A stretch of 64,000 bases of DNA from Chiloscyllium plagiosum. Its lineage: Eukaryota. The notes under the pieces were generated by a model, which was not told where the DNA came from, did not search any database, and was given only the letters and a program-made list of their open reading frames with translations. The position numbers were made by a program, and so were the translations under genes. The stretch is taken from positions 25,802,377 to 25,866,376 of the forward strand of contig NC_057719.1 in assembly GCF_004010195.1 (NCBI RefSeq), written 5' to 3'. Below, one piece after another: positions 1 through 64,000 of this stretch. The stretch's first letter is position 1. Every line of letters starts with the position of its first letter.

Positions 1-220
1 GAGCATTCAGGTAAAGTGCCTTAATGCTAACTTTCTTATCCATAGAGATATTGGAAGTCATAAGATGTCCTAAGTTATCCTTCCTTTTTGCTGCATTCCC
101 AGTCTGCCTTAAGTTTAAATCTGCCTGCACACATGCTATCCTGCTGCTTATCTTTCCATTTAACTCCATACTCCCTGTTGCTTTCACTTTCGCTTCCCCC
201 CAACTCAGAAGTTTAAAGTT
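1..220 (-). mobile_element. CR1 LINE fragment, start of ORF2 endonuclease
   Basis: Minus strand encodes IKALYLNA, similar to the YLNA motif near 22060. Confidence 0.55.
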
Positions 221-343
221 TAAAATCATCTTTACTGTATTAAACAGAACTCTTAGTTAATGCTGTTGAGTACAGTATACAGTCCCAAATATCCTTCTCA
301 CTGTGTCACAGCTATCATTACTATTTTTAAGGCCACCATGGTC

Positions 344-556
344 AGAATCAAAAAATGTGGTGCTGGAAAAGCACAGCAGGTCAGGCAGCATCCGAGGAGC
401 AGGAGAGTCAACATTTCGGGCATAAGCCCTTCATCAGGAATGTGCCCGATATATCGATTCTGCTGCTCCTCAGATGCTGCCTGTTCTGCTGTGCTTTTCC
501 TATGCCACACTTTTCAACTCTTACTATCCAGCATCTATGTTCCTAACTTTCTCCCA
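344..556. mobile_element. Short palindromic Penelope-derived element, family A, with hammerhead core
   Basis: Inverted arms about 355-421 and 443-510; minus strand CTGATGAAGGGCTTATGCCCGAAATGTT. Confidence 0.75.
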
Positions 557-605
557 TCACATTCAAAATATGTTTAAATTAACTAACTGTACATCGCTCA
601 CAATG

Positions 606-750
606 TTAAAAATCACACAGCACCAGGTTATAGTCCAACAGGTTTATTTGGAAGGTTTACTGTGCTTCCAAATGAACCTGCTGGATTATAACCTGGTGTT
701 GTGTGATTTTTAACTTTGTACACCCCAGGCTAACACCGGCATCTCCAAAT
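606..750. mobile_element. Short palindromic element, family B, ribozyme core deleted
   Basis: ttaaaaatcacac...gtgtgatttttaa inverted arms; imperfect flanking duplication catcgctcacaatg (592-605) / cattgctcccaatg (751-764). Confidence 0.75.
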
Positions 751-981
751 CATTGCTCCCAATGGTACTTTCTCCGCCCTCCAGCCTGAAGCCATCATTT
801 CCAGGTGTACTGTCAATGCAGTTCCAGGTTGGGCCAGTAGAAGGCACAATATGGCACTGAAAACTGTCAGCCATTACTTCAGTCAGGAGATTTCAAAACA
901 TTACTTTTCTAATACCAGAATCTGGAGATGCAAGCTGCACCGCAAGGGAATATTTGTGTTTGTGGAAAGAAGTATACTTAC

Positions 982-1047
982 CGTGAGTGCTACAGATCCT
1001 AGAAGAAGTATGACAGAATAAACAAGTCCTCTGCTATTGATGTGCAC
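982..1047 (-). CDS. SLC24A4: NCKX4 coding exon (66 bp), VHINSRGLVYSVILLLGSVALT
   Basis: ttttacag|GTG CAC...CTC ACG|gtaagt; NSRGLVYSV.LLLGSVALT is closer to SLC24A4 than SLC24A3 as recalled. Confidence 0.95.
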
Positions 1048-1727
1048 CTGTAAAATAAAATGAAACCTTTCAATCACAAGATCCAGGATACACTGCAGCA
1101 TCACTAAGGAATACTTGCCTCAGGGTCAGTTCAACAGCACTTGAGTTGGTCATCTGTTTAGGAGAACATTTCCCGGTGAGCTCAGTATCTTTAACTGTGA
1201 TTTTAGCTGGAGATGGAACTTTGGGTAAATATTTTCCACCTTTTTTATTTTTATAAAATAATTCATTCTCAGTGAAAGCATTCTCGCCTCTGAGGCAGGT
1301 AGATGTTTTATTTCCCCATCATGAGAAATGCAAAATGATCACAGTATGATAGCAGAAGGAAGCCTTAGCTAATGAAGTAATTAAATATAATTTGAATACA
1401 TGATACACAAGCAGATGCATAATACATTTTAAATATAATTGAAGTTTAATGTTTACTGCTCATCCCAAAACTTAGATGTTAATTCCAGGGATCAAATCAA
1501 AGACTGATTTATAAATCAGACTTTATAATTGTGAAGAAAAGACCATGTTAATGAATTGGACTGCAAGCATTCATTTTCATACCATTTCTCCATAAGGCAA
1601 CATTTTTAGGATCAATGTTTTTTCAAGCCTTGTGATTCCCAAATCCACAAAGAACAATGAGAAAGTAAAGGTATCTAAGTGTGAACAGCAACTGAACTGT
1701 TGGGCAGAAAGAGTAAAATATACTTAC

Positions 1728-1840
1728 AACAGAACCGGTGTTAATAACCATTGTCTGAAGACCCCATGGCAGACCTAGGCCTACAAGAATGTCAAAGACA
1801 TTGCTTCCCACTGTATTCGACACTGCCATGTCACCCATCC
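1728..1840 (-). CDS. SLC24A4: NCKX4 coding exon (113 bp), [38 protein letters not shown]
   Basis: ttttatttag|GG ATG GGT...TCT GTT|gtaagt; GSNVFD motif keeps the Asp linked to K+ dependence in NCKX proteins. Confidence 0.97.
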
Positions 1841-2084
1841 CTAAATAAAATAAACAGTTATAAAAGTCTGACAAGCTGTCTACACAACAATTGATGAAGT
1901 ATTAGTAACTTTTAAGGACATATCTGTAAACAAAATCCATTAAAACACTTGTTTTGGAATTTTACCGAGCTAATACCAATGTTTAAGTCTGCAAAAGTTT
2001 TATTAAGGCATATCAACGGAGTATCATGCAGTGTGATATTCCTCTGAAGTGCACTGCATTTGAAAAGAACAAGCTTGGTTTTTG

Positions 2085-2675
2085 TATGTTCAAATGCATG
2101 GGGATTGAGTTTAAGAGCCGTGAGGTTATGCTGCAGCTCTATAGACCACACTTGGAACATTGTCTTCAGTTCTGGTCACCTCATTATAGGAAGGATGTGG
2201 AGGCTTTCAAGAGGGTGCAGAGGAGATTTACCAGGATGCTGCCTGGACTGGAGGGCATGTCTTATGAAGAAAGGTTGAGAGACCTAGGGCTTTTCTCATT
2301 GGAGTGAAGAAGGATGAGAGGTGACTTGGTAGAAGTGCACAAGATGATGAGAGGCATGGATAGAGTGGATAGTCAGAAACATTTTCCCATGGCAGAAATG
2401 GCTATCATGTGGAGCCATAATTTTAAGGTGATTGGAGGAAGTTTTCGGGGAGATGTCAGAGGTAGGTTCTTTGCACAGAGAGTGTGGGTGTGGAATACAC
2501 TGCCAGCAGTAGTAGTAGAGTCAGATACATTAGGGACATTTAAGCAACTCTTGCATAGGCACATGGATGGTAGTAACATGAAAGATAGTAGGTGAGTTTG
2601 ATCTTAGAGTAGGATAAAAGGCCAGCACAACATCAAAGGCGGAAGGACCTGTACTGTGCTGTACTGTTCTATGTT
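2085..2675 (+). mobile_element. CR1 LINE 3' fragment
   Basis: RPHLEHCLQFWSPHYRKDV...RRFTRMLPGL; RGDL motif. Confidence 0.9.
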
Positions 2676-4178
2676 GTATGATTCTATGATGAGTAGGGCC
2701 TTCTATCAGGGATAAAAAACTATTAACAGTGGAATGTTTTATGCTCTGACACAAGGAGAGAGACTATTGTTGACCTCTTTAGACCTTCCTGATGGCTGCC
2801 ACTCTCACCCTTCAGCTGAGGGGTTCAAATAACTGCTCAATCAACATACCAGAGGGGGGAAAAATAGATGGCAGTCTTTGTTCAGGTTGTTATCCACTCA
2901 TTTTCAAACATTTACCAGGGCTATATTTTGTACAGGACACAGTTCACAAACTAACTTTGTGGAAAACTGACACCATCAATCATATTTTAAGTTTAAAACA
3001 GGAATATATAAGAAAGATCCATGATCCAGATTTCTTTGGTTAGTTACAAAATTAATGATTTATTGTAAACCAAATCCTATTCAACGAAGATGATAAACTG
3101 ACTAAAATATTTAATTTAGAATCTGAAAATGTAAATGCTTATTCATCCAAATAGCGCAAAAACAAGCAGAAACATATGCATTGAGTAAAGGAAAACAAAA
3201 CTGATTTCTTTCAACAGAGATTCACTCTGGGAAAAAAAATGCTTTTGGCCAATAAGTCTAAATTCTTGGAAAACAAAATAACTAAGGTGTGTAATATTCA
3301 GATGCCTGTTGGACTGGCATTCCACCACATGTGAGCACAGGCATCACCAAACACAAGTGGTGGTTTCTGCGATCTTAACAGATACAGCTTGCTCTGGAAG
3401 CAATATATTGCAAAGTCTTCCAGTCAGTCTTCAAAGGGATAATCAGCAAAGGTGCTTCAAAGACAGGAGTCACAAATTGAGCAGTCTGTTCCCTAGCAGG
3501 CTTTAGCCAACTGAAAACTTGACACTTGCAAAGCACTGTTCGAAAAGAACAGTTATAAACCCAGTCATCAAAAGATTCTGGTGTTTTCATTAAAGTAACT
3601 TCAAGTAACCAAAATCAGCAGTTATCTGGAATCTTGTGGTTTTTGAGAAACATCATTCCAATGACCTTTCATTGACCTTGTTAAAATAAACACTCCAGGC
3701 ATCTCTACAACCATTCAAACTCAAATCCGCAAAAATTGGATCCATTATAACACCCGTTTATGATTCTTTACAGCTGTATTTTTTATACAACAGTTTCAAT
3801 TTTCTTCCACTCATTAACACCAGTGAGAACGGGTTCTCTTCAAGTTATACTGACTCTTCTAAACCCAGCTGATAATAGAAAAATAACAAACTTGACCTAT
3901 TATTCAATCCAACTAATTTAAAGGAGGTTTCTGTATAATTAAATTTCCAAGATGCTGAAATCTGACAAGGTAAAATTTCTAAAGCATGAAGGCTATCAAT
4001 ATTAAACTTGAATCTTGTAAAAAAGAGAAATCAATTCTATTGATCAAACAGGTGCGATGTTTTTAATGATGCATTGGGCTGCTGGAACAACGTTATGGAT
4101 GAATCTCAGCTAAGCTGGTCAAAGTTAGCACAATGTTTCATTAATACACCAGTGTAAAATCATGAAATACTTATCTAC

Positions 4179-4293
4179 CTTGTCTGGCCACTATTAAACT
4201 AGCCATGCAATCTGGAACACTTGTTCCTGCTGCCAGAAATGTTATTCCCATGATAATATCTGGAATCCCAAGTGTATACCCCGTTACGGTTAC
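4179..4293 (-). CDS. SLC24A4: NCKX4 coding exon (115 bp), [39 protein letters not shown], alpha-2 repeat
   Basis: tttgcag|GTA ACC...AGA CAA G|gtagat; [13 protein letters not shown] motif intact. Confidence 0.97.
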
Positions 4294-4625
4294 CTGCAAA
4301 CAGAAAAAAAGGCAAATATAATCAACTGTCTGACAAACGTGCATTACAGTAAGATCGGGACAAAAAGATAATTCCATTGTGTCATTACTATTTTTATATT
4401 CTTTCACAGGACATATGTCACTAGCTAGGACAATATTTATTGCACATTCCAAATACTCTTGAATAGGTGGATGTGAGTTGTTCACACGATCTACTGCAGT
4501 CCACAGTGCTGTAAGGAAGGAAGTTCCAGGATTTTGACTCCTCAACAGTGAAGGAACAATGACATAGTTATAAGTCAGGATGTTGTATGACTTGAGGAGG
4601 AATTTGCAGGTGGTGTTGTTCTCAA

Positions 4626-6150
4626 AGTCATAGAGTCACAACATGGAAACAGATCATTTGCTCCAACTCATCCACGCCGACCAGACATCCCAATCTGACT
4701 TAGTCCTATTTGCCAGCGTTTGGCCCATATCCTTCTAAAGTTTTCCTATTCCTGGACCAATCCAGATATCTTCAGGGTGGCATGGTAGCTCAGTGGTTAG
4801 CACTGCTGCCTCACAGCACCAGGGATCCGAGTTTGATTCCTGCCTCAGGCAACTGTCTGTGTGGAGTTTGAACGTTTCCTCCGGGTGCTCCGGTTTCCTC
4901 CCACAATCCAAAGATTGCAGATCAGGTGAATTGGCCATGTTAAATTGCCTGTAGTGTTAGGTGCATTAGTCAGGGGTAAATATAGGATAGGGGAATGGGT
5001 CTGGGTGGGTTACTCTTCAGAGGGTCAGTATGAACTTGTTGGACTGAGGGCCTGTTTCCATTCTGTAGGGTATCTAATCTAAGAAAAAATGTAATTGTGC
5101 CAGGCTCCACCACTTCCTCTGGCAGCTCGATCCATACATGCACCACCCTCTGTGAGAAAAAATTACTTCTCAGGTCCTTTTTCAATCCTTACCTTCTCAC
5201 CCTAAATCTATGCTGTCTGGTTTTGGAGACCCCCCCCCCAACCCCACCAATCCTCGGGAAATGACTATTCACCCTATCCATGCCCCTCATGATTTTATAA
5301 ACCTCTATAAGGTCACCCCTTAGCTTCTGACACTTAGGGGAAAAAAACACAACTTATTCAGTCTTTTACATTAACTCAAACCCTTCAGTCCTGGCAACAT
5401 CCTTGTAAATCATTTCTGCACACTCTCAAGTTTAACTACAGTCTTCCTATAGAAGGGTGACCAGAATTGTACACAGGATTTGAAAGTGACCTAACCAATG
5501 TCCTGTACAGCCACAACATGATATCCCAATTCTTATACTCAATATACTGGGTAGTAAAGGCAAGGGTGCCAAACGCCTTCTTCACCACCCTGTCTACCCA
5601 TACCCCATGTTTCTTTGTTCAACAACATGCCCCAAAGCCCTACCGTTAAGTGGATAAATCCTGCCCTAGTTTGCCTTACCAAAGTACAATATACAACCAA
5701 ATACCAAAATGAATTAAACTCCACCTGCCACTCCTTGGGCCATTGGCTCATCTGCTCAAGGTCCTGTTGTAGTCTGAAATAACCATTACACCAACAATTT
5801 TGGTGTCATCTTCAAATTTACTATATACTTCCTATATTCACAACCAAATCATTTATATAAATGATGAAAAGCACTGATCCTTGTGGCACAACACTGGTCA
5901 CACACCTCTGGTCTGAAAAGCAACCCTCCACCACTACCCTCAGTCTCCTACCTTCAAGTCAATTTTGTATCCAATTGGCCAGTTCCCCCTGGATTCCATG
6001 TTATCTAATCATACTAACCACTCTACCATGCAGAACCTTATCAAAAGCCTTGTTGAAGTCCATATAGACAACGTCTACCGCTCTTCCCTTATCAATCTTC
6101 TTTGTCGCCTCTTCAAAAAACTCAGCCAGGTTAGTGAGATATGATTTTCC
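4626..6150 (-). mobile_element. Degenerate CR1 LINE 3' part, interrupted by an HE1 SINE
   Basis: Reverse complement of CR1 RT C-terminus and 3' UTR; DLRSNFFSQRVV. Confidence 0.85.
4777..5082 (+). mobile_element. HE1-like SINE
   Basis: tRNA-like head gtggttagcactgctgcctcacagc; (atcta)n tail. Confidence 0.85.
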
Positions 6151-8184
6151 AAATGCATCTATTGCCCTCGTCCTCAACCATTAATTAGGGTTTAGCAGAT
6201 GTTGCTGGAGCCTTGCAGAATTGCCGCAATACATCTTGAAGATGGTACACATTGTGCATTAGTGGTCGAGAGAATAAACGTTGAAGTGGGATACCAGTCA
6301 AGTGGATTGTTTTGTCATGGATAGCGTTGAGATTTTTGAATATTGACGGAGCAGTACACATCCAGCGAGTGGATCATCACATGACTGCTACAGATGGACA
6401 TGAAAGCCTAGTTTCATACCATCAGTTGAAGGCAATTGTCTAAGTTACAAATGTTAGTTGTAATTGTGGCGAATTGAATGGCTGGCATATCTTATTTAGC
6501 ATGATTTGTTGTATGATCGAGTCTGGGTTGTTGATAGAAGGATGTCTACACTCATATTTGTTATCATCAACAAACTTTATTAAATGTAACAAATGTAGAA
6601 AAGCTGCAAAGAGAGGCTATCTCTGGAACCCTGCACCCTTAAGTGTCTGCACCATGTAATGTGATGTCATTATGACTCAGCTGCTTAAGCACATGTTCAG
6701 TAGCTATTCTTAGAATAAATGTATTGTTAGCCCTTTACTCCACATGATTGGCAACTGAATTATTATCGGCTTCTCTCAATAACTGAACAATTCAATCTTC
6801 AATTTCATGCATGAATGCTGCCACTTAACTATGGCTGAATAGGTACAACAGAAAGACAACAACGTAATCCTGATATACAGAAAAAAGGTCTTCCTTTAAG
6901 ATGACATTTATGTTCAGTTTAGAGTTCATGAATATAAAATAATGGAAATTCCTCAAGTATCTTGGATTTCTTTTTGGCTTCTTTGTGCTCATAATGATTC
7001 AGTCTCATGTTTCTTTTTTGCACCAGCAACTGTGACTTAATCAGCCAACTCTCTGATTTTATAAATTTCAACATCTGGCACAAAGTGAAATAGTTGACAC
7101 ACACATCACACATGGAGAATCAAATTCCAGAAAATTTGCCACATTCATCAATATGCCAACCATTTGTATAGCCAGTTTCTTAGAGTTCTATCTGGAGAGA
7201 CTACAAACAAGAGTTTGCGTAGGCATCACAATTTGGAAAGCCTATCACAAGCAATCGATTAACGCTTAGCCAATAAGTAAGTTATTAATCTCAGGTATCT
7301 ACTCTCTGCTAAGAAAGATGCTTAAATCCCTAAAATGGTACAATAAATCTTCTAAGCTGTCTGTGATCTAGTGATCAAAATGATTTGGATTTGAAGGACA
7401 CTTAAAAGACAGGTGTAAAGTACTTTAAATAGTTTGCTACAAAGACTGCGTGCAGCTTTGTGGTGGCTACACTGACAGATACTATACCATGTGTCACAAT
7501 GCAAATTCAATTTGACACACATTTTCGGTGTTGATTTCCATCAAAACTGAAATAAAGTAAGAAAAACCAGCAGAAGCGATAACGTGATCTGACCAGTCAC
7601 TTATGGTTCAAATATATTTTTAAATTACCTTGCCAAAATTGCTTCTTTAAACAAAGAATTCAATAAATATTTACCTGAGCTCACCAGCCTGTTTTACCGA
7701 TGTTACTTCATTTACGTTAATTAGAAATTTTTAAAAAGTCTAAGCTAAAATAAAAGAGGTATGGCCTTAAGAATTCAAAAGGGGAAATAGATATTATGGC
7801 AGTGTGGTTCCGAGTTATCTGTCAGGAGCTTGGGTAAATCCCAATGCAGCTGACTCTGGGAATTTCCTGGATATCGGCACCTGGAATGGTCTGAACTTGG
7901 AGTGTGATTTCGGGATTTTGGAAGACTTCGACCCACTTAAGATTTTTAGTTAGCTAAAAACCTTGGAGGAAACTTTTATACTATTGACCCAATTAGGTGA
8001 TTGACCCCTGACCCCACCCCCTGACTACATCCAGCACCAATCCCTGACACCTCTGGACGCAATAGCCCCAACCACTGAGCTAAAACCCTGCCCCAACTTG
8101 ATACATTGCTTCAGCTGACCCAATACCAACGCCTCCTGGTTTAGCCAAACACAACAACCCCTCCTGACCAGACCCCTTGAGCCA

Positions 8185-8368
8185 CTTTAATCACTGGTTC
8201 ACTTATGTTCTTTAGGGAAGGAAACCTGCTTTCCTTGTCTGGTCTGACCGACATGTAACTCCAGATTCACAGCAACCTGGTTGATTCTTAACTGCCTTCT
8301 GGCCAATTAGGGATGGGTAATAAATACTGGACTAGCAAGCAATGCCCACATCCTGAGAATAAATGAAA
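8185..8368 (+). mobile_element. Short element or SINE sharing its 3' tail with the LINE at 52250-53285
   Basis: Tail aattagggatgggtaataaatactgg...cccacatcc matches the reverse complement of 52258-52310. Confidence 0.6.
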
Positions 8369-8704
8369 GACCCTGATCTACATGACTGTTCCCTGACTCC
8401 CTCACCTATCTGAAATCCTATTGCTTCACCCACCTCTCAGTAGCTTTCCAATTAGCTACACAACGTTTAAATCACAGAATTAGGGTACTTACTGCTGAAA
8501 AGGGTATTTAGTAGGATGTGATCCTCTGTGTTCCTGTTTTCATAGACAGTTGGATTCACCTAAACTGCTCTGGAACAGAAGACTCCAGGACACAGATTTG
8601 TGGGGAGAAATTGTCTAAAGGTAAATGCCCAGTTTTTGTTTTATCAGACCCAGAAATGTGGTTTCTGATCCGGATCAGAAAGATTTGGCCAATGTAAATA
8701 TGAT

Positions 8705-9378
8705 CAACTACTAGAAAGTGAGGACTGCAGATGATGGAGATCAGAGGTTCAGAGCATGGTGCTGGAAAAGTAAATGTAATTTACTGTATCCATTGCTCCC
8801 AATGCAGTCTCCTCCACATTGGGAATACAGGATGCCTACTTGCAGAGCGCTTCAGAGAACATCTCTGGGACACCCGCACCAACCAACCCCACTGCCCCAT
8901 GGCCAAACACGTCAACTCAGCCTCCCACTCTGCCAAGGACATGCAGGTCCTGGGCGTCCTCCGTCACCACACCCTAACCACCCGACACCTGAAGGAAGAA
9001 CGCTTCATCTTCCACCTTGGGACCCTCCAACCACATGGCATCAATATGGACTCCACTAGGTTTCTCACCCCCCCATCTTATCACAGTTTCAACCTTCCAG
9101 CTCAGCACCATCCTCATGACCTGTGCTACCTGTCCATCTTCGTTCCCACCTATCCGCTCCACCCTTCTCTCCGACCTATCACCATTACCAACACTTCCAT
9201 CTACCTATCACACTCTCAGCTACCTTGCCCCCAGTCCCACCCCGCCCTCCCATTTATCTCTCTACCCCTTCAGCTCACAAGCCTCTCTCCTGATGAAGGG
9301 CTCTTGCCCAAAACGTCGATTCTCCTGCTCCTCGGATGCTGCCTGACCTGCCGTGCTTTTCCAGCACCACACTCTCGA
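8705..9378 (+). mobile_element. 5'-truncated Penelope-like element: GIY-YIG C-terminus, terminal repeat with hammerhead core, inverted 5' piece
   Basis: NVIYCIHCSQCSLLHIGNTG..LAERFREH; core at 9290-9317 with GAAA changed to AAAA; 15-bp TSD caatgtaaatatgat (8690-8704 / 9379-9393). Confidence 0.85.
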
Positions 9379-10248
9379 CAATGTAAATATGATGCCAACT
9401 GAATAAAAATGAACCACTGGTGATAAGAATATTAGTAATACTGGGTGTTCAGAACACCAAGTCATATTAAAAGTACAGATTAGCCCTTTCACAAAACACC
9501 ACTTCTGCAATGCATTGAAAATAGCACAAGCTCAGAACTTTGCATTTCCATATCATACTGATAGGGACCATAAGTGCACTACACTTACAAGCGTTTTAAT
9601 TATTTTACAGAATGTTCCTGCAGAATCTAATTTTAGGAAAATATAATGACCATTAGTCAAAGGTTTCAAACGTAGAGAGAGAATTTCCAGTGCTTCAGTT
9701 TTGGTGAAACTAATAATGGACAATTCTTAATTGGTGACACTATCTTGATCCTTATGAGGAAGAAAGTAAGACATATTTTGTTTGCAAAGCTTTTGAATTT
9801 GTCAAGAAAATATATTGTGCACATCACTTTTGAGCAACCAACCATGAAAATTAATATATAAATGTCAGACAAAACATTTCATGCATTTACTTATATTTCT
9901 AATATATCTTTAATCTAATGTATTCAATATTTAATTTATTAATTTATTTTATGGTAACAGCTATTTGGAAACAAGATTTGAAATCTAATTTAAATAATAT
10001 TAATAATTAATGTTGCAAATGAATGGCAATTATGTTTTTATATCCTGCACCAAATCAAATTATGCAAAACGCTCATTGCAAAAAATACTATATCATCTTA
10101 TTTATCATCAGTGTTGCATTTATTTCAACATTACAATTACTCTTAAATAAGCAATCACTGGTCTACTGTTGGAAAGTTCTATAGCAGAACTTTGGTGATA
10201 CAGCTCATACAAATGGGAGGATCCTCCTTCTAGGTTTGTTGGGATAAG

Positions 10249-10469
10249 ATTAGAGTGATGCTGGAAAAGCACAGTAGGTCAGGCAGCATCCGAGGTGCAG
10301 GAAAACCGACGTTTCGAGCAAAAGCCCTTCATCAGAAATTCCTGCTGAAGGGCTTTTGCCCAAAACTATGATTTTCTAGCTCCTCGGATGCTGCCTGACC
10401 TGCTGTGCTTTTCCAGCACCATTCTAATTTTGACTCTGATCTCCAGCATCTACAGTACCCACTTCTGCC
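10249..10469. mobile_element. Palindromic family A element with back-to-back hammerhead cores
   Basis: Cores about 10308-10335 (-) and 10342-10367 (+, degenerate); 14-bp TSD tttgttgggataag (10235-10248 / 10470-10483). Confidence 0.85.
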
Positions 10470-10835
10470 TTTGTTGGGATAAGTCAAGTAAAGTGAATGC
10501 CTGTGGATCGGGACCTGCGGGAGTCTCAGGTCATTTAAACTCTATCTTACAAATATGGCTAAGAAATGTAGCTGCTTAGCAGTTAATTAACAATCCCAAA
10601 TAAGCTTCTCCCTGAGAAGCCATTAACATCAGTGCCACACAGCAAAGATGTAACTTATTCCAGTCCAATTCACTTGGTCACGTTCCATGTCTGAAGACTC
10701 CTGCATTAAAAACAAATAACTAAGTGCTCGGGTGAATTTGTTCTCGGGGAGGGATGGGTCTGGTAAAGAAAATCGGGTGAGCTGTAAAACCAGCTGCTGG
10801 TTCATTTACTTTATGGCATCTTTCAAGACAAATTT

Positions 10836-11315
10836 TGGAGGAGAAGGTGAGAACTGCAGATGCTGGAGATCATAGTCGAGAGTGTAGTGCTGGAAAACCA
10901 CAGCAGGTCAGGCAGCATCCGAGGAGCAGGAGAATCGACGTATCGGGCAAGAGCTCTTCATCAGGAATGAGGCTAGTAGGTCGGACCTGAGAGATAAATG
11001 AGAGGGGGTTAGGATTTTGGGAGAAGGTAGCTGAGAAAGCGATAGGTGGATGAAGGTGAGGGAGATAGGTCAGAATGGGGAGTGATGGACAGATCCGGAG
11101 GGCGGTGCTGAGTTGGAGGCTTGAGACTGGGATAATGTGGGGAGAGGGAAAAAGATGGACTCTTCCGCAGTAACACCTGCACCACCCCCACCTGCTCCTC
11201 CACTACATTGATGACTGGATCGTCGCTGCCTCGTGCTCCCACGAGGAGGTTGAACAGTTCATCGACTTTACCAACACCTTCCACCCTCATCTCAAATTCA
11301 CCTGGACCATCCCAA
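10836..11315 (-). mobile_element. Penelope-like fragment with inverted RT piece
   Basis: Minus-strand terminal repeat joined to a plus-strand RT piece encoding LHYIDD near 11200-11215; TSD aagacaaattt (10825-10835 / 11316-11326). Confidence 0.75.
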
Positions 11316-11524
11316 AAGACAAATTTATTGTCCAAATTTCAGATTGTGCAATGTGACAATACTGCAAATTTAAACCAAAAGTACTCTTAGTTGCGATACT
11401 GAGCTTTTTTCCTCGTTTTATATCCATTACTAGTATCAAATGCTGAATTACACCAATGCCAGTGTAGAGACAGTGAAATAAGGACTATGTCAAGGAAATC
11501 AGAAGACCTTAGGAAGAACAAGAT

Positions 11525-12270
11525 GCAGGACCTCACCATATGCCAGCTCTAAAAATTCACAATTCTGAGTGAAGAGGTATCTCCTCATTTCAGCCCTAAA
11601 TGGACAACCCTTATCCTGAGATAATGACCCCTTGTCCCAGGCTTTTCTGCCAAGGATCAGCCTCTCAGGATCTCTCCTGTCAAATTGTCTAAGAATGTTA
11701 TACATTTCAATAAGATCGCCTCTCATTTTTCTAAACTCAGGAGAACCTGGGTCCTTTGATTCGGTCCCACTGCACAGGACAGTCTTCTCAACTCTCGAAT
11801 AGTGAACCTTGTACTGCCTCTAAGACAAAAACTGTACACACTAATCCATGTGGGTTACCAAACCCGATAGAAAGACATCAGGGCTTCCTTACTCTTAAAC
11901 TGTCACCTCTGGCAATAAAAGCTAATATACTATTTGCCTTCTTTGCACTTTGCGTTGCCAGTGTGCTGACTTTCTGTGATCCAAGTAAAGCATACAAAAA
12001 CACCCCTCCAACTCAAAATCCTGTGATTCCCAACATTTACTCGGTTCTTTTTTTTTGACTATCTGTTTTTTCTATTCTTCCCACCACAGTGAACAACTTC
12101 ACAATTTCCTGCATCATATTCCATCTGCCACTTTTGTGTCTAACCACATTACTGTTCTATATCCCTTCACATTCTCTTCATTACCATCCAACAACTGACT
12201 GCTCACTTGGCTTATTATTATCAGAATACTTGGATACATTACGCTTAGTCCCTTAGTCACTGATGCAGTT
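11525..12270 (-). mobile_element. Old CR1 LINE fragment
   Basis: MRGDLIEMYNILR...FRAEMRR. Confidence 0.7.
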
Positions 12271-12312
12271 TGGAAATATTGATTTTTGACGCATTCCACT
12301 AATTACATGCTT

Positions 12313-13262
12313 TGGTGATTACTTTCCAGAGTTCGATAGATTCAGGACCAGTTCCTGCGGATTGGAGGGTGGCTAATGTTGTACCACTCTTTAAGAAAGT
12401 AGCGAGAGAGAAAGCAGGAAATTATAGACCAGTTAGTCTGACCTCAGTGGTGGGAAAGATGCTGGAGTCAATTATAAAGGATGAAATTACGACACATCTG
12501 GATAGCAGTAACAGGATAGGTCAGAGTTAGCATGGATTTATGAAGGGGAAATCATGATTGACTAGTCTTCTGGAATTTGTTGAGGATGTAACTCTGAAGG
12601 TGGACAAGGGAGATCCAGTGGATGTAGTGTACCTGGACTTTCAGAAAGCCTTTGATAAAGGCCCACATAAGAGATCAGTGAGCACAATTAGAGCGCATGG
12701 TATTGGGGGCAAAGTACTGACTTGGATTGAAAATTGGTTGGCTGACAGGAAACAAAGAGTAGTGATAAACGGATCCCTTTCAGAATGGCAGGCGGTGACC
12801 AGTGGGGTACTGCGGGAATCAGTGCTGGGACCGCAGCTTTTTACAATATATATTAATGATATAGAATATGGTATTAATAGTAACATCAGCAAATTTGCTG
12901 ATGATACAAAGCTGGGTGGCAGGGTGAAATGTGAGGAGGTTGTTAGGAGATTACAGGGTGACCTGGACAGCTTAGGTGAGTGGACAGATGCAGTTTAATG
13001 TGGATAAATGTATGGTTATCCACTTTGGTGGCAAGAACAGGAAGGCAGATTGATTCCATTTAGGTAGTAATTTAGGTAAAGGGGCAGTACAAAGAGATCT
13101 GGGTGTTCTTGTACACCAGTCAATGAAGGTAAGCATGCAGGTACAGCAGGTAGTGAAGAAGGCTAATAGCATGCTGGCCTTCATAACAAGAGGGATTGAG
13201 TACAGAAGCAAAGAGCTTCTTCTGCAGCTGTACAGGGCCCTAGTGAGACCACACCTGGAGTA
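12313..13262 (+). mobile_element. CR1 LINE RT fragment running into the gap; tail at about 13848-13915
   Basis: NYRPVSLTS, YLDFQKAFDK, SVLGPQLF, KFADDTK; stops and frameshifts. Confidence 0.92.
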
Positions 13263-13542
13263 NNNNNNNNNNNNNNNNNNNNNNNNNNNNNNNNNNNNNN
13301 NNNNNNNNNNNNNNNNNNNNNNNNNNNNNNNNNNNNNNNNNNNNNNNNNNNNNNNNNNNNNNNNNNNNNNNNNNNNNNNNNNNNNNNNNNNNNNNNNNNN
13401 NNNNNNNNNNNNNNNNNNNNNNNNNNNNNNNNNNNNNNNNNNNNNNNNNNNNNNNNNNNNNNNNNNNNNNNNNNNNNNNNNNNNNNNNNNNNNNNNNNNN
13501 NNNNNNNNNNNNNNNNNNNNNNNNNNNNNNNNNNNNNNNNNN
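13263..13542. other. Assembly gap
   Basis: Run of N. Confidence 1.
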
Positions 13543-13847
13543 GTGGCACAGTGGTTAGCACTGCTGCCTCACAGCGCCAGAGACCCGGGTTCAATTCCCG
13601 CCTCAGGCGACTGACTGTGTGGAGTTTGCACGTTCTCCCCGTGTCTGCGTGGGTTTCCTCCGGGTGCTCCGGTTTCCTCCCACAGTCCAAAAGATGTACA
13701 GGGTCAGGTGAATTGGCCATGCTAAATTGCCCGTAGTGTTAGGTAAGGGGTAAATGTAGGGGTATGGGTGGGTTTCGCTTCGGCGGGTCGGTGTGGACTT
13801 GTTGGGCCGAAGGGCCTGTTTCCACACTGTAATCTAATCTAATCTAA
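13543..13847 (+). mobile_element. HE1-like SINE, young
   Basis: Near-identical to copies at 37374, 41759, 45515 and 51776; (aatct)n tail. Confidence 0.9.
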
Positions 13848-14201
13848 TGATCATAATGGTGGTGCAGGCTCGAAGGGCAGAATGGCCTCCTCCTGCACCT
13901 ATTGTCTATTGTCTACAAGCAGCCATCCTGAAAATGATCCACTTGCTCCTACTCTCTATTCCCTGCCCATAAACCAATTCTGAACTCATTTTGATAGAGT
14001 ATGTCAATGGTCATCTCAGTTGTTTGAGGCAATACAATAGCACACCATGGAACTGCATATCTCTCTTCCTTACTCCCATTCAAATATCTGGCTTCTTGTT
14101 GGTCTGGGGCTATTGCATTTGTCTTCCCTCAATAAATTCTTTCAACACAAGATATGTTAAAATGTATGATGATTTTCCTGAGTGATTTCTTTCTTACTTA
14201 C

Positions 14202-14368
14202 CATCCACACCATTAAATAAGAAAAGACTGCAATCCATAGAGTGGACATGAGAAAGGTTAGCATGAAGAAATTCTCCCAGCGAGGCTTCGCACAGTTAGG
14301 GACTGTGAAGAACAGCACAAGCAATACCGGCCACGAACTCAACCATTTCACCTTAGTCAAGCATCCCC
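14202..14368 (-). CDS. SLC24A4: NCKX4 coding exon (167 bp), GGCLTKVKWLSSWPVLLVLFFTVPNCAKPRWENFFMLTFLMSTLWIAVFSYLMVWM
   Basis: attgacag|GG GGA TGC...TGG ATG|gtaagt; PNC.KPRWE and LWIAVFSY.MVW motifs. Confidence 0.95.
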
Positions 14369-15102
14369 CTGTCAATAAAATGTAGAGATTACTTTATCAG
14401 CAACGTGAGGGAAAATGCATTCACTCAATGCATTTGACCGAACACAGTCTTGATCCTTTTGACAAAAACATCCAACAGAACGCTTATAATTAAAGCAGTA
14501 CATGCTGGCAACTGTTTGTAATTACAGGCTTTCAGTCACCAGTTCAGGTAGTCAGCTTTTCAATCACAGACAATTGTAAAAACCCTGGGGAAAAATGGCC
14601 GCATTGTCAACTTAAAGGTCCTGATGTTTACAATCACATTCAATTTGTTTTATTTCTGGATTTTACACTTTGCTCACAGTAGCACCTCACTGAGCCATGA
14701 AATTAGGCAAGTGATTTATTTAATAGTTGAAACGACTACTGCAAAAATATTACAACACAATAAAACTGGAAATATTTTTCTGAATGCAAATCATGTTGAT
14801 AAAAAGGCCAACGTTCATTCAAGCATTTCCCCTACTTCATATTATATTTTATTTAGGTTCAACAGCTGCTTAACTCATCTCTGCTACCAATAGTGCATAC
14901 TATTGTTGATTGTAAGCAGGGTAACAAGACTGGGTATCACCTCTTGCAATGAATATTTCTGTAAATTTGCAAAGGAAATGTGATATAGTTTATTGTTTAT
15001 CATGATGAAGGCCATGTCAGTTTCCAGTCTAGAATGACACAAATGTAATAGATTCAACTGGACCTGATCTTGCAGTTTCAGCGTAGTGTAGACGTTTAGT
15101 AA

Positions 15103-15270
15103 CAGGTCAGGCAGCATCCAAGGAGCAGGAGAATCGACTTTTTGGGCAAGAGCTCTTCATCAGGAGTTGAAGGGCTAATGAAGCTCGGATGCTGCCTGAC
15201 CTGCTGTGCTTTCCCAGCACCACACTCTCAACTCTGATCTCCAGCATCTGTAGTCCTCGCTTTCTCCTAC
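15103..15270. mobile_element. Palindromic family A element
   Basis: caggtcaggcagcatcc / ggatgctgcctgacctg arms; degenerate core about 15135-15164 (-); flanks gtttagtaacag / gtttagtagcag. Confidence 0.75.
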
Positions 15271-16049
15271 AGGTTTAGTAGCAGCCATGTTAGCACACAT
15301 TCTCCTCCTTTTTACCTGAGCACTACCATCCCCATCTCCCCATCATTTGAGACAACAGTCTGTAGAATAGGAGTATAACAAGAGAAAAATAATGCGAGGA
15401 ACTGTCTGAAATTAAAGGTTATTGCTTCAAACAGAGAAATAATTTGGTAACATTAAGTTGCAGTTTTGCTGTGTACAGCACTGTTAAAATTAATTTGAGA
15501 TGTAGAGTCAATGATTATGGAATGAATTTATTAAGGGAACTAGCTTATTTATGAATGCTTCAAGCCTTTGAATGGCTGACATCTTCATCCTGCTACAATT
15601 TGTCTGTGGCATTTCCAAGGTAATTTATGAAGTAAGGCCACAGAACAATGTTTGTTTACAAATTAAACTGAGTGCAGATGGCACACTGCTTCATGAAGTG
15701 GTTTGCCCCTGCCCCACCTTGTTGGTAAATCGATGAGCTGGAAAAGAAAAAAAAGGCAAAGGTTCCATGTTTTTCATTAGTGAATTGGCAAAATGCCTGT
15801 CCAATTATAGTGGAATTATGAATGTTTCAAGGTGAGAGCAAGGGCACTTTCAATTGAAATTACGACTGTCAGACATCACACAGGGCATTGTGTACTCCAC
15901 AGTGATTATGAGGAACAGTAGAAATCAAACCATTTGTTGGAAGAAAGGTTTTCAATAATGTATAAAATAATGTAAAATAAGTATTTTAAAAAATCACTCT
16001 AGTTTTCAAACTTCTTATAGGAGTCAAGTAACAACAACTACCATCCATA

Positions 16050-16590
16050 AGAAAGCGTTCAGCATGCCTGTCTTCACTGCTAGAGTATTGAGTAAAGGAG
16101 TTGAGATGTCATGTTGAGTTTGTAAAGGACGTTGGTGAGGCCACTTCTGGAATACTGTACAGTTCTGGTTGTTCTGCTATAGGAAGGATATTATTTAACA
16201 AGAAAGGGTTCAGAAAGAAATTACCAGGATGTTGCCGATGAGGCTGGATAGGCTGGGATTTTTTTCACTGAAGCATAGGAGGTTGAGGACTGACCTGATT
16301 GAGATCTACAAAATCATGAGTGGCATAGATAGGGTGAGTAGGAAAGTCTTTTCCCCAGAGTGGAGGAGTTCAAAACTAGGGAACATATTTTTTAGGTGAG
16401 AGGGGAAAGATTTCAAAGGGACCTGAGGGACACCTTTTTCACACAAAGTAGTTCATATGTGGAATGAACTGCCAGAGGGAGTGGCAGATGCAGGTACAGT
16501 TAGGTGGGACTGGTTTAGTTTGGGAAACTTTGTATGCATGGATAAGTTGGACTGAAGGATCTGTTTCTGTGCTGTATGGCTCCATGATTC
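16050..16590 (+). mobile_element. CR1 LINE 3' fragment
   Basis: Similar to the other CR1 3' ends in the window. Confidence 0.8.
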
Positions 16591-17462
16591 AATAATATAT
16601 TTCAATGCACTTTAACAACTGAAAATGCCTGTTGACCATTGGTAGAAGACTAGGTGGGAGATATACTCAAGAGAATATATTTTGAACTAATTTCTGAAGG
16701 CAGGCAGCAAGGCAGAGGAGCTTAAGAGAAGTGATGGTTATGTCCATCACCAAAGGTGAAGTGGACAGCAGAAGAATGCACTCCATTCATGAGGAAGACC
16801 TGAAAATATTGAGGTTCTTTCCCACACCACTGAGCCAACTGCATTAAAATCTTTCAAAGTACAACTAGAGCCACCTCTAAATGGTTACTAAGAAGGCTAA
16901 TTCTACTCTATTTGGAAGCTATTGATAGATGTTCAGATGGCAATCCAGCTCAAGACACAGCTCAAATCATTAAAGTGACACAGATCACATTCAAAAAGAA
17001 GAGTTGTCACATTTGTTTCAATACTTTAGCCAAAGAACAAAGTGTTTCAGAGTGAAAACTAAAGCCACCATTGTGAAGCAGCAAAGCAAAAGAATATCTC
17101 GACAGGTATATTGAATGCCGAGGGTGAACAGGGATATTGCACAAATGAAGTAAAGTGATAGAGATATTATAGTAGACACTTAAAGGGATATTTTAGAACA
17201 CAGAATGGTTACCTTCCAATGAGAAAGAAAAGGTCCAAGGGGGAGGACCCACCATAGTTGATCAATTAAAAAGTTAAAGATAGTATCAAACTTAAAGAAG
17301 AAGTATACAATTGCAGATCAGAAGCTTGGATACATTATTGGAAAAAGAAAAGCATATTGAAATATTTAATATTGAGGGAGAAATTTGGAAATGGAGAAAA
17401 CGAGTGAGAAATATAGAAACAGGAAATAAGAATTCCTATAAATATTTAAGAAAAAGAATGAA

Positions 17463-17694
17463 TGAGACAAAGTCTTTTCCCTGGGGTCGGGGAGTCCAGA
17501 ACTAGAGGGCATAGATTTAGGGCGAGAGGGGAAAGATATAAAAGAGACCTAAGGGGCAACTTTTTCACACAGAGGGTGGTACGGGTATGGAATGAGCTGT
17601 CAGAGGATGTGGTGGAGGCTGGTACAATTGCGGCATGGACAGGTTAGACCGAAGGGTCTGTTTCCATGCTGTACATCTCTATGACTCTATGACT
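17463..17694 (+). mobile_element. CR1 3' end inserted into an older CR1 (about 16900-17930)
   Basis: SRTRGHRF...GNFFTQRVV; (ctatgact)n tail. Confidence 0.8.
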
Positions 17695-17984
17695 AATAAA
17701 GGGAGTGTTGGAACTATAGAAAGCGAGTCCAGAGAAGTATCAATGGAAATTAATGAGATGGCAGCAGAATTGAATTTGCATTGCTCTTCATTATAAAGGA
17801 TACAAGCAACATTCCTGAGCTAGCTGTAAATCAGGAAATGGAGGGAGGAATTCAAGCAAACTTTCCCTGGACAAATGGTATTGAGCAAAGTTTCGGTGCT
17901 TGGCTGATAGGTCCCAGGTCCTTATGAAGACATGTCTATGAGTGAGGAAGACTGACGGATCCTGAATTTAGGATCGAAGGAGCA

Positions 17985-19590
17985 TCAGTTTTTGACTTTG
18001 GTAAACTCCCCATGGTAAACTAATGGAGGAAGTGAAGTCACATGGTGTGCAGGGTGTTCTAGCTAGGTGGATAAAGAACTGGTTGAGCAAAAGGAGACAG
18101 AGAGTAGTAGTTGAAGGGAATTTCTCAAAATGGAGAAAGCTGACCAGTGGTGTTCCACAGGGGTCAGTGTTGGGGCCACTGTTGTTTGTGATATTCATAA
18201 ATGATCTAGAAGGGGACACTGTTGGTATGGTCAGTAACTTTGCAGACGACACAAAGATTGGTGGAGTAGCAGAAAGCATAAGGGACTGTCAGAGAATACA
18301 GGAGGATATATGAATAAAGAACTGGTTGAGCAACAGGAGACAGAGAGTAGTAGTTGAAGGGGATTTCTCAAAATGAAGAAAGGTGACCAGTGGTGTTCCA
18401 CAGGGGTCAGTATTGGGGCCACTGTTGTTTGTGATATACATAAATGACCTGGAAGAGGGCACTGATGGTATGGTCAGTAACTTTGCAGACGACACATAGA
18501 TTGGTGGAGTAGCAGAAAGCATAGGGGACTGTCAAAGAATACCGGAAAATATAGATAGACTCGAGAGAAGTAGCAAATGGAGTTCAATTCAGCAAATGTA
18601 AGGTGATGCATTTTGGGAAGTCTAATTCTAGAACCAACTACACTGTAAACGGAAGAGCCTTGGGAAAGGTTGATGAGCAAAGAGATCTGGGAGTTCAGGT
18701 CCATTGTACCCTGAAGGTGGCTGCACAGATGGACAGAGTGGTCAAGAAGGCATACGGTATGCTTAGTTAAAAATCACACAACACCAGATCATAGTCCAAA
18801 AGGTTTAATTGGAAACACTAGCTTTCGGTGGTTGATGAAGGACTACCTGATGAAGGAGCGGTGCTCCGAAAGCTCGTGCTTCTAATTAAACCTGTTGGAC
18901 TATAACAGGGTGTTGTGTGATTTTTAACTTTGTCCACCCCAGTCCAACACCAGCATCTCCAAATTATGGTATGCTTGCCTTCATTGAATGGGGTATTGAG
19001 TATAAGAGTTGGCAGGTCATGTTAAATCTGTACAAGACACTGGTTTGGCCGCATTTAGAATACTGTGTACAGTTCTGGTCGCCACATTACGAAAAGGATG
19101 TGGACGCTTTGGAGAGGTTGCAGAGAAGGTTTATGAGGATGTTGCCTGGTTTGGAAGGTGCTGGCTATGAAGAGAGGCTGAGTAGGTTAGGATTGTTTTC
19201 ATTAAAAAAAAGATTGAGGGGGGACCTGATTGAGGTTTACAAAATCATGAAGGGTATAGACAGGGTAGATAGATATAAGCTTTTTTCCAGTGTGAGAGAT
19301 TCAATAACGAGAGGTCACGCGTTCAAGGTGAGAGCTGAAAAGTTTAAGGGGGATATACGCAGCAAGTACTTTACACAGAGGTGCCTGGAACACGTTGCCA
19401 GCAGAGGTAGTAGAGGCAGGCACAGTAGATTCATTTAAGGTGTGTCTGGACAGATGCATGAGTAGGTAGGGAGCAGAGGGATACAGATGCTTAGGAATTG
19501 GGCGACAGGTTTAGACAGTGGATTTAGATCAGCTCATGCTTGGAGGGCCGAACAGCCTGTCCCTGGGCTGTAAATTTTCTTTGTTCTTTG
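17985..19590 (+). mobile_element. CR1 LINE RT and 3' fragment with internal tandem duplication and nested family B element
   Basis: [13 protein letters not shown]...NFADDTK occurs twice. Confidence 0.9.
18765..18967. mobile_element. Palindromic family B element with hammerhead core
   Basis: CTGATGAAGGAGCGGTGCTCCGAAAGCTC at 18847-18875; TSD ggtatgctt (18756-18764 / 18968-18976). Confidence 0.85.
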
Positions 19591-20344
19591 TCCAATAGGT
19601 GTGACGTACTTACTCGCTGTGTAGATGAGAAAAGGACAGTATCAAAAGTGGGTAAATTAACTACTGTAGCATCTACAGGAGGCCATTCAAGCAGGGGAGT
19701 GAAAACAAAACTAGTAGTGGTAGGAATTCTATAAGTAAGAGCACAAATAGCATTCTGTGTAAGCAGGATCGAGAGTCTCATGTCGTGTACTGTCTACCTG
19801 GTACCAAAGTGAGGGACATTTCAAATCGGCATGAAAAGATTTTGGAGAGGGAGGGGGAGGATCCACTTGTTGTGTTCCATGTTGGCACCAACAACGTAGG
19901 TAAGAGTAAGCAAGAAGTCTGGCAGCATGTGTGAAGAGAAATCAAAATTTACATTTCAGGTCTGGTGAGGAAGGGTCACTGGATCCAAAACATTAACTTT
20001 GATTTCTTTCCACAGACCTTGCCAGATCTGCTGAGCTTTTTCAGCAATTTCTGTTTTTCTTGCTGATTTAGAGCATCCATAGTTCCTTCGGTTTTTTTTA
20101 GTAGGCAAGAGGTCCTGTCGGGGAAGTGTCAGGAATTATGAGCAAAAATAAAGATCTGGACTTCGATGGTTATAAACTTAGGTTTATTATCTGAGCCATA
20201 TGCAAATTGGCATAGAGATAAGAAAATTAAGGTCATAAATGGATAAAGGAGAGGTGTGGAAAGGAAAGGTTCCATTTTGTGGGGCCCTGACATCAGTGTT
20301 GGGATAGGAAGGATCTGTAATGACAGAACGGACTCCACCTGAAC

Positions 20345-21838
20345 ATGGCGGTTCAGTGGTGAGCACTGCTGCCTCACAGCGCCAGGGACCCAGCTTCAAT
20401 TCCCGCCTTGGGCAACTGTCTGTGTGGAGTCCAAAGATGTGCAGGTTATGTGAATTGGCCGTACTAAATTGCCTGTATTGCTATGTGCAGGGATAAATGT
20501 AGTGGAATTGGACTGGGTGGGTTGCTCTTCGGAAGGTTGGTGTGGACTTGTTGGGCCGAAGGGCCTGTTTTCACACTGTCGGGAATCCAATCTAACCTAA
20601 TCTCCTCTCTGCCTTCTCTTTGTGGGCGGCACAGTGGTAAGCACTGCTTCCTCACAGCGCCAGAGACCCGGGTTCAATTGCCGCCTCAAGTGACTGACTG
20701 TGTGGAGTTTGCACATTCTCCCCGTGTCTGCGTGGGTTTCCTCCCACAGTCCAAAAATGTGCAGGTTAGGTGANNNNNNNNNNNNNNNNNNNNNNNNNNN
20801 NNNNNNNNNNNNNNNNNNNNNNNNNNNNNNNNNNNNNNNNNNNNNNNNNNNNNNNNNNNNNNNNNNNNNNNNNNNNNNNNNNNNNNNNNNNNNNNNNNNN
20901 NNNNNNNNNNNNNNNNNNNNNNNNNNNNNNNNNNNNNNNNNNNNNNNNNNNNNNNNNNNNNNNNNNNTTCTGTTTTTCTTGCTGATTTAGAGCATCCATA
21001 GTTCTTTCGGTTTTTTTTAGTAGGCAAGAGGTCCTGTCGGGGGAGTGTCAGGAATTATGAGCAAAAATAAAGATCTGGACTTCAATGGTTATAATCTTAG
21101 GTTTATTATCTGAACCATATGCAAATTGGCATAGAGATAAGAAAATTAAGGTCATAAATTGATAAAGGAGAGGTGTGGAAAGGAAAGGTTCCATTTTGTG
21201 GGGCCCTGATATCAGTGTTGGGATAGGAAGGATCTGTACTGACAGAATGGACTCCACCTGAACATGGCAGCTCAGTGGTGAGCACTGCTGCCTCACAGCG
21301 CCAGGGACCCAGCTTCAATTCCTGCCTTGGGCAACTGTCTGTGTGGAGTCCAAAGATGTGCAGGTTATGTGAATTGGCCGTACTAAATTGCCCGCATTGC
21401 TATGTGCAGGGATAAATGTAGTGGAATTGGACTGGGTGGGTTGCTCTTCGGAGGGTTGGTGTGGACTTGTTGGGCCGAAGGGCCTGTTTCCACACTGTCG
21501 GGAATCCAATCTAACCTAATCTCCTCTCTGCCTTCTCTTTGTGGGCGGCACAGTGGTAAGCACTGCTGCCTTACAGCGCCAGAGACCCGGGTTCAATTGC
21601 CGCCTCAAGTGACTGACTGTGTGGAGTTTGTACATTCTCCCCGTGTCTGTGTGGGTTTCTTCCGGGTGCTCCGGTTTCCTCCCACAGTCCAAAAATGTGC
21701 AGGTTAGGTGAATTGGCCATGCTAAATAGCCCGTAGTGTTAGGTGAAGGGGTAAATGTAGGGGAATGGGTCTGGGCAGGTCGGTGTGGACTTGTTGGGTC
21801 GAAGGGCCTGTTTCCACACTGTAAGTAATCTAATCTAA
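20345..21838 (+). mobile_element. HE1-like SINE pairs (about 20345-20600, 20622-20773, 21265-21520, 21542-21838)
   Basis: HE1 heads and tails, duplicated across the gap. Confidence 0.85.
20774..20967. other. Assembly gap
   Basis: Run of N. Confidence 1.
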
Positions 21839-22749
21839 TGTGGGAATCCTAGTGGAAAGGCTCAATAGGGTGTTCATAACAGCTTTAAAATATTTAAGAG
21901 GGAGTGGAGGAGCTTGGGAGGCGGAGGGAATGCTCAACAGAGGTTATGAAATTTTCCATAGCAAGTAATAGGACAGAGGGAAGGAAAGGGCCAGGAACCT
22001 ACCTTCAATTACAGAAGGTAAAGGGATAACTATAAGAGAGGGGCAGTGATTGCAGGACTGAGGGTGTGTACTTAAATGCGTGCAGTATATAAAACAAGGT
22101 AACTGAGCTTGTATCACAGATTGAAATTGGTGGGTACAATGTTCTAGGCATCAAAGAGATGTGCCTGCAAGGGATTACGGCTGGGAAGTAAATATCCAAG
22201 ATTACTTGTCCTATTGAAAGGACAGGCAGATCGGCGGGGAGGGGGCGGAGTTGCCTTCATGATAAGAAATGAAATTAAATTGACAGCAGTGAGTGCTATG
22301 GAGTCAGAAGGTTTGGAATCTGTGTGGATACAGTTGAAGAACTGCAAAGATAAAAAGATCCTGACGGGAGTTGTGTGCAGGCCCCCTAGCAGTAGTCAGG
22401 ATATGGAGTAGAAAATAAATCGGTAGATTAAAAAGCATGTAAGAAAGGCACCATTGCAGTAATCATGGGGGACGTCAAATTGCAGGTGGACTAGGAAAAT
22501 CAGGTTGGTAGCAGATCCAAAGTAATGTAAGTTGTGGCATATGTATGAAATTTTGTTTGGAGCAGCTTGTGGTAGAGCCCACTAGGGAACAGGCCACTCT
22601 AGATTTAGTGATGTGTAATGAGGCAGACTCGATTAGAGAGCTGAAGGCGAAGGAACTCCCAGGGAGCAGTGACCACAATATGACAGAATTCACCCCGCAG
22701 TTTGAGAGGGAGGAGCCGGAATAAATGTAAGAGTTTGACAACTGAGTAA

Positions 22750-23028
22750 CAGTGTCGAAAAGTGTGGCACTGGAAAAGCACAGTGGGTCAGGCAGTATCC
22801 GAGGAGCAGTAAAATCGACGTTTCGGGCAAAAGCCCTTCATCAGAAATACAGCTTTTACCTAGTATCCAAGGAGCAGGAGAGTTGACGTTTTGGGCACAT
22901 TCCTGATGAAGGGCTTAGGCTGGAAATGTCGATTGCCTTGCTTCTCGGATGTTGCCTGACCTGCTGTGCTTTTCCAGCGCCACACGTTTTGACTGTGATC
23001 TCCAGCATCTGTAGTCCTCACTTTCTCC
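22750..23028. mobile_element. Compound palindromic family A element with two hammerhead cores
   Basis: Intact minus core CTGATGAAGGGCTTTTGCCCGAAACGTC at 22817-22844; plus core 22903-22930; flanks caactgagtaa / caactgaataa. Confidence 0.85.
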
Positions 23029-25724
23029 CAACTGAATAAAGGTAACCCTAAAGACATGAAGGAGGAGCTGGCCGCAGTTGATTAGAAGGGGAAGCCTAGC
23101 AGAGAAAATGGTGGAGTAGCAATGGCAAGGGTTTCTGGGGGTAATTCAGGAGGCGCAGCAGAAAATCATCGCAAGGAAGAATTGGGGAGGATGAGGCAAC
23201 CATGACTGATAAGAGAAGTCAGGGACAGCTTTAAAGGAAAACAGAAAACATACAATGTGGTGATGATTATTGAGAAGCCAAAGAATTGAGGTGCCTTTAA
23301 AAATCAGCAAAGGACCACTAAAAGCAATAAAGTGGGAGAACATCAAATATGAAAGTTAGCTAATTAGTAATATAAAAGGAGATTGCAAGAGATTTTTTTG
23401 ATGTATGAAAGGTTAGAGAGAGGCTGGAAAATAAGGCTGGAGAAGTAGTAGTAGGAAACAGAGAAATAGCAGAGGAACTGAAAAGGCAATTTGCATCAGA
23501 CATCATGATTGAAGACACCAGTGGCATACCAGAAGACCATAAGGCCATAAGGTACAGGAACAGAATTAGGCTGTTTCACCTATCAAGTCTGCTCCACCAT
23601 TTGATCATGGCACATATGATGCTCAACCCATTCTTCTGCCTTACTTGGCAATGCTTGATCCCCTTACTTCAACTTAAAAAGAGTCAAGGGGCAGAGGTGA
23701 ATACAGTAGATATTGCTAAGGAGAAGGTGGATAAATCACCGGGACCAGATAGACTACACTTCAGGATTCTGAAGGAGGTAGCAGAGGAGACTTTGGAAGC
23801 ATTAATGATGATCTTTTGACAATCACTGAAGTCAGGCAGGGTCCCAGAGGACTAGAAAATGAATAATATAACATCCCTATGTAAGGAGGGAGACAGGTAG
23901 AAGACAGGAAATAATAGGTCAATTATCTTGACCTCAATTGTTAGTAAGATATTAGAGTCCATTATTAAGGATGAGATTGCAGAGTACTTGCATGTGCATG
24001 GCATAATAGAACTGAATGAGTATGGCTTTCTTCAAGGGGACATCATGCCTGACAAATATGTTAGAATTCATTGAGTAGGTAATGAGCAAGTTAGACAAAG
24101 GACAGCCAGGATTGCTAGAAGGCATATTACAACATAGAGGCCCATGATGTTAGGGGCAAGATAATAGCACGGATAGAGGATTGGCTGACTGGCAGAAGGC
24201 AGAGAGTAAGAATAAAGGGGTCTTCTTCACAATAACGGCCAGTGACTAGTAGAGTTCCACAGGGGTCCATGCTGTGACCACAAATATTCACATTAAATGT
24301 TAATGATCTGGATGAAGGAACTGAGGGCATTGTTCTAAGTTTGCAGATGACACAAATATAGGTGGATGGGCAGGTAGTGTCAAGGAAGCAGGGAGGTTGT
24401 AGAAGACTTGGATAGGCTAGGAGAGTGGGCCAAGAAGTAGCAGAAGGAAACAATGTGCAAGGTTATGTACTTCAGTACGAAGAATAGACTGTTTTCTAAA
24501 TGGGGAAAGGCTTTGGAAATCTCAAGCCAAAATAAACTTAAGAGTCTGAGTTCAGGATTCTCTTAAGGTTAACGTGCAGGTTCAGTTGGTAGTTAGGAAA
24601 GCAAATGCAATGTTAGCATTCATTTTGAGAGGGCTAGAATATATAAACAGGGATATACTGTGGAGTTTGTATAAGGTTTTGGTCATATCCCATTTGGAAT
24701 TTTGTGAGCGGTTTTGGGCCCCATATCTAAGACAGGACATGCTGATGTTGGAGGGGAACCAGATGGATTTCACAAGAATTATCCAAAGGATGAAGGCTTC
24801 TCATATGAGGAGTGATTAGGACTGTGGGTCTGTACTGCATGAGGTTTAGAAGGATAAGGAGCGATCTCATCGAAATTTGCAGAATACTGTGAGGCCTGGA
24901 TAGAGTAGATGTGGAGAAGATATTTCCACTAAGTAGGAAAGACTTGGAGCTGAGGGCATAACTTCAGAGTGAATGAATGACTTTTTTGAACTGAGATAAG
25001 GAGGAATTTCTTCAGCTCGAGTATGGTAAATCTGTGCAACTCATTGCCACAGAGGGCTGTGGAGGCCAAGTCATTGAGTGTCTTTAAGACAGAGACAGAG
25101 ACAGATAGGTTCTTGACTGGCAGTAAAATGGGTTTTTAAAACATATAAGCCATGATCAGCTGGTGAAGCAGACCTGATGAGCTGAATGGTCTATATTCTG
25201 CTCCTCCATCTTTAGTCTTGTAGAATCGTTAAGCAAGTGGCTAGTGACGAATTGATATGTTGGTTTTAATTTTCCAAAATTCCTTTCCTGTGGGGAAGGA
25301 TCAATTAGATTGGAAAATAATGAATTCTGTTATTCACAAAGAGAGAGAAACAGAAATCTGTGAAGTACAAGCCAGTTAGCTTAGTAGTTGCCATTAGACG
25401 CTAATTAAATAAATTATAGCAGGGCTCTTAGAAAAATTCAAGGTAATCAGTCAGATTCAACACGGGCTTGCAAAAGGAGAATCATATTTAACTAATTTAT
25501 TGGAGCTTGTTAATTTCTGTTGTGGACAGAGGGGACTGGGTGGATGTACTGTGTTTAAATTTACAGAAGGTACTTAAGAAACAGTCATATCAAAATGTTT
25601 TACAGAGAATAAAAGCTCATGATGTCGGGTAACATTTTGGCATTGTTGGAAGATTGGCGGGCTAACAGGAAAAAGGCAGTACACTTAAGTGTTTTTCTTT
25701 TCTGATTGGCAAGATGTCATGAGT

Positions 25725-28156
25725 AGAAAAAGTGAGAATTGCAGATGCTGGAGATCAGAGTCGAGAGTGTGTTGCTGGGAAAGCACAGCAGGTCAGGCAT
25801 CATCCAAGGAGCAGGGGAATCGATGTTTCGGGCATAAGGCCTTCATCAGATTGAGGGTTGTGGGCTGGGTGGGGTTGGGGGGGAAGTAGCTGTGAAAGTG
25901 ATAGGTGGAAGAAGGTAAGGGAGAAGGTGATAGGTCAGAAGGGGGGAGTGAACAACAGGACTGGAAGGCAGTGCCGAGTTGGAGGCTTGGGATTAGGATA
26001 ATGTGGGGAGAGGGGAAATGAGGAAGCTGTTGAAATCCACATTTATCCCATGTGGTAGCAGGGTCCAAAGGTGGAAAATGAGGCGTTCATCTTCAGGCAT
26101 CGGGTGGTAACAGTTTGGCAGTGGAGGAGGCCCAGGACCTGCAAGTCTTTGACGGAGAGGAAGGGGGAGTTGAAGTGTTCAGCCACAAGGCGGTGGGGTT
26201 GGTGGGTGCAGGTGTCCCAGAGAAGTTCTCTGAAATGATCCAGAAGAAGGCATCCTGTCCCCACGATGTAGAGGAGACCACACCAGGTGCAAAGGATGTA
26301 ATAGATGACATTGGTAGAGGTACAGGTAAATTTCTGACAGATATGGAAGGATCCCTTGGGGACTTGGATGGAGGCGAGGGGTGTGGTGTGGGTGCAGGTT
26401 TTGTACTTCCGGCAATGGCAGGAAAAGGTGCCAGGAGTGGGGTGTGTGCTGGTATGGGGTGTGGACCTGACAAGGGAGCCGCGGAGGGAATGTTTCTCCA
26501 GAACGCTGATGGGGATGGGGAGGGAAATATATCTCTGGTGGTGGGGTCCGTTTGGAGGTGGCAGAAATGGCGGAGGATGATGCAATGTATGCAGAGGTTG
26601 GTGGGTGGAAGCTGAGGACTGGGGTTTTTTGTCCTTGTTGCATTAGGAGGGGTGGGGTTTTAGGGCAATGGCGCATGAAGTGGAGGAGATGCGCTGGAGG
26701 GCATGGTCAACTATGTGGGAAGGGAAGTTGCAATCGTGGAAGAAGGAGGCCATCTGGGACTTTCTGAGGTGGACTTGGTCATCCTGAAAACAGATGTGAC
26801 AGTGATGGATGAATTGGGAATCGGGGATGGAATTTTTAAAGGAGGCAGAGTGGGAGGAGTCTAGGTAGCTTTGGGAGTCAGTAGGCTTGTAGTAGATGTC
26901 TGTGGTTAATCGGTTGCCAGAGAAAGTGATGGAGAGGTCCAGGAAGGTGAGGAAGGTGTCCGAGATGGTCCAGGTGAGTTTGAGGTCGGGGTGGAAGGTG
27001 TTGGTTAACTTGATGAACTGTTAAACCTCCTTGTGGGAGCATGGGGTGGAACCGATACAGTCACTGATGTAGCGGAAGAAAAGGTAGGGGCTGGTGCCAG
27101 TGTAACTACTGAAGATGGACTGTCCCATGTATCCGACAACCAGGCAGACATAGCTGGGTCGGATGCAGGTGCCCATGGCTACCCCTTTGGTTTGGCGGAA
27201 GTGGGAGGATTAGAAGGACAAGTTGTTGAGGGTGAGGGCCAGTTCAGCCAGGCAGGTGAGAGTATCAGTGGAAGGGTACTGATTGGGATGGTGTGAGAGG
27301 AAGAAATGGAAACAGAGGGCTTGCAGACCTTCATTGTGGCAGATCGATGTATATAGGGACTGGATGTCCATGGTGAAAATGAGGCATTGCAGACCGGACA
27401 AACAAAAATATTGGAGGAGATGGGTGTGGGTGGTGTCATAAACATATGTGAGGAGCTCCTGGACTAAGGGGACAGGATGGTGTCAAGGTCGGAAGAGATA
27501 AGTTCAGTGGGACAGGTGCAGGCTGAGACAATGGGACAACCGGGGCAGGCAGGTTGGTGAATCTTCGGTAGGAGATAGAATCGGGCAGTGCAGGGTTCAA
27601 GACAGTGAGGTCGGAGGCTGTGGGTGGGAGATCCCCAGAGGTGATGAGATTGTGGATGGTCTGGGAGATGATGGTTTGGTGATGGGAGGTGAGGTCGTGA
27701 TCAAGGGGGCAGTAGGAGGAGATGTCTGTGAGTTGGTTCCTGGCTTCAGTGGTATAGAGGTTGGAGTGCCACACATCTACTGCACCCTCCTTGTCTGTGA
27801 GTTTGATGGTGAGGTTGGGGTTGGAGCAGAGGGAGTGGAGGGCTGCGCGTTGTGAAGGTGGGAGTTGGAGTGGGTAAGGGAGTGGACAGGTTGAGGCGGT
27901 TAATGTCTCAGCAATAGTTTGAAATCAAGAGGTCAAGGGTGGGTAACAGACCAGCACGGGGTGTCCAGGTGGATGGGGTGTGTTGCAGGTGGGAGAAGGG
28001 GTCTAGGTGGGAGGGTGGGTGTCTTGAGTGAAAAAGTGGGCTCGGAGGCAGAGACAATGGAAGAAACATTCAAGGTGGCAGCGTGTGTCGAACTCATTAA
28101 TCTGGGAGCGTAGAGGAATGAAGGTGAGGCCTTTGCTGAGGACAAAACATTCGTTT
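25725..28156 (-). mobile_element. Long degenerate Penelope-like element (RT, GIY-YIG, terminal repeat) nested in an old CR1
   Basis: FTCTSTNVIYYILCTWCGLLYIVGTG; FTMDIQSLYTSI; VLSKGLTFIPL; TSD agatgtc(a/g)tgagt (25712-25724 / 28157-28169). Confidence 0.88.
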
Positions 28157-28704
28157 AGATGTCGTGAGTGTTGAGGCCTCAATTTTTTTTTACAATTTAT
28201 ACAATGATTAGATGCAGCGACAAAGGGTATGATTGCCAAATTTGCTGATAATGCAAAATAGGTAGGAGAGCAAGTTGTAGCAAAGTGCTGAAAAAAAATG
28301 CAACTCCATTTTGGCAGGAAGAATAGAAAAAAAAACACTTTGACTAAAAGCAGGAGATTGCAGAACTCTGAGATGCAGTGGGAACTGAATCACAAAGGAT
28401 TGTTAAACAAGTACAGCTATATTTAGGAAAGCTGTTAGGATGTTATCCTTAGTGATACCCGCTTAGAGGAGTCTGGAAGTCATACTTCAGTAATACAGAG
28501 CTTTGGTGAGACCACTGCGTACAGTATTGGTCACCTTATATAAGAATGGAAGTTAATGAGTTAGAAGCAGTCCTAAGAAAATTTACAAAATAAATATTTG
28601 GAATGAGGGGATTGTTCTATGAGGAAAGGTTAGACAGGTTGGGTTTGTGCTATCTAGAATTTCCAAGGGTAGGAATTGACTTGACTGAAGTATATAACAA
28701 AGAG

Positions 28705-29520
28705 TTGGAGTAAATAGTCATTTTCTGAATAGCAGGCAGTGACGAGTGGGGTACTGCAGATCTCAGGACTAAGAGTCAGCAAATCATGATATAAATTAAT
28801 GATTTTGATGACAGTACTGAAGCTAATATCTCAATTCATAGATGAGGCAAAACTAGGTGGCAGGGTGAGCTGTGAGGAGGATGCAGAGAAGTTGCAATGT
28901 GACTTGGGCAGGCTGTGTGAGTGGACAATTGCAAGGTTATCCACTTCAAGTGGTAAAAATAGGATGGTAGATTGTTATTTGAATGGCTTTAAATTGAGAG
29001 AGGGGAATATTTGTACACAAGTCGCTGATGAAGGGCTTATGCCAGAAACATTGACTCTCCTGGTCAATAATGGAATGGTGTAGGTTAGATGAGCATCAGA
29101 TTATTTTCACAGGTCGGCACAACATTGAGGGCCGAAAGGCCTGTACTGCGCTGTAACGTTCTATGTTCTATACAGGTTAGATACAGAAAGGATGTTCCCA
29201 ATGGTGGGAGAGTCCAGAACCAGGGGTGATAGTTTAAAGGTTAAGGGTAAACCTTTTAGGACTGAGATGAGGAGAAATTTCTTCAGCCAGAGAGTAGTGA
29301 GCCTGTGGAATTTGTTATCACAGAATGTGGTTGAGACCAAAAAACATTGTATTTTCAAGAAGGGCATAGATATAGCTCTTATGGCTAAAGGGATCAAGGG
29401 ATTTTGGGGGAGGGTGGGATTAGTGTATTAGGCTTGATGATCAGCCATGACCATATTGAATGGTAGAGCAGACTTGAGGGATCAAACAGCCTATTTTTTC
29501 CTGTTCCTATTGTCTATATT
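28705..29520 (+). mobile_element. Mosaic of CR1 fragments with a small hammerhead-core piece at 29024-29053
   Basis: QFIDEAKLGG; FRTEMRRNFFSQRVV. Confidence 0.75.
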
Positions 29521-30152
29521 TCGACAAGATCCTCAGGGGCCTTGTCAGTGTGGATGTGAAGCAAATGTTTTGTCTTGTAGGAAAATCTAGAACTAGGAGT
29601 CACCATTTGAAAATAATAAGTTGTCCAGTTCAAGACAGAGATCGGGATTTTCTTCTTTCTAAGTCTCTTCCTCAAGATGTGGTGGAAGAAATCTTTCAAT
29701 CTTCTTAACTCCAAGATAGGTAGATTCTTGATAACCAAGGCCGGAAGGGTGCCAGGGTCAGCCAAAATGTGGAGTTATGAGGTCACATAAGATCTTACTG
29801 AAAGGTAAAATAGGTGTGAAGGGCCTTCTTTATTCTGAATTCATATATTTATATAATAGAGATACTCAAATTAAGAGCTTCAAATACTGAAGTCCAGCTT
29901 TGTATATGCATAATGTAACAATTTTGCGAAATGTTGATAATTAGTGAGTTGATACATAATACAATTTAAAACAGTTCTGTTGATAAATAAGTTATAAATG
30001 ATCTCTAAACATCATCCAAAGTTTCAACTTTTGCACAATTTTAACCATTTGAAAGCCCCAAGTGTCAAAATATAGTTAAATGGAAATGACTAATATTACT
30101 TGTGTTGAATATGAAATACACCCATAGATTACTATTTACATGTTATTAAGTA

Positions 30153-30928
30153 GGCCAATGGGCTGAGAAGTGGCAAATGGAGTTTAATTTAGATAAATGC
30201 GAGGTACTACATTTTGGGAAAGCAAATCTTAGCAGGACTTATACACTTAACGGTAAGAACCTAGGGAGTGTTGCTGAACAAAGAGACCTTGGAGTGCAGG
30301 TTCATTGTTCCTTGAAAGTGGAGTCGCAGGTAGATAGGATAGTGAAGAAGGCGTTTGGTATGCTTTCCTTTATTGGTCAGAGTATTGAGTACAGGGGTTC
30401 GGAGGTCATGATGCGGCTGTAAAGGACATTGGTTAGGCCACTTTTGAAATATTGCGTGCAATTCTGGTCTCCTTCCTATCGGAAAGATGTTGTGAAACCT
30501 GAAAGTGTTCAGAAAAGATTTACAAGGATGTTGCCAGGGTTGGAGGATTTGAACAATACGGAGAGGCTGAACAGGCTGGGGCTGTATTCCCTGGAGCGTC
30601 GTGAGCGGTGATCTTACAGAGGTTTATAAAATTTTGAGGGACCTGGGGTGGGGGAGTCCAGAACTAGAGGGTATAGGTTTAGGGTGAGAGGGAAAAGATA
30701 TAAAAGAGACCTAAGGGGTAATGTTTTCACAGAGAGGAAGTGGTGGAGGTTGGTACAATTGCAACACTGAAAAGGCATCTGAATGGGTATATGAATAGGA
30801 AGAGTTAGGGGGAATTTGGGGTGGATGTTGGGAGGTGGGACTAGATTGGGTCGGGATATCTGGTTAGCATGAATGAGTTGGACCAAAGGGTCTGTTTCCA
30901 TGCTGTACATCTCTATGACTATGACTCT
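30153..30928 (+). mobile_element. CR1 LINE 3' fragment
   Basis: MEFNLDKCEVLHFG...RPLLKYCVQFWSP; ctatgact tail. Confidence 0.9.
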
Positions 30929-31219
30929 AAGTGACGCTGAAGAAACAGCTTGCTACCAGCATGACTCTCAAAGAGGGGGCTTTGCCTTTATATTCAGGCT
31001 GATAGGAGGAATACAAAAGCAGCCTGGTCTGACTGCCCACTCCACCCTCCCCCTCATCAGAGGAAGTATATCCATATCACCATTTAATGCAAGGAAAAAT
31101 AAATATTACATTTACCATATAAATAGTCCTGAAGTGATTAATGATGGGTGAAAGAAATGCAGGAGTCCTACGTAAACTACTAATTAATACGCAGTCTAAT
31201 ATTCAGCAGTATTCACCAC

Positions 31220-31585
31220 AGAGTCGAAAAGCACAGAAAAAGTCCTTCAGCCCATCAAATCTGCACTGATATAACCATTAAAAGTGCACTAACCCTGATC
31301 TCCCGCACTTGTCTTGTATCCTTGAATGTTATGATATTTCAAATGCTCAGTGAAATTTATTTTAAAGATTGTAAGGTACCTTCCCAAACTGTGCATCTGA
31401 GATTCCCACCACCTACTGAGTGAAAATGAATTTTTTTGTTAAATCCCCTCCAACTCTGCTACCTCTTACCCTAAAACTATGTTCTTGTGATTGACCCCTT
31501 AACCAAGTGAACAGCTTCCCCCCACTTACCCGATGCATATCCCCAATCTTATACACCTCAGTCATGCCCCCCTCAGCCTTCTTTG
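31220..31585 (-). mobile_element. Old CR1 3' fragment
   Basis: GGMTEVYKI...FRVRG. Confidence 0.6.
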
Positions 31586-33169
31586 CTGTCACCAGTACAA
31601 GATTGAATTGCATCGTTAAAATTGCAGAATAAAAGAAGTTATGATTTCACGATTTAGTGCGCTGATTCAGGTTGCATTGAGTACTGTGACTACTTTTGAC
31701 AGCTGATAAGTTAGGAGATATTAATGTGCTAGCTGTATTCATAAGTTCAGTCTTCTGAGACATATATTACAACTTTTTATTAGGGAGAAAATGAGCAGCA
31801 AGCAGACCACCTTAGCAGTCAGAATGGCTGCATCCAAACTGAGCAGATGCTTGTCCGAGTGGTAAATTCATCAAGCCTCTTCTTTAAGTGTCATAGCTGG
31901 CTGGACACCATGTTGTAGCCAGCCCATATTTCGTATATGTAAATCAGAGCCGAGCAACTGTTGACAGACTCAGCAAGAATGTAACTGCCTACTAGTGAGT
32001 GAAATGATGGTCTGGCTTATGCTGATTTATTTAACTGCTTTAAAAGAAATGCACATTCAATAGAAATGAACAAGAACATTCTTCTGAAGCTGGAACCTGC
32101 AGGAATGTTTTTTCACCTCCATTGGGTCATAGACAGTCCCGTAATACCAGCCACTCTGGAACATACCCGATAAGCTCATGTAGTGGCCTGACCTGATGCC
32201 TTTGCTGGGCAAGAGCTGCATGTGAAGTTATAATCAGCAGCAGAGGCTCTTGTCCAGTTGCTGATGATTCCAAAGCTCCAAGTTCCATTACTCCTCTGGC
32301 TTCTCAGTTTGGGCATGCAGTGATCATATAAGGTGGTATCCTCTGCTGTCACCATTGGCAAGATTGGAGGTGGGAAGGGCATTTAGTTAGCTGGGATGGT
32401 GCGTACCTGACTCCATCGGAATTAAGGTCTCAGTGCAAAAGGCTATCATTGATATCTCTGCCTAGCCGCCACTTGAGGTCTTTAGTGGCCAGTTTATGAC
32501 CTTTGAAGGACAACATTCCAAAACCACTGGGCTTGTTACCATGCGGCATGCACAGCTGCTACTAATATGATAGGGCGAAGGGGGAGCAAGGCACTCAGTG
32601 CCTGATTGAGGATCTCGCTACCACAAAAGGGCTGGGGCACTGACAGCCATAGCTCTGCCCTTATTACAGACCCTCATTAGACCCTCTCCCCTCCATCACC
32701 ATGCTGCAATCTAGCCCCTCCCTCACATTAATTCCCCTGTGAGCCTGGATCACTCTGTCATCCTGGGATTCCAGCTTTTCCTGCATTCCCACAGTCTCCC
32801 TCTAATTGACTGGCAGGTGACAAGGGCAAGACTTCAGCCTTGGGGTCCTTGACATCCAGGGTAAAGCATGCTGCTAACCTTGTCACTGTCTGATTGGCTT
32901 ATGACACAGTGAACCATCATGTAAAGAAGGAAGCAGGGGTCCTCAGTCAGCAGGCAAGACCCCAATGCCCGAAGAATCCACCCACTGTGCCAAAGTAGGC
33001 CAGGAACAAAGCCTAGCCCATTCACTGGACAAACCATCTTGTTGATATTGACACAATTGCTCAGCTTATTGGAAGAATTAAATTTGGAGAATTATTTTAA
33101 GTTAAACTTCAAGAGTAGGACAAAGATGCACAGCATCAAATAACCAAAAGGCAAAATCAAAACTCAGAA

Positions 33170-33650
33170 AAATTGTATTTGATACAGAGAATAACCAACA
33201 CAGTACCATGCAAGGACTGCACAAAACCCTACAAAGGACAAACAGGAAGACAGCTAACGATCCATATCCATGAACACCAACTAGCCACGAAATGACATGA
33301 ACAGATATCCTTAGTAGCCACACACGCAGATGACAAGCAACATGAGTTCGACTGGGACAACACTACTATTATAGGACAAGCCAAACAGAACAGCCAGGGA
33401 GTTCCTAAAGGCATGGCACTCATCCACAGATTCTATCAACAAACACATCGACCTAGACCCAATATACCAGCCACTGCAGCAGACAGCTGGAACTGACAAC
33501 CGGAAGCGGCAGAGACAAACCACTATAAACGTCGGAGGAACCATCACAGAAGTGCTTCAAATGAGGCTCCCAAGCACTAAAGATGTCACCTAGACAGGGG
33601 ACGAAATGTCTGCAATACAAATTCCCAGCTCGATGAACAGAACCACAACA
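33170..33650 (+). mobile_element. 3' fragment of a second Penelope-like family with a degenerate hammerhead core
   Basis: Frameshifted PCKDCTK..GQTGRQLTI.IHEH, HEFDWDNTTII, SINKHIDLDPIY; CTAAAGATGTCACCTAGACAGGGGACGAAATGTC at 33577-33610. Confidence 0.8.
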
Positions 33651-34047
33651 TCTTTTCCTGCTGCTATCTTTATATGTTTGGAACACAATAAATGGCTCCC
33701 AGCTGGAGGGATGTCAACAACAGGATTGAATCAGATGGAGTAACCGAAAGAATGTACTGTTATCCTGTATGGAAGATTTAAGAAAAGTCCCACGTTCAAC
33801 TACCTTGTAACATCAATTAAGTATCTACTCGGCCTTACTTGTGGAGTTAGTTTACATCTCATTGCACTGGCACATCCTCTAGTAACTCTGCACCTTCAGA
33901 GAAACTCGACCACTGGAAAAATTTGCCATCAATTTTCACAAGATGTTCATTGTTTATCGTAAAATTGTAAGGAAACCATAGGAATCCAGGAAAAATTACA
34001 GAAATACTGCCCAATCCAATGATTTAGATTGGCAGACAATCCATGAA

Positions 34048-34148
34048 TAGAGTCAAAAAGTATGGCGCTGGAAAAGCACAGCCGGTCAGATATCATCCGA
34101 GGAGCAGGAAAATCGACATTTCGAGCATAAGCCCATCATCAGAAATGT
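34048..34148 (-). mobile_element. Family A half element with hammerhead-like core
   Basis: ggcgctggaaaagcacag...tttcgagcataagcccatcatcag. Confidence 0.7.
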
Positions 34149-34812
34149 GAGTCATGGTGAAAAATGCCTGGCACACTTTGGCAGAAATTCCAGGCTTATG
34201 TCTTAAGGTAAGTGCAAGTAGCTGAACTATGGTGTTGTCCTGGAGCTGTGCACTCTTAATGCCACACATTGACCAACAGGGGGCACAAGATATTTACTCC
34301 CAGGTCACAAGTCGCCATAGTTTTAACAGACCATAAGGCTGTTCTCACATTAGAGAGAAAAAGACAACTGATAGTGATTTAACCTGAGGGCCAATACACC
34401 TCTGACAAGGCGAGAGATTGAGAAGGAGAGGCTTTCATGATAATCTCAGACAGTGATTGGAATTGAACCCACGCTGTTGGCATCACGTTGCTTTGTGAAA
34501 ACAAACCATCCAGCCAAGCTAAACCAACCCCATCCCCCAACACTGTGAAATATTGGTTATCATGCAACAAGGGCACTTCAGTCAGTCATATTTCCAATTC
34601 ATTATCAGAGATACTTGTGACTTCAAAACTTACTAATTATGCACTAAATATACTGTGAATGCAGTAAATTAGAAGCAAAAACAGAAATTTTGCTGGAAAA
34701 GCTCAGCAGGTCTGTGAAGAGAAATCAGAGTTAACATTTCAAGTCTGGTGACCACTCCTCAGAACTAATTATGTACTAATGCAATATATTTCAAAGTACA
34801 AAGTATGTTTAC

Positions 34813-34965
34813 CTGGTAGAGAAAATGGAGATGTAAATTCAGGGTCCTTTTCACTCTCAGGGCTGCCTTCTTTTGTAGTTTTATCCAGAGGGACATTTCC
34901 ATTTTCGATGTTTTCACATTTCTCAGCTACGCAGACTTCCTTGTCCACACCATTGGCAGATTGAA
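34813..34965 (-). CDS. SLC24A4: NCKX4 coding exon, V-QSANGVDKEVCVAEKCENIENGNVPLDKTTKEGSPESEKDPEFTSPFSLP (acceptor uncertain)
   Basis: SANGV, ENIENGNVP and SPFS motifs; donor CCA G|gtaaac at 34812; nearest usable acceptor is tacttag|TT (phase 1) at 34966. Confidence 0.8.
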
Positions 34966-35628
34966 CTAAGTATTGCATGTAAGTAGATTGAAAGTAAATC
35001 TCTGAAAGTTCAAAGCCCACCATAAAATGCTTAACTTTACAGAGGTCTTATTTCAGGATTTTATTTAAATGTAGTTTGACATTTAAAGAAAGTTTTAGGC
35101 AAGGCAAATGTATACTTAAAAGATACCCATTCACTCATCATACTTAACCTTGACAAATTTCCTTGTAATAAAAATTCTTTCAATCAAAATTCTTGGGTGA
35201 AAAATATATGCTATAATGAGGTACATCAGGAATTCCTCAAATTCAATCCCCAGTCTATACTGTAAGGAGTAACAGTGTAGATGCTGCAATTAGTTTCAAT
35301 ATCCATATGCTATATCGGAGAAACTATCTGTCAGATACCAGGATACAAGTTTGCTTACAAAAAATTCCATTCAGTCGTGCATTAAATAAAGGACTGGACT
35401 TAATTCATATTCACAATCAGTCAGTTCCCCAAATGATGACAACCATTTTGTGAGGACTTGAGAATCTCTCATGTTACTTGTGCTTACACTCAGGCATATA
35501 CCACAGCTGTCCTGACAGGATCAAGGGAAAGGATGAAATTAAAAAGAAAACATCCACTGCAATACGTGTACATTTCCATGCTAAATTCTTTTTGTTGGGA
35601 ACACTGAAGCAGTGGAGCCATGGTTTTC

Positions 35629-35750
35629 TCCAAAGGCTTCTGTATTAATAATGCTTGATGCTAGCCAAAAGGGAAAACTTGTGAGGTGAATCATGTCTCT
35701 TTCCCCGCTCAGAGGGAACACTTGTTACTTGTCCGAAAACCACTGGAAGC
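35629..35750 (-). pseudogene. Probable decayed remnant of the SLC24A4 loop exon (SPPKFTFPEAGLRIMITNKFG-like)
   Basis: Reads PVV...SPHKFSLLASIK, then after a frameshift IINTEAFG; TAA at 35645-35647; expected position and strand. Confidence 0.5.
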
Positions 35751-37373
35751 TGAGTTTGAAAAGCAGCAGAACTTTGGACAGGGTACTCACCCTGATGTAG
35801 GGGTGTGAACTGAGGGCAGGTGCATAATTTCATGCCATCTGGTGACTTGCCAGTTTGCTGGCACTGTATCTGTCCATGAGCCATGTAGTTTCTTTTGTGC
35901 TGGGTGGTGTCCTATTGGCAGTCCAGCTTCAAGATTTGAATAGCAAGTGCACTGTCTGACCATTAATTGGCCAACTCCACCAAAATCCTGTGTTTGGCGA
36001 GAGCTCCTGGCACTGGAAAACCCACATGCAACTCTGACAACAGGACCCTGACCCAAAATCTTGCCCCAATTGTTTAATCCCTGACTCTTTGAACAAGTTG
36101 GAAATACTCTATTGCCAGAGTTCCAATACAGATTGTGGCACAAGGAGATTTCCTCTTAGCTTAAAAGCACAACATGGTTTGGATTTTTTCATCAATGTTC
36201 TCTGTTGCCTTTAGTAATTCCCTTGCCCGCAATGTAATTTTACAACGTTGCCCAGGGGTATTTCCAAGTGCCGAATGATTTAAGTTAAACTGAATCTTTA
36301 TCTTGATTGCTAATTGTTAACTATTTTCCTACTTTTCTATATAATTTAGTTATTTGCTTCTCAGAGAGAATTGGTAATGCTTAGCATTTCCATGTGTTAC
36401 TGTTTTATTCCTGTACAGCTCATTAATATATTCCAAACAATGCATAGATCTGTTACCAAAACTCCCAAAATTCTACAAAAACCCTAATGGCATCTGACAG
36501 CTCTGAAGTACTGCTCTAAGTTCACAGATAACAATGTAAAAACTCTCAGGAGAGACTGTGCATAAAATACAGGAATAACTTAAGTCTTTTATATATTGCT
36601 ACTGTCGTTAGACAAGCTATGTTATCAGGCTGAGCCCGTTTTAATGAATGAAGAGCGATTAATGTTAATCGGTATTTACTGCAGCCATTATTAATAACTA
36701 AGGAATGCAGGCATTAAACATTCAAGAGAAGGCAGGCATATTAAAAAGGTTGTTACAAAAGATTTTGTGAAATAGGAACCACAGTAAGACTAAACAGACA
36801 GAACTCTGGCAAGTGAGTGAAGTAGGTGGAGAATGGTTTGAAGATATTAATGGCATTCAGCAAGTAATTAAATGAACCCTCAGGTGGCAATGAACACTGC
36901 TTAACTATGGAAGAATGATTTAAAATTATTTAAAATTAAAGCAGTGCACTGTATTGTGTACACCTTTTTGTATAATTAGCATAAACACTTTTAAAGGGGA
37001 CAACACCTTTATTTGTAACAAATGGAAGTTCAGTTGCGAGTGGAGGGAATAAGGAAGGCTGATGATTTCAGTCAGATTTGTCTGATTTAATTCTGCTGTG
37101 AAATGATCAGACAATATCTAGTATTATTTAAAACAAGACCGTTTGAGCAATGTTTTATGTTCAGAGGCAAGGATGGGATTGGAGTCTGAAGATATCTTCT
37201 ACTCAAGGGACAGGTTGAACCAATAGCAAAGAGGCTTCTCACTATTTATTTATATTAACTTTGCACCATGATGTGATGAGATTGTTGAATCAGTTAGCCA
37301 TATCTTTAATAACCCTTACAAGGCTATCTTCGAAAACAGACTCCACGTGATAGTACAACTTTTGGACAGGATT

Positions 37374-37689
37374 TGATTAGATTACTTACAGTGTGGAAAC
37401 AGGCCCTTCAGCCCAACAAGTCCACACCGACCCGCTGAAGCGCACCCACCCAGACCCATTCCCCTACATTTACCCCTGCACCTAACACTACAGGCAATTT
37501 AGCATGGCCAATTCACCTAACCTGCACATTTTTGGACTGTGGGAGGAAACCAGAGCACCCGGAGGAAACCCACGCAGACACGGGGAGAATGTGCAAACTC
37601 CACACAGTCGGTTGCCTGAGGCGGGAATTGAACCCGGGTCTCTGGCGCTGTGAGGCAGCAGTGCTAACCACTGTGCCACCATGCCGCCC
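37374..37689 (-). mobile_element. HE1-like SINE
   Basis: Full-length reverse copy. Confidence 0.9.
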
Positions 37690-38484
37690 AATTTGTTTCT
37701 TGATAAATTTGCACACAGAATGGTTTTTGCTTTTGTTATAAAGTGAGCACGGAATAGAATTAGGAATTTAGTTAACTTTTCTTTGGGAATAACTCTCTTG
37801 GGGTTGGGGGGGGGTGGGCAGTGGTTGGATGTGGATCAGGGAAGAAACAACATCACCTGGAGAATATTGTACAGCAGCTCCTGAGTATTAGGAAGCACAG
37901 GATGGACAAGACATACAGATTTATCTTAATTCAAGCTGGGTTACCACATTGTATGCGAACAGGTCATGCTGTCAGTAGAAGAAGGAAAAGGACACTGATG
38001 AAAGATGTAACCAACGCCTTCTACCAACAGGCAGGCAACAGAGGAGATCTTCAGAATTAAAAAGTAGCATCATTACAGCTTTCAGCTTCTCAACAGAGTC
38101 TCCCATAGGAAGGCTACTGCTCCCAGCTGCATTACAAAAAAGAATGTTAAACATGAAACATTTGATTAAAACTGTACATTGGCATTACCACAAAACATTT
38201 TATAAATAATTGATTATTTTTTTTTTCCATTGTAATGAGTTTCTAATCTTAAAAATCAACTGTATAAAATAAATTTTGCCTTATCAATAAAATATTTTAC
38301 AATGAAAATGAATACCATTTGATAAAAATGCATGATAATTGTTGGTGAAGCCATAGAATAAGTAGGCATCTGTTTGTATGTGCATTATCGGGTGGATTTC
38401 ATCTAAATGGCCAGATTGAAACATTTTATATTAAGGGAAGATTTGAACATTTGTACTGGCCAATCTCTGTCTGGTTAGCCTTAC

Positions 38485-38630
38485 CTTGAGTTAACAATGG
38501 GAGTAATGGGTCATCACAAACTTTAGGATAGGCAACATTACCATCCTCCAGTTCATTGCCGATCACATTGCCATTTGAAGCATTCTTTGTTAACTTGCTC
38601 ACAAAACAATCCTGTATCTTGCTGTTGAAC
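38485..38630 (-). CDS. SLC24A4: NCKX4 coding exon (146 bp), K-FNSKIQDCFVSKLTKNASNGNVIGNELEDGNVAYPKVCDDPLLPLLTQ, start of cytoplasmic loop
   Basis: tttcag|G TTC AAC...ACT CAA G|gtaagg; open frame; resembles NCKX4 KYNVKMQ...ANGN...ELEAGN...DDP..PLLGQ; absent from the ORF track. Confidence 0.88.
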
Positions 38631-39802
38631 CTGAAAGTAAATATTAAATGAAGAAGCAGACCTCATTATCATTGCAGTTATTCCCATTTGCAAACAAAAT
38701 CATTTTTAAACATAACCCCGGTGTATACTTATTCATGGTAAGTATAATTACCTCTGGGATAAATTTCTCAACTTGTAATCAACAGTTCTGCTGCCAGCAT
38801 GTATTTGAAAACTATTGTAAAACGTGTCTTATTATTTTGCCTGTTAAGGCAGTTCAGGAGTTATCCTTTGGGAGGAATGACAGGATCTTCACTCCACAAT
38901 ACAATCAACAATTTTCCATTTTTGGTTTGTTCTGCAAGTATTAAGTATGTATGTACAGACTAGTGTTCTCCTGTAACAATTTGTAGTTTTGTAAAGATTG
39001 GATATTAGTGTTCTTCAGAGGATATCAATGGGAAATCTAAATACATCAGATAAATTTGGATGGCTCATCGACTGCTGCTTTTGACCCTTCTGAATAGTCC
39101 CCCACATAAGGCAAGTAGATTGGGGTGGCTCAGTAGGTAAGATGGAGGAAGGGAGGGAAATATCCAAGACTGCTGAACAAGAACTATTTCCTTAAAGGGA
39201 TCAGATGAGTCCTCTTAGCCTCAAAGAAACTTAAAATGAAACCTTTAAAATCTAACTTACTGGTCTGCTTCCTGCCCTCAAACCAATTTCCAGCAGCTTT
39301 GACCTGCAGAGGAATGCACCAATCAGATCTCAGGTAAAAGTGGCTTGTGGAACCCAGTGAGGGCACCTTGTTTAAAACAGGTAAACATTAATCTGGTGCA
39401 ACAAATATGAAGCCCAAGATATTTTAACTCCATGGCTTCATTTCAATCTCTCCTCCTATTCTACACTTATACCACCCAGGAGGTAAGTATGTGTTGTGAT
39501 GTACCGATGGCCGACAGGCATTTGAACCATACAATCAAGGAGGAGTAGGTTATTCGGCCCCATGAGCCTGCTGTGCTATTTATGAAGATCAAATATGATT
39601 GGATTGTAACATTAAAATCCCATTCCCACCTATCCTCAATAACCTTTCGCTCCATTGTTCAACAAGAGTCCATCTACCTCTGCCTTAAAAATATCCAAGG
39701 ACACTGTGTTGAAAACAACAAATGCCAGAGATCACAGCGGGTCAGACAACATCCATGGAGAGAGAGCAAGCTAACATTTTGAGACCTGTGTTAAGGACTC
39801 TG

Positions 39803-40024
39803 TGTAGTGGTTATAACAAGTTCAGCCAGCTGGACATCATAGAATATGAGCTTCCTGATTGGGGCTGTTAATCTGGTCCAATCAGGGAGCCCTGGCTGAC
39901 ATAAAAGAATGACTGTCAGGAACATTGGGCCTCTCAGTGAGAGGCAGCGCAATTGTCAAAGAACTGTGCATTTATATATCAAGGGTAAATGGTGTGGGAT
40001 GTCGGCCTCTGAAGTGTTATTTCA
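39803..40024 (+). mobile_element. Probable solo LTR (222 bp) nested in an old minus-strand CR1 (about 39520-40570)
   Basis: TGT...TCA ends; flanks ctctg / ttctg; attgg and ccaat boxes plus cataaaag. Confidence 0.5.
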
Positions 40025-41599
40025 TTCTGCTTCTATCAACCTTTCAGAAAGAGAAAATCAAAGACTAAGAGAAAAATAAATCATGTCACCTCTATCTTAA
40101 ATGGCCGACCCCTCATTTTTAAACAATAGCCCCTAATTCTTCATCTCCTAAATGAGAAAACATACTCTCCACATCCAACTCCTCAAGACCCCTCAGGATC
40201 TTTTATGTTTCAATCAAATTGCGTCTTATGTTTCTAAATTCTCTTTCGTCCAACCATTCCTCATAAAGCCACCTACCAGATTCAAGGATTCGGATGTCCA
40301 TAAGAAATAGGAACAGGAGTGGGTCAGTCGATCCCTCAATCCTGCTCTGGTATTCAATAGTATCATGGCTTATCCAACATTCCTCACGTTCGCTTGCTCC
40401 GTAAGCCTTGATTTGTTTGGCAAAACTTCTCTGAACTGCTTTCAATGTATTTACATCCTTCCTTTAATAAGGTAATACTGTATTCAATATTGTAATACTG
40501 TTTAATACTGTACACAGTATTCCAGATGTGGTCTCACCACTGTTCTGCATAACTGACACACTACCTTACTTTAATATTCAATTTCCATTGCATCAGGCAT
40601 GTAGCAGGATTGATTGTATAGCTGTTCAGCAGGAGTCTGTATTGGCTTTTGAATTGACTGTGAGAAGCCCTTGTTCTTTTTGGATGCACAATGACAATAG
40701 AGAAAGAAAAAGTAAAATTTTTATTAATCTCTTAACCTAAAGCAGAGGTGTTCTGGCAGGTAACTCTCTCCCTTTTTCCAATCAGACAAAAATTGTAGCT
40801 GGATCCTGATTTCATCATTGAGACCTGATTATATCAATGAGGAAGCCAGCATTGGGCAGGTGACCTCACCAGGGTAAAATGGCAGCAAACTACAGTGCTG
40901 CAGATGCAATGTGTGCATGTGGCCAAGGCTATATCAACTCTCCTACTTGCCCACTGGAAGCCAGGTAGCTGGATTAAAATAATCTTTGTACTTTGTTATT
41001 GCTTTCTGTAGGTCCTAAAAGTGTGGCTATGTTGAAATTTTAAAGTTTATGCCTTTGAATTTAAAAGAAGCCTTCCGTGTTGAGTCAGGAATCCATCTTA
41101 GATATGATTACAATATATCATTATTTCCTGAAACTGACTGGAAATAACTGTGAAATTCAATTATTTCTATTTCGAGGACAAAGGTACATCAGAAAACTAT
41201 TGATGCTGTTGCCATGTGTAAAAATCTAGGACATTTCCAGCAACATTGAATGTTTGTTGATAAAGCTTATTTTATAGAAAATGTAAAAGGGTTACCCTGG
41301 AATATGTTTTGAGGACAATACAAGTGGATTTCAAAAGCCTTGCACCTTTCCACTTCATATGAACCTGAGTCCTTGTAAGACTAATAATCTATTATCTATT
41401 GCATTATTGCTACTGGGGACAGAAAGCCCAATTAAAACAAAAACTGCAATTCTTTAGTGAACGATGTCACTCTGACCACACAATAAGACCCAGCTGCAAA
41501 TTAACAAACTGGTACAAAGGTACTGTAGGTTGAAGTGAGCTTGCACTAGCTTAATACTGCATTAGTCCAATCAAAATCTTGATAAAATCCTTCTGGACT

Positions 41600-42256
41600 T
41601 TAGATTAGATTACATTCCCTACAGTATGGAGGCCCTTCAGCCCATCAAGTCCACACAAACCCTGCGAATAGTAACCCATCCAGACCCATTGCCTATATTT
41701 ACCCCTGACTAATGCACCTAACACTAGGGCAATTTAGCATGGCCAATTCAACTAACCTTTTAGATTAGATTAGATTAGATTACTTACAGTGTGGAAACAG
41801 GCCCTTCGGCCCAACAAGTCCACACCGACCCGCCGAAGCGCAACCCACCCATACCCCTACATTTGCCCCTTTTATCTAACACTACGGGCAATTTAGCATG
41901 GCCAATTCACTTGGCCTGCACATTTTTGGACTGTGGGAGGAAACCGGAGCACCCGGAGGAAACCCACGCAGACACGGGGAGAATGTGCAAACTCCACACA
42001 GTCAGTTGCCTGAGGTGGGAATTGAACCCGGGTCTCTGGCGCTGTGAGGCAGCAGTGCTAACCACTGTGCCAACGTGCCGCCCATAACCTGCACATCTTT
42101 AGATTGTGGGAGGAAACCAGAGCACCCAGAGGAAACCCACATAGACACAGGGAAATGTGCAAACTCCAAACAGACAGTTGCCTGAGGCAGGAATGAAACC
42201 CAGGTCCCTGGTGCTGTGAAGCAGCAGTGCTAACCAGTGAGCCACCATGCCGCTCC
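41600..42256 (-). mobile_element. Young HE1 SINE (41759-42084) nested in an older HE1 SINE
   Basis: Outer copy is split; taacct duplicated at 41753-41758 and 42085-42090. Confidence 0.88.
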
Positions 42257-42559
42257 AATTTACTTGAAGGTCACAAATACTTTACAATTGAGCAATATTT
42301 ACGTCTTTAATATACAGAGTGATGTTATTTTCTCGTAGCCCAGAACAGATTAAATTCTTGCAATGATGATACAAATGTCATGCTTCAATGTCAATATCAT
42401 AAATATGATTGCTGTGTACGTGGTAATATGTTACAGTTCACTCAGGAGTCGCTGTGGCAACACAGACTTTTAGAGGCATCTTGTAGTATGGAGCCAACAA
42501 TAGTGATGGTAGAGGTTCTAACATTCTCTCGTTCGAAATTGGAGGAAGGCTAATTTTGA

Positions 42560-44418
42560 CAGCATGAGGCATGATTGGGGCAGATGTTCACAGGTAAAGG
42601 GATGGCTGGAAAATGGGAAACCTTAAAAAATGAGATAACAAGAATCCAGAGACAGTATATTCCTGTTAGGATGAAAGGAAAGGCTGGTAGGTGTAGGGAA
42701 TGCTGGATGACAAAAGAGATTGAGGGTTTAGTTAAGAAAAAGAAGGAAGTGTATGTCATGTATAGACAGGATAGATCGAATAAATTCCTTAGAAGAGTCT
42801 AAAGGCAGTAGGAGAAGATTCGAGAGAAATCAGGAGGGTGAAAGGGGGACATGAAATAGCTTTGGCAAATAGGGTTAAGGAGAATCCAAACAGTTTTTAC
42901 AAATACATTAAGGACAAAAGGGCAACTAGGGAGAGAATAGGACCCCTCAAAGAACAGCAAGATGGCCTATTTGTGGAGCCACAGGAGGTGGGAGAGATAC
43001 TAAACGAGTATTTTGCAGCAGTATTTACTGTGGAAAAGGACATGGAAGATATAGACTGTAGAGAAATAGACGGTGACATCTTGAAAAATGTCCATATTAC
43101 AGAGGAGGAACTGCTGGATGTCTTGAAATCCATAAAAGTGGACAAATCCCCAGGACCTGATCAGGTGTACCCTAGAACTCTGTGAGAAGCTACGGAAGTG
43201 ATTGCTGGGCCTCTTGCTGAGATACAAACTTGATTGAATTTTTTGAGGAAGCAACAAGAGGATTGATGAGGGCAGAGCAGTTGACATGATCTATATGGAC
43301 TTCAGCAAGGTGCTCGACAAGACTGGTTAGCAAGGTTAGATCTCATGGAATACAGAGAGAACTAGCCATTTGGATACAGAACTGGCTCAAAGGTAGAAGA
43401 CATAGAGTTGTGGTGGAGGGTTGCTTTTCAGCCTGGAGCCCTGTGACCATGGGTGTGCCACAAGGATCGGTACTGGGTCCACTGCTTTTTGTCATTTATA
43501 TAAATGATTTGGATGTGAACAAAGGAGGTACAGTTAGTAAGTTTGCAGATGACACCAAAATTGGAGGTGCAGTGGACAGCGAAGAAGGTTACCTCAGATT
43601 ACAACAGGATCTTGACCAGATGGGCCAATGGGCTGTGGAGTACCAGATGGAGTTTAATTGAGATAAATGTGAGGTGCTGCATTTTGGGAAAGCAAATCTT
43701 AGCAGGGCTTATACACTTAATAGTAAGGTCCTGGGGAGTGTTGCTGAACAAAGAAACCTTAGAGTGCAGGTTCATAGCTCCTTGAAAGTAGAGTCGCAGC
43801 TAGATACTCTTGTAAAAAAGGCATTTGGTATGCTTTCCTTTATTGGTCAGAGCATTGAGTATAGGAGTTGGGAGGCCATGTTGCAGATGTACAGGACATT
43901 GGTTAGGCCACTGTTGGAATACTGGGTGCAATTCTGGTCTCCCTCCTATTGGAAGGATATTGTGAAACTTGAAAGGGTTCAGAAAAGATTTACAAGGATG
44001 TTGCCAGGGTTGGAATGCCCTCTAGTTCTGGACTTCCCCTCCCCAGGGAAAAGACTTTGTCTATTTATCCTATCCATGAGGGGCATGGATAGGATAAATA
44101 GACAAAGTCTTTTCCCTGGGGAGGGGAAGTCCAGAACTAGAGGGCATAGGTTTAGGGTGAGAGGGGAAAGATATAAAAGAGACCTAAGGGGCAACCTTCC
44201 ATACAGAGGGTGGCGTGTGTATGGAATGAGCAGCCAGACAAAGTGAAAGAGGTTGGTACATTTATAGCATTTAAAAGGCATGGGTATATGTCTGGGAAGG
44301 ATTTAGAGTGATACGGGTCAAGTGCTGGGAGGTGGGACTAGATTAGGTTAGGATATCTGGTCAGTATGGATGAGTTGGACTGGAGGGTCTGTTTTCGTGC
44401 TGTACATCTCTATGACTC
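42560..44418 (+). mobile_element. CR1 LINE ORF2 fragment with internal inverted duplication
   Basis: [28 protein letters not shown]. Confidence 0.92.
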
Positions 44419-44419
44419 A

Positions 44420-45380
44420 ATGTTGTTTGTCATTTAACTCAATGATTTAGACGAGAATATAGAAGGCATGGTTCGTAAGTTTGGAAAGACACCAAAATGA
44501 AGAAGGTTACCTAAGATTGTAAAGAGATTTTTATTAATTGGGTCAATTTGCTGAGGAGTGGCAGACATAGTTTAATTTGGATAAATGCGAGATTTTGCAT
44601 TTCAGTAAAACTAACAAGGGCAGAACTTTTACAATTAAAAATAGGGCCTTGGGTAATGTTGGAGAAGAGCAGAGAGAACTTGGGTATCTGGTACATAATT
44701 TTTTCGAAGCTTGCATCACATGTTGACAGGGTATTTATGAAGACATGTTTAGTACGCTTGCCTTCATTGCTCAGACCTTTGAATAAAGGAGTTTGGACGT
44801 CATGTTGTGCTTGTACAGGACATTGGTGAGGCCTCTTCTGGAGTACTGTGTCCAATGCTGGTCACCCTGTTATAGGAAGGATATTATTAAGCTGGAGAGA
44901 GGTCAGAAAAGATTGAGTAGGATGTTGCCAGTAAAATAGGGTTTGAGTTATAAGGAGAGGCTGGATAGGCTGAGTTTTTTTTTACTGGAGCATAGGAGGT
45001 TGAGGGGTTTATAAAATTGTGAGGAGTGTAGCAAAGGTTTTTTCCTGCAGGGTGGGGAGCTCAAGAGTAGTGGGGAAGATTCGGAAAGTAACAGGAGAAA
45101 GATTTTAAAAAGATATGACAGGCAACCATTTTTACATAGAGAGTGGTTCGTCTATGGAATGAACTTCTTGAGCAAGTGGTACATGTGGGTATGGTTACAA
45201 CATTTAAAAGAAGTTTGGAAAAGTGCATGAATAAGACATGTTTGGAGGGATGTTGGTCAAGTACAGGCAGATGGCACCATTTTAGTTTGGGATTGCTGTG
45301 CTCTTCCAGCACCACTGATCCAGAAGTTGGCATGGACTGGTTGGAACGAAGGGTCTGTTTCTGTGCTGTATGACTCTATG
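44420..45380 (+). mobile_element. Older CR1 LINE 3' fragment
   Basis: Degenerate RT C-terminus and 3' UTR. Confidence 0.8.
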
Positions 45381-45514
45381 TGGTTGACCATGAATCTCTC
45401 CTGTACTCACCACATGCCTTTGGCATGCAATGGAAGGATTTAGAAATTGATGCAAAATCTGTTTTTCTGCATTATAAATGCAGAGCCCTTAAAATATTAT
45501 GACATCACATTAAG

Positions 45515-45838
45515 GGAGGCACGGTGGCACAGTGGTTAGCACTGCTGCCTCACAGCGCCAGAGACCTGGGTTCAATTCCCGCCTCAGGCAACTGTCTGTG
45601 TGGAGTTTGCACATTCTCCCCGTGTCTGCGTGGGTTTCCTCCGGGTGCTCCGGTTTCTTCCCACAGTCCAAAGATGTGCAGGTTAGGTGAACTGGCCATG
45701 CTAAATTGCCCGTAGTGTTAGGTGAAGGGGTAAATGTAGGGGAATGGGTCTTGGGTGGGTTGCTCTTCGGACGGTCGGTGTGGACTTGTTGGGCCAAAGG
45801 GCCTGTTTCCACACTGTAAGTAATCTAATCTAATCTAA
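45515..45838 (+). mobile_element. HE1-like SINE
   Basis: Full-length copy with (aatct)n tail. Confidence 0.9.
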
Positions 45839-47143
45839 CCACATTGGCAAGGAAACCTCCTGCTGATTACTGCCTACACCCAGTGATGGATCAATGCTCC
45901 TCCATGTTGAAAACTGTTTGGAGGAAGCCCTGAGAGTGGTTAGGGCAGAAAATGTACAGAGATTATACTTCACTACAAGAGGCTCAATACAACCTTTGAG
46001 CAGAGCAAAGCTAGAAGCATGGAGTGAGCCCCAGTGAGTTCCTCACCAGAAACTCCTAACTTCCACTGTCCTAATAAAACAAGAGAGAGTCCTCAAGACT
46101 ACAGCATGTTATATGCCTGTCTTGGTGATAGTAAACTTGGTCACTTGGACTTTAACAAGCTTAAGTACATTTTAAATCTTTTGTAATTGTTTCTTTTGCT
46201 GTGTGTGTCTGTGTCTCTGTGTGCATCTTGTCTGAATGAGGGAGTGGATACTATTGTAATTACTTTCAGGAAGTTGAGCAAATAAATGGCTGTTCTTTAT
46301 TATAATTTAACACTATGAGAAAGCCTGTTTTGCGTCTGCTTTTGAAAGTCATAGCAACTAAAGGATTAAAAGACTTCTTTGTTAAGAACGCATCTAGTTG
46401 AGAGGTGGGAATAAAAGCAGGAACCATCCTCCCATCTTGCCCTTTCTGTAACACACTGGATAGTACGTGTCTTCTCCATTACCTTTGCTGTATTGCCTAA
46501 ACCTGCTGCAGAACCAGAGACAATGAACTAGCCCCTGTCCTACCAAAATTCTACTCAATTCTTCATTTGATCTGTTAGTCAATGTTGTTCTGTGCTTCTT
46601 GTGTTTAAGATCATTTCACCTCTTGTGAAACACTCCTTTCTAAATCCTTTAACTCATGAGAACTGCTCCAACCCTCTCTCCACTACTTCCAGATACTTTC
46701 ACAAAAGCAGATGTTCTTAACAATCATCTTACTTGCAAATCGTGTACTTGGTCTTTCAAGTAAAACTAGTGCCTCTCTTGTAGCTGAGTCCCTGGTCGAT
46801 ATTGAGTGAGATATACATGTGTTCATTGGACCTGCATGGTCTAAAATTGGGTAATTGGTATCATGTCAGCCAGTGGGGCAGTGTAATGCCAGAATAGCAC
46901 TGATTCTGCTGCCTCTGGTACACACTCCTCAAGGTAGCACATCTTATGGGCTTTTCCAGAAACAGCTGTCAGTGCACCTTGCTCCGCCCTTCCCCAAACC
47001 CAGAGCAGGAACAACTTCCAAATGGCAGGAGTTGCCAAAATGAAATTTACATGTGCAGTACATTCAATACAAGATATATGAATTTTCAACCCATTTTGTG
47101 CTTCTTGACTATAGTATAACTGTAGGTGGTTACTACTGTAAAT

Positions 47144-47284
47144 CTTCGAGGAGAAAGTGAGGACTGCAGATGCTGGAGATCAGAGCTGAAAATGTGTTGC
47201 TGGAAAAGCACAGCAGGTCAGGCAGCATCCAAGGAACAGGAGAATCGACGTTTCGGGCATAAGCCCTTCTTCAGGAATTGGTAT
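47144..47284 (-). mobile_element. Family A solo terminal repeat with intact hammerhead core
   Basis: Minus CTGAAGAAGGGCTTATGCCCGAAACGTC at 47247-47274; 14-bp TSD ttactactgtaaat (47130-47143 / 47285-47298). Confidence 0.85.
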
Positions 47285-47969
47285 TTACTACTGTAAATAC
47301 CAGCAGCAACTCTTACATTTATAAAATGCCTTTAGTGCAGAAATCAAAGTCAAAACTGTTCATAGAGGAGTAAGGAACCAATTAGTGACTTACCAAGGAA
47401 GATATTAAGAGAAGAGACCAAAAACATGATAGATTAAGTGTGTTTTAACATTTGACCCAAAGCTCAATATCAATTCTGAGATTAGTTTGAAATCAGAGCT
47501 AATATAAACGATTATAAGATTAATCTGGGATACAGTGAGATAATACCCATTTGTGAGGCCAAGAGAGCCCCTTAATAACAAAAAGGATTGGACTTAAGGG
47601 GTCTCCAACTGACAATTTCACAAGGACATGAAATAAAATAATGCCAAGTCGACTATTTTGCTAATTGAATCAAAGGTGTGTTCCGTCTCATGGTCAATAC
47701 ATAGATCTACTTTTAAGAAACAGGGCTCATGATATCATTACTGCGTTACAACATGTAACCTGAGGGTATAAAGACCACTCACTCCATCTTTCCTCTGACC
47801 ACTTGTAACGTGGCACTTTCCTAGAAGCATGTTTCTTGAGTGTAATGTGATTGCTTATTATAAACCTAGATATGTATGTGTCTGAGGAATGTGTTGTTTG
47901 TACATCATACTTAGTTGTTTTAAATGTTGCGGGCTTCAATATTATGATAGTCACGCCCAGTTTCTTATG

Positions 47970-48193
47970 ATTTGGAGATGCCGGTGTTGGACTGGGGTGT
48001 ACAAAGTTAAAAATCACACAACACCAGGTTATAGTCCAACAGGTTTAATTGGAAGCACACTAACTTTCGGAGCGACGCTCTTTCATCAGGTGATTGTCTC
48101 ACCTGATCACCTGATGAAGGAGCGTCGCTCCGAAAGCTAGTGTGCTTCCAATTAAACCTGTTGGACTATAACCTGGTGTTGTGTGATTTTTAA
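47970..48193. mobile_element. Palindromic family B element with hammerhead cores on both strands
   Basis: Cores 48061-48089 (-) and 48111-48139 (+); 14-bp TSD cccagtttcttatg (47956-47969 / 48194-48207). Confidence 0.88.
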
Positions 48194-49810
48194 CCCAGTT
48201 TCTTATGTTATGGGAGATAATATCAGGAAAAAAAACACTATGCTGGAGGCAAACTCACAAGCTACACCAATTTTCCCTTGTAATTTCTCACACATATCCA
48301 ATAAACTGAACACATACTTCTGATCAAAACTCATTCTCTCCTCTCTCAACTTTAAAATCAGTAAGACTGAAAAGATGGAGTAGCTGATTGTGTGTTTGAA
48401 AAGTACTCTGTACATTTTCCAATAAAAAGGTAGCAATGACTGGAAAATATGAAACATAAATTGGGTAGTCCCAACACCAGCTATAGAAAAGATGATGTAT
48501 CTGTGAGACTATGATTACTGATTGTTTGGTTTCCCTAGGTGGCATAAGACAGCCCATAAACTATAGAGTTACAGTGCAGGTTTTATCACCTAAAAATACA
48601 GATTTTAGTCTAAGTTTTGAAGAATGTTTTCACATTGTCTTGTGCTTTCGGGAAGGCCTGTCAGTTTCTGAACTAATGTCTGGTGAGATATGAAGAACTG
48701 ACTTGAGTAGGAGCTACAAAGTAATGATCAAGGGGCAGCAGTGCATGGACCTAAGAAGGATTATGTGCAACGACATAGGATGGAATTAGGAAGTTCAACT
48801 CAACTCCTCTGGACCCAAAGTAAAAACAGAAAGTGCTGAAGAAACTCAGCAGGTCTGGCAGCATTTGTGGAGAGACGGAAAACAGAGTTAACAATTTGAG
48901 TCCAATACCAAAGAAGAGTCATGTTGGACTTGAAGTATGAAACTGAAAAAGATTTGGAAAGATTAACAAAGTTGTTAACTCTGGAAACTTGCCAAGGTAG
49001 GTGACCCACCTCCTGACCTCCTTAAGCTTCTCCACTATCTACAAGGCACAGGTCAGGAATGTGATGGAATTCTACCCAAATGGGTGCACCTGCAAGAACA
49101 CTCAAGAAGCTCGACTTTGATTGGCACCCCATCTACTACCTTCAACAATCACTTCCTTCAGCGCCAGTACATAGCAGGTATTATCTCCGAGTATCCTGCA
49201 ACAATTCATTTCACATCGGAGCACCTCAAAGGTCTAGGGTAGCAACTATGTATGAAGACCATCACCTGCAAAGTCTCCCCTTGCCCAACCCCCTCAAAGC
49301 AACACACTATCTTGATTAGGGATTATATCATGAGCCATGAATTAGCACCAGGTTAAAATCTTGGATACGCATCCCTGACAACAGTGTGGATATAAAAGTT
49401 GCAGTTGTTCAAGGCAGTAGCTGAATTGCACCTTCTCAAGCAATTATCAGTGGGAATAAAATGCTGTCCTTGCCTGTGTGGTTCATAATCCATGGATGCA
49501 TAAAAATACATTTGAAAAATTAACCCCAGCACTTTGTTTACATTGCTTATGGCCTTATCAATTTGGGTTGTTGCTTTTAATGAGTTATGCTCTGAATTCC
49601 TGACTTAACAAAGATAATGTGGAAGACTAGTGGGGTTAGGTGGCACATCAAAAAGAGCAAAAATGTGGCATTAAATTGTTCAAAATATATTATATTTCAG
49701 GCTTTTCATTTTAGATATAAATCAGAAATATTGAAATTAGGAAAATTCACCTTTATCCAGCATCATTGCATACTTATGAGCAAGTTTCTAAAACAAATTT
49801 AAAAACTTAC

Positions 49811-49864
49811 TTCATCACGAGTATATAGCCTGCATACATTATGATCAGGAGAAGGCCTTCCCAC
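49811..49864 (-). CDS. SLC24A4: NCKX4 coding exon (54 bp), W-WEGLLLIIMYAGYILVM-K, transmembrane segment before the cytoplasmic loop
   Basis: tttttatctctttgag|G TGG GAA GGC...GTG ATG AA|gtaagt; phase 2 to phase 2; resembles NCKX4 WWEGLVLIILYVFYILIMK. Confidence 0.9.
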
Positions 49865-50004
49865 CTCAAAGAGATAAAAAGATTGTCACTAGTTTGTAGT
49901 TAGAGCAAGAACAATACATTTAAAACCATAATGCAGCTCAGTTATCAGCAATCTACAGGTTGAGTTTAAGTGAATGCACCAGTTAAAGTAACATTATGTA
50001 CAGG

Positions 50005-50275
50005 ATCACTACAGTGCAGAAACAGGCCCTTCAGCCCAATGAGCCCCTGTAACACTGCATTTCCCACGGTTAATGCATCTAGCCTATAAATCCCTGAACA
50101 TTATGGGCAATTTAGTATGGCCAATCTACCTAACTTTCACATCTTTGGACTGTGGGAGAAAACCAGGGCATCCAGCAGAAATGGGGACAACATGCAAACT
50201 CCACACAGATAGTTGCCCAAGGGTGGAATTGAAGCCAGGTCTCTAGCACTGAGGCAGCAGTGCTAACCACTGAGC
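50005..50275 (-). mobile_element. Older HE1-like SINE
   Basis: Diverged reverse copy. Confidence 0.8.
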
Positions 50276-50318
50276 CTAACCCTAACCCTATCGCACGTGC
50301 TGCCCATTTTTATGGAAA

Positions 50319-50390
50319 TTGCAGAGGATGGTTTCAATCCATTGGCCTCTAGGCTATGGGTCCAGCACACTCCCACTGCGCCACCCTGCT
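50319..50390 (-). pseudogene. Initiator tRNA-Met(CAT) pseudogene
   Basis: Minus strand AGCAGGGTGGCGCAGTGGGAGTGTGCTGGACCCATAGCCTAGAGGCCAATGGATTGAAACCATCCTCTGCAA is colinear with vertebrate tRNA-iMet, with about 11 substitutions; CAT anticodon kept. Confidence 0.85.
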
Positions 50391-51020
50391 GTGTGTCTTC
50401 TTGAAGCCGTGGGAAGCTACTCAGCCTTCTTCTGAAATGGTCAAGAATGTTTTTTGTAGTTATACGACCGGCTTCTGCTCCTTCTCCTTTCCATTCTTAC
50501 TTTGTGAATGCCAGAAATCGGAGACTGAGGATTAAGATCAATGGCATGGAAGCACAAAATATTTAGGAAAGTTTGGCAAAAAAGGAAGCAGTCAGATTTG
50601 TTCAAGCTTTCTGTGAGTGTTGCTCTGTAATCAGATGCTAGGAGCTGCTTACGAGCAGCTGGGGTGAATCACCATTGAGTCTCCATGGAAACGCACCTGA
50701 CCATTGTTGGCATTAATGTCTGGATGCCTGCCAAGGGTTCAAAGCTTAGCATGCTAGGTCAAACACTCATGTTCTATTAGTCCACTGCACAGTGCATTTG
50801 AATAACAAACCACTTCATCATCTGCGTACATTACTTAAAAGGATACAATTAACTTTTTGTCGCAAGACATAGATATCAACATGACATTTAATAGTGCCTA
50901 GGATAGGAAACTTAACAGCCACATTGAAAGATTATCAGTAATACAGTAAGTTGCCAATAATTTATATTCACATTAACAAGAGATAATTTTTCATGATTAT
51001 TATTGATTCATAATACTTAC

Positions 51021-51046
51021 CATTCAATTTTCTCATCATAGATAAA
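51021..51046 (-). CDS. SLC24A4: NCKX4 coding micro-exon (26 bp), FIYDEKIE-W
   Basis: Minus strand ctttccttgcag|TTT ATC TAT GAT GAG AAA ATT GAA TG|gtaagt; ends in phase 2, matching the next exon; resembles NCKX4 FIYDEQIVW. Confidence 0.88.
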
Positions 51047-51775
51047 CTGCAAGGAAAGAGAGCAGTTAAGTAATTGTGCTAACCTTGCAGCTCTTTTTCA
51101 TGTCACAGAATTAATACATGAAAATTAAATCTGTCAAATAGCAGTGACCAGGTTGTGACTCTTGCAATTCATTTCACAGTATTGTGGTCATCAATTCAAA
51201 TCCAAAGGGTGCTGATATGCAATTGCTTTAATAATGAGATATATCACTTCTTCATTATGAGACTATGGGAGATACTCACTGGGGGAAAAACTAAACTTTG
51301 CAATACTAGTTCTAAGCCTGTATATCTCTATCTGAGGATGGAGTTTTCATATGGTGTGGTCCACTACTTGCAATAATATTTAAGCATTGTTCAATAAAAC
51401 ATGAATACAAGTCATTGCTGTAAATTGCATTACTACTTGAAAGGACAAACTCATTTTAGATAAGATGTTGATATCCTATCTAAATTGCTATTTGCAAATT
51501 TTGTGTTTATTCACATTTTAGTTTGTTTCAGTCCTTTCACGTATGGTGCTCATTTGTTTTTTTTTTGGAGGAAATTTGGCAGATGTTCTCCTCCCAGAAT
51601 CTGAAGCTGCCCAAGCAGAAGGACAAGACAGCAATGCTGGTTGACTTGACTTCTATTTATCCTCATCTCTTCACTTTGTGGTGAAACATTCTCCAAAGTA
51701 TACCAGATTCCCTGAATGGCCATGTCAAAATCAGGAACTCAGCATGTCAATTTAAGAACAGTTTTGTTTTAATAT

Positions 51776-52102
51776 TAGATTAGACTAGACTAGATTAGAC
51801 TACTTATAGTGTGGAAACAGGCCCTTCGGCCCAACAAGTCCACACCGACCCGCCGAAGCGTAACCCACCCATACCGCTACATTTACCCCTTTACCTAACA
51901 CTACGGGCAATTTAGCATGGCCAATTCACCTGACTTGCACATCTTTGGACTGTGGGAGGAAACCGGAGCCCCCGGAGGAAACCCACGCAGACACGGGGAG
52001 AACGTGCAAACTCCACACAGTCAGTCGCCTGAGTCGGGAATTGAACCCGGGTCTCTGGCGCTGCGAGGCAGCAGTGCTAACCACTGTGCCACCGTGCCGC
52101 CC
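51776..52102 (-). mobile_element. HE1-like SINE
   Basis: Full-length reverse copy. Confidence 0.9.
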
Positions 52103-52249
52103 ACAAATTCTTGTCAGGAATGTGGCTTTGTTAGCTGGGCCAGCATTTATTGCCAATCTCTTATTACTTTTGGGAAGGTAGTTTGTGAACTTCCTTCTTG
52201 AACAGCTACAATCCATGGAGGGTACTCACTCTGCTGTATTTTTAAAATT

Positions 52250-53285
52250 CATTTTGAGGGATGTGGGTGTCACTGGCTGGCCAGCGTTTGTTGCCCATTC
52301 CTAGTTGCCATTGAGGTGGTGGTCCTGAACTACCTTCTTGAACTGCTGCAAACCATCTGTTATGGGTTGACACACAATGGCATTAGGAAGGGAATTCCAG
52401 GATTTTGACCCAGTGACTGTGAAGGAATGGTGGTATATTTCCAAGTCAGGATGGTGAATGGCTTGGAGGGGAACTTGAAGATGATGGTGTTCGCATGTAT
52501 CTGCAGCCCTTCTCCTTACAATTGAAACTGGTTGTGGGTTTGGAAGGTGCTGTCTGAGGATCTTTGGTAAATTTCTGCAATGCATCTTATAGATAGTACA
52601 CACTGCTGCTACTGAGAGTCATTTGTGGAGGGAGTGGATATTTGTGGATGTCGTGCCAATCAAGTGGCTACTTTGTCCTGGATGGTATCAAGCTACTTGA
52701 GTGTTGTTGGGGCTGCACCCATCCAGACAAGTGGGGAGTATTCCATTACACTCCTGACGTGTGCCTTGTAGATGATGGACAGGCTTTGAGAAGTCAGAGG
52801 TGAGTTACTCCAGGCAGTATACCTAGCCTCTGACCTGCTCTTGTGCTTATGTAGTAAGTCTAGTTAAGTTTCTGGTCAATTATAGCCCCCAGGATGTTGA
52901 CAGTGGGGGATTCAGTGGTGATAACATTGGTGGTTAGATTGTCTCTTGTTGGTGATAGTCAGAACCTGGCATTTGTGTGCCACAAATGTTACTTGCTATT
53001 TGTCAGCCCAACCCTGGATATTGTCCAGATATTGTTGCATTTGGACACAGACTACTCCAATACCTGAGGAGTCGAGAATGGTTGTAAACATTGTGCAATC
53101 ATCAGCGAAAATCCTTACTTCTGAGCTTATGAGGAAGGGAGGTCTTTGATGAAGCAGCTGAAGATGGTTGGGACCAGATGCTATATTGAGAAACTCCAGC
53201 ACAGGTGTCCTGGAGCTGAGATGATTAACATTCAACAACCTCAACCACTTTCCTTTGTTCTAGGTATGACTGCAACCAGTGTAGA
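52250..53285 (-). mobile_element. Non-LTR LINE of a second family, RT C-terminus and 3' tail; related pieces near 4470-4625, 6155-6400, 49005-49500, 52125-52215, 60200-60500
   Basis: SEVRIFADDCTMF...LDNIQGWADK; SKSWNSLP. Confidence 0.8.
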
Positions 53286-53288
53286 GTT

Positions 53289-53657
53289 AGACAATAGACA
53301 ATAAGTGCAGGAGTAGGCCATTCGGCCCTTGGAGCCAGCACCACCATTCATTATGATCATGGCTGATCATCCACAATCAGTATCCAATTCCTGCCTTATC
53401 CCCATAACCCTTGATCTCACTATATCTAAGAGGTCTATCCATCTCTTTCTTGAAAGTATCCAGAGACTTGACCTCCACTGCCTTCTGGGGCAGAGCATTC
53501 CATATATCCACCACTCTCTGAGTGAAAAAGTTTCTCCTCAACTCTGTTCTAAATGGCCTACCCCTTATTTTTAAACTGTGTCCTCTGATTCTGGACTCAC
53601 CCATCGGCGGAAACATGCTTCCTGCCTCCATAGTGTCGAATCCATTAATAATTTTAT
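53289..53657 (-). mobile_element. CR1 3' end
   Basis: RGHSLKIRGRPFRTELRRNFFTQRVV; (agacaat)n tail. Confidence 0.88.
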
Positions 53658-55061
53658 ACGAGTTTGCCCCCGAATTCCCATTGACTGCAGTTTTGCTTGG
53701 GCAAGACCAGTCTTATGCACCAATAAGACTGCTGGGTAAATCTTTTATTCACAGCAACAACTTGCATTTACATTGGCTCTTTGTTGTAGTAAGGAAGGAC
53801 AAACGTGAACAAAATTCACAGTTACATCCTCGATACTTAACAAGATATTTCACATATTCTTAACATCAGATTTGTTAGTCCAGAATTTGTAACCCTGTAA
53901 CATCCAAACCACTTTCATACATTACTTTTGTTTTTCAGCCACATCAGTGAAATCATAACTTCAAATTCTTCAATGAAATCTATTCTAATGATTGGTAAGA
54001 CAGCTTGTTCTATGAAAGTTTTAAAAATCTTATCTCAGTCTGATGAGAATATTAACACGCTGCACCTTGGAATAATGCTGGAGTCATTTACAGATACATA
54101 TTACAGCCACTTATAAGAATTAATTGTCCGTCCATAAGACAAATGTCAATTCATTGCACTTTTATCGTGGGATTTGATCATTTCCTTTGATTTTGCCATT
54201 AGGAATGAATTCTCTCAGAGGAATCTCTTTGTCATGCACTGATTGACAGTCTACCATTGAGCAGCTCTGCAGATTCCAGCTACCTGTTAGATAACTCAAT
54301 ACAGAAACTGTCAACATGAAGCCACACATAAAAACTCATAAATTTTGATTTGATTTGATTTATTATTGTCACATGTACTGAGATACAATGAAAAGTATTG
54401 TTACGTAAGGTATTGGAACAGAATTAAGGTAGGTTGAAAAATAAATATTTTATTTCACATATTTAGTGAGTGCAACTATTATGAGCATCTAAAGCAAATT
54501 AATAGTTGTGACAAGTACTGAAGGATAATACTTTTATCCTAAGAAACATTGAAATGAAAAAATGATATTGCACCACAATGAAACTGCACTGCATTTCATT
54601 TGCAAGAGACTTTTCTGGATGAAAAAGGGTAAACATTTGTTTTGTACAGTACAATAATAGGAAAAATATTCTGAATACAATCACTTAAAATGCATAGCAG
54701 ACACAGAGCCTAGAGCATAAGTTAAACATATTCACAATTTCCAGGTGGGGAAAGTACTGACCAGTATTATGCTTTTGGCTTTCATCTGTTACAATGTTGC
54801 TGTCGAAATTCTAGGTTAACTTAGAGATTTATGAACAGAAATATTTATACAGTGTGACTACATATGTGTTGTTCAATGTTGTTCCACTTTAAATATTTTC
54901 CTTTCCTTTTGATTTTCTTCCAAATCAATCTTATATACAATATGCTGAAGTGGTCATAGTTATCTGAAAACGTTTTGGTTTATTCATAATGATCCTTCTA
55001 CCCTCGGTAGCACTTCCAGTTTCAGTTCTGGCTCATTTATTAGCTGATGACTGGTAGTCAC

Positions 55062-55347
55062 AGTCTTAGGATCCAGGGTAGGCCATTTAGGACTGTGATG
55101 AAGATAAATTTCTTAAATGCAGACTGTGAGCCTGTGGAATTCTCTACCACAGAAATTGGTTGCAGCCAAAGCATTGAATGTTTTCAAGGAGTTAGCTAAG
55201 GTTCTTAGTACTAAAGAGATCAAAGGGTATGGAGTGAACGGTGGCAGGGTACTGAATTGGATGATCAGCCATGATCATATTGAATTGTGGAATAGGCTTG
55301 AAGGATTGAAGTACCTATTCCTGCTCCTATTTTCTATGCTTCTATGA
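55062..55347 (+). mobile_element. Old CR1 3' end
   Basis: VSLWNSLPQK. Confidence 0.75.
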
Positions 55348-56422
55348 CTAGATCAATCTGAAATTCATGGTGAGAATTCATTAAAGCATAGTAATATTAT
55401 GTCCTTTCAAATTTACTGTAAATTCATGTCATAATGTACATTTGCCTTCAGGCCTTGTGATATTTTGTAATGTTAAAGGCTCCATATGTGCAGATTGCTG
55501 CCATCTTGACATGAACACATGGACTGATTACAAACACTTGCTGGAATATTATGTGAAGGTGGTACCCAGTGTACAATCTAAGTTCTCCTCTGCTTTGCCA
55601 CATGATCTCACAGCCATTTTTTAGTTGCCACGCTATTAACTGGCTCAGGGGCAGACTTCCAACACTATTGGAGAGACCAATCAGATGGCCAGCAGTTTGC
55701 AATCCCAGTATTTCCAGAGAGGGATGGCTACTGCTCGAATTTCTCAAAGAAGAGGTGACAGGGATCTGAGCATATAGTCCAGTCCAGAGTCTTGCTGGAG
55801 CCAGGCTTGCAGGCCCGAGCAATGAGGGTGTTCTGGAGGTACGAGGTTTGGTCAAGTTCACTGCATAGGGTGTGAAATATTGGGGTGAGGTGAAGCAACT
55901 TCAGAGGCACCTGCACTGGGTACACCTTGCCTCACTTAGCTGGCAACAAGATTGCTAGGTTTTACCTGGCACTCTCTACACCTGGCTCTGGCATCTGCTG
56001 TGGTGAGTAAAATCTCAGCAGTGGTAAAATGAGGCCTAAAGTGGGCACTAATAGGTCTGAATTGGCCACTGGTGAGCAGGCCATGTGACCCATCGCTGGC
56101 AATATCCCGAGAGTAGCAGATGGTGAAGAGCGCACATGACACGGGCTGCATGCCCATTTTGCTCCTTCTTACCCTACTTCCAGACACAGCGAGGCCATTG
56201 CGACTAACTGTAATGGTGAAAAATTAAAAGACTGATATTGATCAGCAACAGCCTGTTTTAAACCACTTCACATTTTAATTGGCATGACTTTCATTCAGTT
56301 TTACAGATGTATAAAGAGGTTGCAATCCAGCCCTGCCTGTTTTACAGAATCACCCAAATTCAAAATTATCCCTGTGCAATTGCATCAATGTTGAGCAGAC
56401 GAATAGACATTGTACAAATGCT

Positions 56423-57080
56423 GGCTTATGCCCAAAATGTCAATTCTCCTGCTCCTCGAATGCTGCCTAACCTGCTGTGCTTTTCCAGCACCACACTCTC
56501 GACTCCGACCTCCAGCATCTGCAGTCCTCACCTTCTCCTGATTTATTGACAAGGATACCTTGGTCCCTTTGTACATCTACACTTTCCAATCTGTTACCAC
56601 CAAAGGACTGTGCATCTGTTTCTCGTATTAAAGTAGATAATGCACATTTTGCACATTATATTCCATTCATCACATTCTTATCTATTCACCAAGCCTGTCT
56701 AAATCCTCCTGAAAATGCTTAACAATGTCCTCACAAGACAATTCCCTCTTAACTTTGTAACATCTGCAAATTTGGAAGTATTACATTTGTCCCCCATCTC
56801 CAAATTATTGATAAATATTGTGAATACCTGGGACCTCAAGTGTTGCTCCTTGCAATACTTCACTATATGCAGTCTGACAGAGTGAGAATGACCCATTTAT
56901 TCCCACTCTCTGCTTTCTCTGCCTGTCAGCCAAACATTAGTTCATGCCGGTACATTATCTTGTATCTTACGTGCTTGAGTCTTTTAGTTTTCTTTGGGGG
57001 ATCTTAGCACAAGCTTTTTGGAAACGTAAATATCCCAGATCCGTTGGCTCTCCTTTATCTAAGTTTTTTTTAAAGTACCA
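56423..57080. mobile_element. Family A piece (56423-56540) next to an old minus-strand CR1 RT fragment
   Basis: gcttatgcccaaaatgtc...ctccagcatctgcagtcctcac; SKFADVTKL. Confidence 0.65.
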
Positions 57081-57699
57081 ACTTCAAAAAACTCTAACAA
57101 TTTCAGCGAACACATTTTCCCATTCATCAATCCATGCTGACATGCTTATGCCATTTACACATCAACGTTTTATCAGCTTGCAGTCTCTTGATCATCCGAG
57201 ACTAGGTTTGTGATGAACGATGTGCATTGGAATTCCACAGAAGTTTCAAATTGATGACTCCAAGGGAACTGCGTGGGAAATTTGAACATCTAACAAGCAA
57301 TTCCTTTGCTCCTGAGACTCTACGTGGAAGTTTCTGACTCAAATCTGACAATTCTGGCACACTTTCCCTGGTAGTTACCATGAAATATGAAACAGAAAAA
57401 TCCTTGTCTAACTTCGAATTAACTATATAACTAATACCCCAATCACTCACACTGATGCTCTCACCTTGCCCTTTTGACTCCTTGACAGTCTCCAATGACC
57501 ACAATCCCAAACCGACCTGGCTAGATCATAGCACCCAATCATACCGCTGACTCAATCTGATTCATTCCCAACACTGGACAATTCCACCTCTAGCCCTCAA
57601 CCTGAGAACCCTTCCTAAACTGACTACTTCTTGCCTCACCCACCCATTTACTTGCCACCCTACTAACCTACCTATTTATCCATATCGTACATGCCCCAG

Positions 57700-57738
57700 T
57701 CATTCATTCATTCATTCATTCATTCACTCTTTCATTCA
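57700..57738. repeat. (TCAT)n microsatellite
   Basis: tcattcattcattcattcattcattca. Confidence 0.9.
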
Positions 57739-57924
57739 CAAACATTCATCTACCATCCATTCACTAACTTTCATACCAGACATTCGATCTTACCACACTG
57801 CAGCTGGTATGATAATAAAGAGGTGGGCATCTTCGCTGGTGACCATGAGGATCCATGCACTGACAGAATTCTTCTGCATCATGAATGAGAGGTTTGGCCA
57901 GAAACTTTGCATCCAGGTAAGTAG

Positions 57925-58729
57925 TTGAAGAGTGTGGTGCTGGAAAAGCACAGCCAGTCAGGCACCATCCGAGGAGCAGGAAAGTTGACAATTCGAGCAT
58001 GCGCTTTTCATCAGAAATGAGGGAGTACCCTAAGAGGTTGAGAGATAAATGGGAGGGGGTAGCTGAGAATGCGATAGATAAATGAAGGTAGGGGTGAAGG
58101 TGATAGGTCGAAGGGGAGGGTGGAGTGGATAGGAGGGAAGGAAGATGGACAGATGGGACAGTTTAAGAGGGCGGTGCCAAGTGGAAAGTTGGATCTGGGA
58201 TAAGGTGGGGGGAGGGGAAATGAGGAAACTGGTGAAATCCACATTGATCCCGTGTGGTTTGAGGATCCCAAGGCAGAAGATGAGACTTTCTTCCTCCAGG
58301 AGTTTGGCTGCTAGAGTTTGGCAATGGAGGAGGCCCAGGATTTGCATGTCCTTGGCGGAGTGAGAGGGGGAGTTGAAGTGTTCGACCACAGGGCGCTGGG
58401 GTTGTTTAGAGCGTGTGTCCCAGAGATGTTCTCTGGAACGTTCCACAAGTTGGTGTCCTGTCTTCCCAATGTAGAGGAGACCACATCGAAAGCAATGGAC
58501 ATAGCAGATGGCATGTGTGGAAGGACAGATAAATCTCTGTCAGATGTGAAAGGAATCTTGGGGCCTTGGACAGAGGTGAGTGGGGGAGGTGTGGGCACAG
58601 GTTTTGCACTTCTTACAGTGGCAGGGAAATGTGCCAGGAGTGGAGGGTGGGTTAGTAGGGGGCACGGTCCTAACAAGGGAGTCACAGAGGGAATGGTCTG
58701 CAGTCTGCAAGTTAGCATTCCTCACTTTT
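57925..58729 (-). mobile_element. Penelope-like 3' fragment (GIY-YIG and terminal repeat)
   Basis: PGTFPCHCKKCKTC; REHLWDTR...VVEHFNS; 13-bp TSD tccaggtaagtag (57912-57924 / 58730-58742). Confidence 0.85.
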
Positions 58730-58898
58730 TCCAGGTAAGTAGCCAATTTTCTGTCTGATCAGTGTTGGATACAGCAGTTCCAAGCTAATCAGAAGATTTG
58801 GGCTGTCAGTGCAGTAGAATTAATTTGACACCGAGGTCCATTTAAACAACATGTGTGGCTAGAATTTGCCTCGCTTCCCTCCTGCCAGGGACAATAGC

Positions 58899-58990
58899 GA
58901 TGAAGGGCTTTTGCCCGAAACGTCAATTTTCCTGCTCCTCAGATGCTGCCTGACCTGCTGTGCTTTTCCAGCATCACTTTAATCTTGACA
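58899..58990 (+). mobile_element. Family A half element
   Basis: gatgaagggcttttgcccgaaacgtc with the CT of the core missing. Confidence 0.75.
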
Positions 58991-59139
58991 ATCGTGCATA
59001 CAGTTAGACTGCAGATAATGGTGACAAAAAACATTTTTAATTCCACCTGGGAATCACTGGGAACCCAAAGGTGCAGACAGTGATCTAGAGACATGAAATC
59101 AATTGTTCAAATTTCACCCAAGCATCTGGAACAATTTAA

Positions 59140-60500
59140 ATTAAGCAAAGCAGGAACAAAAAGCTAGTTTAGTAATGGTGAGCATGAAACTACCAAATTG
59201 TGCAATGTTCTCTGGGGATGAAGATCTATCGTCCCTACTTGACCTAGCCTATATGTGAATCCAAACTCTCAGCAATGTGGTTGACTCTTAACCACTTCCT
59301 GAAAGACTTACCTAGCAAGTCACTCAGTTGTATCAAACTTTTAGATTAAAGTAAGATAAGAATAAAATTGCATGGACCATTCAGCAGTGACCTAGGTACT
59401 GGAAGATACAAAGGAATGTTTTGCCAAACAACCCTGCAAAATCCACCTCACTAACATGTGCAGACCTGTGCCAACAGTTATCTGTCAATCAAGTCAAGCA
59501 ACAGCCTGACATAGTCATACACATGCCATCAGACTCCGCCTTCCTCATCCCTGAATATGTCCACCAGACGTAGCAGCATATTGGCATACAGTTGGGAGGG
59601 AATCACCATGGGAATCTTTCAGATTGATTCCAAACACCATCAGGTATCATAGTCAAACATGGAGAAGGAAACTTCCAGCTGATTACCACCTACTATCCTT
59701 CCTCAAGTAATGAATCAATAAACTCCACCATGTTGCACACCATGTAGAAATGACTCTGAGGAGATAAAGTGCACAGTATGTACTTTGAGTATGGGACTTC
59801 AATGGCCATCACCAAGATGTGACTCAGTAGCATCACCACTGGCCAAGACGGCCAAGGCCAGTAGGACACGCCCGCCAAACTGTACCTCACAGGTAGTGAG
59901 ACAAACAAGAGTGAAAAATCAACTTGAGCAATGTACCTGTTGCAAGCACAACTGCCAATGACAGTATTATTAAGAGTATTCACAATACAGTCCTGACAGA
60001 GGCAAAGTCTACTTTTCATAATGAGGATCACTTGCCATTATATTATGGGGCACAACAACTATGTTAAATGGGATAGATTCAGAGCAATTGAAGCAGCTCA
60101 GAACTGGTGTCTAATATGATATGGGATGAGGGCTGTTGTGGCACAGTGTCATTAGTTACTGGAATTCTATCAATCTTTGCCTTGAATAAGATGTTACATA
60201 GCAACTCGCAAGGGTTCCTCAACAGCACCTTCCAAATCCATGACCTGTATCACCTGGAAGGGCAAGGACAGCAGGCACACAACAACACCATCAGCTCTAT
60301 GTTCCCACTCCAAGTCACATTTCATCCTAGCTTGGAAGTATCTTCCCATTCTTCATTGTTGGTGGGTCAAATCCCAAATTTCCTCTTGGATTTCCTTTGC
60401 CAAACAACTGCAGTGATTCAAGAAGTCAGCTCACCACCAGCTACTCAACTGCAGTTACAAACAGTGGCACAAATGTCGGCCTTGGTAGTATGACCCATAT
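59140..60500 (+). mobile_element. Degenerate LINE of the second family: 5' region, endonuclease remnant, 3' tail
   Basis: VKQQPDIVI-like endonuclease start near 59490-59520; tail similar to 52250-52600. Confidence 0.55.
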
Positions 60501-62160
60501 CCCAGAGTTCCCAACACACTAGGTCAAATAGCTCGTCTGTACAGAAATAATTCTGTGCTACTATAATTTTATGGCTAGTTGCTCTACACAGTCTTATTAC
60601 ACTTTTATCTCTAAACATTCTCTCTGGAGCTACTGCTTTGAGACTGTGACTTACAAGTTCAGACGTCTAGGGTTCAGCTCAGGCCATGGTATGAAAATGA
60701 AAAAAGCATCAAGGAAAGCAAAGGAACTATTGCAATAAAAACAGAAAGTGCCGAAGAATCTCTGAGATCTGGTTGCACTTGTAGAGAGAGAGAGAAAAAC
60801 AGTGTAAAACTTCTGAGTTCAGTATGACTCTTCTTGGAAACTGAAAGTACAGTTCAGTGTAGGAACTGAAACTTTGGAAGTAAAATAAATTATAGTTATA
60901 TCTTGAAACGAATAGAAACTATTCTCTCTTTCTTAACATCTTAAATCGATGGCTCCCTTAAGATTTAATGAGCTTGCACAATGAATCATTCAAGTCACAC
61001 TGATTAATGAAAGTCCCTACTTTGATGCTGTCTCAGTGCTGAGTGAACTGTGGTGGGGAAATCTGCAGTCAACCCAACCCAGAGACAGGGAAAATCAAGC
61101 CGGCTGGCAGTTTTAAGGCAGACTTCGCAAAATTATTGTCTTGCAATAGTGTTAAATTTAGCTGTGGTGTTCACACAGGCAAAACGCCTTATGGACTCTC
61201 AATATCAAAGCTCGGATTGCAAGAATAACCACTGGCATCCAAAGATATTCATCTTGGCAACAGAATTGATCTCTTAATGAATCCATACATTCAAGAGATG
61301 CAGGGGTGGGGAGAGAATTGAAAAGGACTAAACAGAATAAAGTGACGGTGGTACTTCATGAGAATGAGGGCCTTGAGCACATGTCTGCTGAGTACTGTAA
61401 AAGCTAGCAAAATGTTAGTGGGTTAAGAGTGAAACAAAATCAAAATATTCTGGATGCTGAAAAGCTGAACTAGAAACAGAAGTAGTGAAACACTCAACAT
61501 ATCGGGCTGTGTATGGAGAATTACTGAAAGGTCACGAACCTGAAACAAGTTAATTCTGTTTCTCTCTTCACAGACACGGCCACCCCAGCCAAACATTTTC
61601 AGCATTTTCTGTTTTTACACCAGTCAATAACTGCCCTCTGACATTTCTTCCAGAGAAGAGAGTTTCTTAAAGGATATATTTTTTATTATTGTACTGAAGA
61701 CATCGATTTGCAAATGTGGCCTGAAGCCAAATACCAGTTCTGAGGAACTAGAAATGTTAACTCTGCCTTCTCCCCATAGATGCTGCTGCGTTCCACCAGC
61801 AATTTCTGTTCTTGTTTCAGATTTCCAGCATCTACAATATTTTGGTTTATAGCAGTCTAACATACGTTTTAAGAAACAGATTAACAGATACAATTATCAA
61901 CAATCTCACTGGTTGATTGGACAAGCATTTATTTTTGTGAAAGATTGGCATTTTTCTTGCAATCTACTCCTTTATTTCAATTTATTTTCTGTCAACACCT
62001 TTGTGGAGAACCTTTGTTACCGCGCCCTCACCTTGACAAATTTGAATTATACAAAATGTTAGTTTCCAAGAGCAAATGAGGAATCTTTTTATCTTCCGAG
62101 ACAAATGTCTTAACCCAAAAGTGTTTACGGTGGTCGCTATAGTGACTGGGGCAAACATTT

Positions 62161-64000
62161 ATAAGACTATAAGATATAGGAGCAGAATTAGGCCATTTGG
62201 TCAATTGAGTCTGATCCACTATTCGATATGTTTCTCTCCTGCCTTCTCCCCCTAATCTTTGATGTCCTTACCAATCAAGAACTTATCTATTTTAAATACA
62301 CTCAATGACGTGGCCTTCACAGCCCACTGTGGCAATGTGTTCCACATATTAATCACCCTCTGGCTGAAGAAATACCTCTTCATCTCAATTGTAAAAGGTC
62401 ATCCGTTTGCTCAGAGCGTGTGCCCTCCAATCCTATTCTCTCCTACTCATGGAAACATGTTCTCAATGTCCACTCTATCCAGACTCCTCAGTTTTCTATA
62501 AGTTTCAATCAGATCTTCCCCTCAGCCTCCTAAACTCACCGCACAACAGAGCCAGAGTCTTTAACTGCTCCTCATACAACAAGCCTTTCATCTGTGGTAT
62601 CATTCTTGTAAACCTTCTCTGGACCTCCTCCAACACCAAGACATCCTTCCTTAGATACAGGGCCCAGAATTGCTCACAATATTCCAAACGCAGTCTGACC
62701 AGAGCCTGATATTGCCTTATCCCTGCTTGTGTATTCTAGCTATCTCAAAATAAATGCACATTGTGTTTGCATTCCTAACTCCCAACTAAATCTGCATTTA
62801 ATCTTAAGAAATTCCTGAACTAGGACTCCTAAGTCCCTTTGTGCTTCAGATTTCCAAAGTTTTTTCCCCATTTAGAAAATGCCTCTATTCTTCCTACTAC
62901 TGTGCATAACATCACACTTTCCCACATTGTAATCAATCTGCCAATTCTTTGCCCACTCTCCCAACCTATCCAAGGCCTTCTGCAGCCTCCCCACTTTCTC
63001 AGCACTGCCTGTCCCTCCATCTAGATTAGAGTGGTGCTGGAAAAGCACAGCAGGTCAGGCAGCATCTGAGGAACAGGAAAATCGACGTTTTGGGCAAAAG
63101 CCCTTCATCTCTAATCTAGACTCTCGTTTCCAGCATCTGCAATCCTTGTTTTTACCTGTCCCTCCACCTATCTTTGTGTCATAGAACCTAGAACCTAGAA
63201 CATAGAAGGTTACAGTGCAGGACAGGTCCTTCAGCCCTCGATGTTGCGCCGACCTGTGGAAATAATCTGATGCCCATCTAACCTACCATTATTATCCATA
63301 TCTATGTCCAATGCCCATTTAAATGCCCTTAATGTCAGTGAGTTTACTACTGTTGCAGGCAGGCCATTCCACACCTCTACTGCTCTCCGAGTGAAGAAAC
63401 TACCCCTAATATCTGTCCTAAATCTATCAGCCCTCAATTTACAGCAACATCCCCTTTTGTTAGCCTTCACCACCCGAGAAAAAAGGCTTTCACTATCCAC
63501 CCTATCTAACCCTCTATCTTATTTGTCTTGATTAAGTCACCACTCAACCTTCTTCTCTCCAATGAAAACAGCCTTAGTTCCTTCACCCTTTGCTCATAAG
63601 ATCTTCCCACCATATCAGGTACCATCCTAGTAAATTTCCTCTGGACCCTTTCCAAAGCTTCCACGTCCTTCCTATATTGAAGTGACCAGAACAGCACGTA
63701 ATACTCCAGGTGTGGCCTTAACCAGATGAAGCATGACTTCATGGCTCTAGAATTCAATCCCCCTACCAATAGATGCCAACACACCATATGCCTTTTTAAC
63801 AACCCTATTAACCTGGGTGGCAACTTTCAGGGATTTATGTACCAGGACACAGATCTCTCTGTTCATCCACATTGCCAAGAATTTTACCTTTAGCCCAGTA
63901 CTCTGCATTCCTGTTATTTCTTCCAGAGTGAACTACCTCACACTTTTCTGCATTAAACTCCATTTGCCACTTCTCAGCCCAGCTCTGCATCTTAGCTATG
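62161..64000 (-). mobile_element. Two CR1 fragments (about 62161-63180 and 63181-64000) with a nested family A element at 63020-63154
   Basis: EYCEQFWALYLRKDV; RPHLEYYVLFWS; TSD cctgtccctcca (63008-63019 / 63155-63166). Confidence 0.88.

Follow-up and report, generated by a model that had tools for sequence, protein, structure and literature searches.

The palindromic element at positions 47956–48207 of the window, by which we mean the whole 64,000-nt stretch of Chiloscyllium plagiosum DNA analysed here, is in all likelihood a pair of hammerhead-bearing terminal modules of a Penelope-like element (PLE), arranged head to head, with a tail on one side only and a 14-bp target-site duplication (TSD). 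It most probably arose at a single insertion, when short cDNAs primed from both target strands were joined together. What we observe directly is the anatomy of the element, the centres of three related copies, the abundance of arms relative to centres in sequencing reads, two family ends about 36 nt apart, the shared sequence upstream of the module, and the junction in one predicted protein.

The window has a G+C content of about 42% and is rich in repeats, among them LINE reverse transcriptase (RT) fragments that are presumably CR1. The element at 48 kb is bounded by an exact 14-bp direct repeat, 47956–47969 and 48194–48207, which we read as the TSD; repeats of at least 14 bp occurred in 8 of 1,958 random boxes of equal size. 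The last 3 bases of the left TSD overlap the tail end, and the first base of the right TSD is also compatible with the end of the arm. Between the duplications lie a PLE-type tail (47967–48005, minus strand), found on the left side only and delimited by alignment and by the unrelated flanks before 47967/8 and 48001/48003; a left arm, which is an inverted copy of the pLTR 3′ module (48006–48097, minus strand) and reaches 8 nt upstream of core C3; a copy-specific junction filler (48098–48105), 7 of whose 8 bases repeat 48107–48113; and a right arm, the same module without the tail (48106–48194, plus strand), which begins 5 nt upstream of core C3. The tail is 39 nt long when measured from the end of the right arm, and about 36 nt when the tailless end most frequent in reads is taken as the reference. 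The palindrome of the original prediction is thus retained as regards its inverted arms and 14-bp TSD, but it is not symmetric, the 39-nt extension at 47967–48005 being present on the left only. Its arms, which had been put at about 85 bp, are real and measure 89 bp (48006–48094 versus 48106–48194), with 87/89 positions identical. The RNA fold of the element has a predicted energy of −175.8 kcal/mol (z −22.7).

The statement that the element holds no ORF of note needs a qualification: a 57-codon frame exists on the plus strand (47967–48140), yet this is no gene, only the repeat read in antisense. All three sense frames run into stops within the module, and no ORF starts in the hammerhead; the element holds no gene and was likely dead on arrival. 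The target beyond the TSD resembles the antisense tail end, with 22 of 25 positions identical when the TSD is included (47967–47980 versus 48205–48218). This single case may reflect homology-aided priming or a target preference. One contig from a second sample of organism A (DNA run X5) reads from the left flank into the tail. In run X13, a contig of organism B ends at 47969 with 13 letters over, as well as 24 unaligned letters at its other end, and another contig of the same organism begins at 48193 with 52 letters over. These two contig ends fit an empty site at this locus in organism B, for which no bridging row was displayed.

Both arms carry a minimal type I hammerhead motif with features described in the available text of PMC4209133, the plus copy at 48108–48142 and the minus copy at 48058–48092. 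In the plus copy, a 3-bp helix I is accompanied by CUGAUGA at 48111–48117, an extra A, a 5-bp helix II at 48119–48131, GAAA, and a palindromic AGCU, so that all four features of the minimal motif are present, namely the boxes, the extra base 9/10.1, the G10.1–C11.1 pair and the palindromic 15.2–16.2. The predicted cut falls between 48139 and 48140, and hence after the CUA, as had been proposed. Cores of the form CUGAUGA-A-helix II-GAAA-NNUA start at 48111 on the plus strand and at 48089, the C3 of the minus copy, on the minus strand. The claim of cores on both strands therefore holds for the motifs as such, but the minus core deviates at G10.1, which is A, and at 16.2, which is U, and does not form the G10.1–C11.1 pair. 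At 48081, 93–96% of the DNA depth shows C, the base that keeps G10.1.

The suggested kinship with the minimal hammerheads of Penelope-like elements agrees with this motif anatomy. The Rfam scan proposed along with it came out negative, with no hammerhead match at E up to 1, which we do not count against the assignment because the minimal motif lacks helix III. The call therefore rests on the motif anatomy in comparison with the available text of PMC4209133. The scan returned only five matches, all to microRNA hairpins and at about half of the gathering scores or less; with such scores, a microRNA reading of the hairpin was rejected.

In folding predictions, helix II pairs with a probability of 0.95–0.97 in the lone right arm and of 0.89–0.92 for 4 of its 5 pairs in the lone left arm; for helix I the predicted probability does not exceed 0.02 in the lone arms either. 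In whole and in nascent transcripts of both strands, helices I and II are predicted to pair with a probability of 0.000. Because the geometry is head to head, the antisense arm is transcribed first on both strands, and because each RNA has one sense core, a dimer is impossible in cis. In these models the antisense arm zips up the only sense core, a transcript of the element would form a hairpin of about 90 bp instead of an active ribozyme, and cleavage of a host pre-mRNA is predicted to be unlikely. The proposal that the element presents a ribozyme whichever strand is transcribed is thus not supported by these predictions, in that the sense core is preceded by its own complement. The calculations describe equilibrium folding, and cleavage by the Anolis ribozyme was protein-dependent (PMC11167929); by analogy, a protein could remodel the hairpin, which would count against a sequestered core. 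No pile-up of RNA ends was reported in the RNA run, the library of which is ill-suited to test self-cleavage.

A sodium/calcium exchanger gene (Pfam Na_Ca_ex), which we take to be SLC24A3/4-like, is represented by two minus-strand exons at 4174–4293 and about 14200–14368. The first repeat of the exchanger protein was not found in the window, and the 48-kb element is therefore likely intronic in this gene, with the host pre-mRNA on the minus strand. The core facing this likely pre-mRNA is the mutated, minus one.

The two sister copies that had been listed were found again. The fold-back at 18765–18967 (18756–18976 including the TSD) has its tail on the right, one core, a different centre and an exact 9-bp TSD, and it sits inside a LINE RT fragment. 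When the insertion and one TSD are taken out, this fragment aligns ungapped over 137–138 nt to two other LINE copies. The fold-back at about 606–753 (592–764 including the TSD) also has its tail on the right, but a different centre again and no core, and its TSD matches in 12 of 14 positions (592–605 versus 751–764). In this single case, the right arm (655–665) starts roughly 1 nt past the predicted cleavage position of the hammerhead, as though its template had been a cleaved RNA. Across the three copies in the window, the tail is always on one side only, the centres differ in 3/3, two cores are found in one, and in two of them the tail end and the TSD share 3 nt. TSD lengths are variable, at 14, 9 and about 14 (12/14) bp, and with the asymmetric ends they bear out the earlier preference for retrotransposition over a MITE. 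Elsewhere in the window, at 44015–44147, a LINE fragment contains a 133-bp, 96% perfect inverted repeat that is unrelated to the PLE modules.

A second PLE family, family A, offers a parallel within the window. Its insertion at 8690–9393 comprises an inverted end (8713–8770), a truncated endonuclease frame and a pLTR (9288–9379), with an exact 15-bp repeat on both sides and 8 extra bases between the left repeat and the element, and it has the canonical form of a PLE insertion. Decayed coding copies with RT, Cys linker and GIY-YIG-like regions lie on the minus strand at 25726–28155 and 57929–58692, and family A ends also form fold-backs at 338–527, 10246–10464, 22750–23028, 15103–15266 and 58899–58988. 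Since its copies are 25–43% identical to the closest full-length relative of the family to which the 48-kb element belongs (family B), family A is a separate family. Of 18 family A alignments, 11 start between −1 and +2 relative to core C3; as family A copies diverge in the pyrimidine tract upstream, we do not count these starts as breakpoints.

In three DNA runs, 67,382, 46,466 and 75,323 contigs align to the stretch, run X13 being partly uncounted among the DNA runs. Summed depth, which is not a copy number, reaches 1.6–2.5 million at 48124 in the right arm versus 228–617 at the centre, 48098, so that the centre has about 10^−4 of the depth of the arm. Clearly, it is not the whole palindrome that has been amplified. 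There are 648 distinct joints, of which 15 were listed. Unrelated flanks (agreement 0.33–0.37) pile up before 47967/8, the tail end, and before 48001/48003, the tailless end, in all three DNA runs; the family therefore has two ends about 36 nt apart. Upstream of 48106/48108, shared sequence continues in 554 and 479 RNA reads (agreement 0.83 and 0.70), and the same continuation is seen in DNA with an agreement of 0.44–0.49. The module is therefore the end of something longer. Joints at 48106–48109 partly reflect where the reference arm begins. Joints at 48142–48143 were considered as stops at the ribozyme cut and rejected, as a common 2-base deletion at 48140 splits alignments, with diverged core between. 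Pattern scans returned 0 loci in viral_contigs and 0 in metagenome_contigs.

As originally stated, no coding partner of family B is found in the window: the upstream motif has 0 matches there, and the best RT and endonuclease matches are pieces of family A, 25–43% identical. Searching proteins with the element's antisense frame gave one protein among three candidates, P0001 (XP_072410591.1), a Chiloscyllium punctatum gene model annotated as ‘uncharacterized protein’. Residues 81–126 of P0001 match tail plus arm, read in antisense, with 80% identity, and residues 144–375 are 65% identical to P0002, an 881-residue protein that contains an RT (Pfam RVT_1 match), a CX4CXXC linker and a GIY-YIG-like end. 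The latter motif was recognized by eye, without a Pfam GIY-YIG match in P0002; the relative P0013 has such a match, and P0001 stops before the endonuclease. Residues 131–144 of P0001 correspond to a frameshifted RT motif after DKGG, which agrees with P0002 in 10 of 13 positions (0/1,000 shuffles) and with P0003 in 8 of 13 (2/1,000 shuffles), the agreement also being weaker with shorter segments. This motif fills the gap, and the inverted, tailed end of family B therefore directly abuts a 5′-truncated PLE RT. P0001 thus combines a pLTR read in antisense with a truncated PLE RT that is frameshifted, and is likely an annotation artefact. Judging from this one predicted protein of a related shark, the terminal module of family B appears to belong to an element with a PLE RT.

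A CX2-5CXXC linker is present in P0002, P0003 and 93 of the 120 relatives listed (165 found), and a GIY-YIG-like pattern in 67 of the same 120. This type of linker is assigned to Neptune/Nematis in the available text of PMC8557442, and by motif the RT relatives of family B would be of the Neptune/Nematis type. A near-length protein search with the antisense frame gave nothing. In a search of representatives there were six matches; one, the unnamed 148-residue P0122, has a related antisense reading, and the other five were set aside as multi-stretch and weak.

Poly(A) signals follow consensus rules, with AATAAA or ATTAAA and a GU-rich stretch downstream. The right arm contains such a region (48151–48191, plus strand), with ATTAAA at 48151–48156, a common AATAAA variant (48152 T>A in reads) and a downstream GU-rich stretch. 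In RNA run X21, of which about 2 in 100 were sampled, 955 of 2,857 reads on the family end in poly(A), 442 of them behind 48168 and 513 behind 48171, which amounts to one poly(A) site at about 48169/48170, 13 nt after A(T/A)TAAA. The DNA at this site is not A-rich, which argues against internal priming, and no poly(A) end occurs among the DNA loose ends listed. Run X21 has no reads on the flanks, and the poly(A) reads come from the family, not from the 48-kb copy; none of the runs listed as carrying the locus is on record as RNA. Both insertion ends lie downstream of the poly(A) site, by 25 and about 60 nt. The template must therefore be an upstream repeat or a read-through RNA, and the 3′ end of the processed transcript cannot be the start of copying. 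The position of the poly(A) site is compatible with reverse transcription that starts internally and with an R-U5 layout like that of LTRs. Within 47400–48800, A>G and T>C account for 32 of the 87 change places listed in the RNA run, whereas the three DNA runs together give 24 of 124 (p 0.007 by Fisher's test, the animals not being matched), which hints at A-to-I editing of fold-back RNAs.

The arms that end just upstream of the core (two arms), together with the poly(A) site, suggest a module resembling R-U5. A tentative extension, which we regard as possible but doubtful, is that the RNA starts a few bases before the core and receives its poly(A) about 60 nt downstream of it, inside the repeat, the short and fold-back copies being target-primed ‘strong-stop’ cDNAs. 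Reverse transcription would then start in the upstream repeat, at the two tail borders, the cDNA would run off the 5′ end of the RNA after about 90–130 nt, and full-length copies would need a jump to the RNA's 3′ end via the repeated 60–70 nt. If true, this one rule would account for pLTR, tail and inverted ends alike, and the poly(A) site makes such a strong-stop-and-jump model testable. The poly(A) site used within the module lends in vivo support to internal initiation in a second PLE clade. A literature search by title and abstract, with most subscription papers, Repbase and Dfam outside its reach, returned no R-U5 or strong-stop reading of a PLE end.

For the 48-kb element itself, we infer the following order of events. 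The RT/GIY-YIG protein of an autonomous family B element would make a staggered cut with the two nicks 14 bp apart. One 3′ end would prime at the tail end, aided by 3 nt of microhomology, and the other at the tailless end; both cDNAs would stop 5–8 nt upstream of the hammerhead core and would be joined through a short templated filler, after which gap fill would yield the TSD. Such double priming resembles L1 twin priming, except that here both primers start at the end of the element. That both arms end at different family ends, each abutting or overlapping the TSD, fits the two RT start sites and the extension of both target strands described in the available text of PMC11167929.

The same PLE origin could also be combined with an inversion that arises when a single cDNA, or an antisense template, folds back or primes itself. 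In PMC3846280 (Arkhipova et al. 2013), the palindromes at head-to-head junctions are read as self-priming on an antisense template, and the centres of the copies in the window do hold short templated repeats; but the two arms end one at the tail end and one at the tailless end, each abutting or overlapping the TSD, as expected from the two RT starts seen in vitro, and we consider self-priming improbable. The original prediction, a retrozyme-like non-autonomous family, would correspond to palindromic units that are transcribed, cleave themselves and are put back into the genome whole by PLE proteins. The element is indeed non-coding and hammerhead-bearing, the TSDs are long and variable, three fold-backs lie within 64 kb, and non-autonomous PLE derivatives exist, as described in the accessible parts of 10.64898/2026.07.22.740005 and PMC8557442. 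However, described animal retrozymes are head-to-tail tandems and this element is head to head, the centres differ in 3/3 copies, 2/3 copies lack two cores, and the depth of 228–617 at the centre compares with millions on the arms; the cores, moreover, are predicted to be sequestered. With the centre nearly absent from reads and the family end joined to a PLE RT in P0001, the retrozyme-like unit had to be given up, and we hold it to be very unlikely. A MITE or fold-back DNA transposon with chance hammerhead-like words would account for a short, non-coding element with long inverted repeats and a high copy number, but it is scarcely credible given the asymmetric ends with a tail on one side, the unequal TSD lengths of 14, 9 and about 14 bp, and a module that abuts PLE RT sequence in P0001.

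In its anatomy, the 48-kb element comes close to what has been described for PLEs. In PMC8557442 (Craig et al. 2021) and PMC3846280, the usual PLE insertion has an adjacent inverted and truncated copy, a one-sided tail of 30–40 bp and a variable TSD, the latter source giving TSDs of 8–10 bp; PMC8969392, as far as its text is available, describes the same form, and inverted repeats of varying size are described for D. virilis in the accessible part of PMC2377424. With this EN+ insertion unit the element shares its head-to-head inverted ends, a one-sided 30–40-nt tail, a long variable TSD and a short, non-matching or palindromic junction, and, on the one predicted protein, a module associated with a PLE RT. 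It differs in that its arms are cut to about 90–130 nt with no ORF between them, the smallest form of the unit.

The hammerheads likewise have a precedent. Dual minimal hammerheads on opposite strands, 100–700 bp apart and tied to truncated PLEs, appear in the accessible text of PMC4209133 (2014). Our element shares CUGAUGA and GAAA, the extra base at 9/10.1, the palindromic 15.2–16.2 and the missing loop 3 with that motif, and its plus copy, unlike its minus copy, also shares G10.1–C11.1; its 3-bp helix I and 5-bp helix II differ, and no shark is named in that part of the paper. A search of literature listings turned up no shark-specific description of such an element.

The Anolis PLE protein PAc (Frangieh et al. 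2024, PMC11167929), as described in the available text, cleaves and extends both target strands, two RT start sites internal to the RNA delimit the tail, and hammerhead cleavage is dispensable in vitro. Common to PAc and family B are a hammerhead upstream of a two-ended tail and, in the order of events proposed for family B, extension of both target strands and an RT start internal to the RNA. PAc, however, is a Poseidon element, whereas most relatives of family B (93 of 120 listed, of 165) carry the Neptune/Nematis linker; family B, unlike PAc, has no ORF starting in the hammerhead and has a used poly(A) site between hammerhead and tail. Animal non-LTR retrozymes (Li, Clavereau and Pollet 2026, 10.64898/2026.07.22.740005, available text) are, like the element, non-coding, derived from a PLE pLTR and equipped with a type I hammerhead, but they are head-to-tail arrays with a core per unit, whereas the element consists of two inverted modules and offers a single sense core on each strand.

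As a locus, the element is ordinary, one of very many dead stumps whose architecture and ribozyme motif were described in 2013–2021; its interest lies in the material it offers on how PLEs make inverted ends and tails, and modules of this kind could also supply host transcripts with poly(A) signals or double-stranded RNA. It has neither the tandem head-to-tail units and amplification as a unit of a retrozyme nor the symmetric terminal inverted repeats and fixed-length TSD of a MITE, and its inverted copy, one-sided tail and variable TSD are those of an EN+ PLE insertion. The element is thus a PLE insertion unit in minimal form, and its ribozyme motif is a known one.
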